Assembly (NCBI GenBank): GCA_017517325.1
Contig: JAFWZW010000024.1
Location: 20,092 to 84,091 of the forward strand
Reading direction: 5' to 3'
DNA length: 64,000 bases
From: Clostridia bacterium
GTDB lineage: Bacteria; Bacillota; Clostridia; Oscillospirales; SIG627
Within the stretch, counting starts at the first letter, position 1. Every line of letters begins with the position of its first letter. Of the stretch, positions 1-64,000 are shown one piece after another. The notes beneath the pieces are model-generated. The model was not told the origin of the DNA. It worked only from the letters and a program-made list of their open reading frames with translations, and did not search any database. Made by a program: the position numbers and the translations under genes.

Positions 1-1
1 C

Positions 2-319
2 GTTATAATTCTGGAAGCGGAGTCAGAGGGTGCCAAGCAGATCACTTCCCTCTTTTTCAAGGATTACCTTGACGTTTCCGATCTTGCGGACGGCGCTGAT
101 TTAAAGCCCGAGGAAGAAGCGGCAGAGGATAGCAGTACCACATCTTCTCAGAAAAACGATGACCTCACCTTCGTATTAACCGATGAAAGCGGAAAGAACA
201 TCCGTTTTATTTTAGAGAAAGAGTGCCTCATTCGCCTTGATACCGGAGAAGAAAGGATCCTCTCCCAAGAGGAGCTTAATCTGCTTTACGGCGCATTGGA
301 AAAAGGATCAAAAGGATAA
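2..319 (+). CDS. 3' end of a hypothetical protein (truncated by window start)
   Basis: Open frame from position 2 (VIILEAESEGAKQITSLFFKDY...LYGALEKGSKG) to TAA at 317-319, followed directly by a terminator hairpin. Confidence 0.7.
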   Translation, partial: VIILEAESEGAKQITSLFFKDYLDVSDLADGADLKPEEEAAEDSSTTSSQKNDDLTFVLTDESGKNIRFILEKECLIRLDTGEERILSQEELNLLYGALEKGSKG

Positions 320-321
320 AG

Positions 322-360
322 AAAAGAATCCGCCCAAGCTTATCTTGGGCGGATTCTTTT
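322..360. terminator. bidirectional intrinsic terminator
   Basis: Perfect 17-bp inverted repeat AAAAGAATCCGCCCAAG-cttat-CTTGGGCGGATTCTTTT between convergent genes. Confidence 0.85.
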
Positions 361-442
361 AAGATTCATCGGCAATGCGAAGCATACACATAAAGAAAAC
401 ACCGATAACGCCACCGATGGCCAAGCCGAGAAAAAAAGACAT
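359..442 (-). CDS. 27-aa single-TM small protein (DUF3789-like), absent from the ORF track
   Basis: MSFFLGLAIGGVIGVFFMCMLRIADES*; GAAAAGGAA RBS upstream; sigmaG-like promoter upstream; stop abuts the terminator. Confidence 0.7.
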   Translation of the reverse strand: MSFFLGLAIGGVIGVFFMCMLRIADES

Positions 443-470
443 ATGCAATCGTTCCTTTTCTTTTTTTCAT

Positions 471-500
471 TAGTATGGCAAAGCAAACGTGGACTTATTC
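471..500 (-). promoter_or_regulatory. sigmaG/sigmaF-type forespore promoter
   Basis: Minus strand GAATA (500-496) - 18 nt - CATACTA (477-471), matching the B. subtilis sigmaG consensus. Confidence 0.6.
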
Positions 501-1457
501 ATTCTGATTCAGCGGATTTTCACTCATAGCTTTTTTCATATTTTCATCGCTGACGTGGGTGTAGATCTGAGTGGTGTTAAGCTGAGCGTGGCCTAAAATA
601 TCCTTCAGAACGCGAACGTCCACCTTCCCTGTTCCATACATCAAGGTTGCGGCAGTATGACGAAGCTTATGAACGGAATAGCCCTTTTCCTCAAGACCTG
701 CAAGCTTCAAGTATTTATACACGATCCATTGAACGGTTTTTACAGAAAGGCGGCGATGATTACGGCTTACGAATAGGGCTGATTCGTCTTTACAGGTGAT
801 ACCACGGCGCAAGGCAATATATTCCTTTAACGCTGAAACGCAGCCTTCATTAAGATAAATGAGCCTTTGCTTATTGCCTTTACCGGTTACGATCAACTGG
901 GAAAGATCGGTTGAAAGATCGGAAAGAGAGATGCCCGCCAATTCCGAAACACGCATACCGCAGTTAAGGAAAAGAGTCAGAATGGCATAATCTCGCTTGG
1001 CATTCTCTTCCCCATGTTCCTTGGCGGCACGAAGAAGCATTTGGCTTTCCTCCAAGGATAAAAATTTAGGGAGAGCGTGCTTCACGCCGGGGGCATCAAT
1101 ATCCTTTGCAGGGCTATTTTCAATGGCGTGCTCTTTGCTTGAAAGGAACTTAAAAAAGCCGCGGATCGCACAAAGCTTTCTGGCTCGCGCGGCATTACCG
1201 TTTCTAAGGACCGTAGCGGCATAAAGAAGGTACTCATAAATATTTTGTGAAGAAATGGAAGCGATCTCTTCATCGGTGATCAAAGAAAGATCCAGATTTC
1301 CCGCCTCATCGGCCTTCTTTCGGAAAACGTAGCGAAGGAAGCCTGCAAGGTCAATGCTGTACTCATAAACGGTCTTTTCGCTGGCACCTTGAATGGAAAG
1401 CTTATAGGAAAGAAAGCGCGCAACGGCGGCGGGTAATTCTTCCATACGAATATTCAC
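495..1457 (-). CDS. xerC: tyrosine recombinase, XerC/XerD family
   Basis: Catalytic motifs GMRVSEL, GKGNKQR, HKLRH, LGHAQLNTTQIYTH; N-terminal SAM-like domain; AGGAGG RBS before GTG. Confidence 0.85.
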   Translation of the reverse strand: MNIRMEELPAAVARFLSYKLSIQGASEKTVYEYSIDLAGFLRYVFRKKADEAGNLDLSLITDEEIASISSQNIYEYLLYAATVLRNGNAARARKLCAIRGFFKFLSSKEHAIENSPAKDIDAPGVKHALPKFLSLEESQMLLRAAKEHGEENAKRDYAILTLFLNCGMRVSELAGISLSDLSTDLSQLIVTGKGNKQRLIYLNEGCVSALKEYIALRRGITCKDESALFVSRNHRRLSVKTVQWIVYKYLKLAGLEEKGYSVHKLRHTAATLMYGTGKVDVRVLKDILGHAQLNTTQIYTHVSDENMKKAMSENPLNQNE

Positions 1458-1509
1458 GCCATCACCTCCTTTTTTATCATTATACCGAAATGGAAACGAA
1501 AAAGCAACA

Positions 1510-1548
1510 AAAAAATCAGGGCACGCTTCTTTTCAAAGCGCGCCCTGA
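1510..1548 (-). terminator. intrinsic terminator of the 513-aa surface protein gene
   Basis: Stem TCAGGGCACGCTT / AAGCGCGCCCTGA, with a minus-strand U-tract (A-run at about 1509-1515). Confidence 0.7.
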
Positions 1549-1555
1549 AAACCGT

Positions 1556-3097
1556 TTATTTTACTTTCTTTCTGAGAATGATCACAGAGAAAGCGGCTGC
1601 GGCAAGGATCATCACAGACCCTGCTGCAAGAAAGATCACGGTGCTATCACCGGTTTGAGCAGAGCCAACCGAGACACCCATAACAGAACCGGAAACCGTA
1701 AAGTTTCTGGAGAGATTCTTGGTTACAGAGGTATCGACCCACTTGGTGCCATCGAATCTCTGCTGAACGAAGGTAACAACCAAGGTGTTCAAACCAACGG
1801 GAAGCTTGGAGGTGCTGAATTCGCCGGATTTGAAATCCTCGCTGATGGCACCGTTAAGCTTGGTATCGTACCCGTTTCTGACACGGAACTTGGTAGGAAT
1901 TACACGCAGATCTCCTTCAACGGGAGCGGTGTTTTCAACACAGTCGGGAATCAGGGTGAATTTCGCCTTATCGCCAACCTTGAAAACAGAACCGAACTGA
2001 TCGATGCGGAACCCGGTAAGATTGGGTCTGAACTGGGTAGCGGGGGGAACGACGGTGTTAATATCGTTGGTGTGAAGAACGGGAGAGGGAACGTAAACGA
2101 TGGAAGCAGACTCATTCTTGGAATTGGTCCAGTAAGCTTTAACTGCTTTTGCCCAAGTTGAGGATGCGCCGGAGCCGGAATAAGGCTCAATGGTCTTGCC
2201 ACCGGCATATCCGGTGGTCAGATAAAGCTGAGTCTTGCCGTTAGCGGCACCGGTACGGGTAACTGCTACCTGGAACATAAAGGAACCATAGAACTGGTTC
2301 TTAGCAAGGAGAGCGGCAACCTGAGCATCATCCCATGCACCGTTAGCGGAGAAGATCACGTCGCCAAGGGGGATCTTATACTCAAATTCATAAGTATACA
2401 TTCCGCCGGCTTCATAAGTATGAAGGGCACAGTTGTAGGAATACTTATTCATATTCCAGGCGCCGTACACATCATAATCCAGCGTAGCACTCTTGGAAAC
2501 CTGCCCGTCAATAGTCCTGTAGGTACGGTTACCCGAGGTACAGCCGACCACGGAATAACCACTGGCAGTCTGTTCATACTCGTAGGTGTTGGAAAGACGG
2601 GAAGCGGCTTCAGGAATGGCGGTAGACTGATTCAAGCCGTAACGAACGTTGGTCTTAAGGGTGTCAAGGGTGACACCGTCAGGAGCCAAAACGCTGATCT
2701 CCGCAGGGGTTTCAACCTTCTCGGCAATGTAGACGAAGGAGTCATCGTATGCCAAATAGCTGGTAACCTTTGAACCTGCCCAATCGGCACCTGCCTCTTC
2801 GGTGTAATCAGTAGTAGCGGTGCTGTTGGTCAAGGTCAGACCATTTCCTAAGGTTGCTTCGTCAGAAGGAGCTCCGCCGTACTGACCGGGATCAATGCCG
2901 GTATCGGCAAGGCTGGGAGCAGTTGCTACCTTGAATGCCCGGAACGTATGAATACCGTATGCGCGAAGATCGTGAGCGGTAGTGCCATACTGAATATAGG
3001 CTGTGGAAAGCTGATCCGCATAACTAGCATAAGCAGGAATGCAAAATGCACTAACCACAAAGCAGATCGCAAGAAGAATAGAAAGTATTTTTTTCAT
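1556..3097 (-). CDS. secreted, cell-wall-anchored protein with a CBM9/DOMON-like domain
   Basis: Signal peptide MKKILSILLAICFVVSAFCIPAYA; YLAYDDSFVYIA and YEFEYKIPL motifs; C-terminal AQTGD + hydrophobic helix + RKKVK. Confidence 0.75.
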   Translation of the reverse strand: MKKILSILLAICFVVSAFCIPAYASYADQLSTAYIQYGTTAHDLRAYGIHTFRAFKVATAPSLADTGIDPGQYGGAPSDEATLGNGLTLTNSTATTDYTEEAGADWAGSKVTSYLAYDDSFVYIAEKVETPAEISVLAPDGVTLDTLKTNVRYGLNQSTAIPEAASRLSNTYEYEQTASGYSVVGCTSGNRTYRTIDGQVSKSATLDYDVYGAWNMNKYSYNCALHTYEAGGMYTYEFEYKIPLGDVIFSANGAWDDAQVAALLAKNQFYGSFMFQVAVTRTGAANGKTQLYLTTGYAGGKTIEPYSGSGASSTWAKAVKAYWTNSKNESASIVYVPSPVLHTNDINTVVPPATQFRPNLTGFRIDQFGSVFKVGDKAKFTLIPDCVENTAPVEGDLRVIPTKFRVRNGYDTKLNGAISEDFKSGEFSTSKLPVGLNTLVVTFVQQRFDGTKWVDTSVTKNLSRNFTVSGSVMGVSVGSAQTGDSTVIFLAAGSVMILAAAAFSVIILRKKVK

Positions 3098-3126
3098 TGC
3101 AAATATCTCCTTATAGTACTATGAGC

Positions 3127-3155
3127 ATTATAGCATTTCCGTGCTTTTGTGTCAA
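3127..3155 (-). promoter_or_regulatory. consensus sigmaA promoter with extended -10
   Basis: TTGACA (3155-3150) - 17 nt with TG - TATAAT (3132-3127). Confidence 0.75.
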
Positions 3156-3194
3156 TAGAAAAAAATGCGTAATGCACAAAATTTGAACATTTTT

Positions 3195-4571
3195 TTAAGT
3201 CTTTTTGGTTTTCTTTCCTTTTTTCTCATCAATGCGGAACAGAATTGCCGCCCCCACTATGGTCAAAAAGAGAAGTATTCCTACCCCTAAAAAAGAAAGA
3301 GCTGAAAAAAGATTCGTTTTCTCCTGCTCTTCCCCATGGAACAGCTGCTCCGTTTCATCAGGAACACTTTCCGCATCCGGGAGATCATCCCAAAAGGAAA
3401 ACTGTTGGGATGATACGGGCGGAACCTGTTCGCCCGATGGAAAGGAAGATTGTGTCGTTACCGAAACGATAGCCTTATCGGTGGGCGGTATGAGCTGCAA
3501 TTGAGAAGAAACGGAATCAAAAGGCTCGTCGTATTCATCGGCTTTACCGTTTGACGTCGGTGATTCTTCGGGCTTTTCAGCTATGGGCGAATCAGGCACA
3601 TCTCCTACAAGATAGAGGGGCGCAAGCACGTGGGTGAAAAGAGATGGGTCTGCTGATTCTTTTGCCGCGATCAGCTGATTCCATTTTTCTCCACAGGAAG
3701 AAAGGGGACTTGACGCAAAGCAAGGGAGCGATGCAGAGAGGCAAATTGCATCTCGAACGCCATCTGAAAATTCATAGTTTTCCCCAATGACAGGGCGAAG
3801 ATCAAACCCACCGCAAAGGAAAGACTCCCCCCCTGAAAGAGCACGGCGCACGTAGTCGGCCTCTTCCGAAGACAAAGTGGTCAAAACGTCATCAATGGAG
3901 ATACAAAACGAAAATGCGAACTGCGATAATTCCCCCTCTCCATCCATCCTTAAAGACGTATTTAAGCTATAAGCCGCAGAATCCCAACGCTCCCCTTTCG
4001 GTGAAACGAATGCATTCTGATTCACGGACGGGTTGAAATTTGAAACAAGCGAGCCACCCTCGGCGCCGTATCGGATTCGTGTCCCCTCAACGGCTACACA
4101 GGAAAGATCAGCGGCTGAAAAGAAATACGTGTTGGTAAGACTACTCATACGCTCGCACACGCGGTCACCCGGAACGAAGCTCATTTCCAAAGTAATCATA
4201 TAAACGCTGCCGTATTTTGGATGAAGCACAGAACAAAAAAGCCCCGTTGCCGCAGGCGAATATGAGGCTTCTACCAAAAACAGATCCTCGGAATAGGATA
4301 TAGATAGATCTTGATAAACCAATGCTTCTTGTTCGTCGAATCGGTAAGATTCAGCCTCATATGCGGCGTACGAGGAAAGGGCGCGCAATCCACTCCCAAG
4401 AGCAAGGCGCCGGATTTCGGGCGCACTGCTAACGGGTGTTGCCTTCAAGGAAGAAACGCCAAAATTCGACAGATCGTACGAAGAAAAAGTGGTAGCTCTA
4501 CAGATATAGCCAATTTCGAAGCGCGTGCAGATCAGCAAGATCGCACACAGACAAATCAAAAGACGTTTCAT
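3195..4571 (-). CDS. secreted, membrane-anchored protein; diverged paralog of its neighbours
   Basis: N-terminal hydrophobic signal, S/P/E-rich linker, C-terminal TM + lysine tail; shares DLxxxG..P and SxLxNTY blocks with 1556..3097. Confidence 0.7.
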   Translation of the reverse strand: MKRLLICLCAILLICTRFEIGYICRATTFSSYDLSNFGVSSLKATPVSSAPEIRRLALGSGLRALSSYAAYEAESYRFDEQEALVYQDLSISYSEDLFLVEASYSPAATGLFCSVLHPKYGSVYMITLEMSFVPGDRVCERMSSLTNTYFFSAADLSCVAVEGTRIRYGAEGGSLVSNFNPSVNQNAFVSPKGERWDSAAYSLNTSLRMDGEGELSQFAFSFCISIDDVLTTLSSEEADYVRRALSGGESFLCGGFDLRPVIGENYEFSDGVRDAICLSASLPCFASSPLSSCGEKWNQLIAAKESADPSLFTHVLAPLYLVGDVPDSPIAEKPEESPTSNGKADEYDEPFDSVSSQLQLIPPTDKAIVSVTTQSSFPSGEQVPPVSSQQFSFWDDLPDAESVPDETEQLFHGEEQEKTNLFSALSFLGVGILLFLTIVGAAILFRIDEKKGKKTKKT

Positions 4572-4590
4572 TGTTCTCCTTGTACTAAAA

Positions 4591-4618
4591 ATTCGGCGGC
4601 CCGATTAAGACCGCCGAA
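4591..4618 (-). terminator. probable terminator or attenuating hairpin
   Basis: TTCGGCGG-cccgattaaga-CCGCCGAA followed by a minus-strand T-tract. Confidence 0.5.
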
Positions 4619-4636
4619 CAAAATATTAAGATTTTA

Positions 4637-6064
4637 TTAGCGAGAGCGACCGCTGCGCTTTTTCATAACCACAACCGTTACTGCAGTGGCAGCACAGAGG
4701 ATCATAACGGCGGAGCAAATCACAGTCAAGGTGAGATCGTCACCGGTGGCAACCGCTGCCTTGGTGGCTACGCCAACCACGCGGTTGTTTACACCACGAA
4801 CACCGCTGGTCAAAACACCACGGGTACGGGTAACACGAGAGGTAGTCTTCAAAACGGTTTCGGTAGGAGCGGAATAGAAATCGTCATACACGAAATTGGA
4901 ATCGTAAGCACCCAAGAAGTGAACAGGGTTCATCAAGAAGGTGGGAGTAACCGTTTTCTTGCCGTGCGTTGCCTGAATGGCCGCGCCGACGGTATTGTGA
5001 AGCAAATAGCCGGCTACGGTTCCGTTCATACCGGAAGTTGCGGCACCGCCTGCGGGATAGAAGGTCTGCGCGTAAAGAACGTCTTCGGGATGAATGACCG
5101 CTTCAGAGCCGTTGGGAAGCGTGCTTACCTTGGGGTAGTAAGCCTGAAGGCGGATGGAACAAGCCCAAGCGCCCCATTCGGGAACGTAATCAATGGGAGT
5201 GCCATCTTCATATTCAACGTCGGTAATACGGAGAACGTCACCCAAAGGCTGTCTGCCTTCGAATACGACCTTCCACTTACCGTCTTCCTGAACGGTTACC
5301 TGATAAGTAAAGTTCTCAGCTCTCTTATAGATGGTAGAATTCCAGGTCTGACCCAGTTCATCCACGTACGCACCCAAGGTGGTGGTCGTAAACTTGTCAT
5401 TCTCATAGAGAGTGTAGATTCTCTTAGCAAGAGAAACGCTCTGCGCTACGCCGGGAAGAATGTTGCCGTTGTTATCCTGCTCGTTGTACTTATAGAGACT
5501 GTAGCGGGTATTGGCAAAGGAGCTGGAGTTGCCGCCGTGAGAAATGGCGATGTTGTCACTCTGCATAAAGTTGCTACGGGTCTCGAAGAACCAAAGAGCG
5601 CTGCGCGTATAAGCGGTCTTATTATCGGTGGTGGGGCGGATCGCGGGAATGACCGTGGCAACCGCAAAGTACAGATAGTTGTCATCGTAGGTCAGGAAGT
5701 TGCCGACGTAATCGGGAAACTCACGGCTGTCTACGTAATCAGACCAGTTGCACTCAGGATAGTAGCTATTCTGATCACCGCTGGAATTGGGGTAGTAAGC
5801 GTTCATCCACAAGTTATCACCGGGGGTGGCGTAGAGAGAACAGCCGTTCTCGGGACCGGGATATTCGCCCTGACCGATCTTGCCATCAATGGTGGGGGGC
5901 ACTTCGGTGGAATACACGTTCATGGTGTGCAGACCGTATGCCTCCAAATTGTGCGCAGAAACCGACTCCGGAACAGAAAGGGTATATCCCCTTGCGCCGG
6001 AGGTGACAGTGAGAAGAGATGCAAGCATCAGCACTGCCAAAAGAATCGATACTACTCTTTTCAT
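4637..6064 (-). CDS. secreted, cell-wall-anchored protein with a CBM9/DOMON-like domain
   Basis: Signal peptide; PPTIDGKIGQGEY, FLTYDDNYLYFAV and VFEGRQPL motifs; C-terminal VATGDD + TM + KKRSGRSR. Confidence 0.75.
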   Translation of the reverse strand: MKRVVSILLAVLMLASLLTVTSGARGYTLSVPESVSAHNLEAYGLHTMNVYSTEVPPTIDGKIGQGEYPGPENGCSLYATPGDNLWMNAYYPNSSGDQNSYYPECNWSDYVDSREFPDYVGNFLTYDDNYLYFAVATVIPAIRPTTDNKTAYTRSALWFFETRSNFMQSDNIAISHGGNSSSFANTRYSLYKYNEQDNNGNILPGVAQSVSLAKRIYTLYENDKFTTTTLGAYVDELGQTWNSTIYKRAENFTYQVTVQEDGKWKVVFEGRQPLGDVLRITDVEYEDGTPIDYVPEWGAWACSIRLQAYYPKVSTLPNGSEAVIHPEDVLYAQTFYPAGGAATSGMNGTVAGYLLHNTVGAAIQATHGKKTVTPTFLMNPVHFLGAYDSNFVYDDFYSAPTETVLKTTSRVTRTRGVLTSGVRGVNNRVVGVATKAAVATGDDLTLTVICSAVMILCAATAVTVVVMKKRSGRSR

Positions 6065-6123
6065 CTTTCGCTCCTTAGTAGGTTTTGATCAAATGAGCAT
6101 ACTTTTACTCAATATCTGCAATT

Positions 6124-6152
6124 ATGATACCATCATTCAAATTTTTTGTCAA
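6124..6152 (-). promoter_or_regulatory. sigmaA promoter
   Basis: TTGACA (6152-6147) - 17 nt - TATCAT (6129-6124). Confidence 0.65.
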
Positions 6153-6279
6153 TATGATTTTGAAATGATTCCGAAAAAAATAATTCATTTTAAGGATAAA
6201 TTTCACAAATTATATCTTGTTTTCTTACCCGCCGTAGAGTAAACTATACATAGAAAACCAAATCGAAAGGAATTTTCTT

Positions 6280-6846
6280 ATGCACCAGTTGAAACGAAAT
6301 TTAGGTCTCGTGCTCAAAACCTTCCTTTATCAGATCGTTATGAGTCTATTCGGCTTTATGATGTACAGCGCCATTTACAAGATCCCCTTTCTCGCCGTGA
6401 TCGGCCAAGTGATCATCACCGCTTTTTTCCTTTATATTATGTTCCACCAAATGTATCAGCAGGGCGCAAAGGCCTGCGAATACGATTGGGCACACAAACT
6501 TACCTCCTCCCCCGCTTTGGGGTTCCTTTTCGCCTTGGTGGCTTTTTTACCTGCCATCATTCTTTCCGCAGGCACGGTGATCTCAGCACCCTTTGCTCTT
6601 GACGGCACCCCCACCTCTTCTTACGCACCGTTTCTGATCAACAAAACCTTCCTTCAAGGTATGTATATCGGTATCGTGCAGTTTTTATTCCCCACCTCCG
6701 CTACCGCAGGCGCACCCGCCATTGCCGCTGCAGGCAATGCACAGTGCTTTGCTCATCTGATCTCCTGTATTCCCGGGCTTTTATCCTGCGGAATCGGTTA
6801 CGCGATCGGCTATCTTCACTTTAAACGCAACAAAAAGAAAAACTGA
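6280..6846 (+). CDS. multi-pass membrane protein of unknown function
   Basis: 4-5 hydrophobic helices, basic C-terminus, AAAGGA RBS. Confidence 0.75.
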   Translation: MHQLKRNLGLVLKTFLYQIVMSLFGFMMYSAIYKIPFLAVIGQVIITAFFLYIMFHQMYQQGAKACEYDWAHKLTSSPALGFLFALVAFLPAIILSAGTVISAPFALDGTPTSSYAPFLINKTFLQGMYIGIVQFLFPTSATAGAPAIAAAGNAQCFAHLISCIPGLLSCGIGYAIGYLHFKRNKKKN

Positions 6847-6851
6847 ATCGC

Positions 6852-6892
6852 TTCTATTCCTTCACCTCGGAACATACAATACTCCGAGGTGA
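6852..6892 (+). promoter_or_regulatory. sigmaE-like promoter inside a 10-bp hairpin that pairs the cwlD RBS
   Basis: TTCTATT (6852-6858) - 14 nt - CATACAAT (6873-6880); inverted repeat TCACCTCGGA (6862-6871) / TCCGAGGTGA (6883-6892). Confidence 0.6.
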
Positions 6893-6898
6893 TCCTAT

Positions 6899-7645
6899 AT
6901 GAAAAAGCACAAGGGCACAGCCTCTTTGGCTGTGAAAGCCGCCCTTTTCTCCTTTTTTATCATATTGCTCGTTTTGGGGCTCTCCGCCCTCTTTGGGAAT
7001 TTTCCCAATCAAGCCGACGTTCCCGCAGGGCTTGAAGCCCGCGAGGATCTGCGCCCTACGGTGATCCTTGACCCGGGTCACGGCGGTGCTGACCCCGGTG
7101 CCATATCGGTTACGGGAGACGAAGAAAAGCATATCAACCTTGCGGTGGCAAAATCCTTGGGTGCCTTTTTAGAGGCAGAGGGGATCCGCGTGATCTATAC
7201 GAGAGAGGATGATCGAATGCTCACCTCCTCCAAAACAGAGTCCCGCAAGATGGGCGATCTGATGGGAAGGGTCGAGCTGGCGGCAGAATGTCCGGACGCC
7301 GCCTTCATCAGTATTCATATGAACACCCTTCCCATTGAAAAATACAAGGGGCTTCAAGTCTTTTATTCTCAAAACCACAATGCAAACAAGGTTTTGGCGC
7401 TTCAGATCCAAAATGACGTTCGCGCCATGCTGCAAGGGGATAACAAGCGGGAAGTGAAGGATCACAAAGGCTCCATTTACGTACTGGATCGCATCTCGAA
7501 CCCTTCCGTTCTGGTAGAATGCGGCTTTCTTTCCAATCACGAAGAGGCGGCGCTTCTGGCAGACGAGGCTTACCGCAACAAATTGGCATACGTTTTATCC
7601 CGCTCTCTGATCTCCTTTTTATTGCAAAAACAAAATTTGGAATAA
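6899..7645 (+). CDS. cwlD: N-acetylmuramoyl-L-alanine amidase (Amidase_3), CwlD-like
   Basis: N-terminal TM; DPGHGGADPGA, EKHINL, ISIHMN, LVECGFLSN motifs; sigmaE-like promoter. Confidence 0.8.
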   Translation: MKKHKGTASLAVKAALFSFFIILLVLGLSALFGNFPNQADVPAGLEAREDLRPTVILDPGHGGADPGAISVTGDEEKHINLAVAKSLGAFLEAEGIRVIYTREDDRMLTSSKTESRKMGDLMGRVELAAECPDAAFISIHMNTLPIEKYKGLQVFYSQNHNANKVLALQIQNDVRAMLQGDNKREVKDHKGSIYVLDRISNPSVLVECGFLSNHEEAALLADEAYRNKLAYVLSRSLISFLLQKQNLE

Positions 7646-7764
7646 TTTAGAGAAATTTCGTTTTTACTCTTGACTTTTCCCTTTCGGTTATGTTAAGATA
7701 TAATACGATGTCGTTGAAAGATGATTTCTTCGCAAGTAAATAAAAACAGAAAAAGGTGAAAACA

Positions 7765-7962
7765 ATGAAAGAAGGACTTCATCCCTCCTACAAGGATACC
7801 GTGATCGTTTGCGCTTGCGGTGCAGAATACCCCACCAGATCCACCAAGGAGAACATCCACGTGGATATTTGCGCAAAGTGCCATCCCTTCTATACCGGCA
7901 AGCAGAAATTCGTTGATGCCGGCGGTCGTGTCGACAAGTTCAACAAGAAGTTTGGCAGATAA
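7765..7962 (+). CDS. rpmE: 50S ribosomal protein L31 (Zn-binding type)
   Basis: MKEGLHPSY...CACG...[30 protein letters not shown]. Confidence 0.97.
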
Positions 7963-7995
7963 GTTGACGGGCGTATTGCCCGCATAAAACGGGTA

Positions 7996-8031
7996 GAAGC
8001 GGTTGCACTGTTCCGGTGTTACCGCTTTTTT
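7996..8031 (+). terminator. probable terminator after rpmE
   Basis: AAGCGGT...ACCGCTT stem followed by a T-run. Confidence 0.5.
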
Positions 8032-8059
8032 CTATATTCTGATAAGCGAAAAGGAAAAT

Positions 8060-9379
8060 ATGGAACACATTGATTTTGATCCCGTCAAAAAGCCATCCAC
8101 GCTGGAAACGGAGGATGCCGCACCTGAACGCGCCATTCTGGTCAGCGTCGTGCTTGACGACGGAGACCCCCTTGATACCGATTCTTCCCTGGACGAGCTG
8201 GAGGCTCTTTTGGATACCGCCGGCGGCATTTCCTGCGGGCGGCTGATCCAGGCACGGCAAAAGCCCGAGCACGCCACCTACATCGGCACGGGAAAATTGC
8301 AGGAATTGGCAGAGCTTTGCCTTAATATGGATATTGATCTCGTGGTATTTGACTGCGAGCTCTCCCCTTCCCAGATCCGCAACGTAGAGAGTGCGCTGGA
8401 CGGGGTACGCGTCATTGACCGAACTATGCTGATCCTGGATATTTTTGCCCAAAACGCCCGCACGGGGGAGGGCATTTTACAGGTGGCCATTGCCAACCTG
8501 AAATATACGCTGCCCCGCCTTTCCGGTCAGGGAGAAGGTCTTTCCCGATTGGGCGGCGGCATCGGCACACGCGGTCCCGGAGAAACCAAGCTTGAGGTAG
8601 ACCGCCGCCACGTAAAGCGCAAGATCCAGAAATTGGAGGAAGACCTTGCGGAGCTGGCAAAAAAGCGTGCCACACAGCGAAAAAGCCGTGAAAAGAACGG
8701 GCTTTTTCAAATTGCGCTGGCAGGCTACACCAACGCGGGAAAATCTTCTCTGTTAAACTTTCTTTGCGACGATTCCATTTTAGCCCAGAACAAGCTTTTT
8801 GCCACGCTGGATCCCACCACCAGGCGCTTAAAGCTCCCCAATTTCGGTGAGGTGCTTTTAACCGATACCGTTGGCTTTATCAATCGCCTTCCCCACCATT
8901 TGGTGGAGGCCTTTCAATCCACTCTTGACGAGGTGGTCTACAGCGATCTGGTGCTGATGGTAATGGACGCCACCGACCCGAAATTCCAACAAAAGATGCA
9001 CATTACGGAAACGATCCTTGCCGATCTGTACGAAAAGCGCGGCGTTACCCCGCCGCCCCTGATCTACGTTCTCAACAAGACCGATTTAGAGGAAAGCCGT
9101 TTCAATACCGCCTCCTTCCCCAAGGGGCTTGATCACGTTTGCATTTCCGCCAAAACGGGAAAAGGCGGCGACCTGCTGATCCGGCAGATCGAGAACGTTC
9201 TTTCCCGCGCAAAAAAACGTTGTCGTTTTCTCTTCCCCCACGAGGAGGGTGGCAAGCTTTCGCTGCTCTACAAAACGGCAAACGTAGTGCAGGTGGATTA
9301 CGAGGCAGACGGCATTCACGTAGAGGCTGTTTGTGACGAAAAGACCCGCGGTGCCCTCTCCTGCTTTCTCATAAACTGA
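8060..9379 (+). CDS. hflX: ribosome-splitting GTPase HflX
   Basis: GIGTRGPGETKLEVDRR, G1 GYTNAGKS, LFATLDPT, DTVGF, NKTD; start moved to the ATG after AAGGA. Confidence 0.95.
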   Translation: MEHIDFDPVKKPSTLETEDAAPERAILVSVVLDDGDPLDTDSSLDELEALLDTAGGISCGRLIQARQKPEHATYIGTGKLQELAELCLNMDIDLVVFDCELSPSQIRNVESALDGVRVIDRTMLILDIFAQNARTGEGILQVAIANLKYTLPRLSGQGEGLSRLGGGIGTRGPGETKLEVDRRHVKRKIQKLEEDLAELAKKRATQRKSREKNGLFQIALAGYTNAGKSSLLNFLCDDSILAQNKLFATLDPTTRRLKLPNFGEVLLTDTVGFINRLPHHLVEAFQSTLDEVVYSDLVLMVMDATDPKFQQKMHITETILADLYEKRGVTPPPLIYVLNKTDLEESRFNTASFPKGLDHVCISAKTGKGGDLLIRQIENVLSRAKKRCRFLFPHEEGGKLSLLYKTANVVQVDYEADGIHVEAVCDEKTRGALSCFLIN

Positions 9380-9399
9380 TTAAGGATAAGGAAAACAAA

Positions 9400-11634
9400 A
9401 TGGCAGAACGAAAGAAAAGAACCAAAGCAAAAGACGCAGAGCCCGTAAAGCCTGCGGTGATCCAGGAGCAGCCCATCACCGAAACGCTGCGAACCAACTA
9501 TATGCCCTATGCTATGAGCTCCATCATCTCCCGCGCCTTGCCGGAGATCGACGGTCTGAAGCCCTCCCATCGCAAGCTGCTCTACACGATGTATAAAATG
9601 GGGCTTCTCACAGGGAACAGAACCAAAAGTGCCAACGTCGTGGGGCAGACCATGCGCCTGAACCCCCACGGCGACGCGGCCATCTACGAAACCATGGTGC
9701 GCCTGACCCGCGGCAACGAAGCACTTTTGCATCCCTTTGTAGATTCCAAGGGTGCCTTTGGTAAGCAGTATTCCAAAATGGCTTACGCCGCACCCCGATA
9801 TACCGAGGTAAAGCTGGCTCCCATTTGCTCGGAGCTCTTCGGCGGCATTGATAAGGACGCTGTAGACCTGGTGGATAACTACGACTCTACCATGAAAGAG
9901 CCCGTGCTTCTCCCCTCCTCCTTCCCCAACGTTCTGGTCTGTCCCAATACGGGTATCGCAGTGGGCCTTGCCAGCTCCATCTGCTCCTTTAACCTCAACG
10001 AGACCTGCGACGCGGTGATCGCCCTTCTGCGTGATCCCAACGCTGATCTTTATCAAATTCTGAAGGCGCCCGATTTTTCCACCGGCGGCGAGCTGCTTTA
10101 CGACCCCGAGGAAATGCGGCAGATCTACGAAACGGGAAAGGGCTCTTTTTCCGTTCGCGCCGTTTGGCACTCCGTTCCCAAGGAAAACCGCATCGTCATT
10201 ACGGAGATCCCCTATAACACCACGGTGGAGCAGATCATTGAAAAGATCGTGCAATTGATCAAGGAAGGCAAGCTCCGCGAGATCAACGATATTCGTGATG
10301 AGATCGACTTTGACGGCTTGAAGCTGACCATTGACTTAAAGCGCGGCAGTGACCCGGATAAGCTGATGGCAAAGCTCTTGAAGGCCACGGATCTGGAATG
10401 CCGCTTCCCCTGTAACTTTAACGTACTCATCGCCGGCTCCCCCCATCTTTTGGGTGTTCGTGAGCTTTTAAGCGAGTGGCACGCATTCCGCTGCGAATGC
10501 TTAAAGCGCGAGTTTTATTACGAATTGGGTCAAAAGGAAGCCAAGCTCCACCTTTTGATGGGTCTTGAAAAGATCCTGGTGGATATTGACAAGGCCATTG
10601 CCATCATCCGCAAAACCGAGCACGAAAAAGACGTGATCCCCAATTTGTGCAAGGGCTTTGAAATTGACGAAAAGCAAGCGGAATACATTGCAGAGATCAA
10701 GCTCCGCCACCTGAACCGCCAGTACATTTTAGACCGAATCGGCGAGCGGGAAAAGCTGGAAAAGGAAATTGCGGACTTGGAGAGTCTTCTTTCCAGCAGT
10801 CGCAAGCTGAACAACTACATCATCCGCCAGCTGGAGGACGTAAAGAAAAAATACGGCCAACCCAGAAAGACCCGCATTGCCTACGAATACAGCCGCCCCA
10901 GCGAAGCTTTGAAGCTGGAGGAAGAAGCGGAATACACCGCCCATTGCGTGATTACCCGCGGCGGTTATTTAAAGAACATTCCCCTAAAATCCATTATGGT
11001 CAGCGATAACCAAAGGCTGAAGGACGATGACAGCATTATCTTTTCCGGGGAAATGTCCTCCAAGCAGGAGATCTATTTCTTCACGGATCATCAACAGGTC
11101 TATCACGCAAAGTTCGGTGATTTTGCCATCACCAAGGCATCGGAGCTGGGCGACTACGTTCCCGCAAAATTGGAAATGGATAAGGATGAAAAGGTGATCT
11201 TCTCCGCCCCCTTATCCGATCTGAAAGGGAGCCTTGCCATCCTGTTTGAAAACGGCAAGGGCGTTTCCTTCCCCCTTTCCGTTTACGAGACCAAGGGCAA
11301 CCGCAAGCGCCTTACCGGCGCCTTCAGTGACGGCTCACCCGTTGCCGCGATGTTCATTCTCGCCCCCGGCGAGGTGAAGGAGATCCTCATTAAAACAAAG
11401 ATGGGCAGAGCTTGCATTCTCCGCACCACCCTCTTCCCTGAAAAGAGCACCCGCACCAGCGCAGGCAACCAAATGGTGGCGCTGAAAAAGCTGGATGCCA
11501 TTGCCGAAGCCTTCCCCGTTTCCACCGCAGACAACCCCTCTCTTGCCATTTACAAGAAGCCCCGCGTTCCCACCCCGGGCATCATCTATAACGAGGTAGA
11601 CTTAACCGACGCGCAAGGAAAAATGGATATCTGA
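9400..11634 (+). CDS. parC: type IIA topoisomerase subunit A (ParC-like)
   Basis: RALPEIDGLKPSHR, KSANVVG, PHGD, catalytic AAPRYTE; no GyrA-box seen; shortened C-terminal domain. Confidence 0.8.
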   Translation: MAERKKRTKAKDAEPVKPAVIQEQPITETLRTNYMPYAMSSIISRALPEIDGLKPSHRKLLYTMYKMGLLTGNRTKSANVVGQTMRLNPHGDAAIYETMVRLTRGNEALLHPFVDSKGAFGKQYSKMAYAAPRYTEVKLAPICSELFGGIDKDAVDLVDNYDSTMKEPVLLPSSFPNVLVCPNTGIAVGLASSICSFNLNETCDAVIALLRDPNADLYQILKAPDFSTGGELLYDPEEMRQIYETGKGSFSVRAVWHSVPKENRIVITEIPYNTTVEQIIEKIVQLIKEGKLREINDIRDEIDFDGLKLTIDLKRGSDPDKLMAKLLKATDLECRFPCNFNVLIAGSPHLLGVRELLSEWHAFRCECLKREFYYELGQKEAKLHLLMGLEKILVDIDKAIAIIRKTEHEKDVIPNLCKGFEIDEKQAEYIAEIKLRHLNRQYILDRIGEREKLEKEIADLESLLSSSRKLNNYIIRQLEDVKKKYGQPRKTRIAYEYSRPSEALKLEEEAEYTAHCVITRGGYLKNIPLKSIMVSDNQRLKDDDSIIFSGEMSSKQEIYFFTDHQQVYHAKFGDFAITKASELGDYVPAKLEMDKDEKVIFSAPLSDLKGSLAILFENGKGVSFPLSVYETKGNRKRLTGAFSDGSPVAAMFILAPGEVKEILIKTKMGRACILRTTLFPEKSTRTSAGNQMVALKKLDAIAEAFPVSTADNPSLAIYKKPRVPTPGIIYNEVDLTDAQGKMDI

Positions 11635-11644
11635 TTTATAACAC

Positions 11645-11675
11645 AAAGAGCACCGCGAATTGCGGTGCTCTTTTT
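11645..11675. terminator. bidirectional intrinsic terminator
   Basis: AAAGAGCACCGC-gaatt-GCGGTGCTCTTT between convergent genes. Confidence 0.85.
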
Positions 11676-11909
11676 CTATTCCATATCATAAGGGGTCTTA
11701 TTTTTGGATAATCCCAAAATATAATCAGAAGAGGTTTCATAAAAGCGGGCAAGACGGATGAGAACGTCTGTAGGAAGATCACGCAGACCGCGCTCATAGC
11801 GGTTATATTGGGATTGCTTCATTCCTAAATAATCCGCTACCTTCTGCTGGGTCAGGTCGTGGTCTTCTCTTAATTCGCGAAGCCTGGGATAATAATTATC
11901 CACCGCCAT
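11676..11909 (-). CDS. XRE-family HTH transcriptional regulator
   Basis: RLRELREDHDLTQQKVADYLGMKQSQYNRYERG...SSDYILGL. Confidence 0.9.
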   Translation of the reverse strand: MAVDNYYPRLRELREDHDLTQQKVADYLGMKQSQYNRYERGLRDLPTDVLIRLARFYETSSDYILGLSKNKTPYDME

Positions 11910-11918
11910 CCCCCCTCT

Positions 11919-11993
11919 GTTATAACCGTTTGGTATTGACAGTTTATCACAAAGATGCTATAATTGTGGTAATTATAGCCGTTTGGTTATAAT
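11919..11993 (+). promoter_or_regulatory. consensus sigmaA promoter flanked by two related operator-like sites
   Basis: TTGACA (11936-11941) - 17 nt - TATAAT (11959-11964); TTATAACCGTTTGGT at 11920-11934 and TTATAGCCGTTTGGTTATAA at 11973-11992. Confidence 0.7.
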
Positions 11994-12017
11994 CCTGAAA
12001 AAATAGGAGTAGAGAAA

Positions 12018-15000
12018 ATGAAAAAAAGAATCGTATCATTACTTTTGGCACTGGCGCTGATCCTGCCCCTTTGCCCTGCCTTTGAACTGCCTCTTCTTTC
12101 CTTGCCCGTTTCAGCGGCAACCGGTGGCACCACGGGTGATTGCACGTGGGAATTGAAAGGCACCGTGCTTACCATTTCCGGCAATGGTAAGATGGGGGAT
12201 AACAAATATGGAGGACCTTGGGGCACCTCTATTACAAAAGTGATCATCGAAGATGGCGTCACAAGCGTTGGGGATTATGCCTTCTACGGTTGCAGCAGCC
12301 TTACCTCCATTACCATCGGCAACAGCGTCACCAGTATTGGTAATTCTGCCTTCGCCGGTTGCAGCAGTCTGACCTCCATTACCATCCCGGGTAGTGTTGA
12401 AAATGTTGGCGAATGGGCATTCCATGCTTGTGGCTTAACCGATATAATCATTGAAGAGGGTGTTACCAGCATTGGCGGCGACGCGTTCAGCAACTGTAAT
12501 AACCTGACCAGTGTCGCCATTCCGAATAGCGTTACCAGTATTGGTGATCATGCGTTCCATGAATGTGGAAAACTAGCCAACGTTATCATCCCGGAAGGTG
12601 TTACCAGCATTGAAGAAAATACATTCACGTATTGCAGCAGTCTGACCAGCATTACTATCCCAGGCAGTGTCAAGAACATTGACGAATCCGCTTTTTATGG
12701 CTGCAGGAGCTTGTCTGCTGTCACCATCCCCGATTCCGTCACCAACATTGGGGCTTCTGCCTTCTCCTATTGCAGCAGCCTTACCATGGTTTGGTATGAA
12801 GGCAGCGTAAGCGATCGAAGCAAAATCTCTATAGGTAGTGATAACGACGAGCTTACCGCCGCCACTTGGCATTACGATTGCTGTATGGAAAACGAGAGTG
12901 TTTGGACCCACGTTTACGACAGCGCTTGTGATACTGAGTGCAACGAATGCGGTAAAATCCGCATACCCCCTCACGTTTATGACAATAAAGTGGATGTAAG
13001 TTGCAACGTATGCGGCGCCGAACGAACCCTTCCTTATGACGACTACGGCACCACGGGTGATTGCACTTGGACTTTGGATGGCACGAAGCTTACCATTTCC
13101 GGCAATGGTAAGATGGGGGATTATACATCCACCAATGAAGCGCCTTGGGGCACCTCTATTACAGAAGTGATCATCGAAGATGGTGTCACAAGCATTGGGG
13201 ATTATGCCTTCTACGGTTGCAGCAGCCTTACCTCCATCTCCATCGGTAACAGTGTCACGAGCATTGGGAAAGATGCCTTCTACGGTTGCAGCAGTCTTAC
13301 CGCCATCACCATTCCCGATTCCGTTACAAGCATTGGAGATGGTGCCTTCGCCGATTGCAGCAGTCTTACCGCCATCACCATTCCCGATTCCGTCACAACT
13401 ATTGGTATGGTTGCCTTCATAAATTGCGACAGCCTTACCGCCATCACCATTCCCGATTCCGTCACAAGCATTGGGTCTTCTGCCTTCTGGTTTTGCACGA
13501 GCCTTACTTCCATCACCATTCCCGATTCCGTCACAAGCATTGGGTCTCCTGCCTTCGCCGGTTGCAGCAGCCTTACCTCTATTGCCGTTGCAGAAGGGAA
13601 CCCGGTTTACCACAGCGCAGGAAATTGCTTGATCGAAACAGAAAGCAAAACCTTGATAGCAGGATGCCAAAATTCCATCATTCCTTCGGATGGTTCCGTC
13701 ACAAGCATTGGGTCTTCTGCCTTCTCCTATTGCAGCAGCCTTACCGCCATCACCATCCCCGATTCCGTCACAAGCATTGGAAGTTATGCCTTCGATAGCT
13801 GCGACAGTCTTACCGCCATCACCATTCCCGATTCCGTCAAAAGTATTGGGTTTTATGCCTTCCACAGTTGTACAAAGATTACCACCATCAACATCCCCGA
13901 TTCTGTCGCAAGCATTGAGTCTCGCGCCTTCAACGGTTGCAGCAGCCTTACCTCTATCACTGTTGCAGAAGGGAACCCGGTTTACCACAGCGCAGGAAAT
14001 TGCTTGATTGAAACAGATAGCAAAACCTTGATAACAGGATGCCCAAATTCCATCATTCCTTCGGATGGCTCCGTCACAAGCATTGCGGATTGGGCCTTCT
14101 GGTATTGCACGAGCCTTACCACCATCACCATCCCGGATTCCGTCACAAGCATTGGGGATTCTGCCTTCTCCTATTGCAGCAGCCTTACCACAGTTTGGTA
14201 TGAAGGCAGCGAAAGCGATCGGCGCAACATTTCCATTGGTGATTCTAACGATCCGCTTGCCACCGCCACATGGCATTACGATAGCTGTATGAAAAACGAG
14301 GGTGTCTGGACCCACGTTTACGACAACGTTTGCGATGTGGATTGCAACGAATGCGGTGAAGTACGCGCCGTACCCGATCACGTTTACGACAACGTTTGCG
14401 ATGCGGATTGCAACGAATGTGGTGAGGTGCGCAGCACTGAACACGTTTACGACGATGCTTCCGACGTTACTTGCAACGTGTGCGGCCTTGTCAATCTTGA
14501 AGTGGCTTCCAGCATCAATCTTTCCGTAGAAGAGAGAATCTATCTGAATCTGTGGCTGGATGCCGAAGACGTTGACGCTTGCAAGGCGCTGACCGGGAAA
14601 GACTTTACCTACGATGCCACCGTTGAAACCCCAAACGGCATGCGCGCCCTTGGAAGCGGAAGTGTCAGCGGTGCACCTGTGGAAACAGAATACGGCACCT
14701 ATTACATTATTCGTCTTGACGCGGTTTCTGCCGAGCTTTTTGACCAAAGAATCTCTGTGAAATGCCCCACCGGCACGATCAACGCCGTTGGAGACGAGTC
14801 CCTCACCGTGCTTTCTCTTGCAAAGGCGGGGGCCGCGCAATACGAAGAGCAGATGGCCAAGGATCTTTTCACAGCCCTTTACAATTACGGTGCTTCCGCC
14901 ACGGGCAAAGAACTTTTGACAATGCCGCAGGATTTCGTGAAAGATCTGAAGGAAAACATTTCCGTTTTCGCCTCCCCCAATGAAACCGCTTTATTCCAAA

Positions 15001-15407
15001 ACGTTTTTCTTTTAATGGGCGATTCCATCGGCATTCGCCTGAAAGGACAGCTGCTGGGTGATGAAAAGGCGCTTTCCGTCAAGATCTTTAACGGATCAAC
15101 CGAATACAAAAACCCACCGTACTCTCTGATCGCCCAAGAAGACGGGACCCTGACCCTCGATCTCTACGTCAGCGCGGATCACTTCAACACCAAACTGAAG
15201 ATTCGGGTATATAGCGGAGAAGAGGTAATTGCCGGCTTTACTGGCACGATCAAAGGATATTCCGAGCAAATTGCCAACAACGAGAGCAGAACCCTTGCTT
15301 TGGCGCAATTCGTTCAGGCCTGTGTCAATTACAAATACAAGGACCCTACGATTCCCGACCATATGGACACGGAAGACGTTCCCGACGTAGGCACGATTCC
15401 CCTGTAA
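12018..15407 (+). CDS. secreted BspA-type (TpLRR) leucine-rich-repeat surface protein
   Basis: Signal peptide; about 20 repeats of IPDSVTSIGxxAFxxCxSLTxIT; five HVYD..C..CG repeats; unique C-terminal domain. Confidence 0.92.
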   Translation: MKKRIVSLLLALALILPLCPAFELPLLSLPVSAATGGTTGDCTWELKGTVLTISGNGKMGDNKYGGPWGTSITKVIIEDGVTSVGDYAFYGCSSLTSITIGNSVTSIGNSAFAGCSSLTSITIPGSVENVGEWAFHACGLTDIIIEEGVTSIGGDAFSNCNNLTSVAIPNSVTSIGDHAFHECGKLANVIIPEGVTSIEENTFTYCSSLTSITIPGSVKNIDESAFYGCRSLSAVTIPDSVTNIGASAFSYCSSLTMVWYEGSVSDRSKISIGSDNDELTAATWHYDCCMENESVWTHVYDSACDTECNECGKIRIPPHVYDNKVDVSCNVCGAERTLPYDDYGTTGDCTWTLDGTKLTISGNGKMGDYTSTNEAPWGTSITEVIIEDGVTSIGDYAFYGCSSLTSISIGNSVTSIGKDAFYGCSSLTAITIPDSVTSIGDGAFADCSSLTAITIPDSVTTIGMVAFINCDSLTAITIPDSVTSIGSSAFWFCTSLTSITIPDSVTSIGSPAFAGCSSLTSIAVAEGNPVYHSAGNCLIETESKTLIAGCQNSIIPSDGSVTSIGSSAFSYCSSLTAITIPDSVTSIGSYAFDSCDSLTAITIPDSVKSIGFYAFHSCTKITTINIPDSVASIESRAFNGCSSLTSITVAEGNPVYHSAGNCLIETDSKTLITGCPNSIIPSDGSVTSIADWAFWYCTSLTTITIPDSVTSIGDSAFSYCSSLTTVWYEGSESDRRNISIGDSNDPLATATWHYDSCMKNEGVWTHVYDNVCDVDCNECGEVRAVPDHVYDNVCDADCNECGEVRSTEHVYDDASDVTCNVCGLVNLEVASSINLSVEERIYLNLWLDAEDVDACKALTGKDFTYDATVETPNGMRALGSGSVSGAPVETEYGTYYIIRLDAVSAELFDQRISVKCPTGTINAVGDESLTVLSLAKAGAAQYEEQMAKDLFTALYNYGASATGKELLTMPQDFVKDLKENISVFASPNETALFQNVFLLMGDSIGIRLKGQLLGDEKALSVKIFNGSTEYKNPPYSLIAQEDGTLTLDLYVSADHFNTKLKIRVYSGEEVIAGFTGTIKGYSEQIANNESRTLALAQFVQACVNYKYKDPTIPDHMDTEDVPDVGTIPL
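12126..14486 (+). repeat. nested intragenic duplications and 69-nt tandem LRR-coding repeats
   Basis: Module starting GGCACCACGGGTGATTGCAC at 12126 and 13047; block GTTGCAGAAGGGAACCCGGTTTACCACAGCGCAGGAAATTGC at 13587 and 13962; many copies of GATTCCGTCACAAGCATTGG. Confidence 0.9.
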
Positions 15408-15423
15408 ACTCATGAAATAATTT

Positions 15424-15460
15424 GAAGCACGCTTTTTCAAAGAAGGCGTGCTTCTTTTTT
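15424..15460 (+). terminator. intrinsic terminator
   Basis: GAAGCACGC...GCGTGCTTC followed by TTTTTT. Confidence 0.8.
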
Positions 15461-15570
15461 ACCAAAAAACAGTTTACAAGCAAGGAAAAAAATGATATAA
15501 TAAAATGGAATATACAAATCAAGATCATCACCTTTAAAAACCAAGAAGAAAAACGAGAAGGTAACCATAG

Positions 15571-17598
15571 ATGAAACGAAGAAATCTGTTGAAAAACTCC
15601 ATTTTTGATCGGCTGAATCCCTTATGGGTGATCCTGGTCACTTCCCTGTTTCTGATTCTGTTTTCCCTTGCGGTTGCCATATTGGCCAACAGTTTTTTGT
15701 ATCTGACCATCGGGCTCATTGCGCTGCTGGTGGAGATCGCGCTGTTCTGGCTTTTCGGGATCTTTACCTCTAAAGGGAAGCACAAGGCCGATGAGAAGCT
15801 TTCCATTCTCAACGGGCTGACTCTGAATTTTTTGATGGAAATGATGCTCCCCGTTGCGATCTTCGGCGAGGATGGGCTGATCCTTTGGTACAACAACGCC
15901 TTTCAAAACGCCACGGGGGTGAACGCTCCCTTATATCAAACCGCTATTCAAGAGCTTTGCGATGAAAAGCTGAGTATGCGCCGCCTGCGGGAGGAACGCC
16001 CTGACGCCCTACGGGAAAAGCCCGTGATCGGCACGATGAAGGGCGAGGAATACGAGGTGGTTTCCTACAAGGTGGAGGCGGAAGGAAAGGTGCTCCTCAT
16101 TTCCGTATGGGAGCCCTTGAAGCGGGTGCGCCGCCTGGAGCGGGAGCTTGCTGACCAAAACACCGTTATTTCCTATATTGCAGTAGACAACTACACCGAG
16201 GCCGCTTCCCTTTTGCAGGGCAACTACCGCACCATTGCCGCTAAGATCTCCATTTTGCTGAAGGAATGGGCAACGGGGCTTGACGGCATTTTAAGAGAGG
16301 TGGAAAGCGACCGCTACATTCTGATGATGGAAGAGCGGAGCCTTGGCCGTCTGACGGAAGGAAAATACGAGATCTTAGATGACGTTCGCGCCATTTCCTC
16401 CGACAACGTTGACGTACCCATTACCATTTCCATCGGCACCGCCTGCCTTGACGGCACCCTTACCGAAAAAGAGACCGCCGCCCATCAGGCTTTGGATCTT
16501 GCCATGCAACGCGGCGGCGACCAGGCTGTTTTGAAAAAGCGTGATAACGCTATGGAATACTACGGAGGCCGAACGAAAACGGTGCAGAAGCGCACCAAGA
16601 TCCGAAGCCGCATCGTAGCTTCCGAAGCAATGAACCTGATGAAGAAGGCCTCCAACGTTCTGATCATGGGCCATCGCTTTGCCGATCACGATTCCATTGG
16701 CTCTGCCATCGGTATGGCGCGCTTTGCCATGCAGTACTGCGGCAAGGTGAACATTGTGGTCAACGTGCACGACTCCAACCTGAAGGGCGTCTTCAAGAAA
16801 CTGGGCGGGCTCAGCGATTACCGCAACGTATTTATTGACGGTGCCACCGCTCAGGATCTGATCACCTCCTCCACCCTTCTCATTATTACAGACGTTAACA
16901 ACGTTCGTCAGTTTGAGGCTCCCGAGCTGTTTGAAAACTGCCACGACGTGGTGATCATAGACCACCACAGACAGAGCGCGGAATTTGCGGTGAAGCCCAA
17001 GATCACCTACATTGAGCCCAGCGCTTCCAGCGCAAGCGAGCTTGTTTCGGAAATGCTGGAGCAACAGCTCCCTCAAGGAAGTCTTTTAAAGGAGGAAGCA
17101 GAGCTTCTCTTTGCAGGGATCATACTGGATACCAAGCAGTTCGCCAACAACACGGGCCCCCGCACCTTTTCGGCGGCGCACTTCCTTCGCTCGGAGGGAG
17201 CAAATCCCGCAGAGGCACAGATGCTCTTCCGCTCGGATCTGGAGGATTTCAAGCGTGAGATCAAATACGAAGCAAACGCCTTCGTTTATCGGGAGATCAT
17301 TGCGTTTTCCTATATGGAAGAGAACGCAACGCAGGAAGACAAGATCGCCGCTTCCAAGGCGGCAGACCGTTTGCTTTCTCTGGACGGCGTATTGGCAAGC
17401 TTCGTGCTTTGCCGCATTGATCAGACCGTTCACATTTCCGCCCGTTCCTCGGGCACCATCAACGTTCAGCTGATCACGGAAAAGCTTCACGGCGGCGGTC
17501 ATTTCGATATGGCGGGCGCGCAGGTGAAGGATGCTACCATCAAAGAGACCTTCGTTCAGCTGAAGGAGGCCATTGACGAATATCTCAACGAAGTATAA
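15571..17598 (+). CDS. gdpP: cyclic-di-AMP phosphodiesterase GdpP
   Basis: Two N-terminal TMs, PAS-like region, degenerate GGDEF (RGGDQA), DHDSIG, DHH, GGGH; sits before rplI-dnaB. Confidence 0.92.
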   Translation: MKRRNLLKNSIFDRLNPLWVILVTSLFLILFSLAVAILANSFLYLTIGLIALLVEIALFWLFGIFTSKGKHKADEKLSILNGLTLNFLMEMMLPVAIFGEDGLILWYNNAFQNATGVNAPLYQTAIQELCDEKLSMRRLREERPDALREKPVIGTMKGEEYEVVSYKVEAEGKVLLISVWEPLKRVRRLERELADQNTVISYIAVDNYTEAASLLQGNYRTIAAKISILLKEWATGLDGILREVESDRYILMMEERSLGRLTEGKYEILDDVRAISSDNVDVPITISIGTACLDGTLTEKETAAHQALDLAMQRGGDQAVLKKRDNAMEYYGGRTKTVQKRTKIRSRIVASEAMNLMKKASNVLIMGHRFADHDSIGSAIGMARFAMQYCGKVNIVVNVHDSNLKGVFKKLGGLSDYRNVFIDGATAQDLITSSTLLIITDVNNVRQFEAPELFENCHDVVIIDHHRQSAEFAVKPKITYIEPSASSASELVSEMLEQQLPQGSLLKEEAELLFAGIILDTKQFANNTGPRTFSAAHFLRSEGANPAEAQMLFRSDLEDFKREIKYEANAFVYREIIAFSYMEENATQEDKIAASKAADRLLSLDGVLASFVLCRIDQTVHISARSSGTINVQLITEKLHGGGHFDMAGAQVKDATIKETFVQLKEAIDEYLNEV

Positions 17599-17623
17599 AA
17601 CCAATTGAATAAGGAGAATGAAC

Positions 17624-18064
17624 ATGAAAGTCGTATTAAAAAGTGACGTAAAAGGACAGGGTAAAAAAGGACAGATCATCAACGTATCCGACGGATACGC
17701 CCGTAATTTTCTATTTCCCAAGGGACTTGCCGCACCGGCAGACGCCAAGGCAGAAAACGAACTGAAGAACCAGATCTCCTCTCAGGAATACAAGGCGAAG
17801 GTGGATCTGGAAAACGCAAAAGAAATGAAAGAAAAGCTTGAGAAGATCGAAGTGCGAGCAAAGGCAAGCGCCGGTGCCGACGGCAAGATCTACGGAAGCA
17901 TCACCAACGCTCACGTTTCCGAGCTTCTGGCCAGCCAGCACGGCATTAAGATCGACAAAAGAAAGATCAGTCTGGACGCCGTTAAAAACTTCGGCACCTT
18001 CCACGCCGATATCAAGCTTTCCTCCGGCATCAGCGCAGAGCTGAAAGTGATCGTGGAGCAATAA
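17624..18064 (+). CDS. rplI: 50S ribosomal protein L9
   Basis: [36 protein letters not shown]; AAGGAG RBS. Confidence 0.97.
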
Positions 18065-18080
18065 AGAAAGGGATTCCCTC

Positions 18081-19463
18081 ATGGATAAAAACACGAAGCC
18101 TTCCATTGGCGCACTTTTAGGGCGACAACCTCCCTACTCGGTAGAAAACGAGCAGGCGCTTTTGGGTGCACTCATTTTGGACAATGAGAAACTGGGTGAC
18201 GTTTCCTCCGTGCTCAACGCGCAGGATTTTTACTTTGAAAAGCACGAAAAGATCTATAGCGCTCTCATTGAGCTTTCACTGCAAAACCGCGGGGTAGACG
18301 TGGTCACCCTTCTTTCCCTTTTGGTGCAGAAGGGGGTATACACGGAGGAGCAGGGCGCTTCCTACATTCGCCAGTTGGCAGAGAACGTTCCCTCCCTTTC
18401 CAATATTATGGACTATGCCACCATCATCCACGAAAAGGCTCTTTTGCGTGCATTGATCCACGCGGCAGAGGAGATCATGGAGGAGGCGTACGATCAGCAC
18501 GGCGAGCCTAACAAGATCATCGACAGTGCCCAGCAAAAGATCTTTAACCTGACTCAGGGTGTTGCTAAGCACGATTTTTCCAAGCTGGACGAGATCATTC
18601 AGCAGTTTTACATTGAATTGAAGGAAATCAGCTCCGGTAATGAGAACACCAAGACCATCAAGACCTATTTCGGGGATATTGACCGTGTACTGGTGGGTAT
18701 GAACCCCGGCGATCTGGTGCTCATCGGCGCCCGACCCGGTATGGGTAAAACCAGTTTCGTTATGAACATTGCCGCCGAGGTGGCGAAACGGAGAAAGGAT
18801 AAATCCGTTGCTATCTTCTCTATGGAAATGTCCAAGACCCAGCTTGCCTCCCGTTTGCTTTCCTCCGAAGGAAAGATCGAAAGCAGAAAACTGCGTGACG
18901 GGCAATTGGAGGAGGAGGATCTGGCAAAGCTGGCGGAAGCCGCCGTTGCTCTTTCTCAAACCAATATTTATATTGACGAATCCGGTAATCTTTCCCCTAT
19001 GGAAATGAGAACCAAGCTCCGCCGCATTCCCAACCTTGGGCTGGTGGTGGTGGACTATCTGCAGCTTATGAACTCCGACGACAAGAAAAAGCGTGATAAC
19101 CGCGTGCTTGAGGTGGGTGATATTACCCGTAACCTGAAGATCATGGCGAAGGATCTTGGCTGTCCCATTATGCTTTGCTCCCAGCTTTCCCGTATTGCTC
19201 AGGATCGAAAGGACAAGCGCCCTCAGCTTACGGACCTTCGTGAATCCGGTGCCATTGAGCAGGATGCCGACGTCGTTCTCTTTTTGCACAGAGAGTTTTA
19301 CTACAACCACGACCCCGCCATCGAAAACGAGGCGGAATGCATTGTTTCCAAAAACCGTCACGGTTCCACGGAAGATATCAAAATGGGTTGGAACGGTAAA
19401 TACACGCTGTTCTTCCCTCTGGAGCACCGCTACGATCAGATGGCGCCTCCCCCTGAAGCATGA
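18081..19463 (+). CDS. dnaB: replicative DNA helicase
   Basis: PPYSVENEQALLG, Walker A GARPGMGKT, VVDYLQLM, SQLSR, DLRESGAIEQDAD, KNRHG. Confidence 0.97.
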   Translation: MDKNTKPSIGALLGRQPPYSVENEQALLGALILDNEKLGDVSSVLNAQDFYFEKHEKIYSALIELSLQNRGVDVVTLLSLLVQKGVYTEEQGASYIRQLAENVPSLSNIMDYATIIHEKALLRALIHAAEEIMEEAYDQHGEPNKIIDSAQQKIFNLTQGVAKHDFSKLDEIIQQFYIELKEISSGNENTKTIKTYFGDIDRVLVGMNPGDLVLIGARPGMGKTSFVMNIAAEVAKRRKDKSVAIFSMEMSKTQLASRLLSSEGKIESRKLRDGQLEEEDLAKLAEAAVALSQTNIYIDESGNLSPMEMRTKLRRIPNLGLVVVDYLQLMNSDDKKKRDNRVLEVGDITRNLKIMAKDLGCPIMLCSQLSRIAQDRKDKRPQLTDLRESGAIEQDADVVLFLHREFYYNHDPAIENEAECIVSKNRHGSTEDIKMGWNGKYTLFFPLEHRYDQMAPPPEA

Positions 19464-20890
19464 CCCATTCCCTTTCGGAGCGCTTTGGTGCCTATCACAA
19501 AGAGAGAAACACCTTCCGCAAAGGGGAGACTCTTTTGGTTGCCCTTTCCGGTGGAAAGGATTCCGTTTGCCTTTTGCACCTTTTGAAGACGTGGCAGGAA
19601 AGATTCGGCTATAAGCTGGCAGCTTGCCACGTGAATCACAAGATCCGCGGGGAAGAAGCCTTGCGTGACCTTGCCTTCTGCCAAAGGCTATGCAAGGAGC
19701 TTGATATACCGTTTGTTCCGGAAGAAACGGACGTGCCCGCTTTTTGCGCAGAAAACGGTTTCGGTATAGAAGAAGGTGCGCGGCTTGAGCGGTATCGCCT
19801 TTTGCGGCAGGCGTCTCGGCGTTTTGAGCGTTGCCGCATCGTTACGGCGCACTCTGCTTCCGATCAGGCAGAAACGGTTTTGTTCCGCGTGATCCGCGGA
19901 ACGGGACTTTTAGGTGCCTGCGGGATCCCCGAGGAACGGGACGGGATCCTTCGTCCCTTGCTCCCTTTTCACAAGGAAGAGATTCTGGAATTTATAGAAA
20001 ACCGTCAGATCCCGTTCACAGAAGATTCAACCAATTCCGATATACTGTATACGAGAAACCGTTTGAGAAACGAAGTGTTCCCGATGTTGGAGGAGATCAA
20101 CCCTGCAGCGGAAAAAGCGCTTGTGTGCTTTGGAAGGATCGCTTCCTCTCACAGAGCCCTCACCCGCGCACTTTGCGATTTGTGGCAAGAGAAAACGGGT
20201 GTTGATCCTTTTTCAAAAAAGGTTTCACTTTCGGCACTGGCTCCCCTTTTGCACGACGAAGCGGGAATCCCTTTGCTTTACGAATTTTTCACGCGCATGG
20301 CGCAAAGCGAAAATATTACCATTGATTTTGACCGTTTTTCCCATTTGGTTTCGTTATTAAAATGCCCAGCTGAGGGTAAAATAATCGAAATCTCCTCTTC
20401 TTTTGTTTTCACAATTTGCGGCGGTATGCTTGTTTTTCAAAAGTATGAAAACAAAGACATTCGCATAGAGTACAAAAGAGAGATGAAAACGGGAGAAAAC
20501 AAGCTTTGCGAGCTTGGACAGATCCTTTTGATTTCAGAGGAAAAGCCTGAAAAAAATACAAATATTAACAAAAAGCACTTGATTATTCATATGGCTTCCG
20601 ATAGAATAGAAGGAGCACTTTTTGCCAGAAATTTCCTGCCGGGTGACAAGATCACCATGTACGGAATGACAAAAAGCATCAAGAAGCTTCTGTGTGATGC
20701 CGGGATCCCTATGGATCTGCGCCGTCATATTCCTTTGATCTGCGACGAAAAAAAGGTGCTATGGCTTCCCTTTATCGGTCTTTGCGACAAGGCAAGGCCT
20801 GAGGAAGCGAAGAGGCACGTTACCCTTTCCCTTTCCGGGGGAAGGCTGGATGAGATCACCTCTGCATTAAGATCGAAGAACCAAAATTGA
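19460..20890 (+). CDS. tilS: tRNA(Ile)-lysidine synthetase
   Basis: PP-loop ALSGGKDS, AHSASDQAET, RPLL, RNRLR; ATGA overlap with dnaB. Confidence 0.93.
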   Translation: MTHSLSERFGAYHKERNTFRKGETLLVALSGGKDSVCLLHLLKTWQERFGYKLAACHVNHKIRGEEALRDLAFCQRLCKELDIPFVPEETDVPAFCAENGFGIEEGARLERYRLLRQASRRFERCRIVTAHSASDQAETVLFRVIRGTGLLGACGIPEERDGILRPLLPFHKEEILEFIENRQIPFTEDSTNSDILYTRNRLRNEVFPMLEEINPAAEKALVCFGRIASSHRALTRALCDLWQEKTGVDPFSKKVSLSALAPLLHDEAGIPLLYEFFTRMAQSENITIDFDRFSHLVSLLKCPAEGKIIEISSSFVFTICGGMLVFQKYENKDIRIEYKREMKTGENKLCELGQILLISEEKPEKNTNINKKHLIIHMASDRIEGALFARNFLPGDKITMYGMTKSIKKLLCDAGIPMDLRRHIPLICDEKKVLWLPFIGLCDKARPEEAKRHVTLSLSGGRLDEITSALRSKNQN

Positions 20891-20927
20891 AACAAGAAAT
20901 CCTCGTTAAGGAGATAACAATATCGAA

Positions 20928-22940
20928 ATGAAAAAAAGCAATTTTAAAGTCATTCTTTTTTACGCCATTCTGATCTTGCTGGTCATTTTGGTTTCCAGCT
21001 CCCTGTTTAATCTCACGGGGCGGGAGGAGATCAAGACCAGTGATATCATTGCTATGTTCGAAAAGGATCAGGTGAAAAGCTTTACCGTTTCCCCTTCGGG
21101 AGAGCTTTCCATCGTGACTACGGATAACAAGACCGTTCTTTTTGAGCTGCAAAGCATTGACGATTTCCGCGAAGACGTGCAGGAATACGTAGAAAAGAAC
21201 AAAAAGAAGGAAGACGGAAGCGGCGGTAATCTGGAGAAATTCCACTACGAGCCCGTGACCAATTACCCTTGGTGGGTCAGCCTTCTTCCCTACGTGCTCA
21301 TTCTGGCGGTATTCATCGGGCTTTGGTTCTACGCTATGAATCAGGCTACCGGCGGCAAGGGCGGAAGGATCAATTCCTTCGGAAAAGCCAAAGCAAAGCT
21401 CGGTGCCGATGAAAAGAAAAAGGTATTCTTTTCCGACGTTGCCGGTGCAGATGAAGAAAAGGAAGAGCTCACCGAGGTGGTCGACTTCCTGAAGAATCCC
21501 GGTAAATTCCAGGATCTTGGCGCAAGGATCCCCCGCGGTGTTCTTTTGGTGGGTCCTCCCGGTACCGGTAAGACCCTTCTTGCAAAAGCCGTTGCAGGGG
21601 AGGCAGGTGTTCCCTTTTACTCCATTTCCGGCTCTGATTTCGTTGAAATGTACGTAGGCGTGGGTGCCTCCCGTGTCAGAGATCTGTTTGAAAACGCAAA
21701 GAAAAACGCGCCCAGTATTATCTTTATTGACGAGATCGACGCCGTAGGCCGTCACAGAGGCGCAGGTCTCGGCGGTGGACACGACGAACGTGAACAGACC
21801 CTGAACCAGCTTCTGGTTGAGATGGATGGCTTCGGCTCCAATGAAGGCGTGATCGTGATGGCGGCAACCAACCGCCCCGACATTCTGGACCCCGCTTTGC
21901 TCCGTCCCGGCCGTTTCGACCGTCAGGTTACGGTGAACTACCCCGATATCAAGGGCAGAGAAGCGATTTTGCACGTACACGCAAAGAACAAACCCTTTGA
22001 GGAAGACGTAAACCTGAATACCTTGGCTAAATCCACTCCCGGCTTTACCGGTGCGGATCTTGCCAACCTTTTAAACGAGGCGGCGCTCCTTGCCGCAAGA
22101 AAGGGCAAAAAGCTCATCGGTACCACCGAGCTTGAAGAGGCTACCATCAAGGTGATCGTAGGCCCCCAGAAGAAGAGTAAGGTTATTTCCGAAAAGGATA
22201 AAAAGCTGACTGCATTCCACGAAGCGGGCCACGCCATTGTGACTCATTTTCTTCCCACGCAGGATAAGGTTCACCAGATCTCCATTATTCCCTCCGGAAG
22301 AGCCGGCGGCTACACCCTTTCCCTTCCCAACGAGGATAAGAGCTATTCCTCCAAGCTGGAAATGGAAGAGGAGATCGTTTCCCTTCTGGGTGGCAGAGTG
22401 GCAGAGAAATTGATTCTTGGTGATATTTCCACCGGCGCTTCCAACGATATTCAGCGCGCCACCAACATTGCCCGCGATATGATTACCAAATACGGTATGA
22501 GCGAAAAGCTCGGTCCCGTGGTGTACGGAAGCGGAAACGGCGAAGTATTCCTTGGCAGAGACTTCAGCAACACTCCCAACTATTCCGAAAAGGTTGCAGC
22601 TTTGATCGACGAAGAGACCCTCGCCATTGTAAACGCCGCCTTCGAAAAGGCCACCCTTCTTTTGAAGGAGCACGATGATAAGCTTCACTTCGTTGCAGAA
22701 TTTCTGATGGAGCACGAGGTTATGGATGAAGAGCAATTTGCCGCTTCCATGCTGGAGGGTGCCACCAAGGAGAGCGTTCTGCAGATCAAGGAGGACAAGC
22801 TTCAAAAGAGCATTGATGAGAATGCCAAAAAGCGCGAAGACGATGCACAAAAGCGCGCAAATGATCTGGCTTTAAAGCTGGCAAAAGAGGCTGCAGCCGC
22901 TGCCGCAAAGGAAGAGCAGGATCATAAGGAAGATCAGTAA
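20928..22940 (+). CDS. ftsH: ATP-dependent zinc metalloprotease FtsH
   Basis: Two TMs, [27 protein letters not shown]. Confidence 0.97.
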
Positions 22941-22987
22941 GTTAACGTTAAAGAAAGGAAAGCCTTATTGGCTTTCGGTGACATATA

Positions 22988-23950
22988 ATGAACATTACAG
23001 TAATCGGTTGTGGACGCTGGGGCTCCTTTATCGGTTGGTATCTGGATCAGATCGGTCATAAGGTTACCTTCTACGGACCTGCCGATACCCCCCATATGCA
23101 GCGCTACCTTGAAACCCGCACCAACGGAATGCTGACCCTCAGAGATTCCATCGGCCTGACCACCGACATCAAAGAAGGGCTTCAGGCAGAGACTGTTGTA
23201 ATCTCCGTTCCCTCCCAATCCTTCCGTGGATTGCTTCACGAGATTTTGGATACCGGCATTGATATTTCCAAAAAGACCTTCATTCTTTGTATGAAGGGAA
23301 TTGAGATCGAAAGCGGAAAGCGCCTTTCTCAGGTATTTGAGGAAGTGGTGGGAGATGAGGTTTCTCTTGCCGTTTGGCTTGGGCCCGGTCATCCCCAGGA
23401 ATTTGTGAAAGGGATTCCCAACTGTATGGTAATCGACAGCCACTCTCAGGAACTGAAGGAAAAGCTGGTGGAGCAATTCAAGGGCCCTCTGATTCGCTTT
23501 TACTACGGTTCCGACCTGATCGGAAACGAGATCGGTGCCGCTGCAAAGAACGTCATCGGTATTGCGGCAGGTGTGCTTGACGGAATTGGCAGAAGTTCCC
23601 TGAAAGGGGCGCTGATGTCCCGCGGGACCCGCGAGATCGCAAGGCTCATTGAGGCCTGCGGCGGTAACGGGCTTTCTGCATACGGTCTTTGCCATTTGGG
23701 CGATTACGAAGCCACCGTCTTTTCAAAATTCAGCCACAACCGCGCCTTCGGTGAAATGTATGCCAAGGGCGAGACCTTCCCTGATCTGGCAGAGGGCTAC
23801 TACACCGCCAAGGCAATTAAACGCCTTGCAGATGAAAAGGGTGTTGAGCTCCCCATTTGCGAAGCCGTTTACGCAATGCTTTACGAAAACGCTTCCATTG
23901 AAGAGAAGTTGGCTGGCTTATTCCTGCGCTCTTTAAAGCAAGAGTTTTAA
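22988..23950 (+). CDS. gpsA: NAD(P)H-dependent glycerol-3-phosphate dehydrogenase
   Basis: GCGRWG, MKGIE, AAKNVIGIAAG, GLCHLGD, SHNRAFG, AEGYYTA. Confidence 0.9.
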   Translation: MNITVIGCGRWGSFIGWYLDQIGHKVTFYGPADTPHMQRYLETRTNGMLTLRDSIGLTTDIKEGLQAETVVISVPSQSFRGLLHEILDTGIDISKKTFILCMKGIEIESGKRLSQVFEEVVGDEVSLAVWLGPGHPQEFVKGIPNCMVIDSHSQELKEKLVEQFKGPLIRFYYGSDLIGNEIGAAAKNVIGIAAGVLDGIGRSSLKGALMSRGTREIARLIEACGGNGLSAYGLCHLGDYEATVFSKFSHNRAFGEMYAKGETFPDLAEGYYTAKAIKRLADEKGVELPICEAVYAMLYENASIEEKLAGLFLRSLKQEF

Positions 23951-23954
23951 TTTT

Positions 23955-23988
23955 AAAAAAATCGGTAAGGTTTACTTACCGATTTTTT
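23955..23988 (+). terminator. intrinsic terminator
   Basis: AAAAAATCGGTAAG-gttta-CTTACCGATTTTTT. Confidence 0.8.
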
Positions 23989-24095
23989 ATTAGAGAAAAA
24001 CTGCAAATAGATTAACGAAAAGGATAAACCCTTTCCCTTGACGCTGTTTTTCGTTTATGTTAGAATAATCCTACTAAGTAATAACGGAGGACGTT

Positions 24096-26330
24096 ATGCA
24101 TCAGTGCGAAATTAAAAACCACAAGGGGATTCCCCGCCTTTTTGTTGACGGAAAACTGACCACCCCTATGTGCTACCAGTTTATGTCAAGCGACCCACGA
24201 ATCCACAATAACATTCCGTTGCCGCCTTTCATGGAAACCGACGAGCAGTTAAGTGCAATGTATGAATCCGGGGTGAAAATGTTTTTTGTGCGCATTGAAT
24301 TCGGTGACCCCGCAGATTTTGAAAGCACGTTCCAAAAGCTTGCCGCATCCATTCGCCAGCTTCGCAAGATCGCACCGGATGCCTATGCACTCCCCTGGCT
24401 GATCATCAGCCCTTACGAGGATTTTTACAGAAAATATCCCAACGACGTTCAAAAATTTGACGACAGTACCGTGGGTGGTTACAACGACAACGCCCACGGA
24501 CGCATGAAGACCGCTGAAGCTCCCCGCCACACCCACGCTTCACTTGCCTGGCGCCACGACACGGCAGGTCACCTTCGGAGACTGGTACGGCGGATCCGCA
24601 GTGAAAAGGATCTTGACGATGCGGTGATCGGTTATTTCTTCTTCCCCCTGCTTCACGAAGCCAACTACTTCACCGATTACGATCAATCCAAAAAGCTTGA
24701 CGATTACAGTGATGCTACGAAACTCGCCTTTCGTAACTATTTGGCTGAAAAATATCTGGGTGACGAGAAGCTTTTGCAAAAGGCCTGGAGGCGTGATAAC
24801 GTTACCTTTGAAACAGCAGAAATGCCGGGCAGAAAAGAGCGTGAAAACGTTGAGGCAGGGCTCTTTTACGATCCTGCCGTATCCCAGCAAGTGATCGATT
24901 TTGCTGAGATCCGCAGCCGCGTTTGGTCTGAGACCCTTGAGTACTTTGCCCGCGCCTGCAAGGAGGAAACACAAAACCGTGCCCTGGTGGGTAGCTTTTG
25001 GGGTTACCTGATGAACGCCAAGACCCTTTGGGGCGGGCAAGGCTATTTCCGAAAGCTCTACGACAGTCCCTTCCTTGATTTTTGGGCAAGCCCCTTCCCC
25101 TACGTGAATAAGAATGCAGGTATGTCCGTCACCGTGCGCGGACTTCAGCGCTCTATGCAGAAGCACGGGAAAATGTTCTTCGCAGAAGTTGACACCACCA
25201 CCTGCACCTCTCACCCCACCCAAAGAAAGCGCCAGGGTATGTATCTGGATCACTCCAGTCAGGATATAGGCGTTGTCAAGCGTGACTTTGCCTACGTTTT
25301 GACGGAAGGTCTGCACGGTTGGTGGATCGACTGGGCCAGCGGTACCGCACTTTATAAGAAGGATCAGCTTCAGCCTGTGGTCAAAGAGATTCAAAGAATT
25401 GCTTCAGAGAGTGCCGAAAAACCGATGGGCAGCATTTCCCCCATTGCCGCATTGGTGGAACAGAACAGTCTGTTCCACGTTCACGATTGCAACAACAACC
25501 TTACCTCCTGCGCCATTCAGCACCCGAGGCTCCACGAGCTCCCTTATCTGGGAACCCCTGTGGATTACTACGAAATGCACGATGCTCTTGACGGCTCCCT
25601 TTCTCACCCCATTCTTATGTTCCTCAACGCATTCTGCTTATCGGATGAAGAGCGGGCAGACATAATGAAATTGAGAAAGCCCGGCAGAGCTATGATCTTC
25701 CAGTATGCACAAGGCTACCTTTCCCCTAACGACCCAACCGCCCACGAAGACAACATTTCCTCCCTTGTGGGAATCAAGGTCAAACGCGGTCCTGCCCTTA
25801 CCTCTCCCAAGATCAAACTTACAAAGGAAGCCGAAGCCTTCGGTATGAAAGAGGGTGACGTGGTAGGTTTCTTTGAAAAACTGATCCGCGGCGGTATTCC
25901 CTTTTCCAGAAACGGTGAGGTACCCTATCTGATAAAAACGGCCGTTCCTAACCCCGCCTTTATCATTGACGATCCCGATGCAACGGTGCTGGGTGTTTAC
26001 GAAGAAAACGGGCTACCCGCCTTTGCTGTAAAGAATATTGAAGGTTGCGACGTATATTATTTCGGCTCTACCGCCTTACCTGCCCGTCTCCTTCGCGCTA
26101 TTTGCCACAGAATGGAGATACCCCTGATCACTCACGAGGACTGCGTGGTATACGCTAATGAAAGTTATTTCGGCATTCACGCCCCCAAGGACGGAGAGTT
26201 TACCCTCCACGTTCCCAAGATGGTGCCCTTCCGCGAGGTCTTCACCGGGGAGCGCTACGAGCCCTGCGACACCATGACCGTAACGGTAAAAAAAGCAGAT
26301 ACTCTTCTATTTGAGTATTTAGAATCATAA
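24096..26330 (+). CDS. cytoplasmic glycoside hydrolase, clan GH-A-like (beta-galactosidase/GH42-related)
   Basis: GIPRLFVDGK start, DYSDATKLAFRNYL..KY..LQKAW motif, candidate catalytic HEANY and FAEVD, GATase-like C-terminal domain; no signal peptide. Confidence 0.7.
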   Translation: MHQCEIKNHKGIPRLFVDGKLTTPMCYQFMSSDPRIHNNIPLPPFMETDEQLSAMYESGVKMFFVRIEFGDPADFESTFQKLAASIRQLRKIAPDAYALPWLIISPYEDFYRKYPNDVQKFDDSTVGGYNDNAHGRMKTAEAPRHTHASLAWRHDTAGHLRRLVRRIRSEKDLDDAVIGYFFFPLLHEANYFTDYDQSKKLDDYSDATKLAFRNYLAEKYLGDEKLLQKAWRRDNVTFETAEMPGRKERENVEAGLFYDPAVSQQVIDFAEIRSRVWSETLEYFARACKEETQNRALVGSFWGYLMNAKTLWGGQGYFRKLYDSPFLDFWASPFPYVNKNAGMSVTVRGLQRSMQKHGKMFFAEVDTTTCTSHPTQRKRQGMYLDHSSQDIGVVKRDFAYVLTEGLHGWWIDWASGTALYKKDQLQPVVKEIQRIASESAEKPMGSISPIAALVEQNSLFHVHDCNNNLTSCAIQHPRLHELPYLGTPVDYYEMHDALDGSLSHPILMFLNAFCLSDEERADIMKLRKPGRAMIFQYAQGYLSPNDPTAHEDNISSLVGIKVKRGPALTSPKIKLTKEAEAFGMKEGDVVGFFEKLIRGGIPFSRNGEVPYLIKTAVPNPAFIIDDPDATVLGVYEENGLPAFAVKNIEGCDVYYFGSTALPARLLRAICHRMEIPLITHEDCVVYANESYFGIHAPKDGEFTLHVPKMVPFREVFTGERYEPCDTMTVTVKKADTLLFEYLES

Positions 26331-26336
26331 ATGAGC

Positions 26337-26373
26337 AAAAAGAAAAAAGCGTTTTCACGCTTTTTTCTTTTTT
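26337..26373. terminator. bidirectional terminator
   Basis: AAAAAGAAAAAAGCGT-tttc-ACGCTTTTTTCTTTTT between convergent genes. Confidence 0.7.
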
Positions 26374-26381
26374 ATTGGGGT

Positions 26382-28049
26382 TCAGTTTTTGCGCTCAACC
26401 GTTACGGTCTCGCCGTTGAGAATGCCGGTGCAAGCACTTATCATCTGCTTCACGTAGTCGCGGTTGATATAGAACTGGCCACTTCCGTTCAAAGAATAGT
26501 ACGCCTTTCTGGCAGTGAGGCCGTAGAAGTCGTAATCGTAAACGGTGCCGTCACGCAGGGTGATCTTCAAGGAAAGAATGGAGGTGGATTCGCCGGGCTG
26601 ATCGGCGTAGCCATCCATCGTGGTAAAGAGGATCGCCTTGTAGAGCTGACGGAAGTTATCGGTTTCCACGTTAATACCGGTGGAGCTCTGCACTTTCAGT
26701 TCATTTTTGGTTCCGGTAAGGGTGAATTTCACGTCCGTACCTTCGTACTTCATTTCCACGGTAGAAACGTTATCAATGGAAACGGCGAAGGAGTGGTTAT
26801 CCATAAAGGTGAGAAGATCCCACTCAACCCAGTCAATGGCTTCTGCTTTAAATTCTACGATACAATCAAAATCGGGAGAGTAGACGTAATAGATATATTC
26901 CTTGGCGCCTTCTTCCCCGCCCTCAACGCTGACCTCAAGCTTTTCGCTGATATAGAGGGTGCAGTTAAATCCGGGGTAGGTATAGGAGATCTCATAGTTC
27001 CATTCTCTGTTCTGATCCATCAGGCTATACAGCGTGAACATTTCGTTGATACTGTCCCGCTGGGCAGGATCCTGCAGGCGTTTGGTAATGCCGTATTCCA
27101 TCACCTCTTCGCCCTTGAAGTTGGTGAAGGTATAGAGCAAAGTCTGCAGATTTTCAGGTGAGGGATAATACCCCTGGGGATTCTCAAACACGTGGGTGAA
27201 AAGCTCACCGTTTTGTTTGTACTCCTCTTCCGTGACCTTTCTTAAGGAAAGGAAATCGGCTCCGTGCTTCTTAATGGAAAGGGTGGACACATCCGTATAA
27301 ACGGATGTGGAAACAGCAGGGCTGACCTGAGGCAGCATAAAGGCTCTTTCATCGGAGAACATGCATCTGCCGACGTTATAGTCATCCGCCAAAATATAGA
27401 CGGCATCTCTTCCCTCCAGCATACAATAGTATCCGGAGCCGGAGAGCACCTGAGAGCCAATGTAAACCGTTTTGGTGATTTCTTTTCCATCGCCATCAAG
27501 GTAGGTAACGGTCATAGTCGCTTTACCGCGATCGGCAAGTCCGTAAGCAGCAAGGTTATCCTTATCGTAACCCACCAGTTCTTGATCTGCCAGCATATAA
27601 CTGGACAGATTCACAAGAGAGGAGGTAATGGGAAGCGCAGAGAGCATATCCTCAAGCTGTTCCTCGGAAAAGCCTTCCTCGTTCCAGGCAGCGTTTTCAT
27701 TATAGAGCATTGCCTCGGCATCGCGAAGATAGTACTTATCATCCTCGCCCTTATAATACTCGTAGCCGCCCTTTTCGTTTTCCACCTTAATGGAGAGAAT
27801 GTTATCCGCCTCAAAGGGATCGATAACGAAGGGCTTTCCGTTTACCATTTTTTCTCCATGATTACCGATGGTGGGCTTTTCGGTCTTGGTATCGTCTTCC
27901 TTGAGAACGGTAAAGAGAAGCACCACGTAAACGGCAACGCAAAGGAGGATCACCCCTGCCGCAATGAGAATAGAGCGGGTGCGCTTATTGCCCCACAATG
28001 CAGAAAAAGAAAACTTCTTCTTTGCCGGGGTCTGTTCTGTTTTATCCAT
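26382..28049 (-). CDS. DUF4340-like membrane-anchored accessory protein of the ABC module
   Basis: One N-terminal TM; NLAAYGL..., VYIGS..SGYY motifs; last gene of a gldA/F/G-like cluster. Confidence 0.75.
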   Translation of the reverse strand: MDKTEQTPAKKKFSFSALWGNKRTRSILIAAGVILLCVAVYVVLLFTVLKEDDTKTEKPTIGNHGEKMVNGKPFVIDPFEADNILSIKVENEKGGYEYYKGEDDKYYLRDAEAMLYNENAAWNEEGFSEEQLEDMLSALPITSSLVNLSSYMLADQELVGYDKDNLAAYGLADRGKATMTVTYLDGDGKEITKTVYIGSQVLSGSGYYCMLEGRDAVYILADDYNVGRCMFSDERAFMLPQVSPAVSTSVYTDVSTLSIKKHGADFLSLRKVTEEEYKQNGELFTHVFENPQGYYPSPENLQTLLYTFTNFKGEEVMEYGITKRLQDPAQRDSINEMFTLYSLMDQNREWNYEISYTYPGFNCTLYISEKLEVSVEGGEEGAKEYIYYVYSPDFDCIVEFKAEAIDWVEWDLLTFMDNHSFAVSIDNVSTVEMKYEGTDVKFTLTGTKNELKVQSSTGINVETDNFRQLYKAILFTTMDGYADQPGESTSILSLKITLRDGTVYDYDFYGLTARKAYYSLNGSGQFYINRDYVKQMISACTGILNGETVTVERKN

Positions 28050-28061
28050 ATTTTACTCCGA

Positions 28062-29588
28062 TCACAAATGCTTTCTCTTAACGTAAACCACAATGCCGAG
28101 AGCAAATACGGCAAGAGGAATGATCACTGCCACGATGATGCCATATACGATGGCAGTTCCCTGGTCTACGTCAAGGGTATAATCCTGAAGTACCTTATAG
28201 TTGGTCTCCATGGCAATATCCTCATCGGAAAGAAGACGGATCATATTGTTCACCATATCCGCATTACCAAACTGCTCGCGGAATGCGTTGGTCTCGGTAA
28301 AGTTTTCACTGCCGATGAGAAGCAGATGACCGTAGGTTTCTGCATTATCGATATAAGTAAATCGCGTGGAGATAGCCATTAGGTTAAAGGGACCGGTCTT
28401 TTTCTCCGTTCCGTTTTCCGTGGTAACCTCAACGTAGGAGTTATCGGAGGAGGTGAGCACGGGCTCGATCACGGTCTCCAGCATATCACCCTCGAAAAGC
28501 AGGTTGATGGGGGCGGCAGAAGGGCAAACAGTACGGGGGGGATTGGAAAGATCGGTAAGAGATTTTGTAAGAACAGCCGCTACGCTTTCGGATTCTGCGT
28601 AGTTGGCATAGATCAGGCGGTTATTCTGGGGGTAACTGTAGGTATCATCCATAACCACTTGATTGCGCACCAGCTCAAGTCCCCAATCTGCCAAAAGCTC
28701 ATCCAAAACGGGAAGCTGAGGGGTAGTAGGAGATGCCATTACCACCATAGAGCCGTAGGAGTTCAGGTAATCGGAGATCTTGGTATACTCGGTTACCACG
28801 GTATCATCCTGAGAATAGGTGATATCCTTAACGGGAGCGCACATAAAGAGGATCTTGGAATCCTTGCTGATCTCATCCTTGGTGAGGTCAACGTTTTCAA
28901 TGGCAAAGCCGCAATCGGTCAAGGTTTCATTGAGCACCTTGGGTACCGATTCACCGTGACCCGTGGTAAAGGTAACCACCGGGCGATTGCGGGAGGTGAT
29001 ATAAATGATGGCAGCATTGAACTTCATTTCGCCCTGAAATGCCCAGACGTTTTCGCCGTTCTCATCATACACCAGGCAGGAATCGAAGGTAAGGTAACGG
29101 AAGGCACCCTTTTCCTGGGTATTGGTAACGAGAATGGCGTTGGGATCGATCTGATAGCCGAGAGCGGTATACTGCTCGTAGCGTTCAGGGTGGATCAAAA
29201 CGTCTTCGCGAAATTCTACGGTGATCTGGGGGTACTTTTCGGCATAGCTTTCTGCCAGATTCACCACCCAGGATTTTTGCTCACTCTCCATGATCTTGTC
29301 TCTTGCCTGAAGGAAGCTGATGAGGATCTGGGGGTCTTCTCCGTTTTCTTCACGGAAGTTGGCAAACTGCTTTTCTACCAACTCTTCCGTTTCTTCACCG
29401 ATGGTGAAGATCTGATCCTGAGTTAAATCAAAATAGAGACTGAATTTGGAATCAACCGCGGAAACGATCACGTTCATCAGGATCACCACGGCAATAAACA
29501 TTGCGGTAAAGACGGTGGCAACGGCACCGTATTTAAATTTTCTAGAAGAAAAAAGTTTTCTTTTCACAGTTTTCTTATTCTTATCCAT
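28062..29588 (-). CDS. GldG-like ABC auxiliary protein (GIFT/IFT52-type domain)
   Basis: N-terminal TM, FDLTQDQIFTI, FQGEMKFNAAI, FTTGHGE, C-terminal TM ending VYVKRKHL. Confidence 0.8.
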   Translation of the reverse strand: MDKNKKTVKRKLFSSRKFKYGAVATVFTAMFIAVVILMNVIVSAVDSKFSLYFDLTQDQIFTIGEETEELVEKQFANFREENGEDPQILISFLQARDKIMESEQKSWVVNLAESYAEKYPQITVEFREDVLIHPERYEQYTALGYQIDPNAILVTNTQEKGAFRYLTFDSCLVYDENGENVWAFQGEMKFNAAIIYITSRNRPVVTFTTGHGESVPKVLNETLTDCGFAIENVDLTKDEISKDSKILFMCAPVKDITYSQDDTVVTEYTKISDYLNSYGSMVVMASPTTPQLPVLDELLADWGLELVRNQVVMDDTYSYPQNNRLIYANYAESESVAAVLTKSLTDLSNPPRTVCPSAAPINLLFEGDMLETVIEPVLTSSDNSYVEVTTENGTEKKTGPFNLMAISTRFTYIDNAETYGHLLLIGSENFTETNAFREQFGNADMVNNMIRLLSDEDIAMETNYKVLQDYTLDVDQGTAIVYGIIVAVIIPLAVFALGIVVYVKRKHL

Positions 29589-29601
29589 GATACAATCCTC
29601 C

Positions 29602-30306
29602 TTATGCCCAGCGCCGCTTCTCATAGACTCGAACGGTCAAAAAGAGAAAAACCACGGAAATGGAAATGTAGTAAAGAAGTGAGACCAGATCGAAATAGCC
29701 GTAGGTAAATACGTAAAAGCGATCGAAAATGGAGATCCATTTCAAAACCACGCGCAAGGGGGTGAAGCCCACATAGTTGGCAAGAACCCCCAAAACCAAG
29801 GTTGCCGCAATGGCGCAAATGGTAAGAAGGGCTGAGATCAACTGGTTCTCGGTGCAAGCGGAAATGAAAATTCCGATGGCAACGAAGGCAGAGCCGATCA
29901 AAAGAATGCCAAGGGTGGTGGAAAAGAGGATCGCCGTATTGGGTTCACCGTAAACATAAAGAACGGGGAAATTCAGGCAGGAAAGAAGAAGAGTTCCCGC
30001 AAACATCGTGAAGGCCGCAAGATACTTTGCGAAGATCACGGAAAAGAGGCTGACGGGAGATGTGAGAAGGATCTGCTCGGTCTTACTCTTTTTTTCCTCA
30101 CTGAGGCTTCTCATTGTGAGAAGGGGGATGAGAACGGCAAACAGATAAAGGAGAATGGTGTAATACACGCTGATCTCACAGGTGCCGGAATAGAGCGTTG
30201 TGTAAGTAAACAGAAGAGAGGAAACACAAAGGAACAACGCCACGTACACGTAGCCGATGGGGCTGACGAAATAAGAACGAAGCTCTTTCTTGTAAATGGC
30301 AAGCAT
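29602..30306 (-). CDS. ABC-2 permease (GldF-like)
   Basis: MLAIYKKELRSYFVSPIGYV, LTMRSLSEEKK..TEQILLTSP, six TMs. Confidence 0.88.
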   Translation of the reverse strand: MLAIYKKELRSYFVSPIGYVYVALFLCVSSLLFTYTTLYSGTCEISVYYTILLYLFAVLIPLLTMRSLSEEKKSKTEQILLTSPVSLFSVIFAKYLAAFTMFAGTLLLSCLNFPVLYVYGEPNTAILFSTTLGILLIGSAFVAIGIFISACTENQLISALLTICAIAATLVLGVLANYVGFTPLRVVLKWISIFDRFYVFTYGYFDLVSLLYYISISVVFLFLTVRVYEKRRWA

Positions 30307-31274
30307 CAGTTTTTCCCTCCTTTTCCGGTTTTTGCTTTAGTACTGCGATCCTGGATCAGGGCAAGGAATACGTCCTCCAGATCCATACCCATCACGTCCA
30401 TACCGATCACGGGCCATCTCTTCTCCGCTAAAGCAAAGAACAGAGGCTTGCGGATATCGATGTTTTCGGCGCTTTCGATCATATAGGCAATGCTGTCACC
30501 GTCTCTCTGACCAATGACCTCGGCATAGGTAACGCCGGTAATGGATTTGATCAGCTTCAAAACGTCGTTCTGGGGGCCGCAGATGCTATAGGTCATTCTG
30601 CGTTTACCCTCAACGGCGTGGGCAATGTTCTCAGTCTTTTCGTTGGCGACCACCTTGCCCTTGTTGATGACCACAATCCGATCGCAGATGGCTTGTACCT
30701 CGGAGAGAATATGGGTGGAAAGAATGATCGTATGCTCTTTTCCCAGACCCTTGATAAGATTGCGGATCTCAATGATCTGCTTAGGGTCAAGACCTACCGT
30801 GGGTTCATCAAAAATCAGAACGGGGGGATTGCCGATAAGTGCCTGAGCGATACCCACTCTCTGTCGGTAACCTTTGGAAAGGTTGCGGATCACGCGGTCA
30901 GCCACGTCGGTGATCTTGACCACGTCACAGATCTCTTTCAGATGCTTTTTTCGATCCAGACGGCAATTCTTCAATTCGTAAACGAAGTTGAGATATTCCC
31001 TGACGGTCATATCCAGATACAGAGGGGGTTGCTCCGGCAAAAAGCCGATCTTCTTCTTTGCGGCGATAGGATCCTCGAAGATATCGATCCCGTCGATCTT
31101 GGCAGATCCTTCCGTTGCAGACAGAAAGCCCGTCAGAATGTTCAGAGTCGTAGACTTACCGGCGCCGTTGGGGCCCAAAAAGCCCATGATTTCACCTGCA
31201 TTTACGGTAAAGGTGACGTTATCTGCCGCCATCTTATTACCGTAGCGCTTGGTGATCCCATTGATTTCAATCAT
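30306..31274 (-). CDS. ABC transporter ATP-binding subunit (GldA-like)
   Basis: GPNGAGKST, LSKGYRQRVG, IFDEPTVGLDP, STH. Confidence 0.92.
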   Translation of the reverse strand: MIEINGITKRYGNKMAADNVTFTVNAGEIMGFLGPNGAGKSTTLNILTGFLSATEGSAKIDGIDIFEDPIAAKKKIGFLPEQPPLYLDMTVREYLNFVYELKNCRLDRKKHLKEICDVVKITDVADRVIRNLSKGYRQRVGIAQALIGNPPVLIFDEPTVGLDPKQIIEIRNLIKGLGKEHTIILSTHILSEVQAICDRIVVINKGKVVANEKTENIAHAVEGKRRMTYSICGPQNDVLKLIKSITGVTYAEVIGQRDGDSIAYMIESAENIDIRKPLFFALAEKRWPVIGMDVMGMDLEDVFLALIQDRSTKAKTGKGGKN

Positions 31275-31305
31275 AACTTATTAAACGTTCCTTTCAGAAT
31301 GTGTT

Positions 31306-33078
31306 TTACTTCTCTTCCCGATTCACAAGAGCAATGGCAAGCTCGTCCAAGGACTCCTGGGGTACGGGAGCAGGACACTGAGTCATAATCTCGCAAGCAT
31401 TTTGCACCTTGGGGAATGCGATACAATCGCGAATGGCATCCAGCCCAAGCAGAAGGCTGACCAGACGGTCAAAGCCGAAGGCAAGGCCTGCGTGAGGGGG
31501 AACACCGTAACGGAAGGCTTCCAACAAAAAGCCGAATTTTACTTCTGCTTCTTCCTTGGTCAAGCCGATGATATCAAATACCTTTTGCTGAACGTCGCGA
31601 CGATGGATTCTCACGGAACCGCCGCCTGCTTCCCAGCCATTTATAACGATATCGTAAGCCTTGGCGCGCACCTGCTCGGGTGCAGTATCCAGAAGGGGAA
31701 GATCTTCGTCCTTGGGGCTGGTGAAGGGGTGATGCATCGCCTTATACTTGCCGGTCTCTTCATCACGCTCGAACATGGGGAAATCGGTTACCCAAAGGAG
31801 GGAGAAGGATTTGGGATCGTAAAAGCCGAACTGCTCACCGCACTTGGAACGAAGAGCCCCCAAAGAATCAAATACCACCTGATTCTTCGTATCAGCAACC
31901 ACGAAGAGCACGTCACCCTTTTCAAAGCCACAGGCCTTTTCGATGGCAACGTTTTCTTCCTCGGTGAGGAATTTTGCGTAAGAAGAGGTCTTTTCTTCCC
32001 CGCCCTTCAACCAGGCAAGCCCTTTGGCACGGTAGGTTTTGACAAAATCAGTCAGCTTGTCGATCTCTTTACGGCTCATACGGTCTGCCACGCCCTTGAC
32101 GTTGATAGCGCGAACGGAGCCTCCCTCTGCCACGGCACCGGAAAACACCTTAAACCCGCAATTTTCTACGATGGAGGAAAGGTTTATGAGCTTCATATCA
32201 AAGCGAAGGTCCGGCTTATCGGAGCCGTAGTTTTCCATGGCTTCCTTCCAAGGAAGTCGGGGAAGGGGGGTGGGGATCTCGATGCCAAGCTCTTCGCGGA
32301 AGATCTTCTTCAAGAAGCCTTCGTTGATGCTCATAACGTCATCCTCGTCCACAAAGGACATTTCCAGATCCAGCTGAGTAAATTCAGGCTGACGGTCTGC
32401 GCGAAGGTCCTCGTCACGGAAGCATTTTGTGATCTGCATATAGCGGTCAAAGCCGGAGACCATCAAAAGCTGCTTGTAAAGCTGAGGAGATTGGGGCAAT
32501 GCGTAAAAGGAGCCGGGATGAACGCGGCTGGGAACCAGATAGTCTCTGGCGCCTTCCGGGGTGGATTTAATGAGAACGGGGGTCTCGATCTCCAAAAAGC
32601 CTTGGGTATCAAAATAATCACGGGCGCTTTTTGCCAGTTTGTGACGGAAGCGCAAATTGTTCTGAAGCTGGGGGTGACGCAGGTTCAGGTAGCGGTATTT
32701 CAGCCGCGTCTCTTCCTTTACGTCCATAGAATTGAGCACCTCAAAGGGCGGGGTTTCGGCTTCAGACAAAATTTCCATTTTATCTACGGCCACTTCGATC
32801 TGACCGGTGGGAAGGTTGGGGTTTACGGCACCCTCGCCACGAGGGCGGATCACGCCTTCGGCAGACAGAACGAACTCTGCGCGTACGCCGAACGCCATAG
32901 AAAACAGCTCCTTGGGCGTATTTTCATCAAAAGCGAGCTGCAAAATGCCGCTACGGTCTCTCAAATCGATGAAGATCAGGGAGCCGAGGTCGCGCTGCTT
33001 TTGCACCCAACCGCAGACCTTTACTCTCGTTCCAATGTCTTTCGCCCCAAAGGAGGCACAATAATCAGTTCTTTGCAT
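31306..33078 (-). CDS. aspS: aspartate--tRNA ligase
   Basis: RDLGSLIFIDLRD, TPEGARDYLVP, FRDEDLRADRQPEFTQ, HHPFTSP, GFDRL; GAD insertion. Confidence 0.97.
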   Translation of the reverse strand: MQRTDYCASFGAKDIGTRVKVCGWVQKQRDLGSLIFIDLRDRSGILQLAFDENTPKELFSMAFGVRAEFVLSAEGVIRPRGEGAVNPNLPTGQIEVAVDKMEILSEAETPPFEVLNSMDVKEETRLKYRYLNLRHPQLQNNLRFRHKLAKSARDYFDTQGFLEIETPVLIKSTPEGARDYLVPSRVHPGSFYALPQSPQLYKQLLMVSGFDRYMQITKCFRDEDLRADRQPEFTQLDLEMSFVDEDDVMSINEGFLKKIFREELGIEIPTPLPRLPWKEAMENYGSDKPDLRFDMKLINLSSIVENCGFKVFSGAVAEGGSVRAINVKGVADRMSRKEIDKLTDFVKTYRAKGLAWLKGGEEKTSSYAKFLTEEENVAIEKACGFEKGDVLFVVADTKNQVVFDSLGALRSKCGEQFGFYDPKSFSLLWVTDFPMFERDEETGKYKAMHHPFTSPKDEDLPLLDTAPEQVRAKAYDIVINGWEAGGGSVRIHRRDVQQKVFDIIGLTKEEAEVKFGFLLEAFRYGVPPHAGLAFGFDRLVSLLLGLDAIRDCIAFPKVQNACEIMTQCPAPVPQESLDELAIALVNREEK

Positions 33079-33123
33079 GGTTTCGATCCTTCTATTTTGA
33101 TTTTATAATTTCTCTTTTCAACT

Positions 33124-33519
33124 TCAGCGCATATTTTCGCGCCAATCCAGATCCCCTCTGCCAAGAGCCATAATGATGGTCTCGGCAGTAGCAAGGTTGG
33201 TAGCAAGAGGGAGATTGTATGCGTCGCAAAGGCGGATCAACTCCGCATCGTACACGTCCAGCTCCTCACCGGCACCGGCACTTCTAAGATAAAGCACGAT
33301 ATCGATCTCACCGTAAGCGATACGGGAATTGATCTGTTCTCTACCGCCGGAGGCACCGCCCAAAAGGGTTTCAACCGAAAGGCCGGTGGCTTCCGAAACG
33401 ATCCTGCCGGTGGTTGCAGTAGCAAAGAGCGCATGCTTGGAAAGAATACCGCTGTAGGCAATACAAAGCTGCGCCATCAACTCTTTTTTATCATCCTGTG
33501 CGATCAGTGCTATCTGCAT
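33124..33519 (-). CDS. mgsA: methylglyoxal synthase-like protein lacking the catalytic residues
   Basis: MQIALIAQDDKK, ATATTG, RLCDAYNLPLATNLATAE fold signature; GGAGG RBS before ATG 33519. Confidence 0.8.
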   Translation of the reverse strand: MQIALIAQDDKKELMAQLCIAYSGILSKHALFATATTGRIVSEATGLSVETLLGGASGGREQINSRIAYGEIDIVLYLRSAGAGEELDVYDAELIRLCDAYNLPLATNLATAETIIMALGRGDLDWRENMR

Positions 33520-33565
33520 ATTTGATCCCTCCGTTATTTTATGGTTTGATATAGCTTGAATTTTT

Positions 33566-34348
33566 TCAGTAAAAGCGAATCCGTTTTCGTTTAGGCATAA
33601 CGCCTGAAAACAGAGGCACCGTTTCACCCATCAGGCGAAGCGCAACGTTTGCTGCCGCATTCCCCACAAGACTTTTTTTGTTGGCGGCAAGGGGAACACC
33701 TTTTGCAAGAGAGCGCTCTGCCCCCTCGTCAAAGGGAATGACACCTAAAATGGGAACGCTGGTGCGCATAATCACCTCCACCACTCGAAAAGGATTATCT
33801 CCCGGGCGCGACACGTGGAAGCTATTTAAAAGCAGTTTTGCTTTTTCCGGGCTCTTGAGCCGCATAGCACACCGTTCCGCAGCGCGGATGGCAGTGGGTG
33901 CGGAGGTGGTGACCAAAAGGGTCTGATCCACCAAGGGGCAGTCCTCCAAAAAACGAAATGCGGCACCGCCGCCTGCAGGCATATCAAAAATTACCGCATC
34001 AAACCGATCCTTTACGTAAGCGATCAAAGCATCAAAATCTCGCTGTTCCACGTTTTCAAGAGCCATTTCGTTAAAGAATACCGGAGCGGAAAGGAAATAC
34101 ACGCCGTCATCCCCCGAGACAAAAGCATCCTTGCGGGAGGCGGGGTCGTTTAACAGATCCAGAAAGGTGGGGAGAACGGAATCCTCTCTGCCCAGCGCAA
34201 TATCAAGCCCGCCGGTACCGAGATCCATATCCACCGCAAGAACGCGCTTGCCAAGGCGAGCCATAGCGTAAGCAAGACTGGCGGAAAAAACGGTTTTACC
34301 CACACCGCCTTTTAAGCTGGTTACCACGATGATCTGTCCCACAAGCAC
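33566..34348 (-). CDS. minD: MinD/ParA-family ATPase (MinD-like)
   Basis: Deviant Walker A KGGVGKT, VDMDLG..GLDIALG, FDMPAG, LGVIPFD; GGGGAGAG RBS before GTG. Confidence 0.75.
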   Translation of the reverse strand: MLVGQIIVVTSLKGGVGKTVFSASLAYAMARLGKRVLAVDMDLGTGGLDIALGREDSVLPTFLDLLNDPASRKDAFVSGDDGVYFLSAPVFFNEMALENVEQRDFDALIAYVKDRFDAVIFDMPAGGGAAFRFLEDCPLVDQTLLVTTSAPTAIRAAERCAMRLKSPEKAKLLLNSFHVSRPGDNPFRVVEVIMRTSVPILGVIPFDEGAERSLAKGVPLAANKKSLVGNAAANVALRLMGETVPLFSGVMPKRKRIRFY

Positions 34349-34420
34349 TCCTCCCCTGCCGACAATACAGACGGCAAACGATTTTCGAAAACCGCAAAAT
34401 TACCGATTTTCATTCAAGGT

Positions 34421-34449
34421 ATTCTACCATAAATGTGGGTTTGCGTCAA
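34421..34449 (-). promoter_or_regulatory. sigmaA promoter for the minD-mgsA-aspS-ABC run
   Basis: TTGACG (34449-34444) - 17 nt with TG - TAGAAT (34426-34421). Confidence 0.6.
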
Positions 34450-34641
34450 TATTTTTTGTCTTTTTCGGCACTTTACACGAAAGAAAATAGAAAAATTTGG
34501 CATAAAATTTTAGATCGTTTTCTTCTCTTTCACACTATTTTCACAAAAGAAAACAAAATACCCAAAACACCTTGATTTTCCGCTAAAATTCGTCTATAAT
34601 ATTGTAAAGTTTGCAACAAAAAATTTCGTAAGGATGAAAAT

Positions 34642-35775
34642 ATGAGACAGTTTTTTACTTCAGAATCCGTAACAGAAGGACATCCCGACAAGATCTGCGA
34701 TCAGATCTCCGATGCCGTTTTAGATGAGATCCTCAAGGTTGACCCTACCGCCCGCGTTGCTTGCGAAACAGCCGTTACCACCGGCCTCGTTCTGGTAATG
34801 GGCGAGATCACTACCACCGCTTCCATCGATTTTCAGAAGATCGTCAGAGAAACCATCCGTGAGATCGGCTATGACAGGGCCAAATTCGGCTTCGATTGCG
34901 ATACCTGCGCCGTAATCAGCTCCGTTCATCAGCAATCCCCCGATATTGCTATGGGTGTTGATGCAGAAGGAGCGGGTGACCAAGGTATGATGTTCGGCTA
35001 CGCCTGCGACGAGACCCTCGAGCTGATGCCCCTTCCCATTTCCCTCTCCCACGCTTTGGCAAAAACGCTCACAAACGCAAGAAAGAGCGGCGTTCTCCCC
35101 TATCTTCGCCCCGACGGAAAGACCCAGGTTACCGTGGAATACCGCGATGGCATTCCCGCACGGGTCGAGACCATTGTTGTATCTTCTCAGCACGGAGCCG
35201 AGGTAGATCAGGAGACCATCCGTAAAGACGTTATCAAGCACGTGATCACCCCCACCATCCCCAAGAATCTGATGGATAAGAATACCAAGATCCTGGTTAA
35301 CCCCACCGGTCGCTTCGTAGTAGGCGGCCCCCAAGGCGACAGCGGTCTGACAGGCAGGAAGATCATCGTGGATACCTACGGCGGTTATTCCCGTCACGGC
35401 GGCGGTGCCTTTTCAGGAAAAGACCCCACCAAGGTTGACAGAAGCGCTTCCTACGCTGCTCGCTACCTTGCCAAAAACGTGGTTGCCGCAGGGCTCGCTT
35501 CCAAGTGCGAGGTGCAGATCTCTTACGCCATCGGTGTGGCAGAGCCCACCTCCGTTCTGGTTGATACCTTCGGAACCGGCGTTCTTTCCGACGAAGCCAT
35601 TGCCCTTACCCTTCGCGAGCTGGTAGATCTTACCCCGCGCGGAATCATCACCACCTTGGATCTGCGCAGACCCATCTACAAGCCCTTCGCCGCTTACGGC
35701 CACATGGGCAGAGAAGAGTTGAATGCTCCTTGGGAAAAGACGGATCTTGCAGAAAAGCTAAAAAAATTGAAATAA
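34642..35775 (+). CDS. metK: S-adenosylmethionine synthetase
   Basis: [42 protein letters not shown]. Confidence 0.98.
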
Positions 35776-35786
35776 TCCGAAATACC

Positions 35787-35828
35787 AAAAAATCCATTTC
35801 CAAAATAAATTTGGAAATGGATTTTTTT
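35787..35828. terminator. bidirectional intrinsic terminator
   Basis: AAAAAATCCATTTCCAAA-ataaa-TTTGGAAATGGATTTTTT. Confidence 0.85.
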
Positions 35829-35829
35829 A

Positions 35830-37287
35830 TCAGCGTCTGCGGCGACGGCGTATTTGCAAAAGGAAGCTGACGATGATCGAAAGGGTCAAAAGCACCAGCA
35901 CGGAAAGAAGGATCATCATTTTTCTTTGCTTTGCCTCCAATTCTCTCATCACCCGTGCTTCTTCCTCCGCAAGGGCGGCAAGACGGGCTTTTTCCAGACG
36001 CTCCGATTCTTCGCGGGCAAGGCGCTCCGCTTCCTCCTTTTGGCGCTTTTCTTCCTCCAGTGCGGCAAAGCGCTGACGGGCAAGTTCTTCCGCCTGCTCC
36101 TTCCGACTTTTGAGGTTTTCAAAGAAATCGTTTTTCGACACGTCCTCCCCTACGCGGGAAAGATACAGACCGTATTGGCAGGGGGAATGGGTCTTGATCT
36201 GACTTGCGGCAGTGATCTCCCCCGCATTGCCGTTCAGCCAACGGCGAAACCAAGTATACTGCTGAGAATCGTGACACGCAAAGCCTTCTTTTGTCACCTG
36301 AAAGGCGGTCTTTCCTCCAAAGGCGGCAAGGGGAATATCCCAATTCAACACGATGGGTTGTTCCGGATACAGATGCAAATAAGTTTTAGGCACCTCCCAA
36401 ACACCGTATATTTCAGCGCTTTCAGGAAAGCTTGCGGCATCCCCCGCGATGTTTACCGCCTCCTGCAGAGTGGCGGAATTGAGCCTGTGCTGACCGTGAC
36501 CGTATTCCCCCAAGGGATCGTGCCCCACTACCACCAAGGGTTGGAAGCGACGGAGCATTTCCACCTGAAAGGAGACCACTGCTTCACGGGAGAACCCGCG
36601 TGAGGCAAACTGGCCTGCGGCAGCGGCTTCACTTTCGCTGTAAAGATCGGGAAAAGGGCTGATCACGGGATAATTTTTGACCCCTACGGTCCAGAGCCCT
36701 CGGAGCAGCTCGTGACGGCGCATCGGCTCGTTTTTATGGTCAGTAAAATAGATCACCTGCACTGCAAGGTCACGCTCCCCTGCATAATAAGGAAGAACCC
36801 CTGCGAAGAAGAGCTGTTCGTCATCGGCGTGGGTGGTCATCAAGCAGAGATCCGCCTTTCCGCAAGGCTCCTGCCACTTTTGCACCCAAGAAGGGGTTTC
36901 CCCCGCAAAGGCGTAAATCTCCAAAATGGAAACCTGCGCGTCAAAGCGAAGGGTCACGCTGCCCTTGCCTTCTCCGAAGAGATACACCAGATCCACGTAT
37001 TCCCGCAGAAACTGTGCGCGGATCTTACACTCCGCACCGTCAACGATCAAAGTAAAATCCGTTGGGGTATCGAAAAACAAAAGGTATAGCCCCTCCATAG
37101 GCGTGGCGGAATTTACCGTCACCTCCCCGGTAACGGCACGGGTATTTTCATTTCGGTCCACAAGGCGGGAAAGATTCGGAGAGGCGGCAAGCGAAAGGCT
37201 TTCCCCCTGCGCACCTGCGGAAACGGTAAGCCCGCCCACAAGAAGGGCAACCGCTAAAAAGATCCAAATATATTTCAAACACTTCAT
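35830..37287 (-). CDS. exported PIG-L/LmbE-family deacetylase with coiled-coil stalk and C-terminal TM
   Basis: Signal peptide; HADDE, RRHE, GEYGHGQH motifs; E/R/A-rich helix; TM + RRRRRR. Confidence 0.8.
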   Translation of the reverse strand: MKCLKYIWIFLAVALLVGGLTVSAGAQGESLSLAASPNLSRLVDRNENTRAVTGEVTVNSATPMEGLYLLFFDTPTDFTLIVDGAECKIRAQFLREYVDLVYLFGEGKGSVTLRFDAQVSILEIYAFAGETPSWVQKWQEPCGKADLCLMTTHADDEQLFFAGVLPYYAGERDLAVQVIYFTDHKNEPMRRHELLRGLWTVGVKNYPVISPFPDLYSESEAAAAGQFASRGFSREAVVSFQVEMLRRFQPLVVVGHDPLGEYGHGQHRLNSATLQEAVNIAGDAASFPESAEIYGVWEVPKTYLHLYPEQPIVLNWDIPLAAFGGKTAFQVTKEGFACHDSQQYTWFRRWLNGNAGEITAASQIKTHSPCQYGLYLSRVGEDVSKNDFFENLKSRKEQAEELARQRFAALEEEKRQKEEAERLAREESERLEKARLAALAEEEARVMRELEAKQRKMMILLSVLVLLTLSIIVSFLLQIRRRRRR

Positions 37288-37931
37288 GAGAACAGCGCCT
37301 TTCTGCAATCTTCAACGGTGGTGCACAGAGCGTCGGCCCCTGCTTTTTCCAGCTCCTCGCGGGAACCGTAGCCGTAAAGAACCCCCACGGTTTTCATACC
37401 GAATTTTTTACCGCCGAGAATATCGTATTCCCGATCCCCTACCATGGTACACGCTTCGGGCAGAGCTCCTACAAGCCCCATAGCGTGAGCAATCACGTCC
37501 TCCTTTTTGAAGCGGCTCACCTCATCCATCGTGGCACCGCTGACGGCGCAAAAATAAGAACGAATGGAAAAATGCTCCAGAATGCGAAGAGCAAATTCCT
37601 CCGGTTTGGAGGTAGCCAGTACCAATTGATAGCCTGCCGCCTTCAGGTCGGATAAAAGGGCGGGAATCCCCTCGTACAATTGATTTTCGAAAATTCCCTG
37701 ACGGGAAAAATACGTTTGAAAACGCTTCACCGCTTCCAGACCTTTTTCGTGGGGAAATCCGTAATACTTTTCAAAGGAATCCACCAAAGGTGGGCCGATG
37801 AAGGGATAAAGCTTTTCCCTGTCAGTCTCCACGATCCCATAGGTGGAAAGGGCGTACATAACGGAATTGGTGATCCCAAGGCCCGGATCGGTCAGGGTAC
37901 CGTCTAAATCAAAAAAGACAAATTTTGACAT
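37284..37931 (-). CDS. HAD-superfamily phosphatase (Gph-like)
   Basis: FDLDGTLTD, ATSKP, MVGDREYD. Confidence 0.9.
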   Translation of the reverse strand: MSKFVFFDLDGTLTDPGLGITNSVMYALSTYGIVETDREKLYPFIGPPLVDSFEKYYGFPHEKGLEAVKRFQTYFSRQGIFENQLYEGIPALLSDLKAAGYQLVLATSKPEEFALRILEHFSIRSYFCAVSGATMDEVSRFKKEDVIAHAMGLVGALPEACTMVGDREYDILGGKKFGMKTVGVLYGYGSREELEKAGADALCTTVEDCRKALFS

Positions 37932-37939
37932 ATTTCCTC

Positions 37940-39070
37940 TCAAAAACAAATCTTATACAGCCGCAGGCATCGGCTTCCGTCAGCGCGGGCGATGGAAACG
38001 GCAAGAACGTTTTCATAAACGAAAACGGCTTTTTCGAAATTTTCCCCTTCTCCCAAAGCGGAAAGGAGAGAAAAGCTTCTCTTTTCACTAAGCACCAGAA
38101 CGTCATCCTTCTCCTTCATAGACGCAACGGCGTATTCCCCTGCGGGAGAAACGGAAAGGATCTCACCGGAGCCGTAGCCCTCAAGACGTGGGCTTTTGTG
38201 CTCGGTACCCAAAAGAAGATGGCTCCAGAACAGACGGATGGCGCCTTCCTTTTCCTCTTTCACGTCAAGCCTTTGAGCGTAGAGACGGTCGACGGTCTTG
38301 CCGTAATCTCCTTTGGGATCCAAAAGGGAGGCGGCCGTTTCACCGGTGGCACAATCCAGTGCCACGTAAACCTCACCCTCATCCCCTTCGGCAATAAAAT
38401 ACGCCTGCGTATTTCCCACGAAGGCTCCGAATCTCACGCTATTGCCGTATTTCTTCAGAGAATAGGTTTTAACCTCAACCACCCGCAGGCTGTCATCCAT
38501 AGGATCGGTGCGGTAAACGGTGACCTCCTCGCCTTCCAAAGAAAGAGCGTAGGAAGCGTTGGCGGAAAAGGCGATCACGTCGGTTCCGTAGGGATCCACT
38601 CCCTCGACGGAATCTGAAAAAATGGGAAAGGAAAGCTTTTCGGCCGGAAGCACGCGGTATTTTTTGCCGTCTTCCTCAAGGTAGATCAGCTTTTCGGCGG
38701 TGCAAACGGGCCAGAAGGGCTCGTAGGCGGGATCGGCGGGATAAAAATTAGTGCAGGAAATACCGTAATCCAGCTGAGTATCCACTCGATAATAAGAAAA
38801 CGCTTTTCCCTCCAAACCGAAGGGGGAAAGATCCAAATTGATCCGTTTCTTCTCCTCCAGCACCGCTCTCCCCACAGGCTGATAGAGGTAGGCGGTCTCA
38901 CCGTCTTCCTTCAAAAGGAGCTTTCCGTTATAGTCGTACGCCCCCTCCAACTCCTTCAAGGGAGCAAGACCTGTGGCGGCGTAGCGCAGGGCCCAATGCA
39001 AAATGACCCCTACGAGCCCGAGCAAAAGCGCAAAGGCAACGCATAGGATCGCCAGATGTTTTTTCTTCAT
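37940..39070 (-). CDS. membrane-anchored hypothetical protein
   Basis: MKKKHLAILCVAFALLLGLVGVIL anchor after an AAGGAGGAG RBS; beta-rich body; no recognised motif. Confidence 0.7.
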   Translation of the reverse strand: MKKKHLAILCVAFALLLGLVGVILHWALRYAATGLAPLKELEGAYDYNGKLLLKEDGETAYLYQPVGRAVLEEKKRINLDLSPFGLEGKAFSYYRVDTQLDYGISCTNFYPADPAYEPFWPVCTAEKLIYLEEDGKKYRVLPAEKLSFPIFSDSVEGVDPYGTDVIAFSANASYALSLEGEEVTVYRTDPMDDSLRVVEVKTYSLKKYGNSVRFGAFVGNTQAYFIAEGDEGEVYVALDCATGETAASLLDPKGDYGKTVDRLYAQRLDVKEEKEGAIRLFWSHLLLGTEHKSPRLEGYGSGEILSVSPAGEYAVASMKEKDDVLVLSEKRSFSLLSALGEGENFEKAVFVYENVLAVSIARADGSRCLRLYKICF

Positions 39071-39143
39071 AAGGCTCCTCCTTAAAAAACAACATTGTAT
39101 TTTTCGAACTTTTATGTTAGAATGATCCTTGAGGTGAATTACC

Positions 39144-39575
39144 GTGAATATTTTATTGGTTTGTACCGGAAACACCTGCCGTTCACCGATGGCAGAGGCA
39201 ATTTTGAAAAAGCTGGGTGAAGCCCGTGGGCTTTCCCTTTCCTGCACCTCCGCAGGGGTTTGCGCTTATCCGTCGTCTCCTATGTCACCGCAAGCAAAGA
39301 GCGTGCTGGAGGAATATTACGACGTTTACGGCTTTGATCACAAAGCCACCCCCATAACCCGTGATGCTTTGGAAAAGGCAGACCTTGTGATCGCGATGAC
39401 AGAGGATCACAGACAGCTTCTCGTTCAGAAATTCGGCTTTCACGAAAAGGTTGTGGTCATCCCCGGGGGCGTCAGCGACCCCTTCGGCGGTGATACCCTG
39501 CGCTATCTGCAGGCTGCAAGAGAAATCGAAGCAGGGCTTTTGACCCTTTTGGAAAAAGGGCAGATCCATGGTTGA
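39144..39575 (+). CDS. low-molecular-weight protein (Tyr/Arg) phosphatase, YwlE-like
   Basis: VCTGNTCRSPMAE P-loop, DPFG. Confidence 0.9.
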   Translation: MNILLVCTGNTCRSPMAEAILKKLGEARGLSLSCTSAGVCAYPSSPMSPQAKSVLEEYYDVYGFDHKATPITRDALEKADLVIAMTEDHRQLLVQKFGFHEKVVVIPGGVSDPFGGDTLRYLQAAREIEAGLLTLLEKGQIHG

Positions 39576-40005
39576 AATTACCCTGATATCCACGGAGAGC
39601 ACCAAGGAAATCGCCTCTTTGGAGGCAGCTCTTTTTTCCGACCCTTGGAGCGAAAAGGCTCTGGCCGATTTCTTCAGCGCCAAGCACGCACGGGGCCTTA
39701 TTTGCCGCATTCAGGGGGAATTTGCAGGATACCTTACGGGGAGCCTTATCTGCGGCGAAGGAGAGCTCCTGCGGATCGGTGTTGACCCGCGCTTCCGCCG
39801 CAAGGGGCTGGGCGCCCGCCTGATCCGACAATTCAGGCTTATGGCTGAAAACGAAGGGGCTGAGGTGCTGTTCCTTGAAGTGCGAAAAAGCAATACGGGG
39901 GCTGCGGCTCTCTATGAAGCCTGTGGCTTTGTAAAAACGGGCGAACGCAAGGGGTATTACCAAAGCCCCAAGGAAGACGCCCTGTTATATCAACTGAAAC
40001 TATAA
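39568..40005 (+). CDS. rimI: GNAT N-acetyltransferase RimI
   Basis: FSDPWS, RRKGLG, FLEVRKSN, GERKGYY..EDAL; next to tsaD. Confidence 0.9.
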   Translation: MVEITLISTESTKEIASLEAALFSDPWSEKALADFFSAKHARGLICRIQGEFAGYLTGSLICGEGELLRIGVDPRFRRKGLGARLIRQFRLMAENEGAEVLFLEVRKSNTGAAALYEACGFVKTGERKGYYQSPKEDALLYQLKL

Positions 40006-40025
40006 ACCGAAGGAATGAATCCCAT

Positions 40026-41039
40026 ATGAAAATTTTAGCCTTTGAATCCTCCTGTGATGAAACTGCCGCTGCCGTTGTGGAAGACGGGCGGCGCATCCTT
40101 TCCGACGTAGTCCTTTCTCAGATCGATATTCACCACCGCTACGGCGGGGTAGTGCCCGAGATCGCCAGTCGCGCTCATACGGAGGCCATCTGCACCGTTT
40201 GTGAAAAAGCACTTGCCGACGCAGGTCTCACCCTTGACGGGATCGACGCTATCGGCGTTACCAACCGCCCCGGTCTCATCGGAGCGCTTTTGGTTGGGGT
40301 CAATTTTGCAAAATCACTGGCTTTTGCCAAGAAAAAGCCCTTGATCCCCGTGAATCACATTGAGGGGCACATTGCCGCGGCCTACCTTGCTCACCCTGAT
40401 TTAGAGCCACCCTTTCTGGCAATGGTTATGAGCGGCGGTCACACCTCTCTCGTGGAGGTGCAGGGCTACACCGCCTTTTCCCTCATCGGTGCCACCCGTG
40501 ACGACGCCGCAGGCGAAGCCTTCGACAAAGCGGCGCGTGTACTGGGGATCGGCTATCCCGGCGGAAAAGAAATGGATCGGCTTGCTTCTCTGGGAAACGG
40601 TGACGCCATTCCCTTCCCTGCCGCGGCCATTCGCGATCACGATTTTGATTTCACCTTTTCCGGTTTGAAGACCGCGGTGATCAATTACGTTCACAACAAA
40701 AAGCAGTTGGGAGAAGAGATTTGTCCCGAGGACCTGGCAGCCTCCTTTACCAAAGCGGTATGTCGCGGCATTGCCTCCCGCCTTGAGAATGCCTTTGACG
40801 CATACCCCCACAAAAAGCTGGTACTGGCAGGGGGCGTTGCCGCCAATTCCCATATTCGAAAAACGGCGGAAGCGGTGTGCGAAAAGAAGGGCGTCGCTCT
40901 TTATCTTCCGCCCCTTTCCCTTTGCGGAGACAACGGTGCAATGATCGCCGCGCAGGCCTATTACAATTACAAGGCGGGGATGACGGCGGATGAAAGTCTT
41001 AACGCCTTCGCCACTTCACCTTTTAACTTCAAATTTTAA
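40026..41039 (+). CDS. tsaD: tRNA N6-adenosine threonylcarbamoyltransferase
   Basis: ESSCDET, GGVVPEIASRAH, HIEGH, SGGHT, DDAAGEAFDK, DNGAMIA. Confidence 0.97.
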   Translation: MKILAFESSCDETAAAVVEDGRRILSDVVLSQIDIHHRYGGVVPEIASRAHTEAICTVCEKALADAGLTLDGIDAIGVTNRPGLIGALLVGVNFAKSLAFAKKKPLIPVNHIEGHIAAAYLAHPDLEPPFLAMVMSGGHTSLVEVQGYTAFSLIGATRDDAAGEAFDKAARVLGIGYPGGKEMDRLASLGNGDAIPFPAAAIRDHDFDFTFSGLKTAVINYVHNKKQLGEEICPEDLAASFTKAVCRGIASRLENAFDAYPHKKLVLAGGVAANSHIRKTAEAVCEKKGVALYLPPLSLCGDNGAMIAAQAYYNYKAGMTADESLNAFATSPFNFKF

Positions 41040-41044
41040 CGATT

Positions 41045-41176
41045 TTATCCAACGTTTTCCACAAGCAGTTGTGGGAAACTCTGTGGAAAATGTGAAAAAC
41101 CCCGATATTTTCAAGGATTTTCGACGTTTTTCTGTGAAATGGCTTGGGGAAAATGTGAAAAACTCGTTTTTTCACA
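41045..41176. promoter_or_regulatory. cluster of DnaA-box-like 9-mers
   Basis: Eight 9-mers within 1-2 mismatches of TTATCCACA in both orientations, e.g. TTTTCCACA at 41055 and TGTGGAAAA at 41082. Confidence 0.6.
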
Positions 41177-41188
41177 AGATCGCTTTTT

Positions 41189-41899
41189 TTACTCCTCTTC
41201 CCCTTGAGATACGGGCAAGGCGGCCTCTCCCGAAAGAAAACGGATGGCGCGTTCCACGGAATCTCTGGCGTTGCCCCACGGCTCTTTTTGATAGCGATAA
41301 TCAAATTTTTTGCAAAAATGAGAAATATCTCCCTTTAATTCCTCCAGATATTTCATCTCCACGCCCTGTGCCGCATCCAGAAAATCAGAAAGGCGCTTTT
41401 TGTTGATAAAAAGCTTGGCGGTCCTCAGAAAACGGGTATAGCAAGGGAGGCAAAAATAGGTCTGCTTTTCCATTTTTTTGCGAAATTCAATATCCATATC
41501 CCAAAGGAGACAAGCGGTTTCAAACATTTTGCTCCAATGAAATTCCACACGCTCGCAAACGTAGCAGGTCTTGCAGAAGGAATCGGTATGTTCGGAAACC
41601 GTTCCCACCTTCTCCTTCAGGCTGAGCTTGGGAGTGGCACACTCCTTGCGGATCAAGTCAAGATGACTTTCCAGCATCAGCGCAAGGGGAAGGCGCTTTT
41701 GTGCATCGTACATTTGATGAAAATGGTGTCCGCAGAAGCCTTTTTCATTGGTCTTGATGCGAATATCGGGCTCCATCATAGAAGCACCCAGGATCAGATC
41801 GATCTCGTTAGCCTCCAGTTTTTCGCGCATACGGCAGAAGGGGCAGGAGCCACTTTCATCAAAGGCCTCGTTGACGGGTATGGTATAAATTTTTTCCAT
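41189..41899 (-). CDS. conserved Cys-motif protein (DUF6062-like)
   Basis: MEKIYTIPVNEAF..CPFC, ASMMEPD.RIKTN.KGFC, CYVC, FCKKFDYR. Confidence 0.75.
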   Translation of the reverse strand: MEKIYTIPVNEAFDESGSCPFCRMREKLEANEIDLILGASMMEPDIRIKTNEKGFCGHHFHQMYDAQKRLPLALMLESHLDLIRKECATPKLSLKEKVGTVSEHTDSFCKTCYVCERVEFHWSKMFETACLLWDMDIEFRKKMEKQTYFCLPCYTRFLRTAKLFINKKRLSDFLDAAQGVEMKYLEELKGDISHFCKKFDYRYQKEPWGNARDSVERAIRFLSGEAALPVSQGEEE

Positions 41900-41992
41900 A
41901 GATTTCTCCTTTAGTTCATCTATCTTTTATGGTAACACAAATTCTGCCTTTTTTCAAGAGGAAACGAAAATCACGAAACAGAAAGGATCGGT

Positions 41993-42736
41993 ATGGCAAA
42001 AGTTCTTCACAAGCTGGATGAGGCCCACAGCCTCTATCAGTACACCGACGGTTTTTCCTTCGGCACCGACGCGGTGCTGCTTTCTGCCTTTATCCGTTGC
42101 CGCAAGGGTGACGTTGGCGTTGAGCTGGGGACCGGAACGGGTATTATTCCCTTGCTCCTTTCCATTCACAAGGAATTTCGCAAGCTTTACGCTCTCGAGA
42201 TCCAGAAGGATTACGCTCTTCTTGCAAGGGAAAACGTGGAACTAAACGGATTTTCAGAAAAAGTAGAAGTAGTAGAGGGAGATCTGAAGCAGGCGGAAAG
42301 GCTTGTTCCCGCCCCTTGCGATTTTGTTTTTTCCAATCCCCCTTATATGAAAAAGGAATCGGGCAAGGTAAACGACAACGAAAAAAAGCGCATTGCCCGC
42401 CACGAGATCCATTGCGACGTTGATGACGTTTGCCGCAGTGCCGCATCTCTTTTGCAGGACAAGGGAAACTTCTTCTGCGTTTACCGTACGGACCGTATGC
42501 CGGAGCTTTTTTTCGCTATGCGCAAATACCTGCTTGAGCCCAAGGATCTGGTACTGGTCTGCCCCAAAGCGGAAAGCGAACCGAGCCTGATCCTGGTGCG
42601 GGGCGTAAAAGGCGCCATGCCGGGACTCAAAACCAGAAAGCCCTTTGTGATCCAAGATGAAAAGGGTGAGAAAACCGAGGAATGCCAACGCCTTTACGAT
42701 ACGGGTGTTTTAGAATACGGGAGGCAAAAGTCGTGA
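41993..42736 (+). CDS. tRNA1(Val) A37 N6-methyltransferase family (YabB/TrmN-like)
   Basis: FGTDAVLL, ELGTGTG, NPPY, IARHE. Confidence 0.88.
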   Translation: MAKVLHKLDEAHSLYQYTDGFSFGTDAVLLSAFIRCRKGDVGVELGTGTGIIPLLLSIHKEFRKLYALEIQKDYALLARENVELNGFSEKVEVVEGDLKQAERLVPAPCDFVFSNPPYMKKESGKVNDNEKKRIARHEIHCDVDDVCRSAASLLQDKGNFFCVYRTDRMPELFFAMRKYLLEPKDLVLVCPKAESEPSLILVRGVKGAMPGLKTRKPFVIQDEKGEKTEECQRLYDTGVLEYGRQKS

Positions 42737-43329
42737 GAAAGACCTTATGCCTGATCCTTGCCGCTCTGCTTTTTCTGACGGGCTGCACCGCCACCCCCAA
42801 TATAAGCGCCAACACCGTGATGGCAAAGGTACGGGAGCACCGCGAGCTTTTGATCCAATGTGCGGAAGAAATGCAAAAATTCGGTTTGGAACGGGTCTAC
42901 GTTGCTATTGAATTTCCAAAAGAAGAGAAAGATAAGAACGAAAAAGCCCCCTCCGTCACCACCGAAGCCCCGGTAGCAAGGCTGGTTTCCTTCGAAAAAG
43001 AGAGCGATGACAGAACTGAGATCAAAAACCCCATCCTGCAGGAGGCCATCGAAACCTTAGGCCTTGAGTTGATCTTTTTTCAGACTGCTTCCGATTCCAG
43101 ACAAACTGTGATCTTCAGCTACACCAGGGAAGCTGACAGCGGCGTTCAGCAAGGCTTTTACTATTCCTACGACGCTATGCCCGCAGGCTGGTGGGGGCGG
43201 AAAGCGGAGCTGGAGCGCAAGGATCAAAGGTGGCTCCAGATGAATCAAAAGGGCGATGCCTGGTATTACACCGTTCAAATTGAAGATCACTTCTACTATT
43301 TTGAGAAAAACGGCTATCTTTTGGGATGA
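42733..43329 (+). CDS. lipoprotein of unknown function
   Basis: GTG start after GGAGG; lipobox (M)RKTLCLILAALLFLTGC. Confidence 0.75.
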   Translation: MRKTLCLILAALLFLTGCTATPNISANTVMAKVREHRELLIQCAEEMQKFGLERVYVAIEFPKEEKDKNEKAPSVTTEAPVARLVSFEKESDDRTEIKNPILQEAIETLGLELIFFQTASDSRQTVIFSYTREADSGVQQGFYYSYDAMPAGWWGRKAELERKDQRWLQMNQKGDAWYYTVQIEDHFYYFEKNGYLLG

Positions 43330-43333
43330 CAGA

Positions 43334-43376
43334 TAGAAAAAACGGACTGCAAAATTTTTGCAGTCCGTTTTTTCTA
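43334..43376. terminator. bidirectional intrinsic terminator
   Basis: TAGAAAAAACGGACTGCAAAA / TTTTGCAGTCCGTTTTTTCTA perfect inverted repeat. Confidence 0.85.
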
Positions 43377-44738
43377 CGCTTCTTGCGCTCGCTTCATTTC
43401 CCGCAGTACCTTTTGCACCAAAAGGGTGGAGATCAAAGTGGTGATGGCATCTGCCACCAGCTGGGTAGAGACCACGCCGTAAAGGCCGAAGATCGTATTC
43501 AATAAAAACAGGAGCGGGATATTCACAAGCCCCTGACGGCAAATGGAAAGGATCAGAGATTCGGGGCCCTTCCCCATTGCCTGAAGGGTGAAGGTGCTAT
43601 GAAGGTTATAGAACATCAGAGGTGTTGCAAGACAGCAGATGCGAAGAAAGATCTTACCGAAGGCGACGGTGGCTCCATCGGGAATGAAAAAGGTAACCAG
43701 CGGCGTTGCAAAAATCTCGAAAGCCACAACGCAGGCAAGAGAAAAGGTCAATCCCGCAATGCGGCAGGCAGATATGACCTTTTTCATTCTGACCCGATTG
43801 CCCGCAGCGTAGTTATACGCCACCAGCGGGAGCATACCCTGACAAAGACCCATTCCCACGTTCAAAGGAAGCATATCGATCTTTTTCACTACCCCCAGCG
43901 CCGCCAGTTCAATATCCCCATAGCCTGAGGAAAGCTGGTTCACGAACATATTGGAAACACTCGCCAAAAAGGCACCTAAAAAGGAGGGAATGCCCGTTGC
44001 CATAACGGCTTTAAAATAGGAGGCACCGGAAATAAAATAAGCGGGAGAAAGGGAAAGCACCGTTTTCCCGCGCAGGGATGCGATCACCACCAGAAAGTAG
44101 ACCAAGCTGATCACGTTGGAGAGACAGGTTGCAATGGCGGCACCCGTTACCTCCTGCCCACGGGGAAGCAAAACGAACATAAAGATAGGGTCAAGAATGA
44201 TATTCAAAACACCGCCGAGCCCCAGACCGAAGCTGGCCTTGGAGGCATACCCTTCGCTACGGAGCATATGGGAAAGAGCCATACTGAGGGTTGCGGGAAC
44301 CCCGCCGACGATCACCACCCAGAAGGTATAGCTTGCGGCAAATTCATAAGTATTTTCGCTGGCGCCCACGGCGTGGAGAATAAAATCCATGAACAGAAGG
44401 CAGCAAAGAGAATACACTAAAGTAATGCCGATGGTACAATAAAAGCTGAAGGAAGAGACCTTTTTTGCTTCCTCTGCCTGCCCCTTCCCCATCAGACGGG
44501 AGATCAGGCTGCCGCCACCCACGCCGAAAAGGTTGGAAAGAGAACTCATTACGAAAAACAAAACGAAGGCAAGGGTAGATGCCGCTACCTTATAGGGATC
44601 CTCCGTCTTGCCTATGAAAAACGTATCCGCCAGATTATAGATCATACTGATCAACTGGCTGATAATGGTGGGAAATGCCAAGGTCGCCAATGCTTTCGGC
44701 ACGGGCATCGTTTCAAACAGTTCTTTCTTTTTATCCAT
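43374..44738 (-). CDS. MATE family efflux transporter (MepA-like)
   Basis: IYNLADTFFIG, LRSEG, LNIILDPIFMF, about 12 TMs. Confidence 0.93.
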   Translation of the reverse strand: MDKKKELFETMPVPKALATLAFPTIISQLISMIYNLADTFFIGKTEDPYKVAASTLAFVLFFVMSSLSNLFGVGGGSLISRLMGKGQAEEAKKVSSFSFYCTIGITLVYSLCCLLFMDFILHAVGASENTYEFAASYTFWVVIVGGVPATLSMALSHMLRSEGYASKASFGLGLGGVLNIILDPIFMFVLLPRGQEVTGAAIATCLSNVISLVYFLVVIASLRGKTVLSLSPAYFISGASYFKAVMATGIPSFLGAFLASVSNMFVNQLSSGYGDIELAALGVVKKIDMLPLNVGMGLCQGMLPLVAYNYAAGNRVRMKKVISACRIAGLTFSLACVVAFEIFATPLVTFFIPDGATVAFGKIFLRICCLATPLMFYNLHSTFTLQAMGKGPESLILSICRQGLVNIPLLFLLNTIFGLYGVVSTQLVADAITTLISTLLVQKVLREMKRAQEA

Positions 44739-44995
44739 AAAAAGTGCAAATGTTCCTTTCTTCTACAAAACAGACGCAATTATAGCACAAAAAATTACTC
44801 AATGCAAGAAGAAAAGAGCATCCTTTCACTTATGCCATGTGCCTTTACATTCAAATAATAAAAATATTTTTTAAAAATATCATTTTTCGCCAAAAAAATT
44901 TCGGATTTTGTATTGCAAAACAAAATTGTTTGTGGTATACTGTGGCCATTGTAATGATAAAAGAATGCGATCTAACTGCAGAAAAGAGGACCAAT

Positions 44996-46213
44996 ATGAC
45001 AAACAGCGGTATTTCCGATAAACTGACACTGGTACATTCCGATATACGCGGCCCCGTTTACGAGGAAGCACTACGGATGCAAAACGCCGGAAAGAAGGTA
45101 TTAAAACTAAACACAGGCAACCCTGCCGCCTTCGGCTTTGCCATGCCTGAAAGCGTAAAGGAAGCGCTTACGCGCGGAATGGATGGGGCAGTAGCCTACT
45201 GCGACCTAAGAGGAATGCCCGAATCCCGACGGGCGATCCTTTCCTATCATACGGGAAAAGGCATTAAAGACCTTGAGATGGATGACATTTTCATCACCAA
45301 CGGCGTCAGCGAAGGGGTGCAGATGGTGTGCCTCTCTTACCTGAGCTACGGAGATGAGATCCTCCTTCCCTCTCCCAACTACTCTCTGTGGGAAAACTGC
45401 ACCCACCTTGCCGGGGCAAAGCCCGTTTTCTATCAGTGCCGTGAGGAAAACCAATGGATGCCCGACCCTGAGGATATTCGCAGTAAGGTAACGGCAAAGA
45501 CCCGTGCCATTCTTATCATCAGCCCCAACAACCCCACCGGTGCGGTATACTCCAAGGAAGTAATGGAGGAGATCATCGCCATTGCAAGAGAGCACGATCT
45601 TGCAATCTTTTCAGACGAGATCTACGACCGTCTTGTTATGGACGGTCTCAAAGCCATTTCCCCCGCTTCCCTTGCCCCCGACCTTTTGACCGTAACCTTC
45701 AACGGTCTTTCGAAATCTCACATCGTTTGCGGCTTCCGTTGCGGCTGGATGGTATTTTCCGGTCCCAAGGAAAAAAGACTTCCTTTGGAGGAAGCAGTAA
45801 CGAAGCTTTGCTCCATGCGCCTTTGCTCCAACGCTTTGGCACAGCTTGTGGTACCTGCGGCTTTGGAGGACCCGGAATCCACCCGTGAAATGCTGGTACC
45901 CGGCGGAAGGCTGTACGAGCAGAGAGAGACAACCTGCAGCGTGCTGGAAAAGATCGAGGGGATCAGTTTCGTGAAGAATCGTGCCGCCTTTTATCTTTTC
46001 CCCAAGCTGGATAAGGAGCGCTTCGGCATTCACAACGATCAGCAATTTGCCCTTGACCTGCTTCACGCCAAGAACCTTCTGATCATTCCCTCCTCCGGCT
46101 TCGGCTGGAAGGGGAACGACCATTTCCGTATCGTAATGCTTCCCGAAAAAGAAGTGTTGCGCAGTGCAATGGAAGATCTAGGAGATTTTCTCTCCGATTA
46201 CAAGCAAAAATAA
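44996..46213 (+). CDS. PLP-dependent class I aminotransferase (AlaA-like)
   Basis: DIRGPV, KLNTGNP, NGVSE, PNNPTGAVY, SDEIYD, GLSKSH..GFRCGW. Confidence 0.9.
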   Translation: MTNSGISDKLTLVHSDIRGPVYEEALRMQNAGKKVLKLNTGNPAAFGFAMPESVKEALTRGMDGAVAYCDLRGMPESRRAILSYHTGKGIKDLEMDDIFITNGVSEGVQMVCLSYLSYGDEILLPSPNYSLWENCTHLAGAKPVFYQCREENQWMPDPEDIRSKVTAKTRAILIISPNNPTGAVYSKEVMEEIIAIAREHDLAIFSDEIYDRLVMDGLKAISPASLAPDLLTVTFNGLSKSHIVCGFRCGWMVFSGPKEKRLPLEEAVTKLCSMRLCSNALAQLVVPAALEDPESTREMLVPGGRLYEQRETTCSVLEKIEGISFVKNRAAFYLFPKLDKERFGIHNDQQFALDLLHAKNLLIIPSSGFGWKGNDHFRIVMLPEKEVLRSAMEDLGDFLSDYKQK

Positions 46214-46219
46214 ACATAT

Positions 46220-46257
46220 GAGGCCGTAAAAAACGAGCGTTTTTACGGCCTCTTTTT
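46220..46257 (+). terminator. intrinsic terminator
   Basis: GAGGCCGTAAAAA-acgagcg-TTTTTACGGCCTC followed by TTTTT. Confidence 0.8.
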
Positions 46258-46373
46258 CGGCATAATGGACAAAAAAACCTATCCCTTACCACGGGTTTTT
46301 GTTTTTATGACTATGAATTATAGCATTATGTCGAAAAAGCATTAAAAAAGTGCAGTTTTAGCAACACTTTCCC

Positions 46374-46402
46374 TTGCAAAAACCGCAGCAATTTGTTATA
46401 AT
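46374..46402 (+). promoter_or_regulatory. sigmaA promoter of the fumC-hdr-flx-frd operon
   Basis: TTGCAA (46374-46379) - 17 nt with TG - TATAAT (46397-46402). Confidence 0.65.
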
Positions 46403-46469
46403 TACGATAACTGTTTTGTTGGTGAAACCCCAAAATACATCTTCATTAATATAATAAACGGAGGACATT

Positions 46470-47845
46470 ATGGAATATCGCATTGAACACGACTCTATGG
46501 GTGAGGTTAAGGTACCTGCCGACAAGTACTGGGCAGCACAGACGGAGCGTAGCCACGAGAACTTTAAGATCGGCGTAGGGATTGAGACTATGCCCCGCGA
46601 GATCGCCCGCGCTTTCGGCGTTCTGAAAAAGGCCGCCGCCATTGCCAACCACGCCTTGAAGCCCGAAAAGATGACCGCTGAAAAGCTTGACGCCATTCAA
46701 AACCTTGCGACGAGGTAATGGCAGGAACCCTCAACGATCATTTCCCCCTGGTGGTATGGCAGACCGGTTCCGGTACCCAATCCAATATGAACGCAAACGA
46801 GGTCATTGCCAACCGCGGCAACGAGCTTGCAGGTCAGAAACTTCTGCATCCCAACGATGACATCAATATGTCCCAAAGCTCCAACGATACCTTCCCTACC
46901 GCGATGCACATTGCGGCCGTAGAGGCAATTGAAGATAAGCTGTTCCCCGCTATGGATCTTCTCATTTCCACACTGGTTCGCCTTGAAAAGGAAAATGAGG
47001 GCATCGTAAAGAGCGGCAGAACGCACCTGCAGGATGCAACCCCCATTCGTTTCTCTCAAGAGATCAGCGGCTGGAGAAGCAGTCTGGAAAAGGACAAGGA
47101 GCTTTTGAACGCTTCCCTGCCTCACCTGAAGGAACTGGCATTGGGTGGCACCGCCGTTGGTACCGGTCTCAACGCTCCCAAGGGCTTTGACGAAAAGGTT
47201 GCCGAGGCCGTATCCCAGATCACCGGCAAAAACTTCGTTACCGCAGACAACAAATTCCACGCTCTTACCTCCAAGGATGAATTGGTATTTGCTCACGGTG
47301 CTCTGAAGGCATTGGCCGCAGACCTGATGAAGATCGCCAACGACATTCGCTGGCTGGCAAGCGGTCCCAGACTCGGCATCGGTGAGATCTTTATTCCCGA
47401 AAACGAGCCCGGCTCCTCCATTATGCCCGGCAAGGTGAACCCCACCCAATGTGAAGCAGTGACCATGGTTGCCGTTCAGGTTATGGGTAACGACGTGGCC
47501 GTTGGTATGGCCGCAAGTCAGGGCAACTTCGAGCTGAACGTATTTATGCCCGTTTGCATTTACAACTTCCTGCAGTCCGCACGCCTTTTGGCAGAATCCA
47601 TCGTTTCCTTTAACGATAACTGCGTAACCGGCATTCGCGCCAACAAGGAAAAGATGCACGATAACCTTCACAACTCTTTGATGCTGGTAACTGCGCTGAA
47701 TCCCTACATCGGTTATGAAAACGCTGCAAAGACCGTAAAAAAGGCGTTTAAGGAAGATATTTCCCTGAAAGAAGCCTGCGTTGCACTGGGCTTTTTGTCC
47801 GCGGAAAAATTTGACGAGGTTTTCCGTCCTGAAGATATGGCTTAA
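46470..47845 (+). pseudogene. fumC: class II fumarate hydratase split by a 1-nt frameshift (true lesion or sequence error)
   Basis: 5' part [22 protein letters not shown] (46470-46718); 3' part [31 protein letters not shown] (46718-47845); frames differ by one base near 46704. Confidence 0.9.
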
Positions 47846-47871
47846 TTTTCAAAACCAGAAAGGAACTCACA

Positions 47872-48648
47872 ATGGTTTTTCAATATTATCCCGGTTGCAC
47901 CCTGAAGACCCGCGCCAAAGAGCTTGACCGCAAGGCAAGACTTTGCGCCGAAGCGCTGGGCGTTCAATTGGAAGAGATCAAAGATTGGCAATGCTGTGGC
48001 GGCTGTTACCCGGTTGCAAAGGACGAGATCGCCACCAAGCTTTCCGCCGTTCGCGCTATGATGGCTGCAAAGGATGCCGGCACCCCTGTGGTTACCGTTT
48101 GCTCTGCCTGCCACAACGTATTGAAGCGTACCAATCACGATATGCAGACGGATGAGGTGATCCGCGACCGTGTCAACCGCTACCTGAAGCCTGATGTACC
48201 CTACGCAGGGGAAGGCGAGGTTCTGCATTTTCTTGAAATGCTCCGTGACAAGGTCGGCTTTGATACCATCCGCGAAAAGGTAAAGAATCCCCTGACGGGC
48301 AGAAAGATCGGCGCTTACTACGGCTGTCTTCTGCTCCGTCCCGGCAAAGTAATGGCCTTTGACGATCCTGAAAACCCCTCTATTATGGAGGACTTCATTA
48401 CCGCTTTGGGTGCAGAGGCAGTCAGATACCCTTACCGCAACGAATGCTGCGGGGCATATCTTGCTCTGGAGGATCAGGCCATCACCAAAAAGAAAAGCTC
48501 CGCCGTACTGCACAGTGCTAAATGCGCCGGTGCACAGGAAGTGATCACCGCCTGCCCCCTTTGCCTTTATAACCTGCAGAAGTGCGGGGACGATCTCCCC
48601 GTGGTCTATTTCACCGAGCTTCTCTTTGAAGCCCTGGGTCTGGAATAA
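47872..48648 (+). CDS. hdrB: heterodisulfide reductase subunit B-like protein (two CCG domains)
   Basis: YYPGC...QCCG...CSAC and YYGC...ECCG...ACPLC. Confidence 0.9.
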   Translation: MVFQYYPGCTLKTRAKELDRKARLCAEALGVQLEEIKDWQCCGGCYPVAKDEIATKLSAVRAMMAAKDAGTPVVTVCSACHNVLKRTNHDMQTDEVIRDRVNRYLKPDVPYAGEGEVLHFLEMLRDKVGFDTIREKVKNPLTGRKIGAYYGCLLLRPGKVMAFDDPENPSIMEDFITALGAEAVRYPYRNECCGAYLALEDQAITKKKSSAVLHSAKCAGAQEVITACPLCLYNLQKCGDDLPVVYFTELLFEALGLE

Positions 48649-48660
48649 GGAGGCGTAGCC

Positions 48661-49047
48661 ATGGAACAGAAAAACCTGAAAGAAGAGATTCTCCGCATCA
48701 GCGGTGTTAACCCCAGAAAATGTATGAAATGCGGAAAATGCAGTGGTACTTGCCCCTCCTATGAAGAGATGGATTTTCACCCCCACCAGTTCGTTTATAT
48801 GGTGGAAAGCGGGGATATTGAGCCTTTGATGGCATCCGGATCCCTTTACCGCTGTCTTACCTGCTTTGCCTGCGTGGAGCGTTGCCCCCGTCAGGTAGAG
48901 CCGGCAAAGCTCATTGAAGCAGTACGTCTTACGGTAATCCGTCAGCAGGGACAAAATCATTTGAAGCCCGATCAGCTCCCCGGTATGCTGGATGAGGATA
49001 TGCCTCAGCAGGCGCTGGTCTCTGCAATGAGAAAATTCGCAAAATAG
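48661..49047 (+). CDS. hdrC: heterodisulfide reductase subunit C-like 2[4Fe-4S] protein
   Basis: CMKCGKCSGTCP and CLTCFACVERCP. Confidence 0.9.
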   Translation: MEQKNLKEEILRISGVNPRKCMKCGKCSGTCPSYEEMDFHPHQFVYMVESGDIEPLMASGSLYRCLTCFACVERCPRQVEPAKLIEAVRLTVIRQQGQNHLKPDQLPGMLDEDMPQQALVSAMRKFAK

Positions 49048-49056
49048 GAGGATACT

Positions 49057-51048
49057 ATGCAAAGAATCGGCGTTTTCGTTTGCTGGTGCGGTAGCAACAT
49101 TGCCGCAACCGTTGATGTAAAAGCCGTAGCCGAAGCTCTGGGAAAAGAGCCCGGCGTGGTTTATTTCGAAGATTATCAATATATGTGCTCCGAGGAAGGA
49201 CAGAACAAGATCAAAAACGCCATCCGTGATTACAAACTCACCGGCGCCGTGATCTGCTCCTGCTCTCCCCGTATGCACGAAAACACCTTCCGTAAGGCTG
49301 CCGCCGCAGCAGGCATCAACTCCTTTATGGTGGAGATCGCCAACATCCGCGAGCAATGCTCCTGGATCCACAAGGACAAGGTCAGCGCCACGGAAAAGGC
49401 TATTATTTTAGGCAGAGCCGCCATTGCAAAAGTACACCTGAATGCACCCCTGACCGCAGGTGAAAGCCCCGTAGTCAAGCGCGCACTGGTGATCGGCGGC
49501 GGTATTGCGGGCATTCAGACGGCTCTTGACATCGCCGATGCCGGCTTTGAAGTTGACATCGTGGAAAAGAAGCCTACCATCGGCGGCAAAATGAGCCAGA
49601 TCGACAAGACCTTCCCCACCCTGGACTGCGCCGCCTGCATTCTTACTCCCAAAATGGTTGACGTTGCCCAAAACGAAAAGATCCGCATTTTCTCCTACAG
49701 CGAAGTGGATGCGGTCAAAGGCTTCGTGGGGAATTTCAAGGTCTCCATTCGCCGCAAGGCAAGATTTGTAGATGAAGTAAAATGCACAGGCTGCGGTCTC
49801 TGTACCGAAAAATGCCCCCAGAAAAAGGTTCCCAATGAATTCAATTTAGGGCTGGATCAGAGAAGAGCCATTTACATCCCCTTTGCTCAGGCCGTTCCCA
49901 AGGTTGCAACCATTGACGCTGACTACTGCACCATGCTGAAGACCGGCAAGTGCGGCGTTTGCTCCAAGGTTTGTGCCGCAGGGGCCATCGACTACAAGCA
50001 AAAGGATACCTTTGTGGAGGAGGAATACGGCGCCATCGTAGTGGCAACGGGCTTTAACCCCATTGAACTGAAAAAATACGACGAGTTTGCCTATTCCCAA
50101 TCTCCCGACGTTATTACCTCTCTGGAATTTGAACGGATCACCAACGCCGCAGGCCCCACCGGTGGCACCCTGCTTCGTCCCTCCGACGGGACCCACCCAA
50201 AAAAGATCGTATTCGTACAGTGCGTGGGCAGCCGTGAAGACGGAGGCGGATGCGGTAAGACGTACTGCTCCAAGATCTGCTGTATGTACACCGCCAAGCA
50301 CGCTATGCTTACCAGAGAAAAATACCCCGATACAGAGGTTTACGTATTCTACATTGACGTTCGTACCCCCGGCAAGAGCTTTGATGAATTTTATCGCAGA
50401 GCGGTAGAGGAATACGGCGTTCACTACGTTAAGGGTATGGTTGGTAAGGTTTCTCCCGAAAACGGAAAACTGATGGTGCGCGCTTCCGATCTCATCGAAG
50501 GCAAGCAGTTGAACATTGACGCAGATCTGGTGGTACTTGCTGCAGCCATTGAGCCGGATCAGTCCGCAAGACCTCTTGCTACGATGCTCACCGCTTCGAT
50601 GGATACCAACGATTTCTTTACGGAAGCACACCCCAAGCTTCGCCCTGTGGAAAGCCCCACCGCCGGCATTTTCCTTTCCGGCTGTTGTCAGGGCCCCAAG
50701 GATATCCCCGAAACGGTTGCACAGGCTTCCGCTTGCGCCGCCAAGGTCATCGGCCTTTTGGCAAAGGACAAGCTCACCTGTAACGCCTGCGTGGCTCATT
50801 CTTCTGAAATGCTCTGTAACGGATGCTCCACCTGCGAAAAAGTTTGCCCCTACGGTGCCATCAGCTACGAGGAAAAGGAATTCAGAATGCCCGATCGCAC
50901 CACAAGAGTTCGCCGTGTTGCCAGCGTTAACCCTGCCGTTTGCCAGGGCTGTGGCGCTTGTACCGTTGCCTGCCCCAGCGGCGCAATGGATCTTCACGGC
51001 TTCTCCAACAGACAAATCATGGCGGAGGTAGATGCAATATGCAAATAG
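49057..51048 (+). CDS. hdrA: heterodisulfide reductase subunit A (bifurcating flavoprotein)
   Basis: RIGVFVCWCG, CSCSPRMHE, NIREQCSW, GGGIAG, KTFPTLDCAAC, SLEFER, YCSKICCMYTAK, GPKDIP, two ferredoxin domains. Confidence 0.95.
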   Translation: MQRIGVFVCWCGSNIAATVDVKAVAEALGKEPGVVYFEDYQYMCSEEGQNKIKNAIRDYKLTGAVICSCSPRMHENTFRKAAAAAGINSFMVEIANIREQCSWIHKDKVSATEKAIILGRAAIAKVHLNAPLTAGESPVVKRALVIGGGIAGIQTALDIADAGFEVDIVEKKPTIGGKMSQIDKTFPTLDCAACILTPKMVDVAQNEKIRIFSYSEVDAVKGFVGNFKVSIRRKARFVDEVKCTGCGLCTEKCPQKKVPNEFNLGLDQRRAIYIPFAQAVPKVATIDADYCTMLKTGKCGVCSKVCAAGAIDYKQKDTFVEEEYGAIVVATGFNPIELKKYDEFAYSQSPDVITSLEFERITNAAGPTGGTLLRPSDGTHPKKIVFVQCVGSREDGGGCGKTYCSKICCMYTAKHAMLTREKYPDTEVYVFYIDVRTPGKSFDEFYRRAVEEYGVHYVKGMVGKVSPENGKLMVRASDLIEGKQLNIDADLVVLAAAIEPDQSARPLATMLTASMDTNDFFTEAHPKLRPVESPTAGIFLSGCCQGPKDIPETVAQASACAAKVIGLLAKDKLTCNACVAHSSEMLCNGCSTCEKVCPYGAISYEEKEFRMPDRTTRVRRVASVNPAVCQGCGACTVACPSGAMDLHGFSNRQIMAEVDAICK

Positions 51049-51476
51049 AAGAAAAGTTTGAGCCGACCATCGTAGCTTTCTGCTGCAACTGGTGCTCTTA
51101 TGCAGGCGCTGACCTTTCCGGTACCAACCGTCTCCAGTATCCTGCCAACGTAAAGATCATCCGTGTTCCCTGCTCCTGCAGAGTGAATCCTATGTTTATT
51201 CTTCGCGCATTTCAGCGCGGAGCTGACGGTGTTATCCTTTGCGGTTGCCACCCCGGTGACTGCCATTACACCACCGGCAACTACTATGCACGCCGCCGTA
51301 TGACCCTGCTCTTTTCTATGCTGGATTTTCTGGGCATTGAAAGAGAGCGCACCCGCGTTGAATGGGTCAGCGCCGCAGAAGGTGCCAAGTTTGCTGCCAC
51401 TATGAACGATTTCGTCGCCACCGTTACCCGTTTGGGTAAAAACCGGAGATTGGAGGATCTGAGATGCAAAAAGTAA
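51039..51476 (+). CDS. flxD: MvhD/FlxD [2Fe-2S] subunit
   Basis: AFCCNWCSYAGAD, RVPCSCR, GCHPGDCHY, WVSAAEG; GGAGG RBS inside the end of hdrA. Confidence 0.9.
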   Translation: MQIEEKFEPTIVAFCCNWCSYAGADLSGTNRLQYPANVKIIRVPCSCRVNPMFILRAFQRGADGVILCGCHPGDCHYTTGNYYARRRMTLLFSMLDFLGIERERTRVEWVSAAEGAKFAATMNDFVATVTRLGKNRRLEDLRCKK

Positions 51477-52432
51477 TTCGTGAAAAAGCCATCGAGCTCC
51501 TGAGATCCGGCAAGGTCGACCGTGTATTGGGCTGGAAAGAGGGCGAATTTTTCTACGATCAGACGCCCCATCTGTTCCTCTCCCCCGAGGAAGTGGAACG
51601 CACGTTCGTTTATAACGGTTTTTCAGGTGCCAACCTTTCCAAGTATCTGGTAAAGGAGGGCTTGAAAGAGGGCGTCGTTGCCGTATTCCTGAAGCCCTGT
51701 GATACTTATTCCTTCAGCCAGCTCTTGAAGGAGCACCGCATTGCAAGAGATAAGATTTGGGCAGTGGGCATCCCCTGCGAAGGAAAGCTGGATATCGAGC
51801 TCCTCCGCAAAATGGGGATCCGCGGCATTAAGACCATTGAGGAAAAAGGAGACGAGCTTCTCGTTTCTACCATTTACGGTGAAAAGACCGTAGCGAAGAA
51901 GGACGTACTGGCAGAACGCTGTGCCAACTGCAAGAGCCGCAAGCACGTTCTTTACGACGAGCTTTTGGGTGAAGAGGGAGAGGTTTTAGATTCCGCCCGC
52001 TTCGATCAGATCGAAAAGCTGGAGCAAATGACCAGCGAGGAGAGATTTGCTTTCTGGCAGAACGAGCTTTCCCGCTGTATCCGCTGTAACGCCTGCAGAA
52101 ACGTATGTCCCGCCTGCACCTGCGAAAAATGTGTATTTGACAATGCAGATTCAGGCATTGCCTCCAAGGCACCCGCATCCTCCTTTGAGGAGCAGAATTT
52201 CCACATCATCCGCGCCTTCCACGTGGTTGGAAGATGCACCGACTGCGGCGAATGCTCCCGCGTTTGCCCTCAGGGGATCCCGCTCCATCTGATCAACCGA
52301 AAGTTCATCAAGGATATCAACGCCTTTTACGGTGCTTATCAGGCTGGGGAAAACCCAGACGAAAGAGCGCCTTTGACCAATTACAGCACCGAGGACATGG
52401 AGCCCGGTGATGTATTCAAGAAGGGAGAGTAA
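51464..52432 (+). CDS. flxC: FlxC-like Fe-S subunit
   Basis: KPCD, CANC, CIRCNACRNVCPACTC, RAFHVVGRCTDCGECSRVCP; position after flxD. Confidence 0.8.
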   Translation: MQKVIREKAIELLRSGKVDRVLGWKEGEFFYDQTPHLFLSPEEVERTFVYNGFSGANLSKYLVKEGLKEGVVAVFLKPCDTYSFSQLLKEHRIARDKIWAVGIPCEGKLDIELLRKMGIRGIKTIEEKGDELLVSTIYGEKTVAKKDVLAERCANCKSRKHVLYDELLGEEGEVLDSARFDQIEKLEQMTSEERFAFWQNELSRCIRCNACRNVCPACTCEKCVFDNADSGIASKAPASSFEEQNFHIIRAFHVVGRCTDCGECSRVCPQGIPLHLINRKFIKDINAFYGAYQAGENPDERAPLTNYSTEDMEPGDVFKKGE

Positions 52433-52436
52433 GAAA

Positions 52437-53456
52437 ATGAAAAGCATTTCGTTATCAAATCTCCCCGAGCTTCTTTCCGCCATTGCAGCAAAGGAAGCGC
52501 TTTACCTCCCTGTTGACACCAAGGAAGGGGCCGAATATAAGGCCTATGCCGAGGGAGACAGCCTTTCCCTTGCCTGCAACACCAACCGCTCCGCCAAGGA
52601 TTTCTTCTTCCCTCAGGTGGAGGATATGGCGGCCTTCAAGGTGGAAGGCAAAAAGATCGAGATCATTGACGTTCGCAAGGAAACCGAGGATTTCGTGATC
52701 TTTGGTGCCAGAGCCTGCGACGTAAAGAGCTTTGAGGTCCTGGATCGGGTATTCCTTGCGGACCCCGTTGATACCTTCTATAAAAATCGCAGAGAGCATA
52801 GCACCGTGGTTGCCCTTGCTTGCTCTGCACCGGAAGAGACCTGCTTCTGTTCCTCCTTTGGGATCGACGCAGCTGAGCCTCAGGGTGATGTAAGCGCCTG
52901 GATCGCAGAAGGCAGAATGTTCTTCAAACCCAACACCCAAAAGGGTGAAACACTCCTTTCCGCCCTTTCCGCGCTTTTGGAAGAAAGCGACGGGGCAGCC
53001 GTGGAAAAAGCAAAGGAAGAGACCCGCACGATTATGGGTCAGCTTCCCCTGCAAAACCTGCCCACGGAGCATTTTAAGCCCGAAAAGCTGATGGAGCACT
53101 TCAACGACCCCAAATGGAAGGAGCTTTCTCAGGCCTGCATTGGTTGCGGTACCTGCACCTTCGTTTGCCCCACCTGTCAGTGCTTCGACATTCGTGATTT
53201 CGACACCGGAAACGGGATCCAGCGTTACCGCTGCTGGGATTCCTGTATGTATTCCGACTTTACGCAAATGGCGGCCGATCAGCCCAGACACACGCAGTTG
53301 GAGCGCTTCCGCCAGAGATTTATGCACAAGCTTGTGTACTACCCTGCCAACAACGAAGGGCTCTTCGGCTGTGTAGGCTGTGGCAGATGCCTTGCAAAGT
53401 GCCCCATTTCCATGAACATTGCAAAGGTTATGAAAGCATTGGGAGGTGACAAATAG
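52437..53456 (+). CDS. flxB: FlxB/AsrA-like Fe-S subunit
   Basis: GARACD, TCFC, CIGCGTCTFVCPTCQC, RCWDSC, RFRQRFMHK, CVGCGRCLAKCP. Confidence 0.85.
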   Translation: MKSISLSNLPELLSAIAAKEALYLPVDTKEGAEYKAYAEGDSLSLACNTNRSAKDFFFPQVEDMAAFKVEGKKIEIIDVRKETEDFVIFGARACDVKSFEVLDRVFLADPVDTFYKNRREHSTVVALACSAPEETCFCSSFGIDAAEPQGDVSAWIAEGRMFFKPNTQKGETLLSALSALLEESDGAAVEKAKEETRTIMGQLPLQNLPTEHFKPEKLMEHFNDPKWKELSQACIGCGTCTFVCPTCQCFDIRDFDTGNGIQRYRCWDSCMYSDFTQMAADQPRHTQLERFRQRFMHKLVYYPANNEGLFGCVGCGRCLAKCPISMNIAKVMKALGGDK

Positions 53457-54283
53457 TGGAAAAAGAAGCTTTGATTCCCGAGATCGGTATCGTTACCGAC
53501 ATTCGCATCGACACCCCTGACGTTCGCACCTTCCGCGTGGTTACACCCGACGGTAAAAAGCCCTTCGTACACATTCCCGGTCAGTGCGCTATGCTTTCCA
53601 TTCCCGGCGTAGGTGAGGCGCTGTTTTCCATTACCTCCTCCCCCACCAACACCGAATTTATGGAGTTTTCCATTAAGAAGTGCGGCTGTGTTACCAGCTT
53701 TCTTCACTCCATTGAGCCCGGCCAGTACGTAACCATCCGCGGCCCTTACGGCAACGGATTCCCGGTGGAGAGCGCCTTTAAAGGCAAGGACATGCTCTTC
53801 GTGGCAGGCGGTATCGGCCTCGCGCCCTTGCGCTCCGTTATCAATTACTGCCGCCATTACCGCGAAAACTACGGCAAGATCGACATCGTTTACGGCTCCC
53901 GCTCTATGCAGGATCTGGTGGATTACAACGAGATCGTGGAGGAATGGTGCAAAGAGGACGGGATCAGCGTTCATCTGACCATTGACCGCGAACAACCCGA
54001 ATGGGACGGCCACGTAGGCTTCGTGCCCAATTTCGTAAAGGAATTGCAGTTCGACACCAACAAGACCGCTGTTCTCTGCGGCCCGCCCATTATGATCAAA
54101 TTCACCCTTGCAGGACTTCAGGAAATGGGCTTCAAGAAGGACCAGATCTACACCACCCTTGAGATGCGTATGAAATGCGGCATCGGTAAATGCGGCAGAT
54201 GCAACTTAGGTGACAAGTTTATTTGCAAAGACGGACCGGTCTTCCGCTTCGATCAGCTGGAAGAGCTTCCGGATGAATATTGA
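53456..54283 (+). CDS. flxA: FlxA/AsrB-like FAD/NAD(H)-binding subunit with [2Fe-2S]
   Basis: RGPYGNGF, AGGIGLAP, CGPPIM, MKCGIGKCGRC...CKDGPVF. Confidence 0.88.
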   Translation: MEKEALIPEIGIVTDIRIDTPDVRTFRVVTPDGKKPFVHIPGQCAMLSIPGVGEALFSITSSPTNTEFMEFSIKKCGCVTSFLHSIEPGQYVTIRGPYGNGFPVESAFKGKDMLFVAGGIGLAPLRSVINYCRHYRENYGKIDIVYGSRSMQDLVDYNEIVEEWCKEDGISVHLTIDREQPEWDGHVGFVPNFVKELQFDTNKTAVLCGPPIMIKFTLAGLQEMGFKKDQIYTTLEMRMKCGIGKCGRCNLGDKFICKDGPVFRFDQLEELPDEY

Positions 54284-54308
54284 TTCTTCGGTGAAAGGAT
54301 AAAGTACA

Positions 54309-54983
54309 ATGGAACAAACCGTTAATATTTTTCTGTACGGCAAAAAATACGCCGTACCCTCCAATCTTACCATTATGGCCGCAATGGAATATGCCGGCTA
54401 TCAGCTCACCCGCGGTTGCGGATGCCGCAACGGCTTCTGCGGTGCCTGCGCTACCATCTACCGCATCAAGGGTGACACCGAACTGAAGGTCTGCCTCGCC
54501 TGCCAGACCAAGGTGGAAGAGAATATGTACATCGCAACCCTTCCCTTCTTCCCGCTGGTAAAGCAGGTTTACGACATTCAGAAGATCGGTCCTACCGAAC
54601 AGATCATGATGCAGCTTTACCCCGAGATCTACAGCTGTATCGGCTGCAACGCCTGCACCAAGGCTTGCACCCAGAGCCTGAACGTTATGCAGTACATTGC
54701 ATACGCACAGAGAGGCGAATATGAAAAGTGCGCGGAAGAGAGTTTTGACTGCGTTATGTGCGGTGTTTGCTCCTCCCGTTGCCCCGCAGGCATCAGTCAT
54801 CCGCAGGTGGCAATGCTGGCAAGAAGACTCAACGGAAAATACCTGGCTCCCGAATGCGGCCACTTAAAGGACCGCGTGAAAGAGATCAACGACGGTACCT
54901 TCCAGGAGCTGATGGAAGCTTTGATGCAAAAGCCTCTGACAGAGCTGAAGGAACTGTACAACAACCGCGAGATCGAGAAATAA
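54309..54983 (+). CDS. fumarate reductase/succinate dehydrogenase Fe-S subunit (FrdB/TfrB-like)
   Basis: CRNGFCGAC...CLAC [2Fe-2S]; CIGCNACTKAC and CVMCGVCSSRCP. Confidence 0.85.
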   Translation: MEQTVNIFLYGKKYAVPSNLTIMAAMEYAGYQLTRGCGCRNGFCGACATIYRIKGDTELKVCLACQTKVEENMYIATLPFFPLVKQVYDIQKIGPTEQIMMQLYPEIYSCIGCNACTKACTQSLNVMQYIAYAQRGEYEKCAEESFDCVMCGVCSSRCPAGISHPQVAMLARRLNGKYLAPECGHLKDRVKEINDGTFQELMEALMQKPLTELKELYNNREIEK

Positions 54984-54995
54984 GGGGGGATCACG

Positions 54996-56591
54996 ATGTA
55001 TAACGAAAAAATGCGCGAATCCATGGCAAAGGTGGAAGCAAACCGCGAAGCCAACGCAAAAATGGATCCCAGAAGAATGACCGCCGAGGAGAAGGAAACG
55101 CTGCTTGCAACCTTCCACCCCGACTATATTGAAAACCAATTTACCACCCTGACTGTAGGCCCCAACAAGGGCGAAAAGGTTCCCCTTGAGCTTTGCGCTT
55201 TGCTGGAAGCCAATTCCAGAGTAAAGGGATTGCAGATCGATCTGGAAAACCCTACCTACGACGTTGACGTTCTCATCATCGGTGGCGGCGGTGCCGGATC
55301 CAGCGCGGCCATCGAAGCCCACGAAAAGGGCGCAAACGTTATGATCGTTACCAAGCTTCGTATTGGTGACGCCAATACGATGATGGCTGAGGGCGGTATT
55401 CAGGCGGCTGACAAGCCCAATGACTCCCCTGCGATCCACTATATCGACGCTTTAGGCGGCGGTCACTTTGCCAACAAGCCTGAGCTTCTTTACCGCCTTG
55501 TAACCGAAGCACCCGATGCCATTGCCTGGCTGAACGATTTAGGCGTTGAATTTGACAAAATGCCCGACGGTACTATGGTCACCACCCACGGTGGCGGTAC
55601 CAGCCGCAAGAGAATGCACGCCGCAAAAGACTATTCCGGTGCCGAGATCATGCGTACCCTGCGTGATGAGGTATTAAACCGCGATATTCCCGTTGTGGAT
55701 TTCACCAGTGCCATTGAGCTGATTCTGGACGACAAGGGCAATGCCGCAGGCGCCGTTCTTATGAATATGGAAACCGGCGAAATTATGGTGGCACGTGCCA
55801 AAACCGTGATCATTGCCACCGGCGGTTGCGGAAGACTGCACTATCAGGGCTTTCCCACCTCCAACCACTACGGTGCCACCGCAGACGGTTTGGTTCTGGG
55901 CTACCGCGCCGGGGCCAAGCTTCTCTATCAGGACACCCTGCAGTATCACCCCACCGGTGCCGCTTACCCCGAACAGATCTTCGGCGCGCTGGTTACCGAA
56001 AAGGTACGCTCTCTGGGTGCTATGCTCATCAACGTTGACGGCGTTCCCTTTATGAATCCTCTGGAGACCCGTGACGTTTCCGCCGCTTCCATCATTCGCG
56101 AATGCAAGGAGCGGGGCAAGGGCGTTGAGACTCCCGAGGGCTACGGCATCTGGCTCGACACGCCTATGATCGAGCTGAAGGGCGGCGAGGGCACCATCGA
56201 AAAGAGAATCCCCGCCATGATGAGAATGTTCGGCAAATACGGTATTGACATCCGCAAAGAGCCCATCCTCATTTACCCCACCCTGCACTATCAGAATGGC
56301 GGTCTTGAGATCAAGGCTGACAACGAGACCTGCATTCCCGGTCTTTACGTTGCAGGGGAAGCCGTTGGCGGTATTCACGGCAGAAACCGCCTGATGGGCA
56401 ACTCCCTTTTGGATATCATCGTATTCGGCAGAAGCGCCGGTAAGAACGCCGCCGACAAGGCAAAGGACGTTGTACTGGGCAAGCTGACTCTGGATCACGT
56501 CGAAAAATTCGCCAAGGAAATGGAAGATGCCGGCATCAAAACCGACGTTGTTTCCCCAAAACTCCTTCCCGATTACACCAGAAAGGTTTAA
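54996..56591 (+). CDS. fumarate reductase flavoprotein subunit (FrdA/TfrA-like)
   Basis: GGGGAG, AEGG, ATGG, QYHPT, TEKVR, TRDV, HYQNGG, HGRNRLMGNSL. Confidence 0.9.
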   Translation: MYNEKMRESMAKVEANREANAKMDPRRMTAEEKETLLATFHPDYIENQFTTLTVGPNKGEKVPLELCALLEANSRVKGLQIDLENPTYDVDVLIIGGGGAGSSAAIEAHEKGANVMIVTKLRIGDANTMMAEGGIQAADKPNDSPAIHYIDALGGGHFANKPELLYRLVTEAPDAIAWLNDLGVEFDKMPDGTMVTTHGGGTSRKRMHAAKDYSGAEIMRTLRDEVLNRDIPVVDFTSAIELILDDKGNAAGAVLMNMETGEIMVARAKTVIIATGGCGRLHYQGFPTSNHYGATADGLVLGYRAGAKLLYQDTLQYHPTGAAYPEQIFGALVTEKVRSLGAMLINVDGVPFMNPLETRDVSAASIIRECKERGKGVETPEGYGIWLDTPMIELKGGEGTIEKRIPAMMRMFGKYGIDIRKEPILIYPTLHYQNGGLEIKADNETCIPGLYVAGEAVGGIHGRNRLMGNSLLDIIVFGRSAGKNAADKAKDVVLGKLTLDHVEKFAKEMEDAGIKTDVVSPKLLPDYTRKV

Positions 56592-56597
56592 TTCGTA

Positions 56598-56634
56598 TAA
56601 AAAAAGAAGATCACGAACGTGATCTTCTTTTTTT
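56598..56634. terminator. bidirectional terminator ending the redox operon
   Basis: AAAAAAAGAAGATCACG-aa-CGTGATCTTCTTTTTTT. Confidence 0.85.
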
Positions 56635-56647
56635 GTTTGCTTATCTT

Positions 56648-57508
56648 TTATACCGCGGGAACTTCCCAAGGGTACTCCAGCGCGTAGTTGGCGCAGGTTT
56701 TAATGATCTCTTTCATTTCAGCATCCAGGATCAGATCCCCTTCGGGAACGTAATGTGCCTGGCGGTACTGAGCAGGAAGCATATCCAGTTTTACTTCTTC
56801 AATGGGCTTACCGGTAAACTGTGCATAGAAAGTGTAAGAAGCCATAATTCTACCGAAATCCGACAGATGGGTGTAATCACGGTAGATCCGATCCTGCGGG
56901 ATCTTCAGCACGTGAGCGGCATAGAAAATGGCGGCGCCGGTGCAAATATGCTTAGTATAGGTAGGATCGGGAAGGATGTTCTCTTTTGCGGTATTGGTAT
57001 AAACGCCGAATTGAACGAAGGGATCGTGGCCGTAAGCTTCAACCAAAAAACTCTTAATGGTCTTAGGGGGCTTTCTCCACCAATCATCGGAAAAGAACTT
57101 CTCGTCATTGGGGTTGGGCCAGGAGGTATGCCAAGCAAAAACGTGCTCCGAGGGAACGTGGGCGTTTACATATTCCTCAAGACTGCGGCGGGCCTCCAGA
57201 TTGAGTTTTTCCGCTTGCATATCGCGTTTACCCGGCTGGAGAAAGATCATATCCCAATCCTGATCCTCCAAAGCGCCCTGCATGGTGTACCCACGTTTGC
57301 GGGTATTGGTGCCGTCACCGTTGCTTCTGTAATAGTCGTAAACGCTTTGGTTTTGGGCAGAAAAATCTACGTGCTGCCGGATCAAGCACCCGCTGTAATA
57401 CAAAAAACCGATGGTATACGGCTGTTCATACCCCTGTGCGTTAAACACGCGGGAGAGGTGATGACAAACGTCGTTAGAATGGCTGTTTCCAAGAATCAGA
57501 AATTTCAT
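56648..57508 (-). CDS. SGNH/GDSL-type hydrolase (DUF4886-like)
   Basis: ILGNSHS, LYYSGC, WDMIFLQ, RDYTHLS; start could instead be 57520. Confidence 0.75.
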   Translation of the reverse strand: MKFLILGNSHSNDVCHHLSRVFNAQGYEQPYTIGFLYYSGCLIRQHVDFSAQNQSVYDYYRSNGDGTNTRKRGYTMQGALEDQDWDMIFLQPGKRDMQAEKLNLEARRSLEEYVNAHVPSEHVFAWHTSWPNPNDEKFFSDDWWRKPPKTIKSFLVEAYGHDPFVQFGVYTNTAKENILPDPTYTKHICTGAAIFYAAHVLKIPQDRIYRDYTHLSDFGRIMASYTFYAQFTGKPIEEVKLDMLPAQYRQAHYVPEGDLILDAEMKEIIKTCANYALEYPWEVPAV

Positions 57509-57535
57509 TATTTTTCTCATTTGATAGATGATAAT

Positions 57536-57940
57536 TTACTTTAAAGCATCTTTTTGAAAAAGAAATACGGTGGAGACCAAAAGGCAAAGGGTAATGCACA
57601 CTCCCACAGGGGAAAGATAATCCAGACCGTAAATGACGGGAGAAAAAACAGAGAGCGCAGAAGCGGAAAGAGAGATCAAAAAGGTTTTTCCGGGAGTTAC
57701 GGCTTTTTTCAAAAGGGAAACCACGATCAAGATCACAAGAAGCACCGTAAGAATACCGGTCAGAAGGGGGAACACGACGCCATAACCATAAACGGTCATA
57801 TCAAAATAGGAAAAAAATACGCGCTTGGTCCCTTCTCCCTCGTCTACCGCAAATTTCAGAACGGCGCCGTACGGCAGGATCTCCAAAACCAAGGCGGCAA
57901 GGGAAAAGACCAATGCAAGGATCTTTTTCATTTGCTTCAT
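57536..57940 (-). CDS. small 4-TM membrane protein
   Basis: Four hydrophobic segments; AAGGAGG RBS. Confidence 0.75.
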   Translation of the reverse strand: MKQMKKILALVFSLAALVLEILPYGAVLKFAVDEGEGTKRVFFSYFDMTVYGYGVVFPLLTGILTVLLVILIVVSLLKKAVTPGKTFLISLSASALSVFSPVIYGLDYLSPVGVCITLCLLVSTVFLFQKDALK

Positions 57941-57962
57941 AGCATCCTCCTTTAGTAAAAGA

Positions 57963-58535
57963 TTACAGCTGCTCTAAAAGTGCCTGCAAGGCTTTTGCAC
58001 GGTGGCTGATGCGATTTTTTTCTTCGGGGGAAATTTCAGCTGCGGTTTTGCCGTATTCCTCCAAAAAGAAGTAGGGGTCGTAGCCGAAACCGCCATTCCC
58101 ACGGGGGTTATCCACAATAGTGCCGCAAAGCTTTCCGAAGGCGTGCTTTTCACTTCCGTCGGGAAATGCGATGGAGACGGCACAAGCGTAATGGGCGTTT
58201 CTGTTTTCCACCCCTGAAAGCTTCTCGATCAAAAGGCGGTTGTTGGCTTCGTCATCCCCGTGGCGACCGCAAAAGCGGGCGGAATAAATCCCCGGGGCAC
58301 CGTCCAGCGCATCCACACAGATCCCGCTATCGTCCGCCAAAGCGGCACAGCCGGATATTTCGGCAATTTCACGGGCCTTTTTCTGCGCATTCTCAAGGAA
58401 GGTGGCGCCGTCCTCCACGGTTTCGTGGTCGATGCCTGCTTCCTTCATAGAGAGGATCTCATCAAATTTGCCGCCTAAAATGGCGCGGATCTCACGAAGC
58501 TTTCCGGCATTGCCAGAAGCAATGATCAATTTCAT
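57963..58535 (-). CDS. rdgB: non-canonical purine NTP pyrophosphatase
   Basis: ASGNAGKLREI, ENAQKKA, ADDSG, GAPGIYSAR, GFGYDP, ISHR. Confidence 0.93.
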   Translation of the reverse strand: MKLIIASGNAGKLREIRAILGGKFDEILSMKEAGIDHETVEDGATFLENAQKKAREIAEISGCAALADDSGICVDALDGAPGIYSARFCGRHGDDEANNRLLIEKLSGVENRNAHYACAVSIAFPDGSEKHAFGKLCGTIVDNPRGNGGFGYDPYFFLEEYGKTAAEISPEEKNRISHRAKALQALLEQL

Positions 58536-58536
58536 A

Positions 58537-59778
58537 TCAGTCCTCGTAGATGGGAAATTTTTCGCAAAGAGCAACAACTTCTGCACTGACGCGCTCACGG
58601 TTGCCTTCAAAGTCAAGAGCAATATCGCGGATCCAGAGGGCGATCCTTTCCATTTCCGCTACGCCGAAGCCGCGGGAGGTAACGGCAGGGGTACCAAGGC
58701 GCATACCGCTGGTAACAAAGGGGCTTTCGGGATCATCGGGAATGGCGTTTTTATTAACGGTGATATGAACTGCATCCAATCTTGCCTGCATTTCCTTGCC
58801 GGTAACCTTGAAGTTGCGAAGGTCGATGAGCATCAGGTGATTATCGGTACCGCCGGAGACCACGCGGAAGCCTGCCTTTTCCATAGCGGCGGCAAGGGCG
58901 GAGGCGTTCTCCACGATCTTCTTTTGATATTCCACAAATTCAGGCTTCATAGCCTCTGCAAAGGATACGGCCTTTGCTGCAATGATGTGCTCCAGAGGGC
59001 CGCCTTGAATACCGGGAAATACGGCTTTGTCGATCTGCTTGGCAAACTCTTCCTTGCAAAGGATAAGGCCACCGCGGGGACCGCGCAGGGTCTTATGGGT
59101 GGTGGTGGTCACAACGTCGGCATAAGGCACGGGCGAGGGATGGAGCCCTGCGGCGACCAGACCTGCGATGTGGGCCATATCTACCATATAGTAAGCACCC
59201 ACCTCTTTCGCGATCTCTCCGATCTTCTTAAAGTCAATGGTGCGGGAATAAGCGCTGGCACCTGCAATGATCATCTTGGGCTTGCATTCCAGAGCCTTGG
59301 CGCGGAGGTCGTCATAATTGAGTACTTCGGATTTTTCATCTACACCGTAGGAAACGATGTTGTAGTATTTGCCGGAAATATTGGCAGGAGAGCCGTGGGA
59401 AAGGTGACCGCCGTGGGCAAGAGAAAGGCCCATCACCGTATCACCGGGCTGTACCAGGGCAAAAAACACCGCAAGGTTTGCAGAAGCGCCGCAATGGGGC
59501 TGAACGTTGGCGTGATCAGCACCGAAGAGTTTCTTTGCTCTTTCAATAGCAAGAGTCTCAACCTCGTCGATGTGCTCACAGCCGCCGTAATAACGCTTGC
59601 CGGGATATCCCTCGGCATATTTATTGGTCAGAACCGTTCCTGCGGCAAGAAGCGTTGCCTTAGAAACGATGTTCTCGGAGGCGATCAATTCAATGTTGTG
59701 TCTCTGACGTGAAAGCTCACGGTCGCAAGCGGCATAAACCTCAGGGTCGTACTGTTTCAGTTCATCAAAAAAATTCAT
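58537..59778 (-). CDS. glyA: serine hydroxymethyltransferase
   Basis: [42 protein letters not shown]. Confidence 0.98.
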
Positions 59779-59805
59779 TTCTCTATTCTCCTTCTTTATA
59801 TCTCT

Positions 59806-60696
59806 TTATTTTTCGGTACGCGGATCCAAAACCGCAAGTTCACCGGGATTTACCGTTACAATGCGAATGGGATCTTTTCTCGCAAGCATAACCCGCAACG
59901 TAACCGGAACGGCAGTGGGGTTATAAACCTTCGTCTGATCGGCGAAAAATTCCAAGCTATGATAGGCGTGCAGGTAGTTGAAAAATTCGATATTGGTGCA
60001 ATACCAGATATCATCTCGGTTGCCTACGCATTCAAGAAGCTCTTCCATAACGTTCCAATTATCAGCTAAATTGAACTCATAACTATGGCCCCAAACGGAG
60101 AAAAGGTATGGGATTTTCATTTCATTTTCTTCGCTTGCTTCCACAAACTGCTTTGCAAGCTCCATAAGCTGAGGGTTCGTATGTTTGCAAGTACACGCCC
60201 AACGAAGGGGATCGGAAGGCAAGGAGAAATCCCCCGTTGTCTTGGTCGTTCTGGCATAACGGAAGCCGCAAGCCTTCACGGCTTCAACACCCTTGTCGTC
60301 GTGGGTTCCGTATGCATAGGCAAGTCCACGGCAAGGGATTCCCAGCATATCCTCTAAATTCTTCCGGTCGGAAATCAACTCCCAAGTGGCAGCGCCCTGA
60401 TCCATAAGGGAAAGCGAAGCGTGGGTCAGTCCGTGAGCAGCGATCTCTGCAATATCGGAATTTTTTTCAAAAAATTCCAGAAAACGCCTACGGTTCATAC
60501 GGCAACGCGGCTCTTCAAAATCCGGCTGATCCAGATCATCGCGGATGCGCTTGATGCCGGAGTTGATATTAAAGGTACCTTTCACGCCGTACTTTCTCAT
60601 CAGATCGGCAAGGCGAAAATCCGATTCAACACCGTCATCGTAGCTTAAGGTAAAGGCTTTCGCCTTTCCACCGGGAAACAACATGTTTACGATCAT
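59806..60696 (-). CDS. cytoplasmic polysaccharide deacetylase (CE4/NodB)
   Basis: TLSYDDG, AHGLTH, AYAYG, WGHSYE. Confidence 0.85.
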   Translation of the reverse strand: MIVNMLFPGGKAKAFTLSYDDGVESDFRLADLMRKYGVKGTFNINSGIKRIRDDLDQPDFEEPRCRMNRRRFLEFFEKNSDIAEIAAHGLTHASLSLMDQGAATWELISDRKNLEDMLGIPCRGLAYAYGTHDDKGVEAVKACGFRYARTTKTTGDFSLPSDPLRWACTCKHTNPQLMELAKQFVEASEENEMKIPYLFSVWGHSYEFNLADNWNVMEELLECVGNRDDIWYCTNIEFFNYLHAYHSLEFFADQTKVYNPTAVPVTLRVMLARKDPIRIVTVNPGELAVLDPRTEK

Positions 60697-60815
60697 AATA
60701 CACCTCTTGAATTTGTGTGCAAATTAAAAACAAATGTCCTGTAACAAAAGACATTATATTCTTTTTCGGAATAAAAGTCAATTCAATTAACAAGAGTTAA
60801 TGCAATATTTACACT

Positions 60816-61616
60816 TTAAATGCAGACTTCCGTAAAGCCCTCTCTCTGCAATTGCCAGATGGAGGAAAAGCCCATTTTTTTCAGCATTTCAATGCTTTGA
60901 TCATAATGGCAATCCAAGTGCTCGGCTCTGTGGGAATCTCCGTTGAGCACCAGTCTTCCGCCCCGCTCCAGAATACGGCGAAGGAGGAAATCCTCGGGGT
61001 AAGGCTGTGTGCGGTAGCCACGGGAAATGGCGCCGGTGTTGACCTCAATAAAGGGGACGGTTTTCAGCACCTCGTCCAAAGCTTCCAGCGCAACGGAAAC
61101 GTAAGTCTCATCGGGATCATCGAAAAGACCGAATTTGTTGAGCAGATCAAAATGGCCCTGGATCTGAAAGGGGCTTTTTTGTGCGTGCTCCGCCACCGCT
61201 TCATAATAGCGCTTGGCATACTCCAATTTATCCCCTTTTCCAAATACTTCGATATACTCCATTTGCTTTTTCAGAGAATAATCGATGGGGCTGAAGCCAT
61301 CGGGGGTGGTCAGATAATGAACGGAGCCGATGATGTAATCAAAGAGCTCCCAGGGGATCTGGGAGAGAATATCTTTTTCAATACCGCAAAATACAGAGAT
61401 CCGATCCTCAAAGCGTTCAGCAAGACCACGCACCTCGCGGGCGTATTCCCCATAGCGTACCTCGGGCATACACTCCTCCGAAAAAGTAGGCGTTTCGCTA
61501 TGATCGGAAAAGCCGATGGAAACGAAGCCCAACTCCACGGCGCGCTCTACCATTTCCAAAGGGGTATTGGCCCCATCGGAAAAGACAGTATGGGTATGGA
61601 GATTGGAATACTTCAT
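60816..61616 (-). CDS. PHP-family phosphatase (HisJ/HisK histidinol-phosphatase-like)
   Basis: NLHTHT.FSDG, GFSDH, IGSVH, GHFDL, EVNTG, GDSH. Confidence 0.85.
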   Translation of the reverse strand: MKYSNLHTHTVFSDGANTPLEMVERAVELGFVSIGFSDHSETPTFSEECMPEVRYGEYAREVRGLAERFEDRISVFCGIEKDILSQIPWELFDYIIGSVHYLTTPDGFSPIDYSLKKQMEYIEVFGKGDKLEYAKRYYEAVAEHAQKSPFQIQGHFDLLNKFGLFDDPDETYVSVALEALDEVLKTVPFIEVNTGAISRGYRTQPYPEDFLLRRILERGGRLVLNGDSHRAEHLDCHYDQSIEMLKKMGFSSIWQLQREGFTEVCI

Positions 61617-62431
61617 AGGGCTCTTTCTCCTTTTCCTAAGAGTTTGATGACATTTTCACCCAAGATCTTGCGGTTTGCCTCCTCCCCTAAATTCAGAGAA
61701 AGGAAGGTATCCAGCTCTGCTGCGGGGTCCCACATAGGGTAATCAGAGCCGAACAGAACACGGTCAAAGCCCCAGCGAAGGATCAATTTCCTTGCCTTCT
61801 CTTTGTCAAAAAAAGGAAAGGTGGAGGAGCAGTCAACCAACAGATTGGGAAAGCCGATCAATTGATCGCAGGCTTCCTCCCATATGGACCATCCCCCCAA
61901 ATGGGCCCCGATCACCGTAAGATCGGGAAATTCCTTTAAAACGGGGATCAGACGGTTGGGATTGGAATAATCGTAGCGGTGATCGCCCGTGTGGATCAAA
62001 ACCGGTAGCTTTTCCCTTTGGCAAATTTCAAACAGGCGCATACTCTTGGGATCGTCGAGACGAAAGGTCTGAATATCCGGATGCAGCTTTACCCCACGAA
62101 GCCCAAGCTCCACCAAATGGCAAACGTCTCCCTCGGGGTCATCACTTTCAGGGTGCAGGGCGCCGAAGCCGAAAAAGATCTTGGGATTTGCGGCAACCTC
62201 GTCAGCAATAAAGGAATTGATGCTTTTTACCTGATGGGGGGTGGTGGCAACGGAATGAACCAAGAAGCCGTCGATCCTGCCATCGGCCATTTTTTCAAGA
62301 AGGCCACCGATGGTACCGTTGCAGGCGGCAGTGGTGCCGTAAAAGGCATCCGTACCTGCGCAGGCACGGGCTGCGATTTTTTCGGGATAAATATGACAAT
62401 GGGCATCGATAACGCGATAAGGGCCGATCAT
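61613..62431 (-). CDS. amidohydrolase family metallo-hydrolase
   Basis: IDAHCH, GVKLHPD, IHTGD, AHLGG, FGSDYP. Confidence 0.88.
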   Translation of the reverse strand: MIGPYRVIDAHCHIYPEKIAARACAGTDAFYGTTAACNGTIGGLLEKMADGRIDGFLVHSVATTPHQVKSINSFIADEVAANPKIFFGFGALHPESDDPEGDVCHLVELGLRGVKLHPDIQTFRLDDPKSMRLFEICQREKLPVLIHTGDHRYDYSNPNRLIPVLKEFPDLTVIGAHLGGWSIWEEACDQLIGFPNLLVDCSSTFPFFDKEKARKLILRWGFDRVLFGSDYPMWDPAAELDTFLSLNLGEEANRKILGENVIKLLGKGERAL

Positions 62432-62605
62432 TTTTCAGTTTCTCCTATTATAAAACACTAAAAAGTATTTTACCGCAAATATCGATTGATTTCAATAGAA
62501 ATCCGTCGGAAAGAGAATTATTTTCCAATAAAATTTCTGTTTTTCCGCACAAACGAAAAAAACTGTGATACAATGGAAAAAACATTTCTTGAGAAGGAGT
62601 TTATT

Positions 62606-63481
62606 ATGATCTACGAGAAAGTTTCTCTTCCCTTCGGAGGCAAGGAAAACGCTAATTTGACCCTTTATTGCCCCGACGTATACAAAACCAGCGTTGTCAG
62701 AAAGCTTCCTACCATTCTGGTGATCCCCGGTGGCGGCTATGCAAATTGCTCCGTAAGAGAAGGAGAGCCCATTGCTCTGCACTTTCTTTCCCGCGGATTT
62801 GCGGCCGCCGTTCTCAGATACAGCGTTAAAGAAGACGCGCGCTTCCCTCAGCCCCTTTGTGAAGCCGCTCTTGCTATGGCCTATTTGAGAGAGAACGCGG
62901 AAGAATACCACATTGATCCCAACCGTATTTTCACCTGCGGCTTTTCCGCAGGCGGACACCTTGCCCTTTCCTTGGGCGTATTCTGGCACCAGCCCTGGCT
63001 TTCCGAGGCAGTCGGTAAGGATAACGAATTACTTCGCCCCAACGGGCAGATTCTTTCTTATCCCGTAGTCACCTCCGATCCCACATTCCGTCACAAAGGA
63101 ACCATTCTTCGCGCCATGGCAGAACGCGATGACGAAGAAACACTTCAGCTTGTCTCCCTGGAAAAGCAGGTTTCTGAACATACGCCACCCACGTTCCTTT
63201 GGACCACCGTAATGGATACCATTGTGCCGTACAAAAACTCCCTGGTTCTGGCAATGGCACTGGAGGAACATCAGATCCCCAATGAATTTCACCTTTACGG
63301 CTGGGCCGGCCACGGTCTTGCCCTTGGAAGCCGTATCACCCAAAAGGATTCGAACCAAAACAAACCCATAGAAAGAAATCAGAATAACCCCCACATCGCA
63401 ACCTGGCTGTCCCTTTGCAGTGAATGGCTGGAAGTAACCTTTGGGGTAGAAAAAGCACCGATTCCGGAGGATGACCAATGA
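62606..63481 (+). CDS. alpha/beta hydrolase (esterase)
   Basis: PGGGY, GFSAGG nucleophile elbow, D..V, GHG; AAGGAG RBS before ATG 62606. Confidence 0.88.
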   Translation: MIYEKVSLPFGGKENANLTLYCPDVYKTSVVRKLPTILVIPGGGYANCSVREGEPIALHFLSRGFAAAVLRYSVKEDARFPQPLCEAALAMAYLRENAEEYHIDPNRIFTCGFSAGGHLALSLGVFWHQPWLSEAVGKDNELLRPNGQILSYPVVTSDPTFRHKGTILRAMAERDDEETLQLVSLEKQVSEHTPPTFLWTTVMDTIVPYKNSLVLAMALEEHQIPNEFHLYGWAGHGLALGSRITQKDSNQNKPIERNQNNPHIATWLSLCSEWLEVTFGVEKAPIPEDDQ

Positions 63482-64000
63482 ACGTTGAATACCGCGGTTC
63501 CAAGGAAGTGATCCTTTCCTCTTCCCCCATCTTCAATGCTCTGTTGCGGGATGAAGCTCCTTTAGGCTTCGTAGCTAAAGAGGACGGTGCATTCCACCCC
63601 ATAGAAGATGTGGTGGTTTCCGAAGGGGCCTTGGAGGGTGGCAAAACTTTGGGCTTTGGTAGTTGGCGCTACGCCTATTCAGGGTGCCGTGCTGTCATTG
63701 AAGGTGCCGGTGCGGTAGAAGTTACCAAGGCAATTTACGCCTTTCTGCAAAAAATGGCTCGATCCAAGGAAGAGCCGATTCCTTCCGCTTTTCGCTTTGA
63801 ACACCAATATACCTCCATTAAACAGCCGTTTTCATTAGACGGCAAGACTATTTCCCGCTATCAAATTTTCTATAGCGGTCCCGAAAGCAGCCATAAGAAC
63901 TGGGAAGATTTCTACCGTTTCCCCCCCGCCCGTCAGGCGGCGGAGGATCTGGCCGATTTTATCGGAACGGAATGCGCTTCTCTTCTCCGCCCCCTTCCCT
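63478..64000 (+). CDS. 5' part of a hypothetical protein (truncated by window end)
   Basis: ATG overlaps the previous stop, GGAGG RBS; open frame MNVEYRGSKEVILSSSPIF...ARQAAEDLADFIG runs to the window end. Confidence 0.65.
   Translation, partial: MNVEYRGSKEVILSSSPIFNALLRDEAPLGFVAKEDGAFHPIEDVVVSEGALEGGKTLGFGSWRYAYSGCRAVIEGAGAVEVTKAIYAFLQKMARSKEEPIPSAFRFEHQYTSIKQPFSLDGKTISRYQIFYSGPESSHKNWEDFYRFPPARQAAEDLADFIGTECASLLRPLP

Follow-up and report, generated by a model that had tools for sequence, protein, structure and literature searches.

A ten-gene operon with a proposed role in fumarate reduction

How do electrons reach a fumarate reductase that is encoded without a membrane anchor, beside a fumarase and seven Flx-Hdr genes, and is ferredoxin reduced on the way? 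The question is raised by a locus in a 64,000-nucleotide stretch of DNA (the window) from a small-genome gut MAG of the Clostridia that is 80.8% complete. By ORF listing and Pfam/NCBIfam scans, fumC-hdrB-hdrC-hdrA-flxD-flxC-flxB-flxA-frdB-frdA run along the + strand at window positions 46374-56636, in the order, and between the single promoter-like site and terminator, that had been predicted. Their spacings, previously put at under 30 nt or overlapping, measured 26, 12, 9, -10, -13, 4, -1, 25 and 12 nt in operon order (range -13 to +26 nt), and the same scans bore out the claim that no membrane anchor, hydrogenase or DsrC domain is encoded within the operon.

The sigma-70-like promoter site (46374-46402, + strand; TTGCAA, 17 nt, TG-TATAAT) has 10/12 matches and an extended -10 element, and it is the joint best among 10 such sites in the region, a number not above chance (9.0 ± 3.1 expected). 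It is situated inside the sole long non-coding gap, the 217 nt that separate the fumC start from a preceding terminator (46220-46252). At the other end, a hairpin terminator (56597-56636, + strand) with an 18-pair stem and then T-rich sequence, two-way by its A-run/T-run flanks, stands between the operon and a convergent DUF4886 gene (56648-57520, - strand). A search for RNA runs that contain this stretch gave none.

The first gene, fumC (46470-47845), encodes a class II fumarate hydratase with Lyase_1 and FumaraseC_C domains, matched by TIGR00979 at 613.7 bits over the C-terminal 375 aa. Its place as lead gene had been recognized, but not a one-base deletion near 46702/46703, seen in an alignment against three relatives, that splits it into ORFs 46470-46718 and 46718-47845. 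The two halves share one frame in 52/53 related loci. Because an extra G occupies the gap position in 4/4 near-identical contigs, each from another gut metagenome study, fumC was probably split in error during assembly. That fumC is broken in the present assembly and intact in four others weighs against the reading of the operon preferred below.

Subunits and cofactor sites

The remaining genes, all on the + strand, encode the Hdr, Flx and Frd-like subunits. HdrB (47872-48648) has two Pfam CCG domains with two complete CCG motifs and 10 Cys (C9, C41, C42, C77, C80, C152, C192, C193, C228 and C231), all invariant among 41 sequences; its top NCBIfam matches, MFR_anch_SdhE (160.9 bits) and CoB_CoM_SS_B (140.1 bits), are both under cut-off, while solved methanogen chains match at E 1e-39 to 1e-45. 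HdrC (48661-49047) is a 4Fe-4S dicluster protein with a conserved C-terminal tail and two 4-Cys motifs, whose 8 Cys are invariant in an alignment of relatives. HdrA, the FAD and Fe-S subunit (49057-51048), is full length and scores 788.9 bits with the HdrA2 model (cut-off 1100). Its residues 3-660 align to the solved bifurcating HdrA 5odc_A (E 2.9e-204), all of whose domains it keeps, including both ferredoxin-type domains. The LEFER and CCMYTAK motifs singled out by the original prediction were both present and aligned with LELER and CCMYAMK of 5odc_A.

Among the Flx subunits, FlxD (51039-51476, its start refined to ATG 51039 by start codon and RBS) is MvhD-type with an FlpD domain (PF02662, E 1.6e-55), and FlxC (51464-52432) is an Fe-S protein of the 4Fe-4S dicluster families. 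FlxB (52437-53456), which may start at 52407/52410 instead, is a HydB/AsrA-like Fe-S protein with Fer4_22, scoring 166.8 bits with ShyB and 142.3 bits with AsrA, under the cut-offs of both. FlxA (53456-54283) is HydG/AsrB-like, combines FAD/NAD(P)H-binding and 2Fe-2S domains (NAD_binding_1, FAD_binding_6 and DHODB_Fe-S_bind) and is presumed to be the NADH entry point.

The frdB-like Fe-S subunit (54309-54983; Fer2_4 and Fer4 families) carries a 2Fe-2S domain and two full CxxCxxCxxxC motifs without a 3Fe-4S-type motif, its Cys pattern being invariant among aligned relatives. A natural FrdB-FrdA fusion (P0125) exists. It matches the N-terminal region of TfrB (NCBIfam, E 6e-10), and Pfam/NCBIfam scans found no CCG domain in it. 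The frdA-like flavoprotein (54996-56591; FAD_binding_2, E 4.6e-72) has FAD and capping domains and an 87-aa N-terminal extension, and domain scans found no Succ_DH_flav_C domain. Its predicted structure (pLDDT 93.8) has E. coli FrdA 1kf6_A as nearest solved fold (TM 0.73). Residues H318, E335, R338, R359, H431 and R465, kept in 45/45 sequences, line up with the His and Arg that are catalytic in solved Sdh/Frd flavoproteins. Succinate oxidation by classical enzymes depends on covalent FAD; here, the covalent-FAD position holds Asn in place of His, which fits a reductase-only enzyme.

Conservation across Clostridia and the rest of the genome

For related loci, 80 were kept out of at least 592 confirmed relatives, and synteny was counted in the 54 of these whose sequence extends 8.7 kb or more beyond frdA on the upstream side. 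All ten genes were colinear in 53/54, so that hdr-flx and frdBA are strongly co-conserved. At 64-71% FrdA identity, the nine-gene hdrBCA-flxDCBA-frdBA core persists (L159-L162) and fumC is unlinked. In a sister clade, frdBA is accompanied by a single NuoF-like gene replacing hdr-flx (39/50 loci); since one such gene is enough there, the retention of seven Flx-Hdr genes suggests an added function.

An FrdA-like gene was found in 66/299 sampled Clostridia genomes. The UbiA prenyltransferase was lacking from 63/66 of these carriers; by a comparison of tables by hand, it was above cut-off in 3/66 carriers versus 85/233 non-carriers. The source genome itself, at 80.8% completeness, likewise gave no match to UbiA, the Sdh_cyt anchor or DsrC, in line with the original prediction of a quinone-free enzyme, and contained only one SdhA-like gene and one HdrA. 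RnfD, [FeFe] hydrogenase and PEPCK are present. Because RnfD had no match in 20/66 carriers, the term "respiration" used in the original prediction is too strong. As a separate observation, the route to malate in the source genome weighs against the reading preferred below: the sole gene of the Ldh/Mdh family is placed with L-LDH by its score (339 bits, cut-off 303.55) and falls short of the MDH subfamily (276.9 bits, cut-off 283), and malic enzyme was not found in this 80.8% complete genome.

A predicted contact between FrdB and HdrB/HdrC

Multimer modeling, proposed earlier as a check, docked FrdB onto HdrB and HdrC with a complex score of 0.81, which is the model's own confidence and distinct from a measurement, compared to 0.01 for the best of three controls. 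The mark used for this score was reached by 58/80 solved complexes and 2/110 mismatched pairs, counts that are only rough because the alignments were self-made. Runs shared at least 94% of contacts, with partner pLDDT of at least 74. In the predicted interface, HdrB residues 9, 38-43 and 54-58, at the first CCG motif, face FrdB 108-114, at the first 4Fe-4S motif, and HdrC tail residues 103-127 also take part. The model is unlikely to have remembered this pair, since the solved relatives of HdrB by sequence are methanogen Hdr complexes only and those of FrdB are weak.

Relation to known systems

The gene cluster is not new, and the idea of bifurcating fumarate reduction is already in print, judging from the available text of three reports (PMC7282089, PMC6315080, PMC11636981). 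Pseudoclostridium thermosuccinogenes, a fermenter of the Clostridia, has a "succinate operon" (CDQ83_RS03320-65) of fumarate hydratase, seven Flx-Hdr and two fumarate reductase genes; under the proposal made for it, NADH would reduce both fumarate and ferredoxin, and its genes shifted together about 4-fold in RNA-seq (Koendjbiharie et al. 2020, PMC7282089, which cites a 2019 preprint, 10.20944/preprints201912.0288.v1). Compared by description, its gene order is like that here, with the difference that it adds a hypothetical protein, a possible succinate transporter, where here the DUF4886 gene is next (PMC7282089). Tubeworm symbionts and Thioflavicoccus mobilis, Gammaproteobacteria that fix carbon by the reductive TCA cycle, have flxABCD-hdrABC interspersed with korABCD and tfrAB (Rubin-Blum 2019, PMC6315080; Mitchell 2024, PMC11636981). 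As far as the available sections of these two papers go, there too an AB-only fumarate reductase adjoins Flx-Hdr and direct bifurcated delivery was proposed; however, the cluster there contains 2-oxoglutarate:ferredoxin oxidoreductase, whereas the operon here is without kor and has fumC first, and the tfrAB there was the sole pair departing from the cluster's expression pattern (PMC6315080, PMC11636981).

HdrA, HdrB and HdrC here align end to end with those of methanogen HdrABC-MvhAGD (5odc, 7bkb, 8rvu), which shares the MvhD-type subunit; the donor is the NADH module FlxABC instead of hydrogenase, and the acceptor would be fumarate via FrdBA instead of CoM-S-S-CoB. FlxABCD-HdrABC of Desulfovibrio vulgaris has the same seven subunit types, and Ramos and colleagues reportedly proposed DsrC as its acceptor in 2015; in contrast, there is no DsrC match here and FrdBA stands in its place in the operon. 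We know of no in vitro demonstration of bifurcation by FlxABCD-HdrABC, and no biochemical proof of the bifurcating complex was found in the literature searched. Methanogen TfrAB is also soluble and quinone-free, and TfrA is the top curated match of FrdA, although the score (348 bits) is far under the TfrA cut-off of 718. The CCG domains of TfrB belong to a single fused chain, whereas the content of that chain is here split across FrdB, HdrC and HdrB, which match separate TfrB regions. In Hydrogenobacter thermophilus fumarate reductase, FrdC/D may be HdrB/C-like and FrdE GltD-like. This soluble five-subunit, NADH-dependent enzyme, FrdABCDE (Miura 2008, per PMC13147460), resembles the present one in being cytoplasmic, NADH-fed and irreversible, with extra soluble subunits around an FrdAB core; in the available account, it is without HdrA or Flx subunits and is not reported as bifurcating.

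Bifurcation and its alternatives

We consider the best reading to be a quinone-free NADH:fumarate/ferredoxin bifurcating complex that is wired directly, with no thiol carrier, at a probability of roughly 0.55. Its computed basis is gene content, order and conservation, cofactor and catalytic residues, the lack of quinone and anchor genes, and the predicted FrdB-HdrB/HdrC contact. Co-conservation, residues, gene absences and docking all favor the electron-bifurcating fumarate reduction of the original prediction; bifurcation itself we still infer. Flx-Hdr could, on the other hand, be a plain wire from NADH to FrdBA, with HdrA a conventional flavin relay and no ferredoxin reduced, because sister-clade FrdBA runs on a plain NADH module without Hdr. 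By standard potentials, electron transfer from NADH to fumarate is strongly downhill by itself, and the carriers lacking an RnfD match point the same way. However, seven genes are retained in nearly all loci where one would suffice, and HdrA keeps both ferredoxin-type domains, so we regard this simpler enzyme as unlikely. The original prediction had allowed transfer to FrdBA either directly or through a thiol/disulfide carrier. In the latter case, Flx-Hdr would reduce a small or DsrC-like disulfide and FrdBA would be a TfrAB-like thiol:fumarate reductase, in keeping with the TfrA and TfrB matches of FrdA and FrdB and with both complete CCG motifs of HdrB, the disulfide-reducing site in methanogens. 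Yet TfrB is thought to oxidize thiols through its CCG module, which FrdB is missing, only one HdrB is available for both half-reactions, DsrC is unmatched in the 80.8% complete genome, and in the model FrdB sits against the CCG site of HdrB with nothing between them. Direct wiring is favored, and a carrier, although given as an alternative route in the available text of PMC11636981, seems rather doubtful.

Another substrate, L-aspartate (as for a NadB-type oxidase) or a further enoate, would make the fumC linkage incidental. NadB models give FrdA 280 bits, close below TfrA, one source labels an FrdA homologue "L-aspartate oxidase", and fumC is unlinked in the members at 64-71% identity. We find this improbable: the nadB cut-off is 452.75, NadA is unmatched in the 80.8% complete genome, an Fe-S partner is always adjacent or fused, fumC is linked in 53/54 close loci, and the similar operon is described as the fumarate reductase of the succinate producer P. 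thermosuccinogenes (PMC7282089, as available). Reverse operation (confurcation), in which reduced ferredoxin would drive succinate oxidation to NADH, is very improbable. In principle, an enzyme that bifurcates electrons at a flavin can run in either direction; however, the covalent-FAD-site His is absent, methylmalonyl-CoA mutase, which a propionate pathway would need, is unmatched in the 80.8% complete genome, and PEPCK fits the reductive branch.

For the directly wired bifurcating complex, we infer the stoichiometry and the course of the electrons, including their division by HdrA, as follows. FumC would supply fumarate, and NADH would be oxidized at FlxA, with electrons passing by FlxB, FlxC and FlxD to the HdrA FAD, which would split each pair. 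One electron would go uphill to ferredoxin via the HdrA ferredoxin domains and the other downhill through HdrC and the two HdrB non-cubane clusters to FrdB directly, whose 4Fe-4S/4Fe-4S/2Fe-2S chain would feed the non-covalent FrdA FAD and reduce fumarate. Fumarate would thus substitute for the heterodisulfide, making a thiol carrier unnecessary, with the net reaction 2 NADH + fumarate + Fd(ox) -> 2 NAD+ + succinate + Fd(red). With the ten genes, malate would then be converted to succinate in the cytoplasm without a quinone, and the reduced ferredoxin would be consumed by Rnf or [FeFe] hydrogenase.

Organization of the operon

In Pfam and NCBIfam scans together with the ORF listing, the interval 46374-56636 held ten genes, all + strand, in the order fumC-hdrB-hdrC-hdrA-flxD-flxC-flxB-flxA-frdB-frdA. 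They encode a class II fumarase (46470-47845), HdrB with two CCG domains, HdrC with two 4Fe-4S sites, a 663-aa HdrA with FAD and Fe-S domains, an MvhD/FlpD-type FlxD, the Fe-S proteins FlxC and FlxB, an FNR-like FlxA with FAD/NAD(P)H and 2Fe-2S domains, an FrdB-like Fe-S protein of 224 aa and an FrdA-like flavoprotein of 531 aa. With the starts of flxD and flxB refined (ATG 51039 and ATG 52437, respectively), the intergenic spacings were 26, 12, 9, −10, −13, 4, −1, 25 and 12 nt. The domains, gene order and short or overlapping spacings of the original prediction were thus all recovered, as were a promoter-like site and a hairpin terminator at the two ends.

The promoter-like site (46374-46402, + strand) lies in the only long non-coding gap, 3' of an aminotransferase gene and its terminator. 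Since the scan counted 10 such sites against 9.0 expected, a number not above chance, the promoter call rests on position and score. The hairpin terminator (56597-56636) stands between frdA and a DUF4886 gene on the minus strand (56648-57520), and is common to both. A search for RNA runs containing the operon gave no match. The DUF4886 gene, being convergent, was rejected as an operon member, and it was conserved next to the operon in 0 of 80 related loci. A downstream transporter was likewise rejected: the ORFs 3' of frdA were unmatched in 80/80 related loci, and the gene present there is the DUF4886 gene. Upstream, the class I/II aminotransferase gene (44837-46213; best match alanine aminotransferase, 338 bits against a cut-off of 534) was excluded, as it has its own strong terminator (46220-46252) and is conserved upstream in a single related locus (L052).

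In the window, fumC is split into two ORFs (46470-46718 and 46718-47845), and alignment with three relatives located one absent base at 46698-46706. Both parts lie in one frame in 52/53 related loci where both were found; in locus L016 the two fumC matches differ in frame and leave residues 77-141 uncovered. We compared the operon with contigs from four gut-metagenome runs belonging to four different studies. In 4/4 runs a near-identical contig carried one extra G behind 46702/46703, along with two substitutions, while other operon pieces showed zero differences over up to 3 kb. Because the extra G recurs across the four studies and joins the fumC parts in one frame when restored, the likeliest cause of the split is an error in assembly or sequencing, or else a rare variant of this MAG, with an assembly error probable.

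Subunits of the predicted complex

All seven subunit types of FlxABCD-HdrABC are co-encoded. HdrA aligns to solved HdrA (5odc_A) over residues 3-660 (E 2.9e-204), and the LEFER and CCMYTAK motifs to which attention had been drawn are present and aligned with that structure. The Cys ligands of HdrB and HdrC are invariant in alignments of related loci. Elsewhere, the proposed high-potential acceptor of FlxABCD-HdrABC is DsrC or another disulfide; here the operon encodes FrdBA in that place, and a PF04358 search for DsrC gave no match in the 80.8% complete genome.

The best curated match of FrdA was methanogen TfrA (NF004900), which scored 348 bits where the cut-off is 718 and aligned over model positions 5-425 of 546; with a partial, sub-cut-off match, FrdA was not classed as a TfrA equivalent. 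Next came the classical FrdA/SdhA and NadB models, all below cut-off. A role as L-aspartate oxidase was rejected, since the NadB model TIGR00551 scored 279.7 against 452.75 and NadA had no match in the genome, which is 80.8% complete. FrdA contains FAD_binding_2 as its only Pfam domain. Its N-terminal extension (residues 1-87) bears two conserved motifs, FHPDY and VGPNKG. All 45 sequences of an alignment that covers two clades share H318, E335, R338, R359, D360, H431 and R465, which in HMMER alignments face the HPTG His, TE..R motif, RD Arg, HY His and NRL Arg of solved Sdh flavoproteins; by analogy with these, positions of the H318, E335, R338, R359, H431 and R465 type presumably have catalytic roles. 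The AlphaFold model of FrdA (pLDDT 93.8, pTM 0.92) found E. coli FrdA as its nearest solved fold (1kf6_A, E 2.2e-37, TM 0.73 over 450 columns). FrdA therefore shares with the complex II A subunit the catalytic His/Arg set and the FAD/capping fold, but lacks Succ_DH_flav_C and the covalent-FAD His, whose position is taken by an invariant Asn127.

Besides its 2Fe-2S domain, FrdB contains CxxCxxCxxxC twice in full, a Cys pattern that indicates a pair of 4Fe-4S clusters and none of the 3Fe-4S type. In TfrAB the B subunit is fused to CCG domains, whereas Pfam found no CCG domain in the 224 aa of FrdB, CCG being confined to the separate HdrB. In NCBIfam the fused TfrB chain is matched section after section by FrdB, HdrC and HdrB, so that these three proteins together look like a TfrB divided into separate chains. 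We also found a natural FrdB-FrdA fusion, the 727-aa protein P0125 (Fer2_4 6-76, Fer4 108-162, FAD_binding_2 293-674).

Conservation and spread

In a scan that took one genome per species, close relatives of FrdA were present in at least 592 genomes. The best 80 of these loci come from gut or rumen Clostridia MAGs, with 75-91% FrdA identity, and among them the ten genes were colinear in 53/54 loci with at least 8.7 kb upstream. The co-conservation of hdr-flx with frdBA, on which the proposal depended, therefore extends to gene order wherever the flank sufficed, with one exception. Individual loci varied: L067 had no fumC match upstream of hdrB, and in L077 (7623-9314) an 870-nt gap separates flxA from frdB. 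In four more distant loci (L159-L162, 64-71% FrdA identity), hdrBCA-flxDCBA-frdBA is kept and fumC is not beside hdrB, so that the Hdr-Flx-Frd linkage predates the fumC linkage.

Across an even sample of 299 other genomes of the class, with carriers called at E <= 1e-100, the FrdA gene was carried by 66/299 genomes and 42/176 genera; in the window's own order, one of 11 sampled genomes (G111) was a carrier. FrdA is 80-81% identical to copies from other families (G141, G032) versus 77% to that of G111, and two loci labelled Bacteroidaceae (L048) and Treponema (L075) hold the same operon at 77-79% identity. The high cross-family identity and these two labels reflect either lateral transfer or binning errors. 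The named FrdA homologues include those of the cultured species Solibaculum mannosilyticum and [Clostridium] leptum.

Genome context

The genome (1.74 Mb, 80.8% complete) has its sole SdhA-like gene and its sole HdrA gene in the operon, and also encodes RnfD, [FeFe] hydrogenase and ATP-PEPCK. Complex II uses a membrane anchor and a quinone pool; here neither Sdh_cyt, the family searched for the anchor, nor the prenyltransferase UbiA was matched in the 80.8% complete genome, and malic enzyme also gave no match. A succinate-to-propionate route was rejected, methylmalonyl-CoA mutase being likewise unmatched in this 80.8% complete genome. The only Ldh/Mdh-family gene (G000:C2:16312-16818, equal to L167 1486-2436, minus strand) scored as L-LDH (339 bits, cut-off 303.55), with the MDH subfamily at 276.9, just short of its cut-off of 283, and is an ambiguous candidate for making malate from oxaloacetate.

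Among the sampled genomes, UbiA exceeded the cut-off in 3/66 carriers (G093, G187 and G236) versus 85/233 non-carriers, in tables compared by hand. With 63/66 carriers lacking a UbiA match, the enzyme is probably quinone-independent almost everywhere. RnfD was matched in 46/66 carriers; in the other 20/66, mostly of families f16, f18 and f19, reduced ferredoxin would have to use another outlet. In the proposed "soluble fumarate respiration", Rnf coupling, the respiration part, is therefore no universal feature.

Predicted electron path to fumarate and a sister clade

The original prediction had left two paths to FrdBA, one direct and one through a thiol/disulfide carrier. We folded HdrB, HdrC and FrdB together, using a 41-row alignment for each protein drawn from the same loci. 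With FrdB as the partner the score was 0.81 (runs 0.82, 0.81 and 0.78), compared with 0.01 for the best of three controls; a score of 0.81 was reached by 58/80 solved complexes and 2/110 mismatched pairs, a calibration that is approximate here since our own alignments were used. Agreement between runs covered 94% of contacts or more, and the pLDDT of the partner did not fall below 74. The predicted interface comprises, on HdrB, residues 9, 12-14, 38-41, 43, 54-55, 57-58 and 104, around the first CCG motif (C9, C41, C42), and, on FrdB, residues 97-114, 125-137 and 159-160, around the first 4-Cys motif (C110, C113); HdrC contributes its C-terminal tail (103-127), which is conserved. Invariant residues make up 8/14 of the HdrB interface versus 62/258 of the whole protein, although flanks of cluster sites are conserved in any case. 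By sequence, the solved relatives of HdrB are methanogen HdrB chains only and those of FrdB are weak (RnfC Fe-S domain, E 1.9e-7; SdhB from 4e-4), so that no comparable FrdB-HdrB pair appears to have been solved. FrdB is thus predicted to dock on HdrB/HdrC, as a matter of model confidence rather than measurement, and the predicted contact favors direct HdrB-to-FrdB wiring and argues against a diffusible thiol carrier.

A sister clade provides a natural point of comparison. Searching with P0130, a protein with 48% identity to FrdA, yielded 74 loci from environmental metagenomes (L085-L158); in 60 of them frdB immediately precedes frdA. Matches to hdrA, hdrB, hdrC, flxB, flxC or flxD at E <= 1e-6 were absent from all 74 (22 with at least 8.7 kb upstream), and a distant FlxA-like match lay about 6.7 kb downstream in 2/74. 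Instead, a NuoF-like gene (Complex1_51K, SLBB and NADH_4Fe-4S domains; nuoF_fam 385.7 bits) directly follows frdA in 39/50 loci with at least 1.4 kb downstream (e.g., L090, 9366-12891). Close to some of the sister loci lie genes for a 2-oxoacid:ferredoxin oxidoreductase (L087, 13021-15941) or for aconitase and PntA (L095). The frdB-frdA-NuoF-like set probably forms a three-subunit soluble NADH:fumarate reductase, and FrdBA would then be a portable soluble module with differing NADH-oxidizing partners, Flx-Hdr here and NuoF-like there. That a single 420-aa partner seems to be enough elsewhere argues, without proving it, that the seven-gene Flx-Hdr partner does more, i.e., reduces ferredoxin. 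The bifurcating interpretation is plausible and gains strength from conservation, genome context and the docking model, and we give a bifurcating, directly wired FrdBA-Hdr-Flx complex slightly better than even odds (roughly 0.55).

Relation to previous work and implications

The original prediction had allowed that the cluster might not be new, and the idea of a bifurcating Flx-Hdr fumarate reductase is indeed in print. Koendjbiharie et al. (PMC7282089) describe a "succinate operon" of Pseudoclostridium thermosuccinogenes, in which a fumarate hydratase gene, seven genes for Flx-Hdr and a pair for fumarate reductase occur along with a hypothetical protein, and whose expression shifts about 4-fold as a unit; by that description, the window operon has the same order of fumarate hydratase, Flx-Hdr and fumarate reductase genes. 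Coupling to ferredoxin reduction is assumed there "as proposed previously," citing the authors' 2019 preprint. The same proposal appears in Rubin-Blum et al. (PMC6315080) and Mitchell et al. (PMC11636981) for tfrAB beside flxABCD-hdrABC in tubeworm symbionts, and a 2026 survey (PMC13147460) repeats it and notes a soluble five-subunit NADH-dependent enzyme of Hydrogenobacter thermophilus. In keeping with the original prediction, no biochemical demonstration of a bifurcating fumarate reductase was found in the largely open-access literature searched. New here are how widely the operon occurs among gut Clostridia, its near restriction to UbiA-less genomes and the predicted FrdB-HdrB contact. Further additions are a natural FrdB-FrdA fusion, a sister clade of the NuoF type, a less than universal coupling to Rnf and the fumC split as a probable assembly error.

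The question is directly testable, since cultured S. mannosilyticum and [Clostridium] leptum have the operon, as does P. thermosuccinogenes, where CRISPRi is available (PMC9044749). If the reading is true, the Flx-Hdr and NuoF-like clades would offer a natural comparison of bifurcating and non-bifurcating enzymes, fumarate would be added to the few high-potential acceptors proven for flavin-based bifurcation, and HdrB CCG clusters would be able to serve as a plain electron relay.

Succinate is a major cross-feeding metabolite of the gut, its origin usually being ascribed to quinone-dependent fumarate respiration in Bacteroidota. We tentatively suggest, at a little short of even odds, that a sizeable fraction of the gut Clostridia lacking quinones (about 1 in 5 sampled genomes) may make succinate by an uncharacterized bifurcating class of enzyme, in which portable FrdBA would plug its outer 4Fe-4S cluster onto the HdrB CCG site and fumarate would replace the heterodisulfide without thiol chemistry, the same FrdBA sitting on a NuoF-like subunit in the sister clade. 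Should the operon function in the proposed way, many menaquinone-free Clostridia would carry out cytoplasmic fumarate reduction and conserve some of the energy in reduced ferredoxin, which could drive Rnf or H2 formation.
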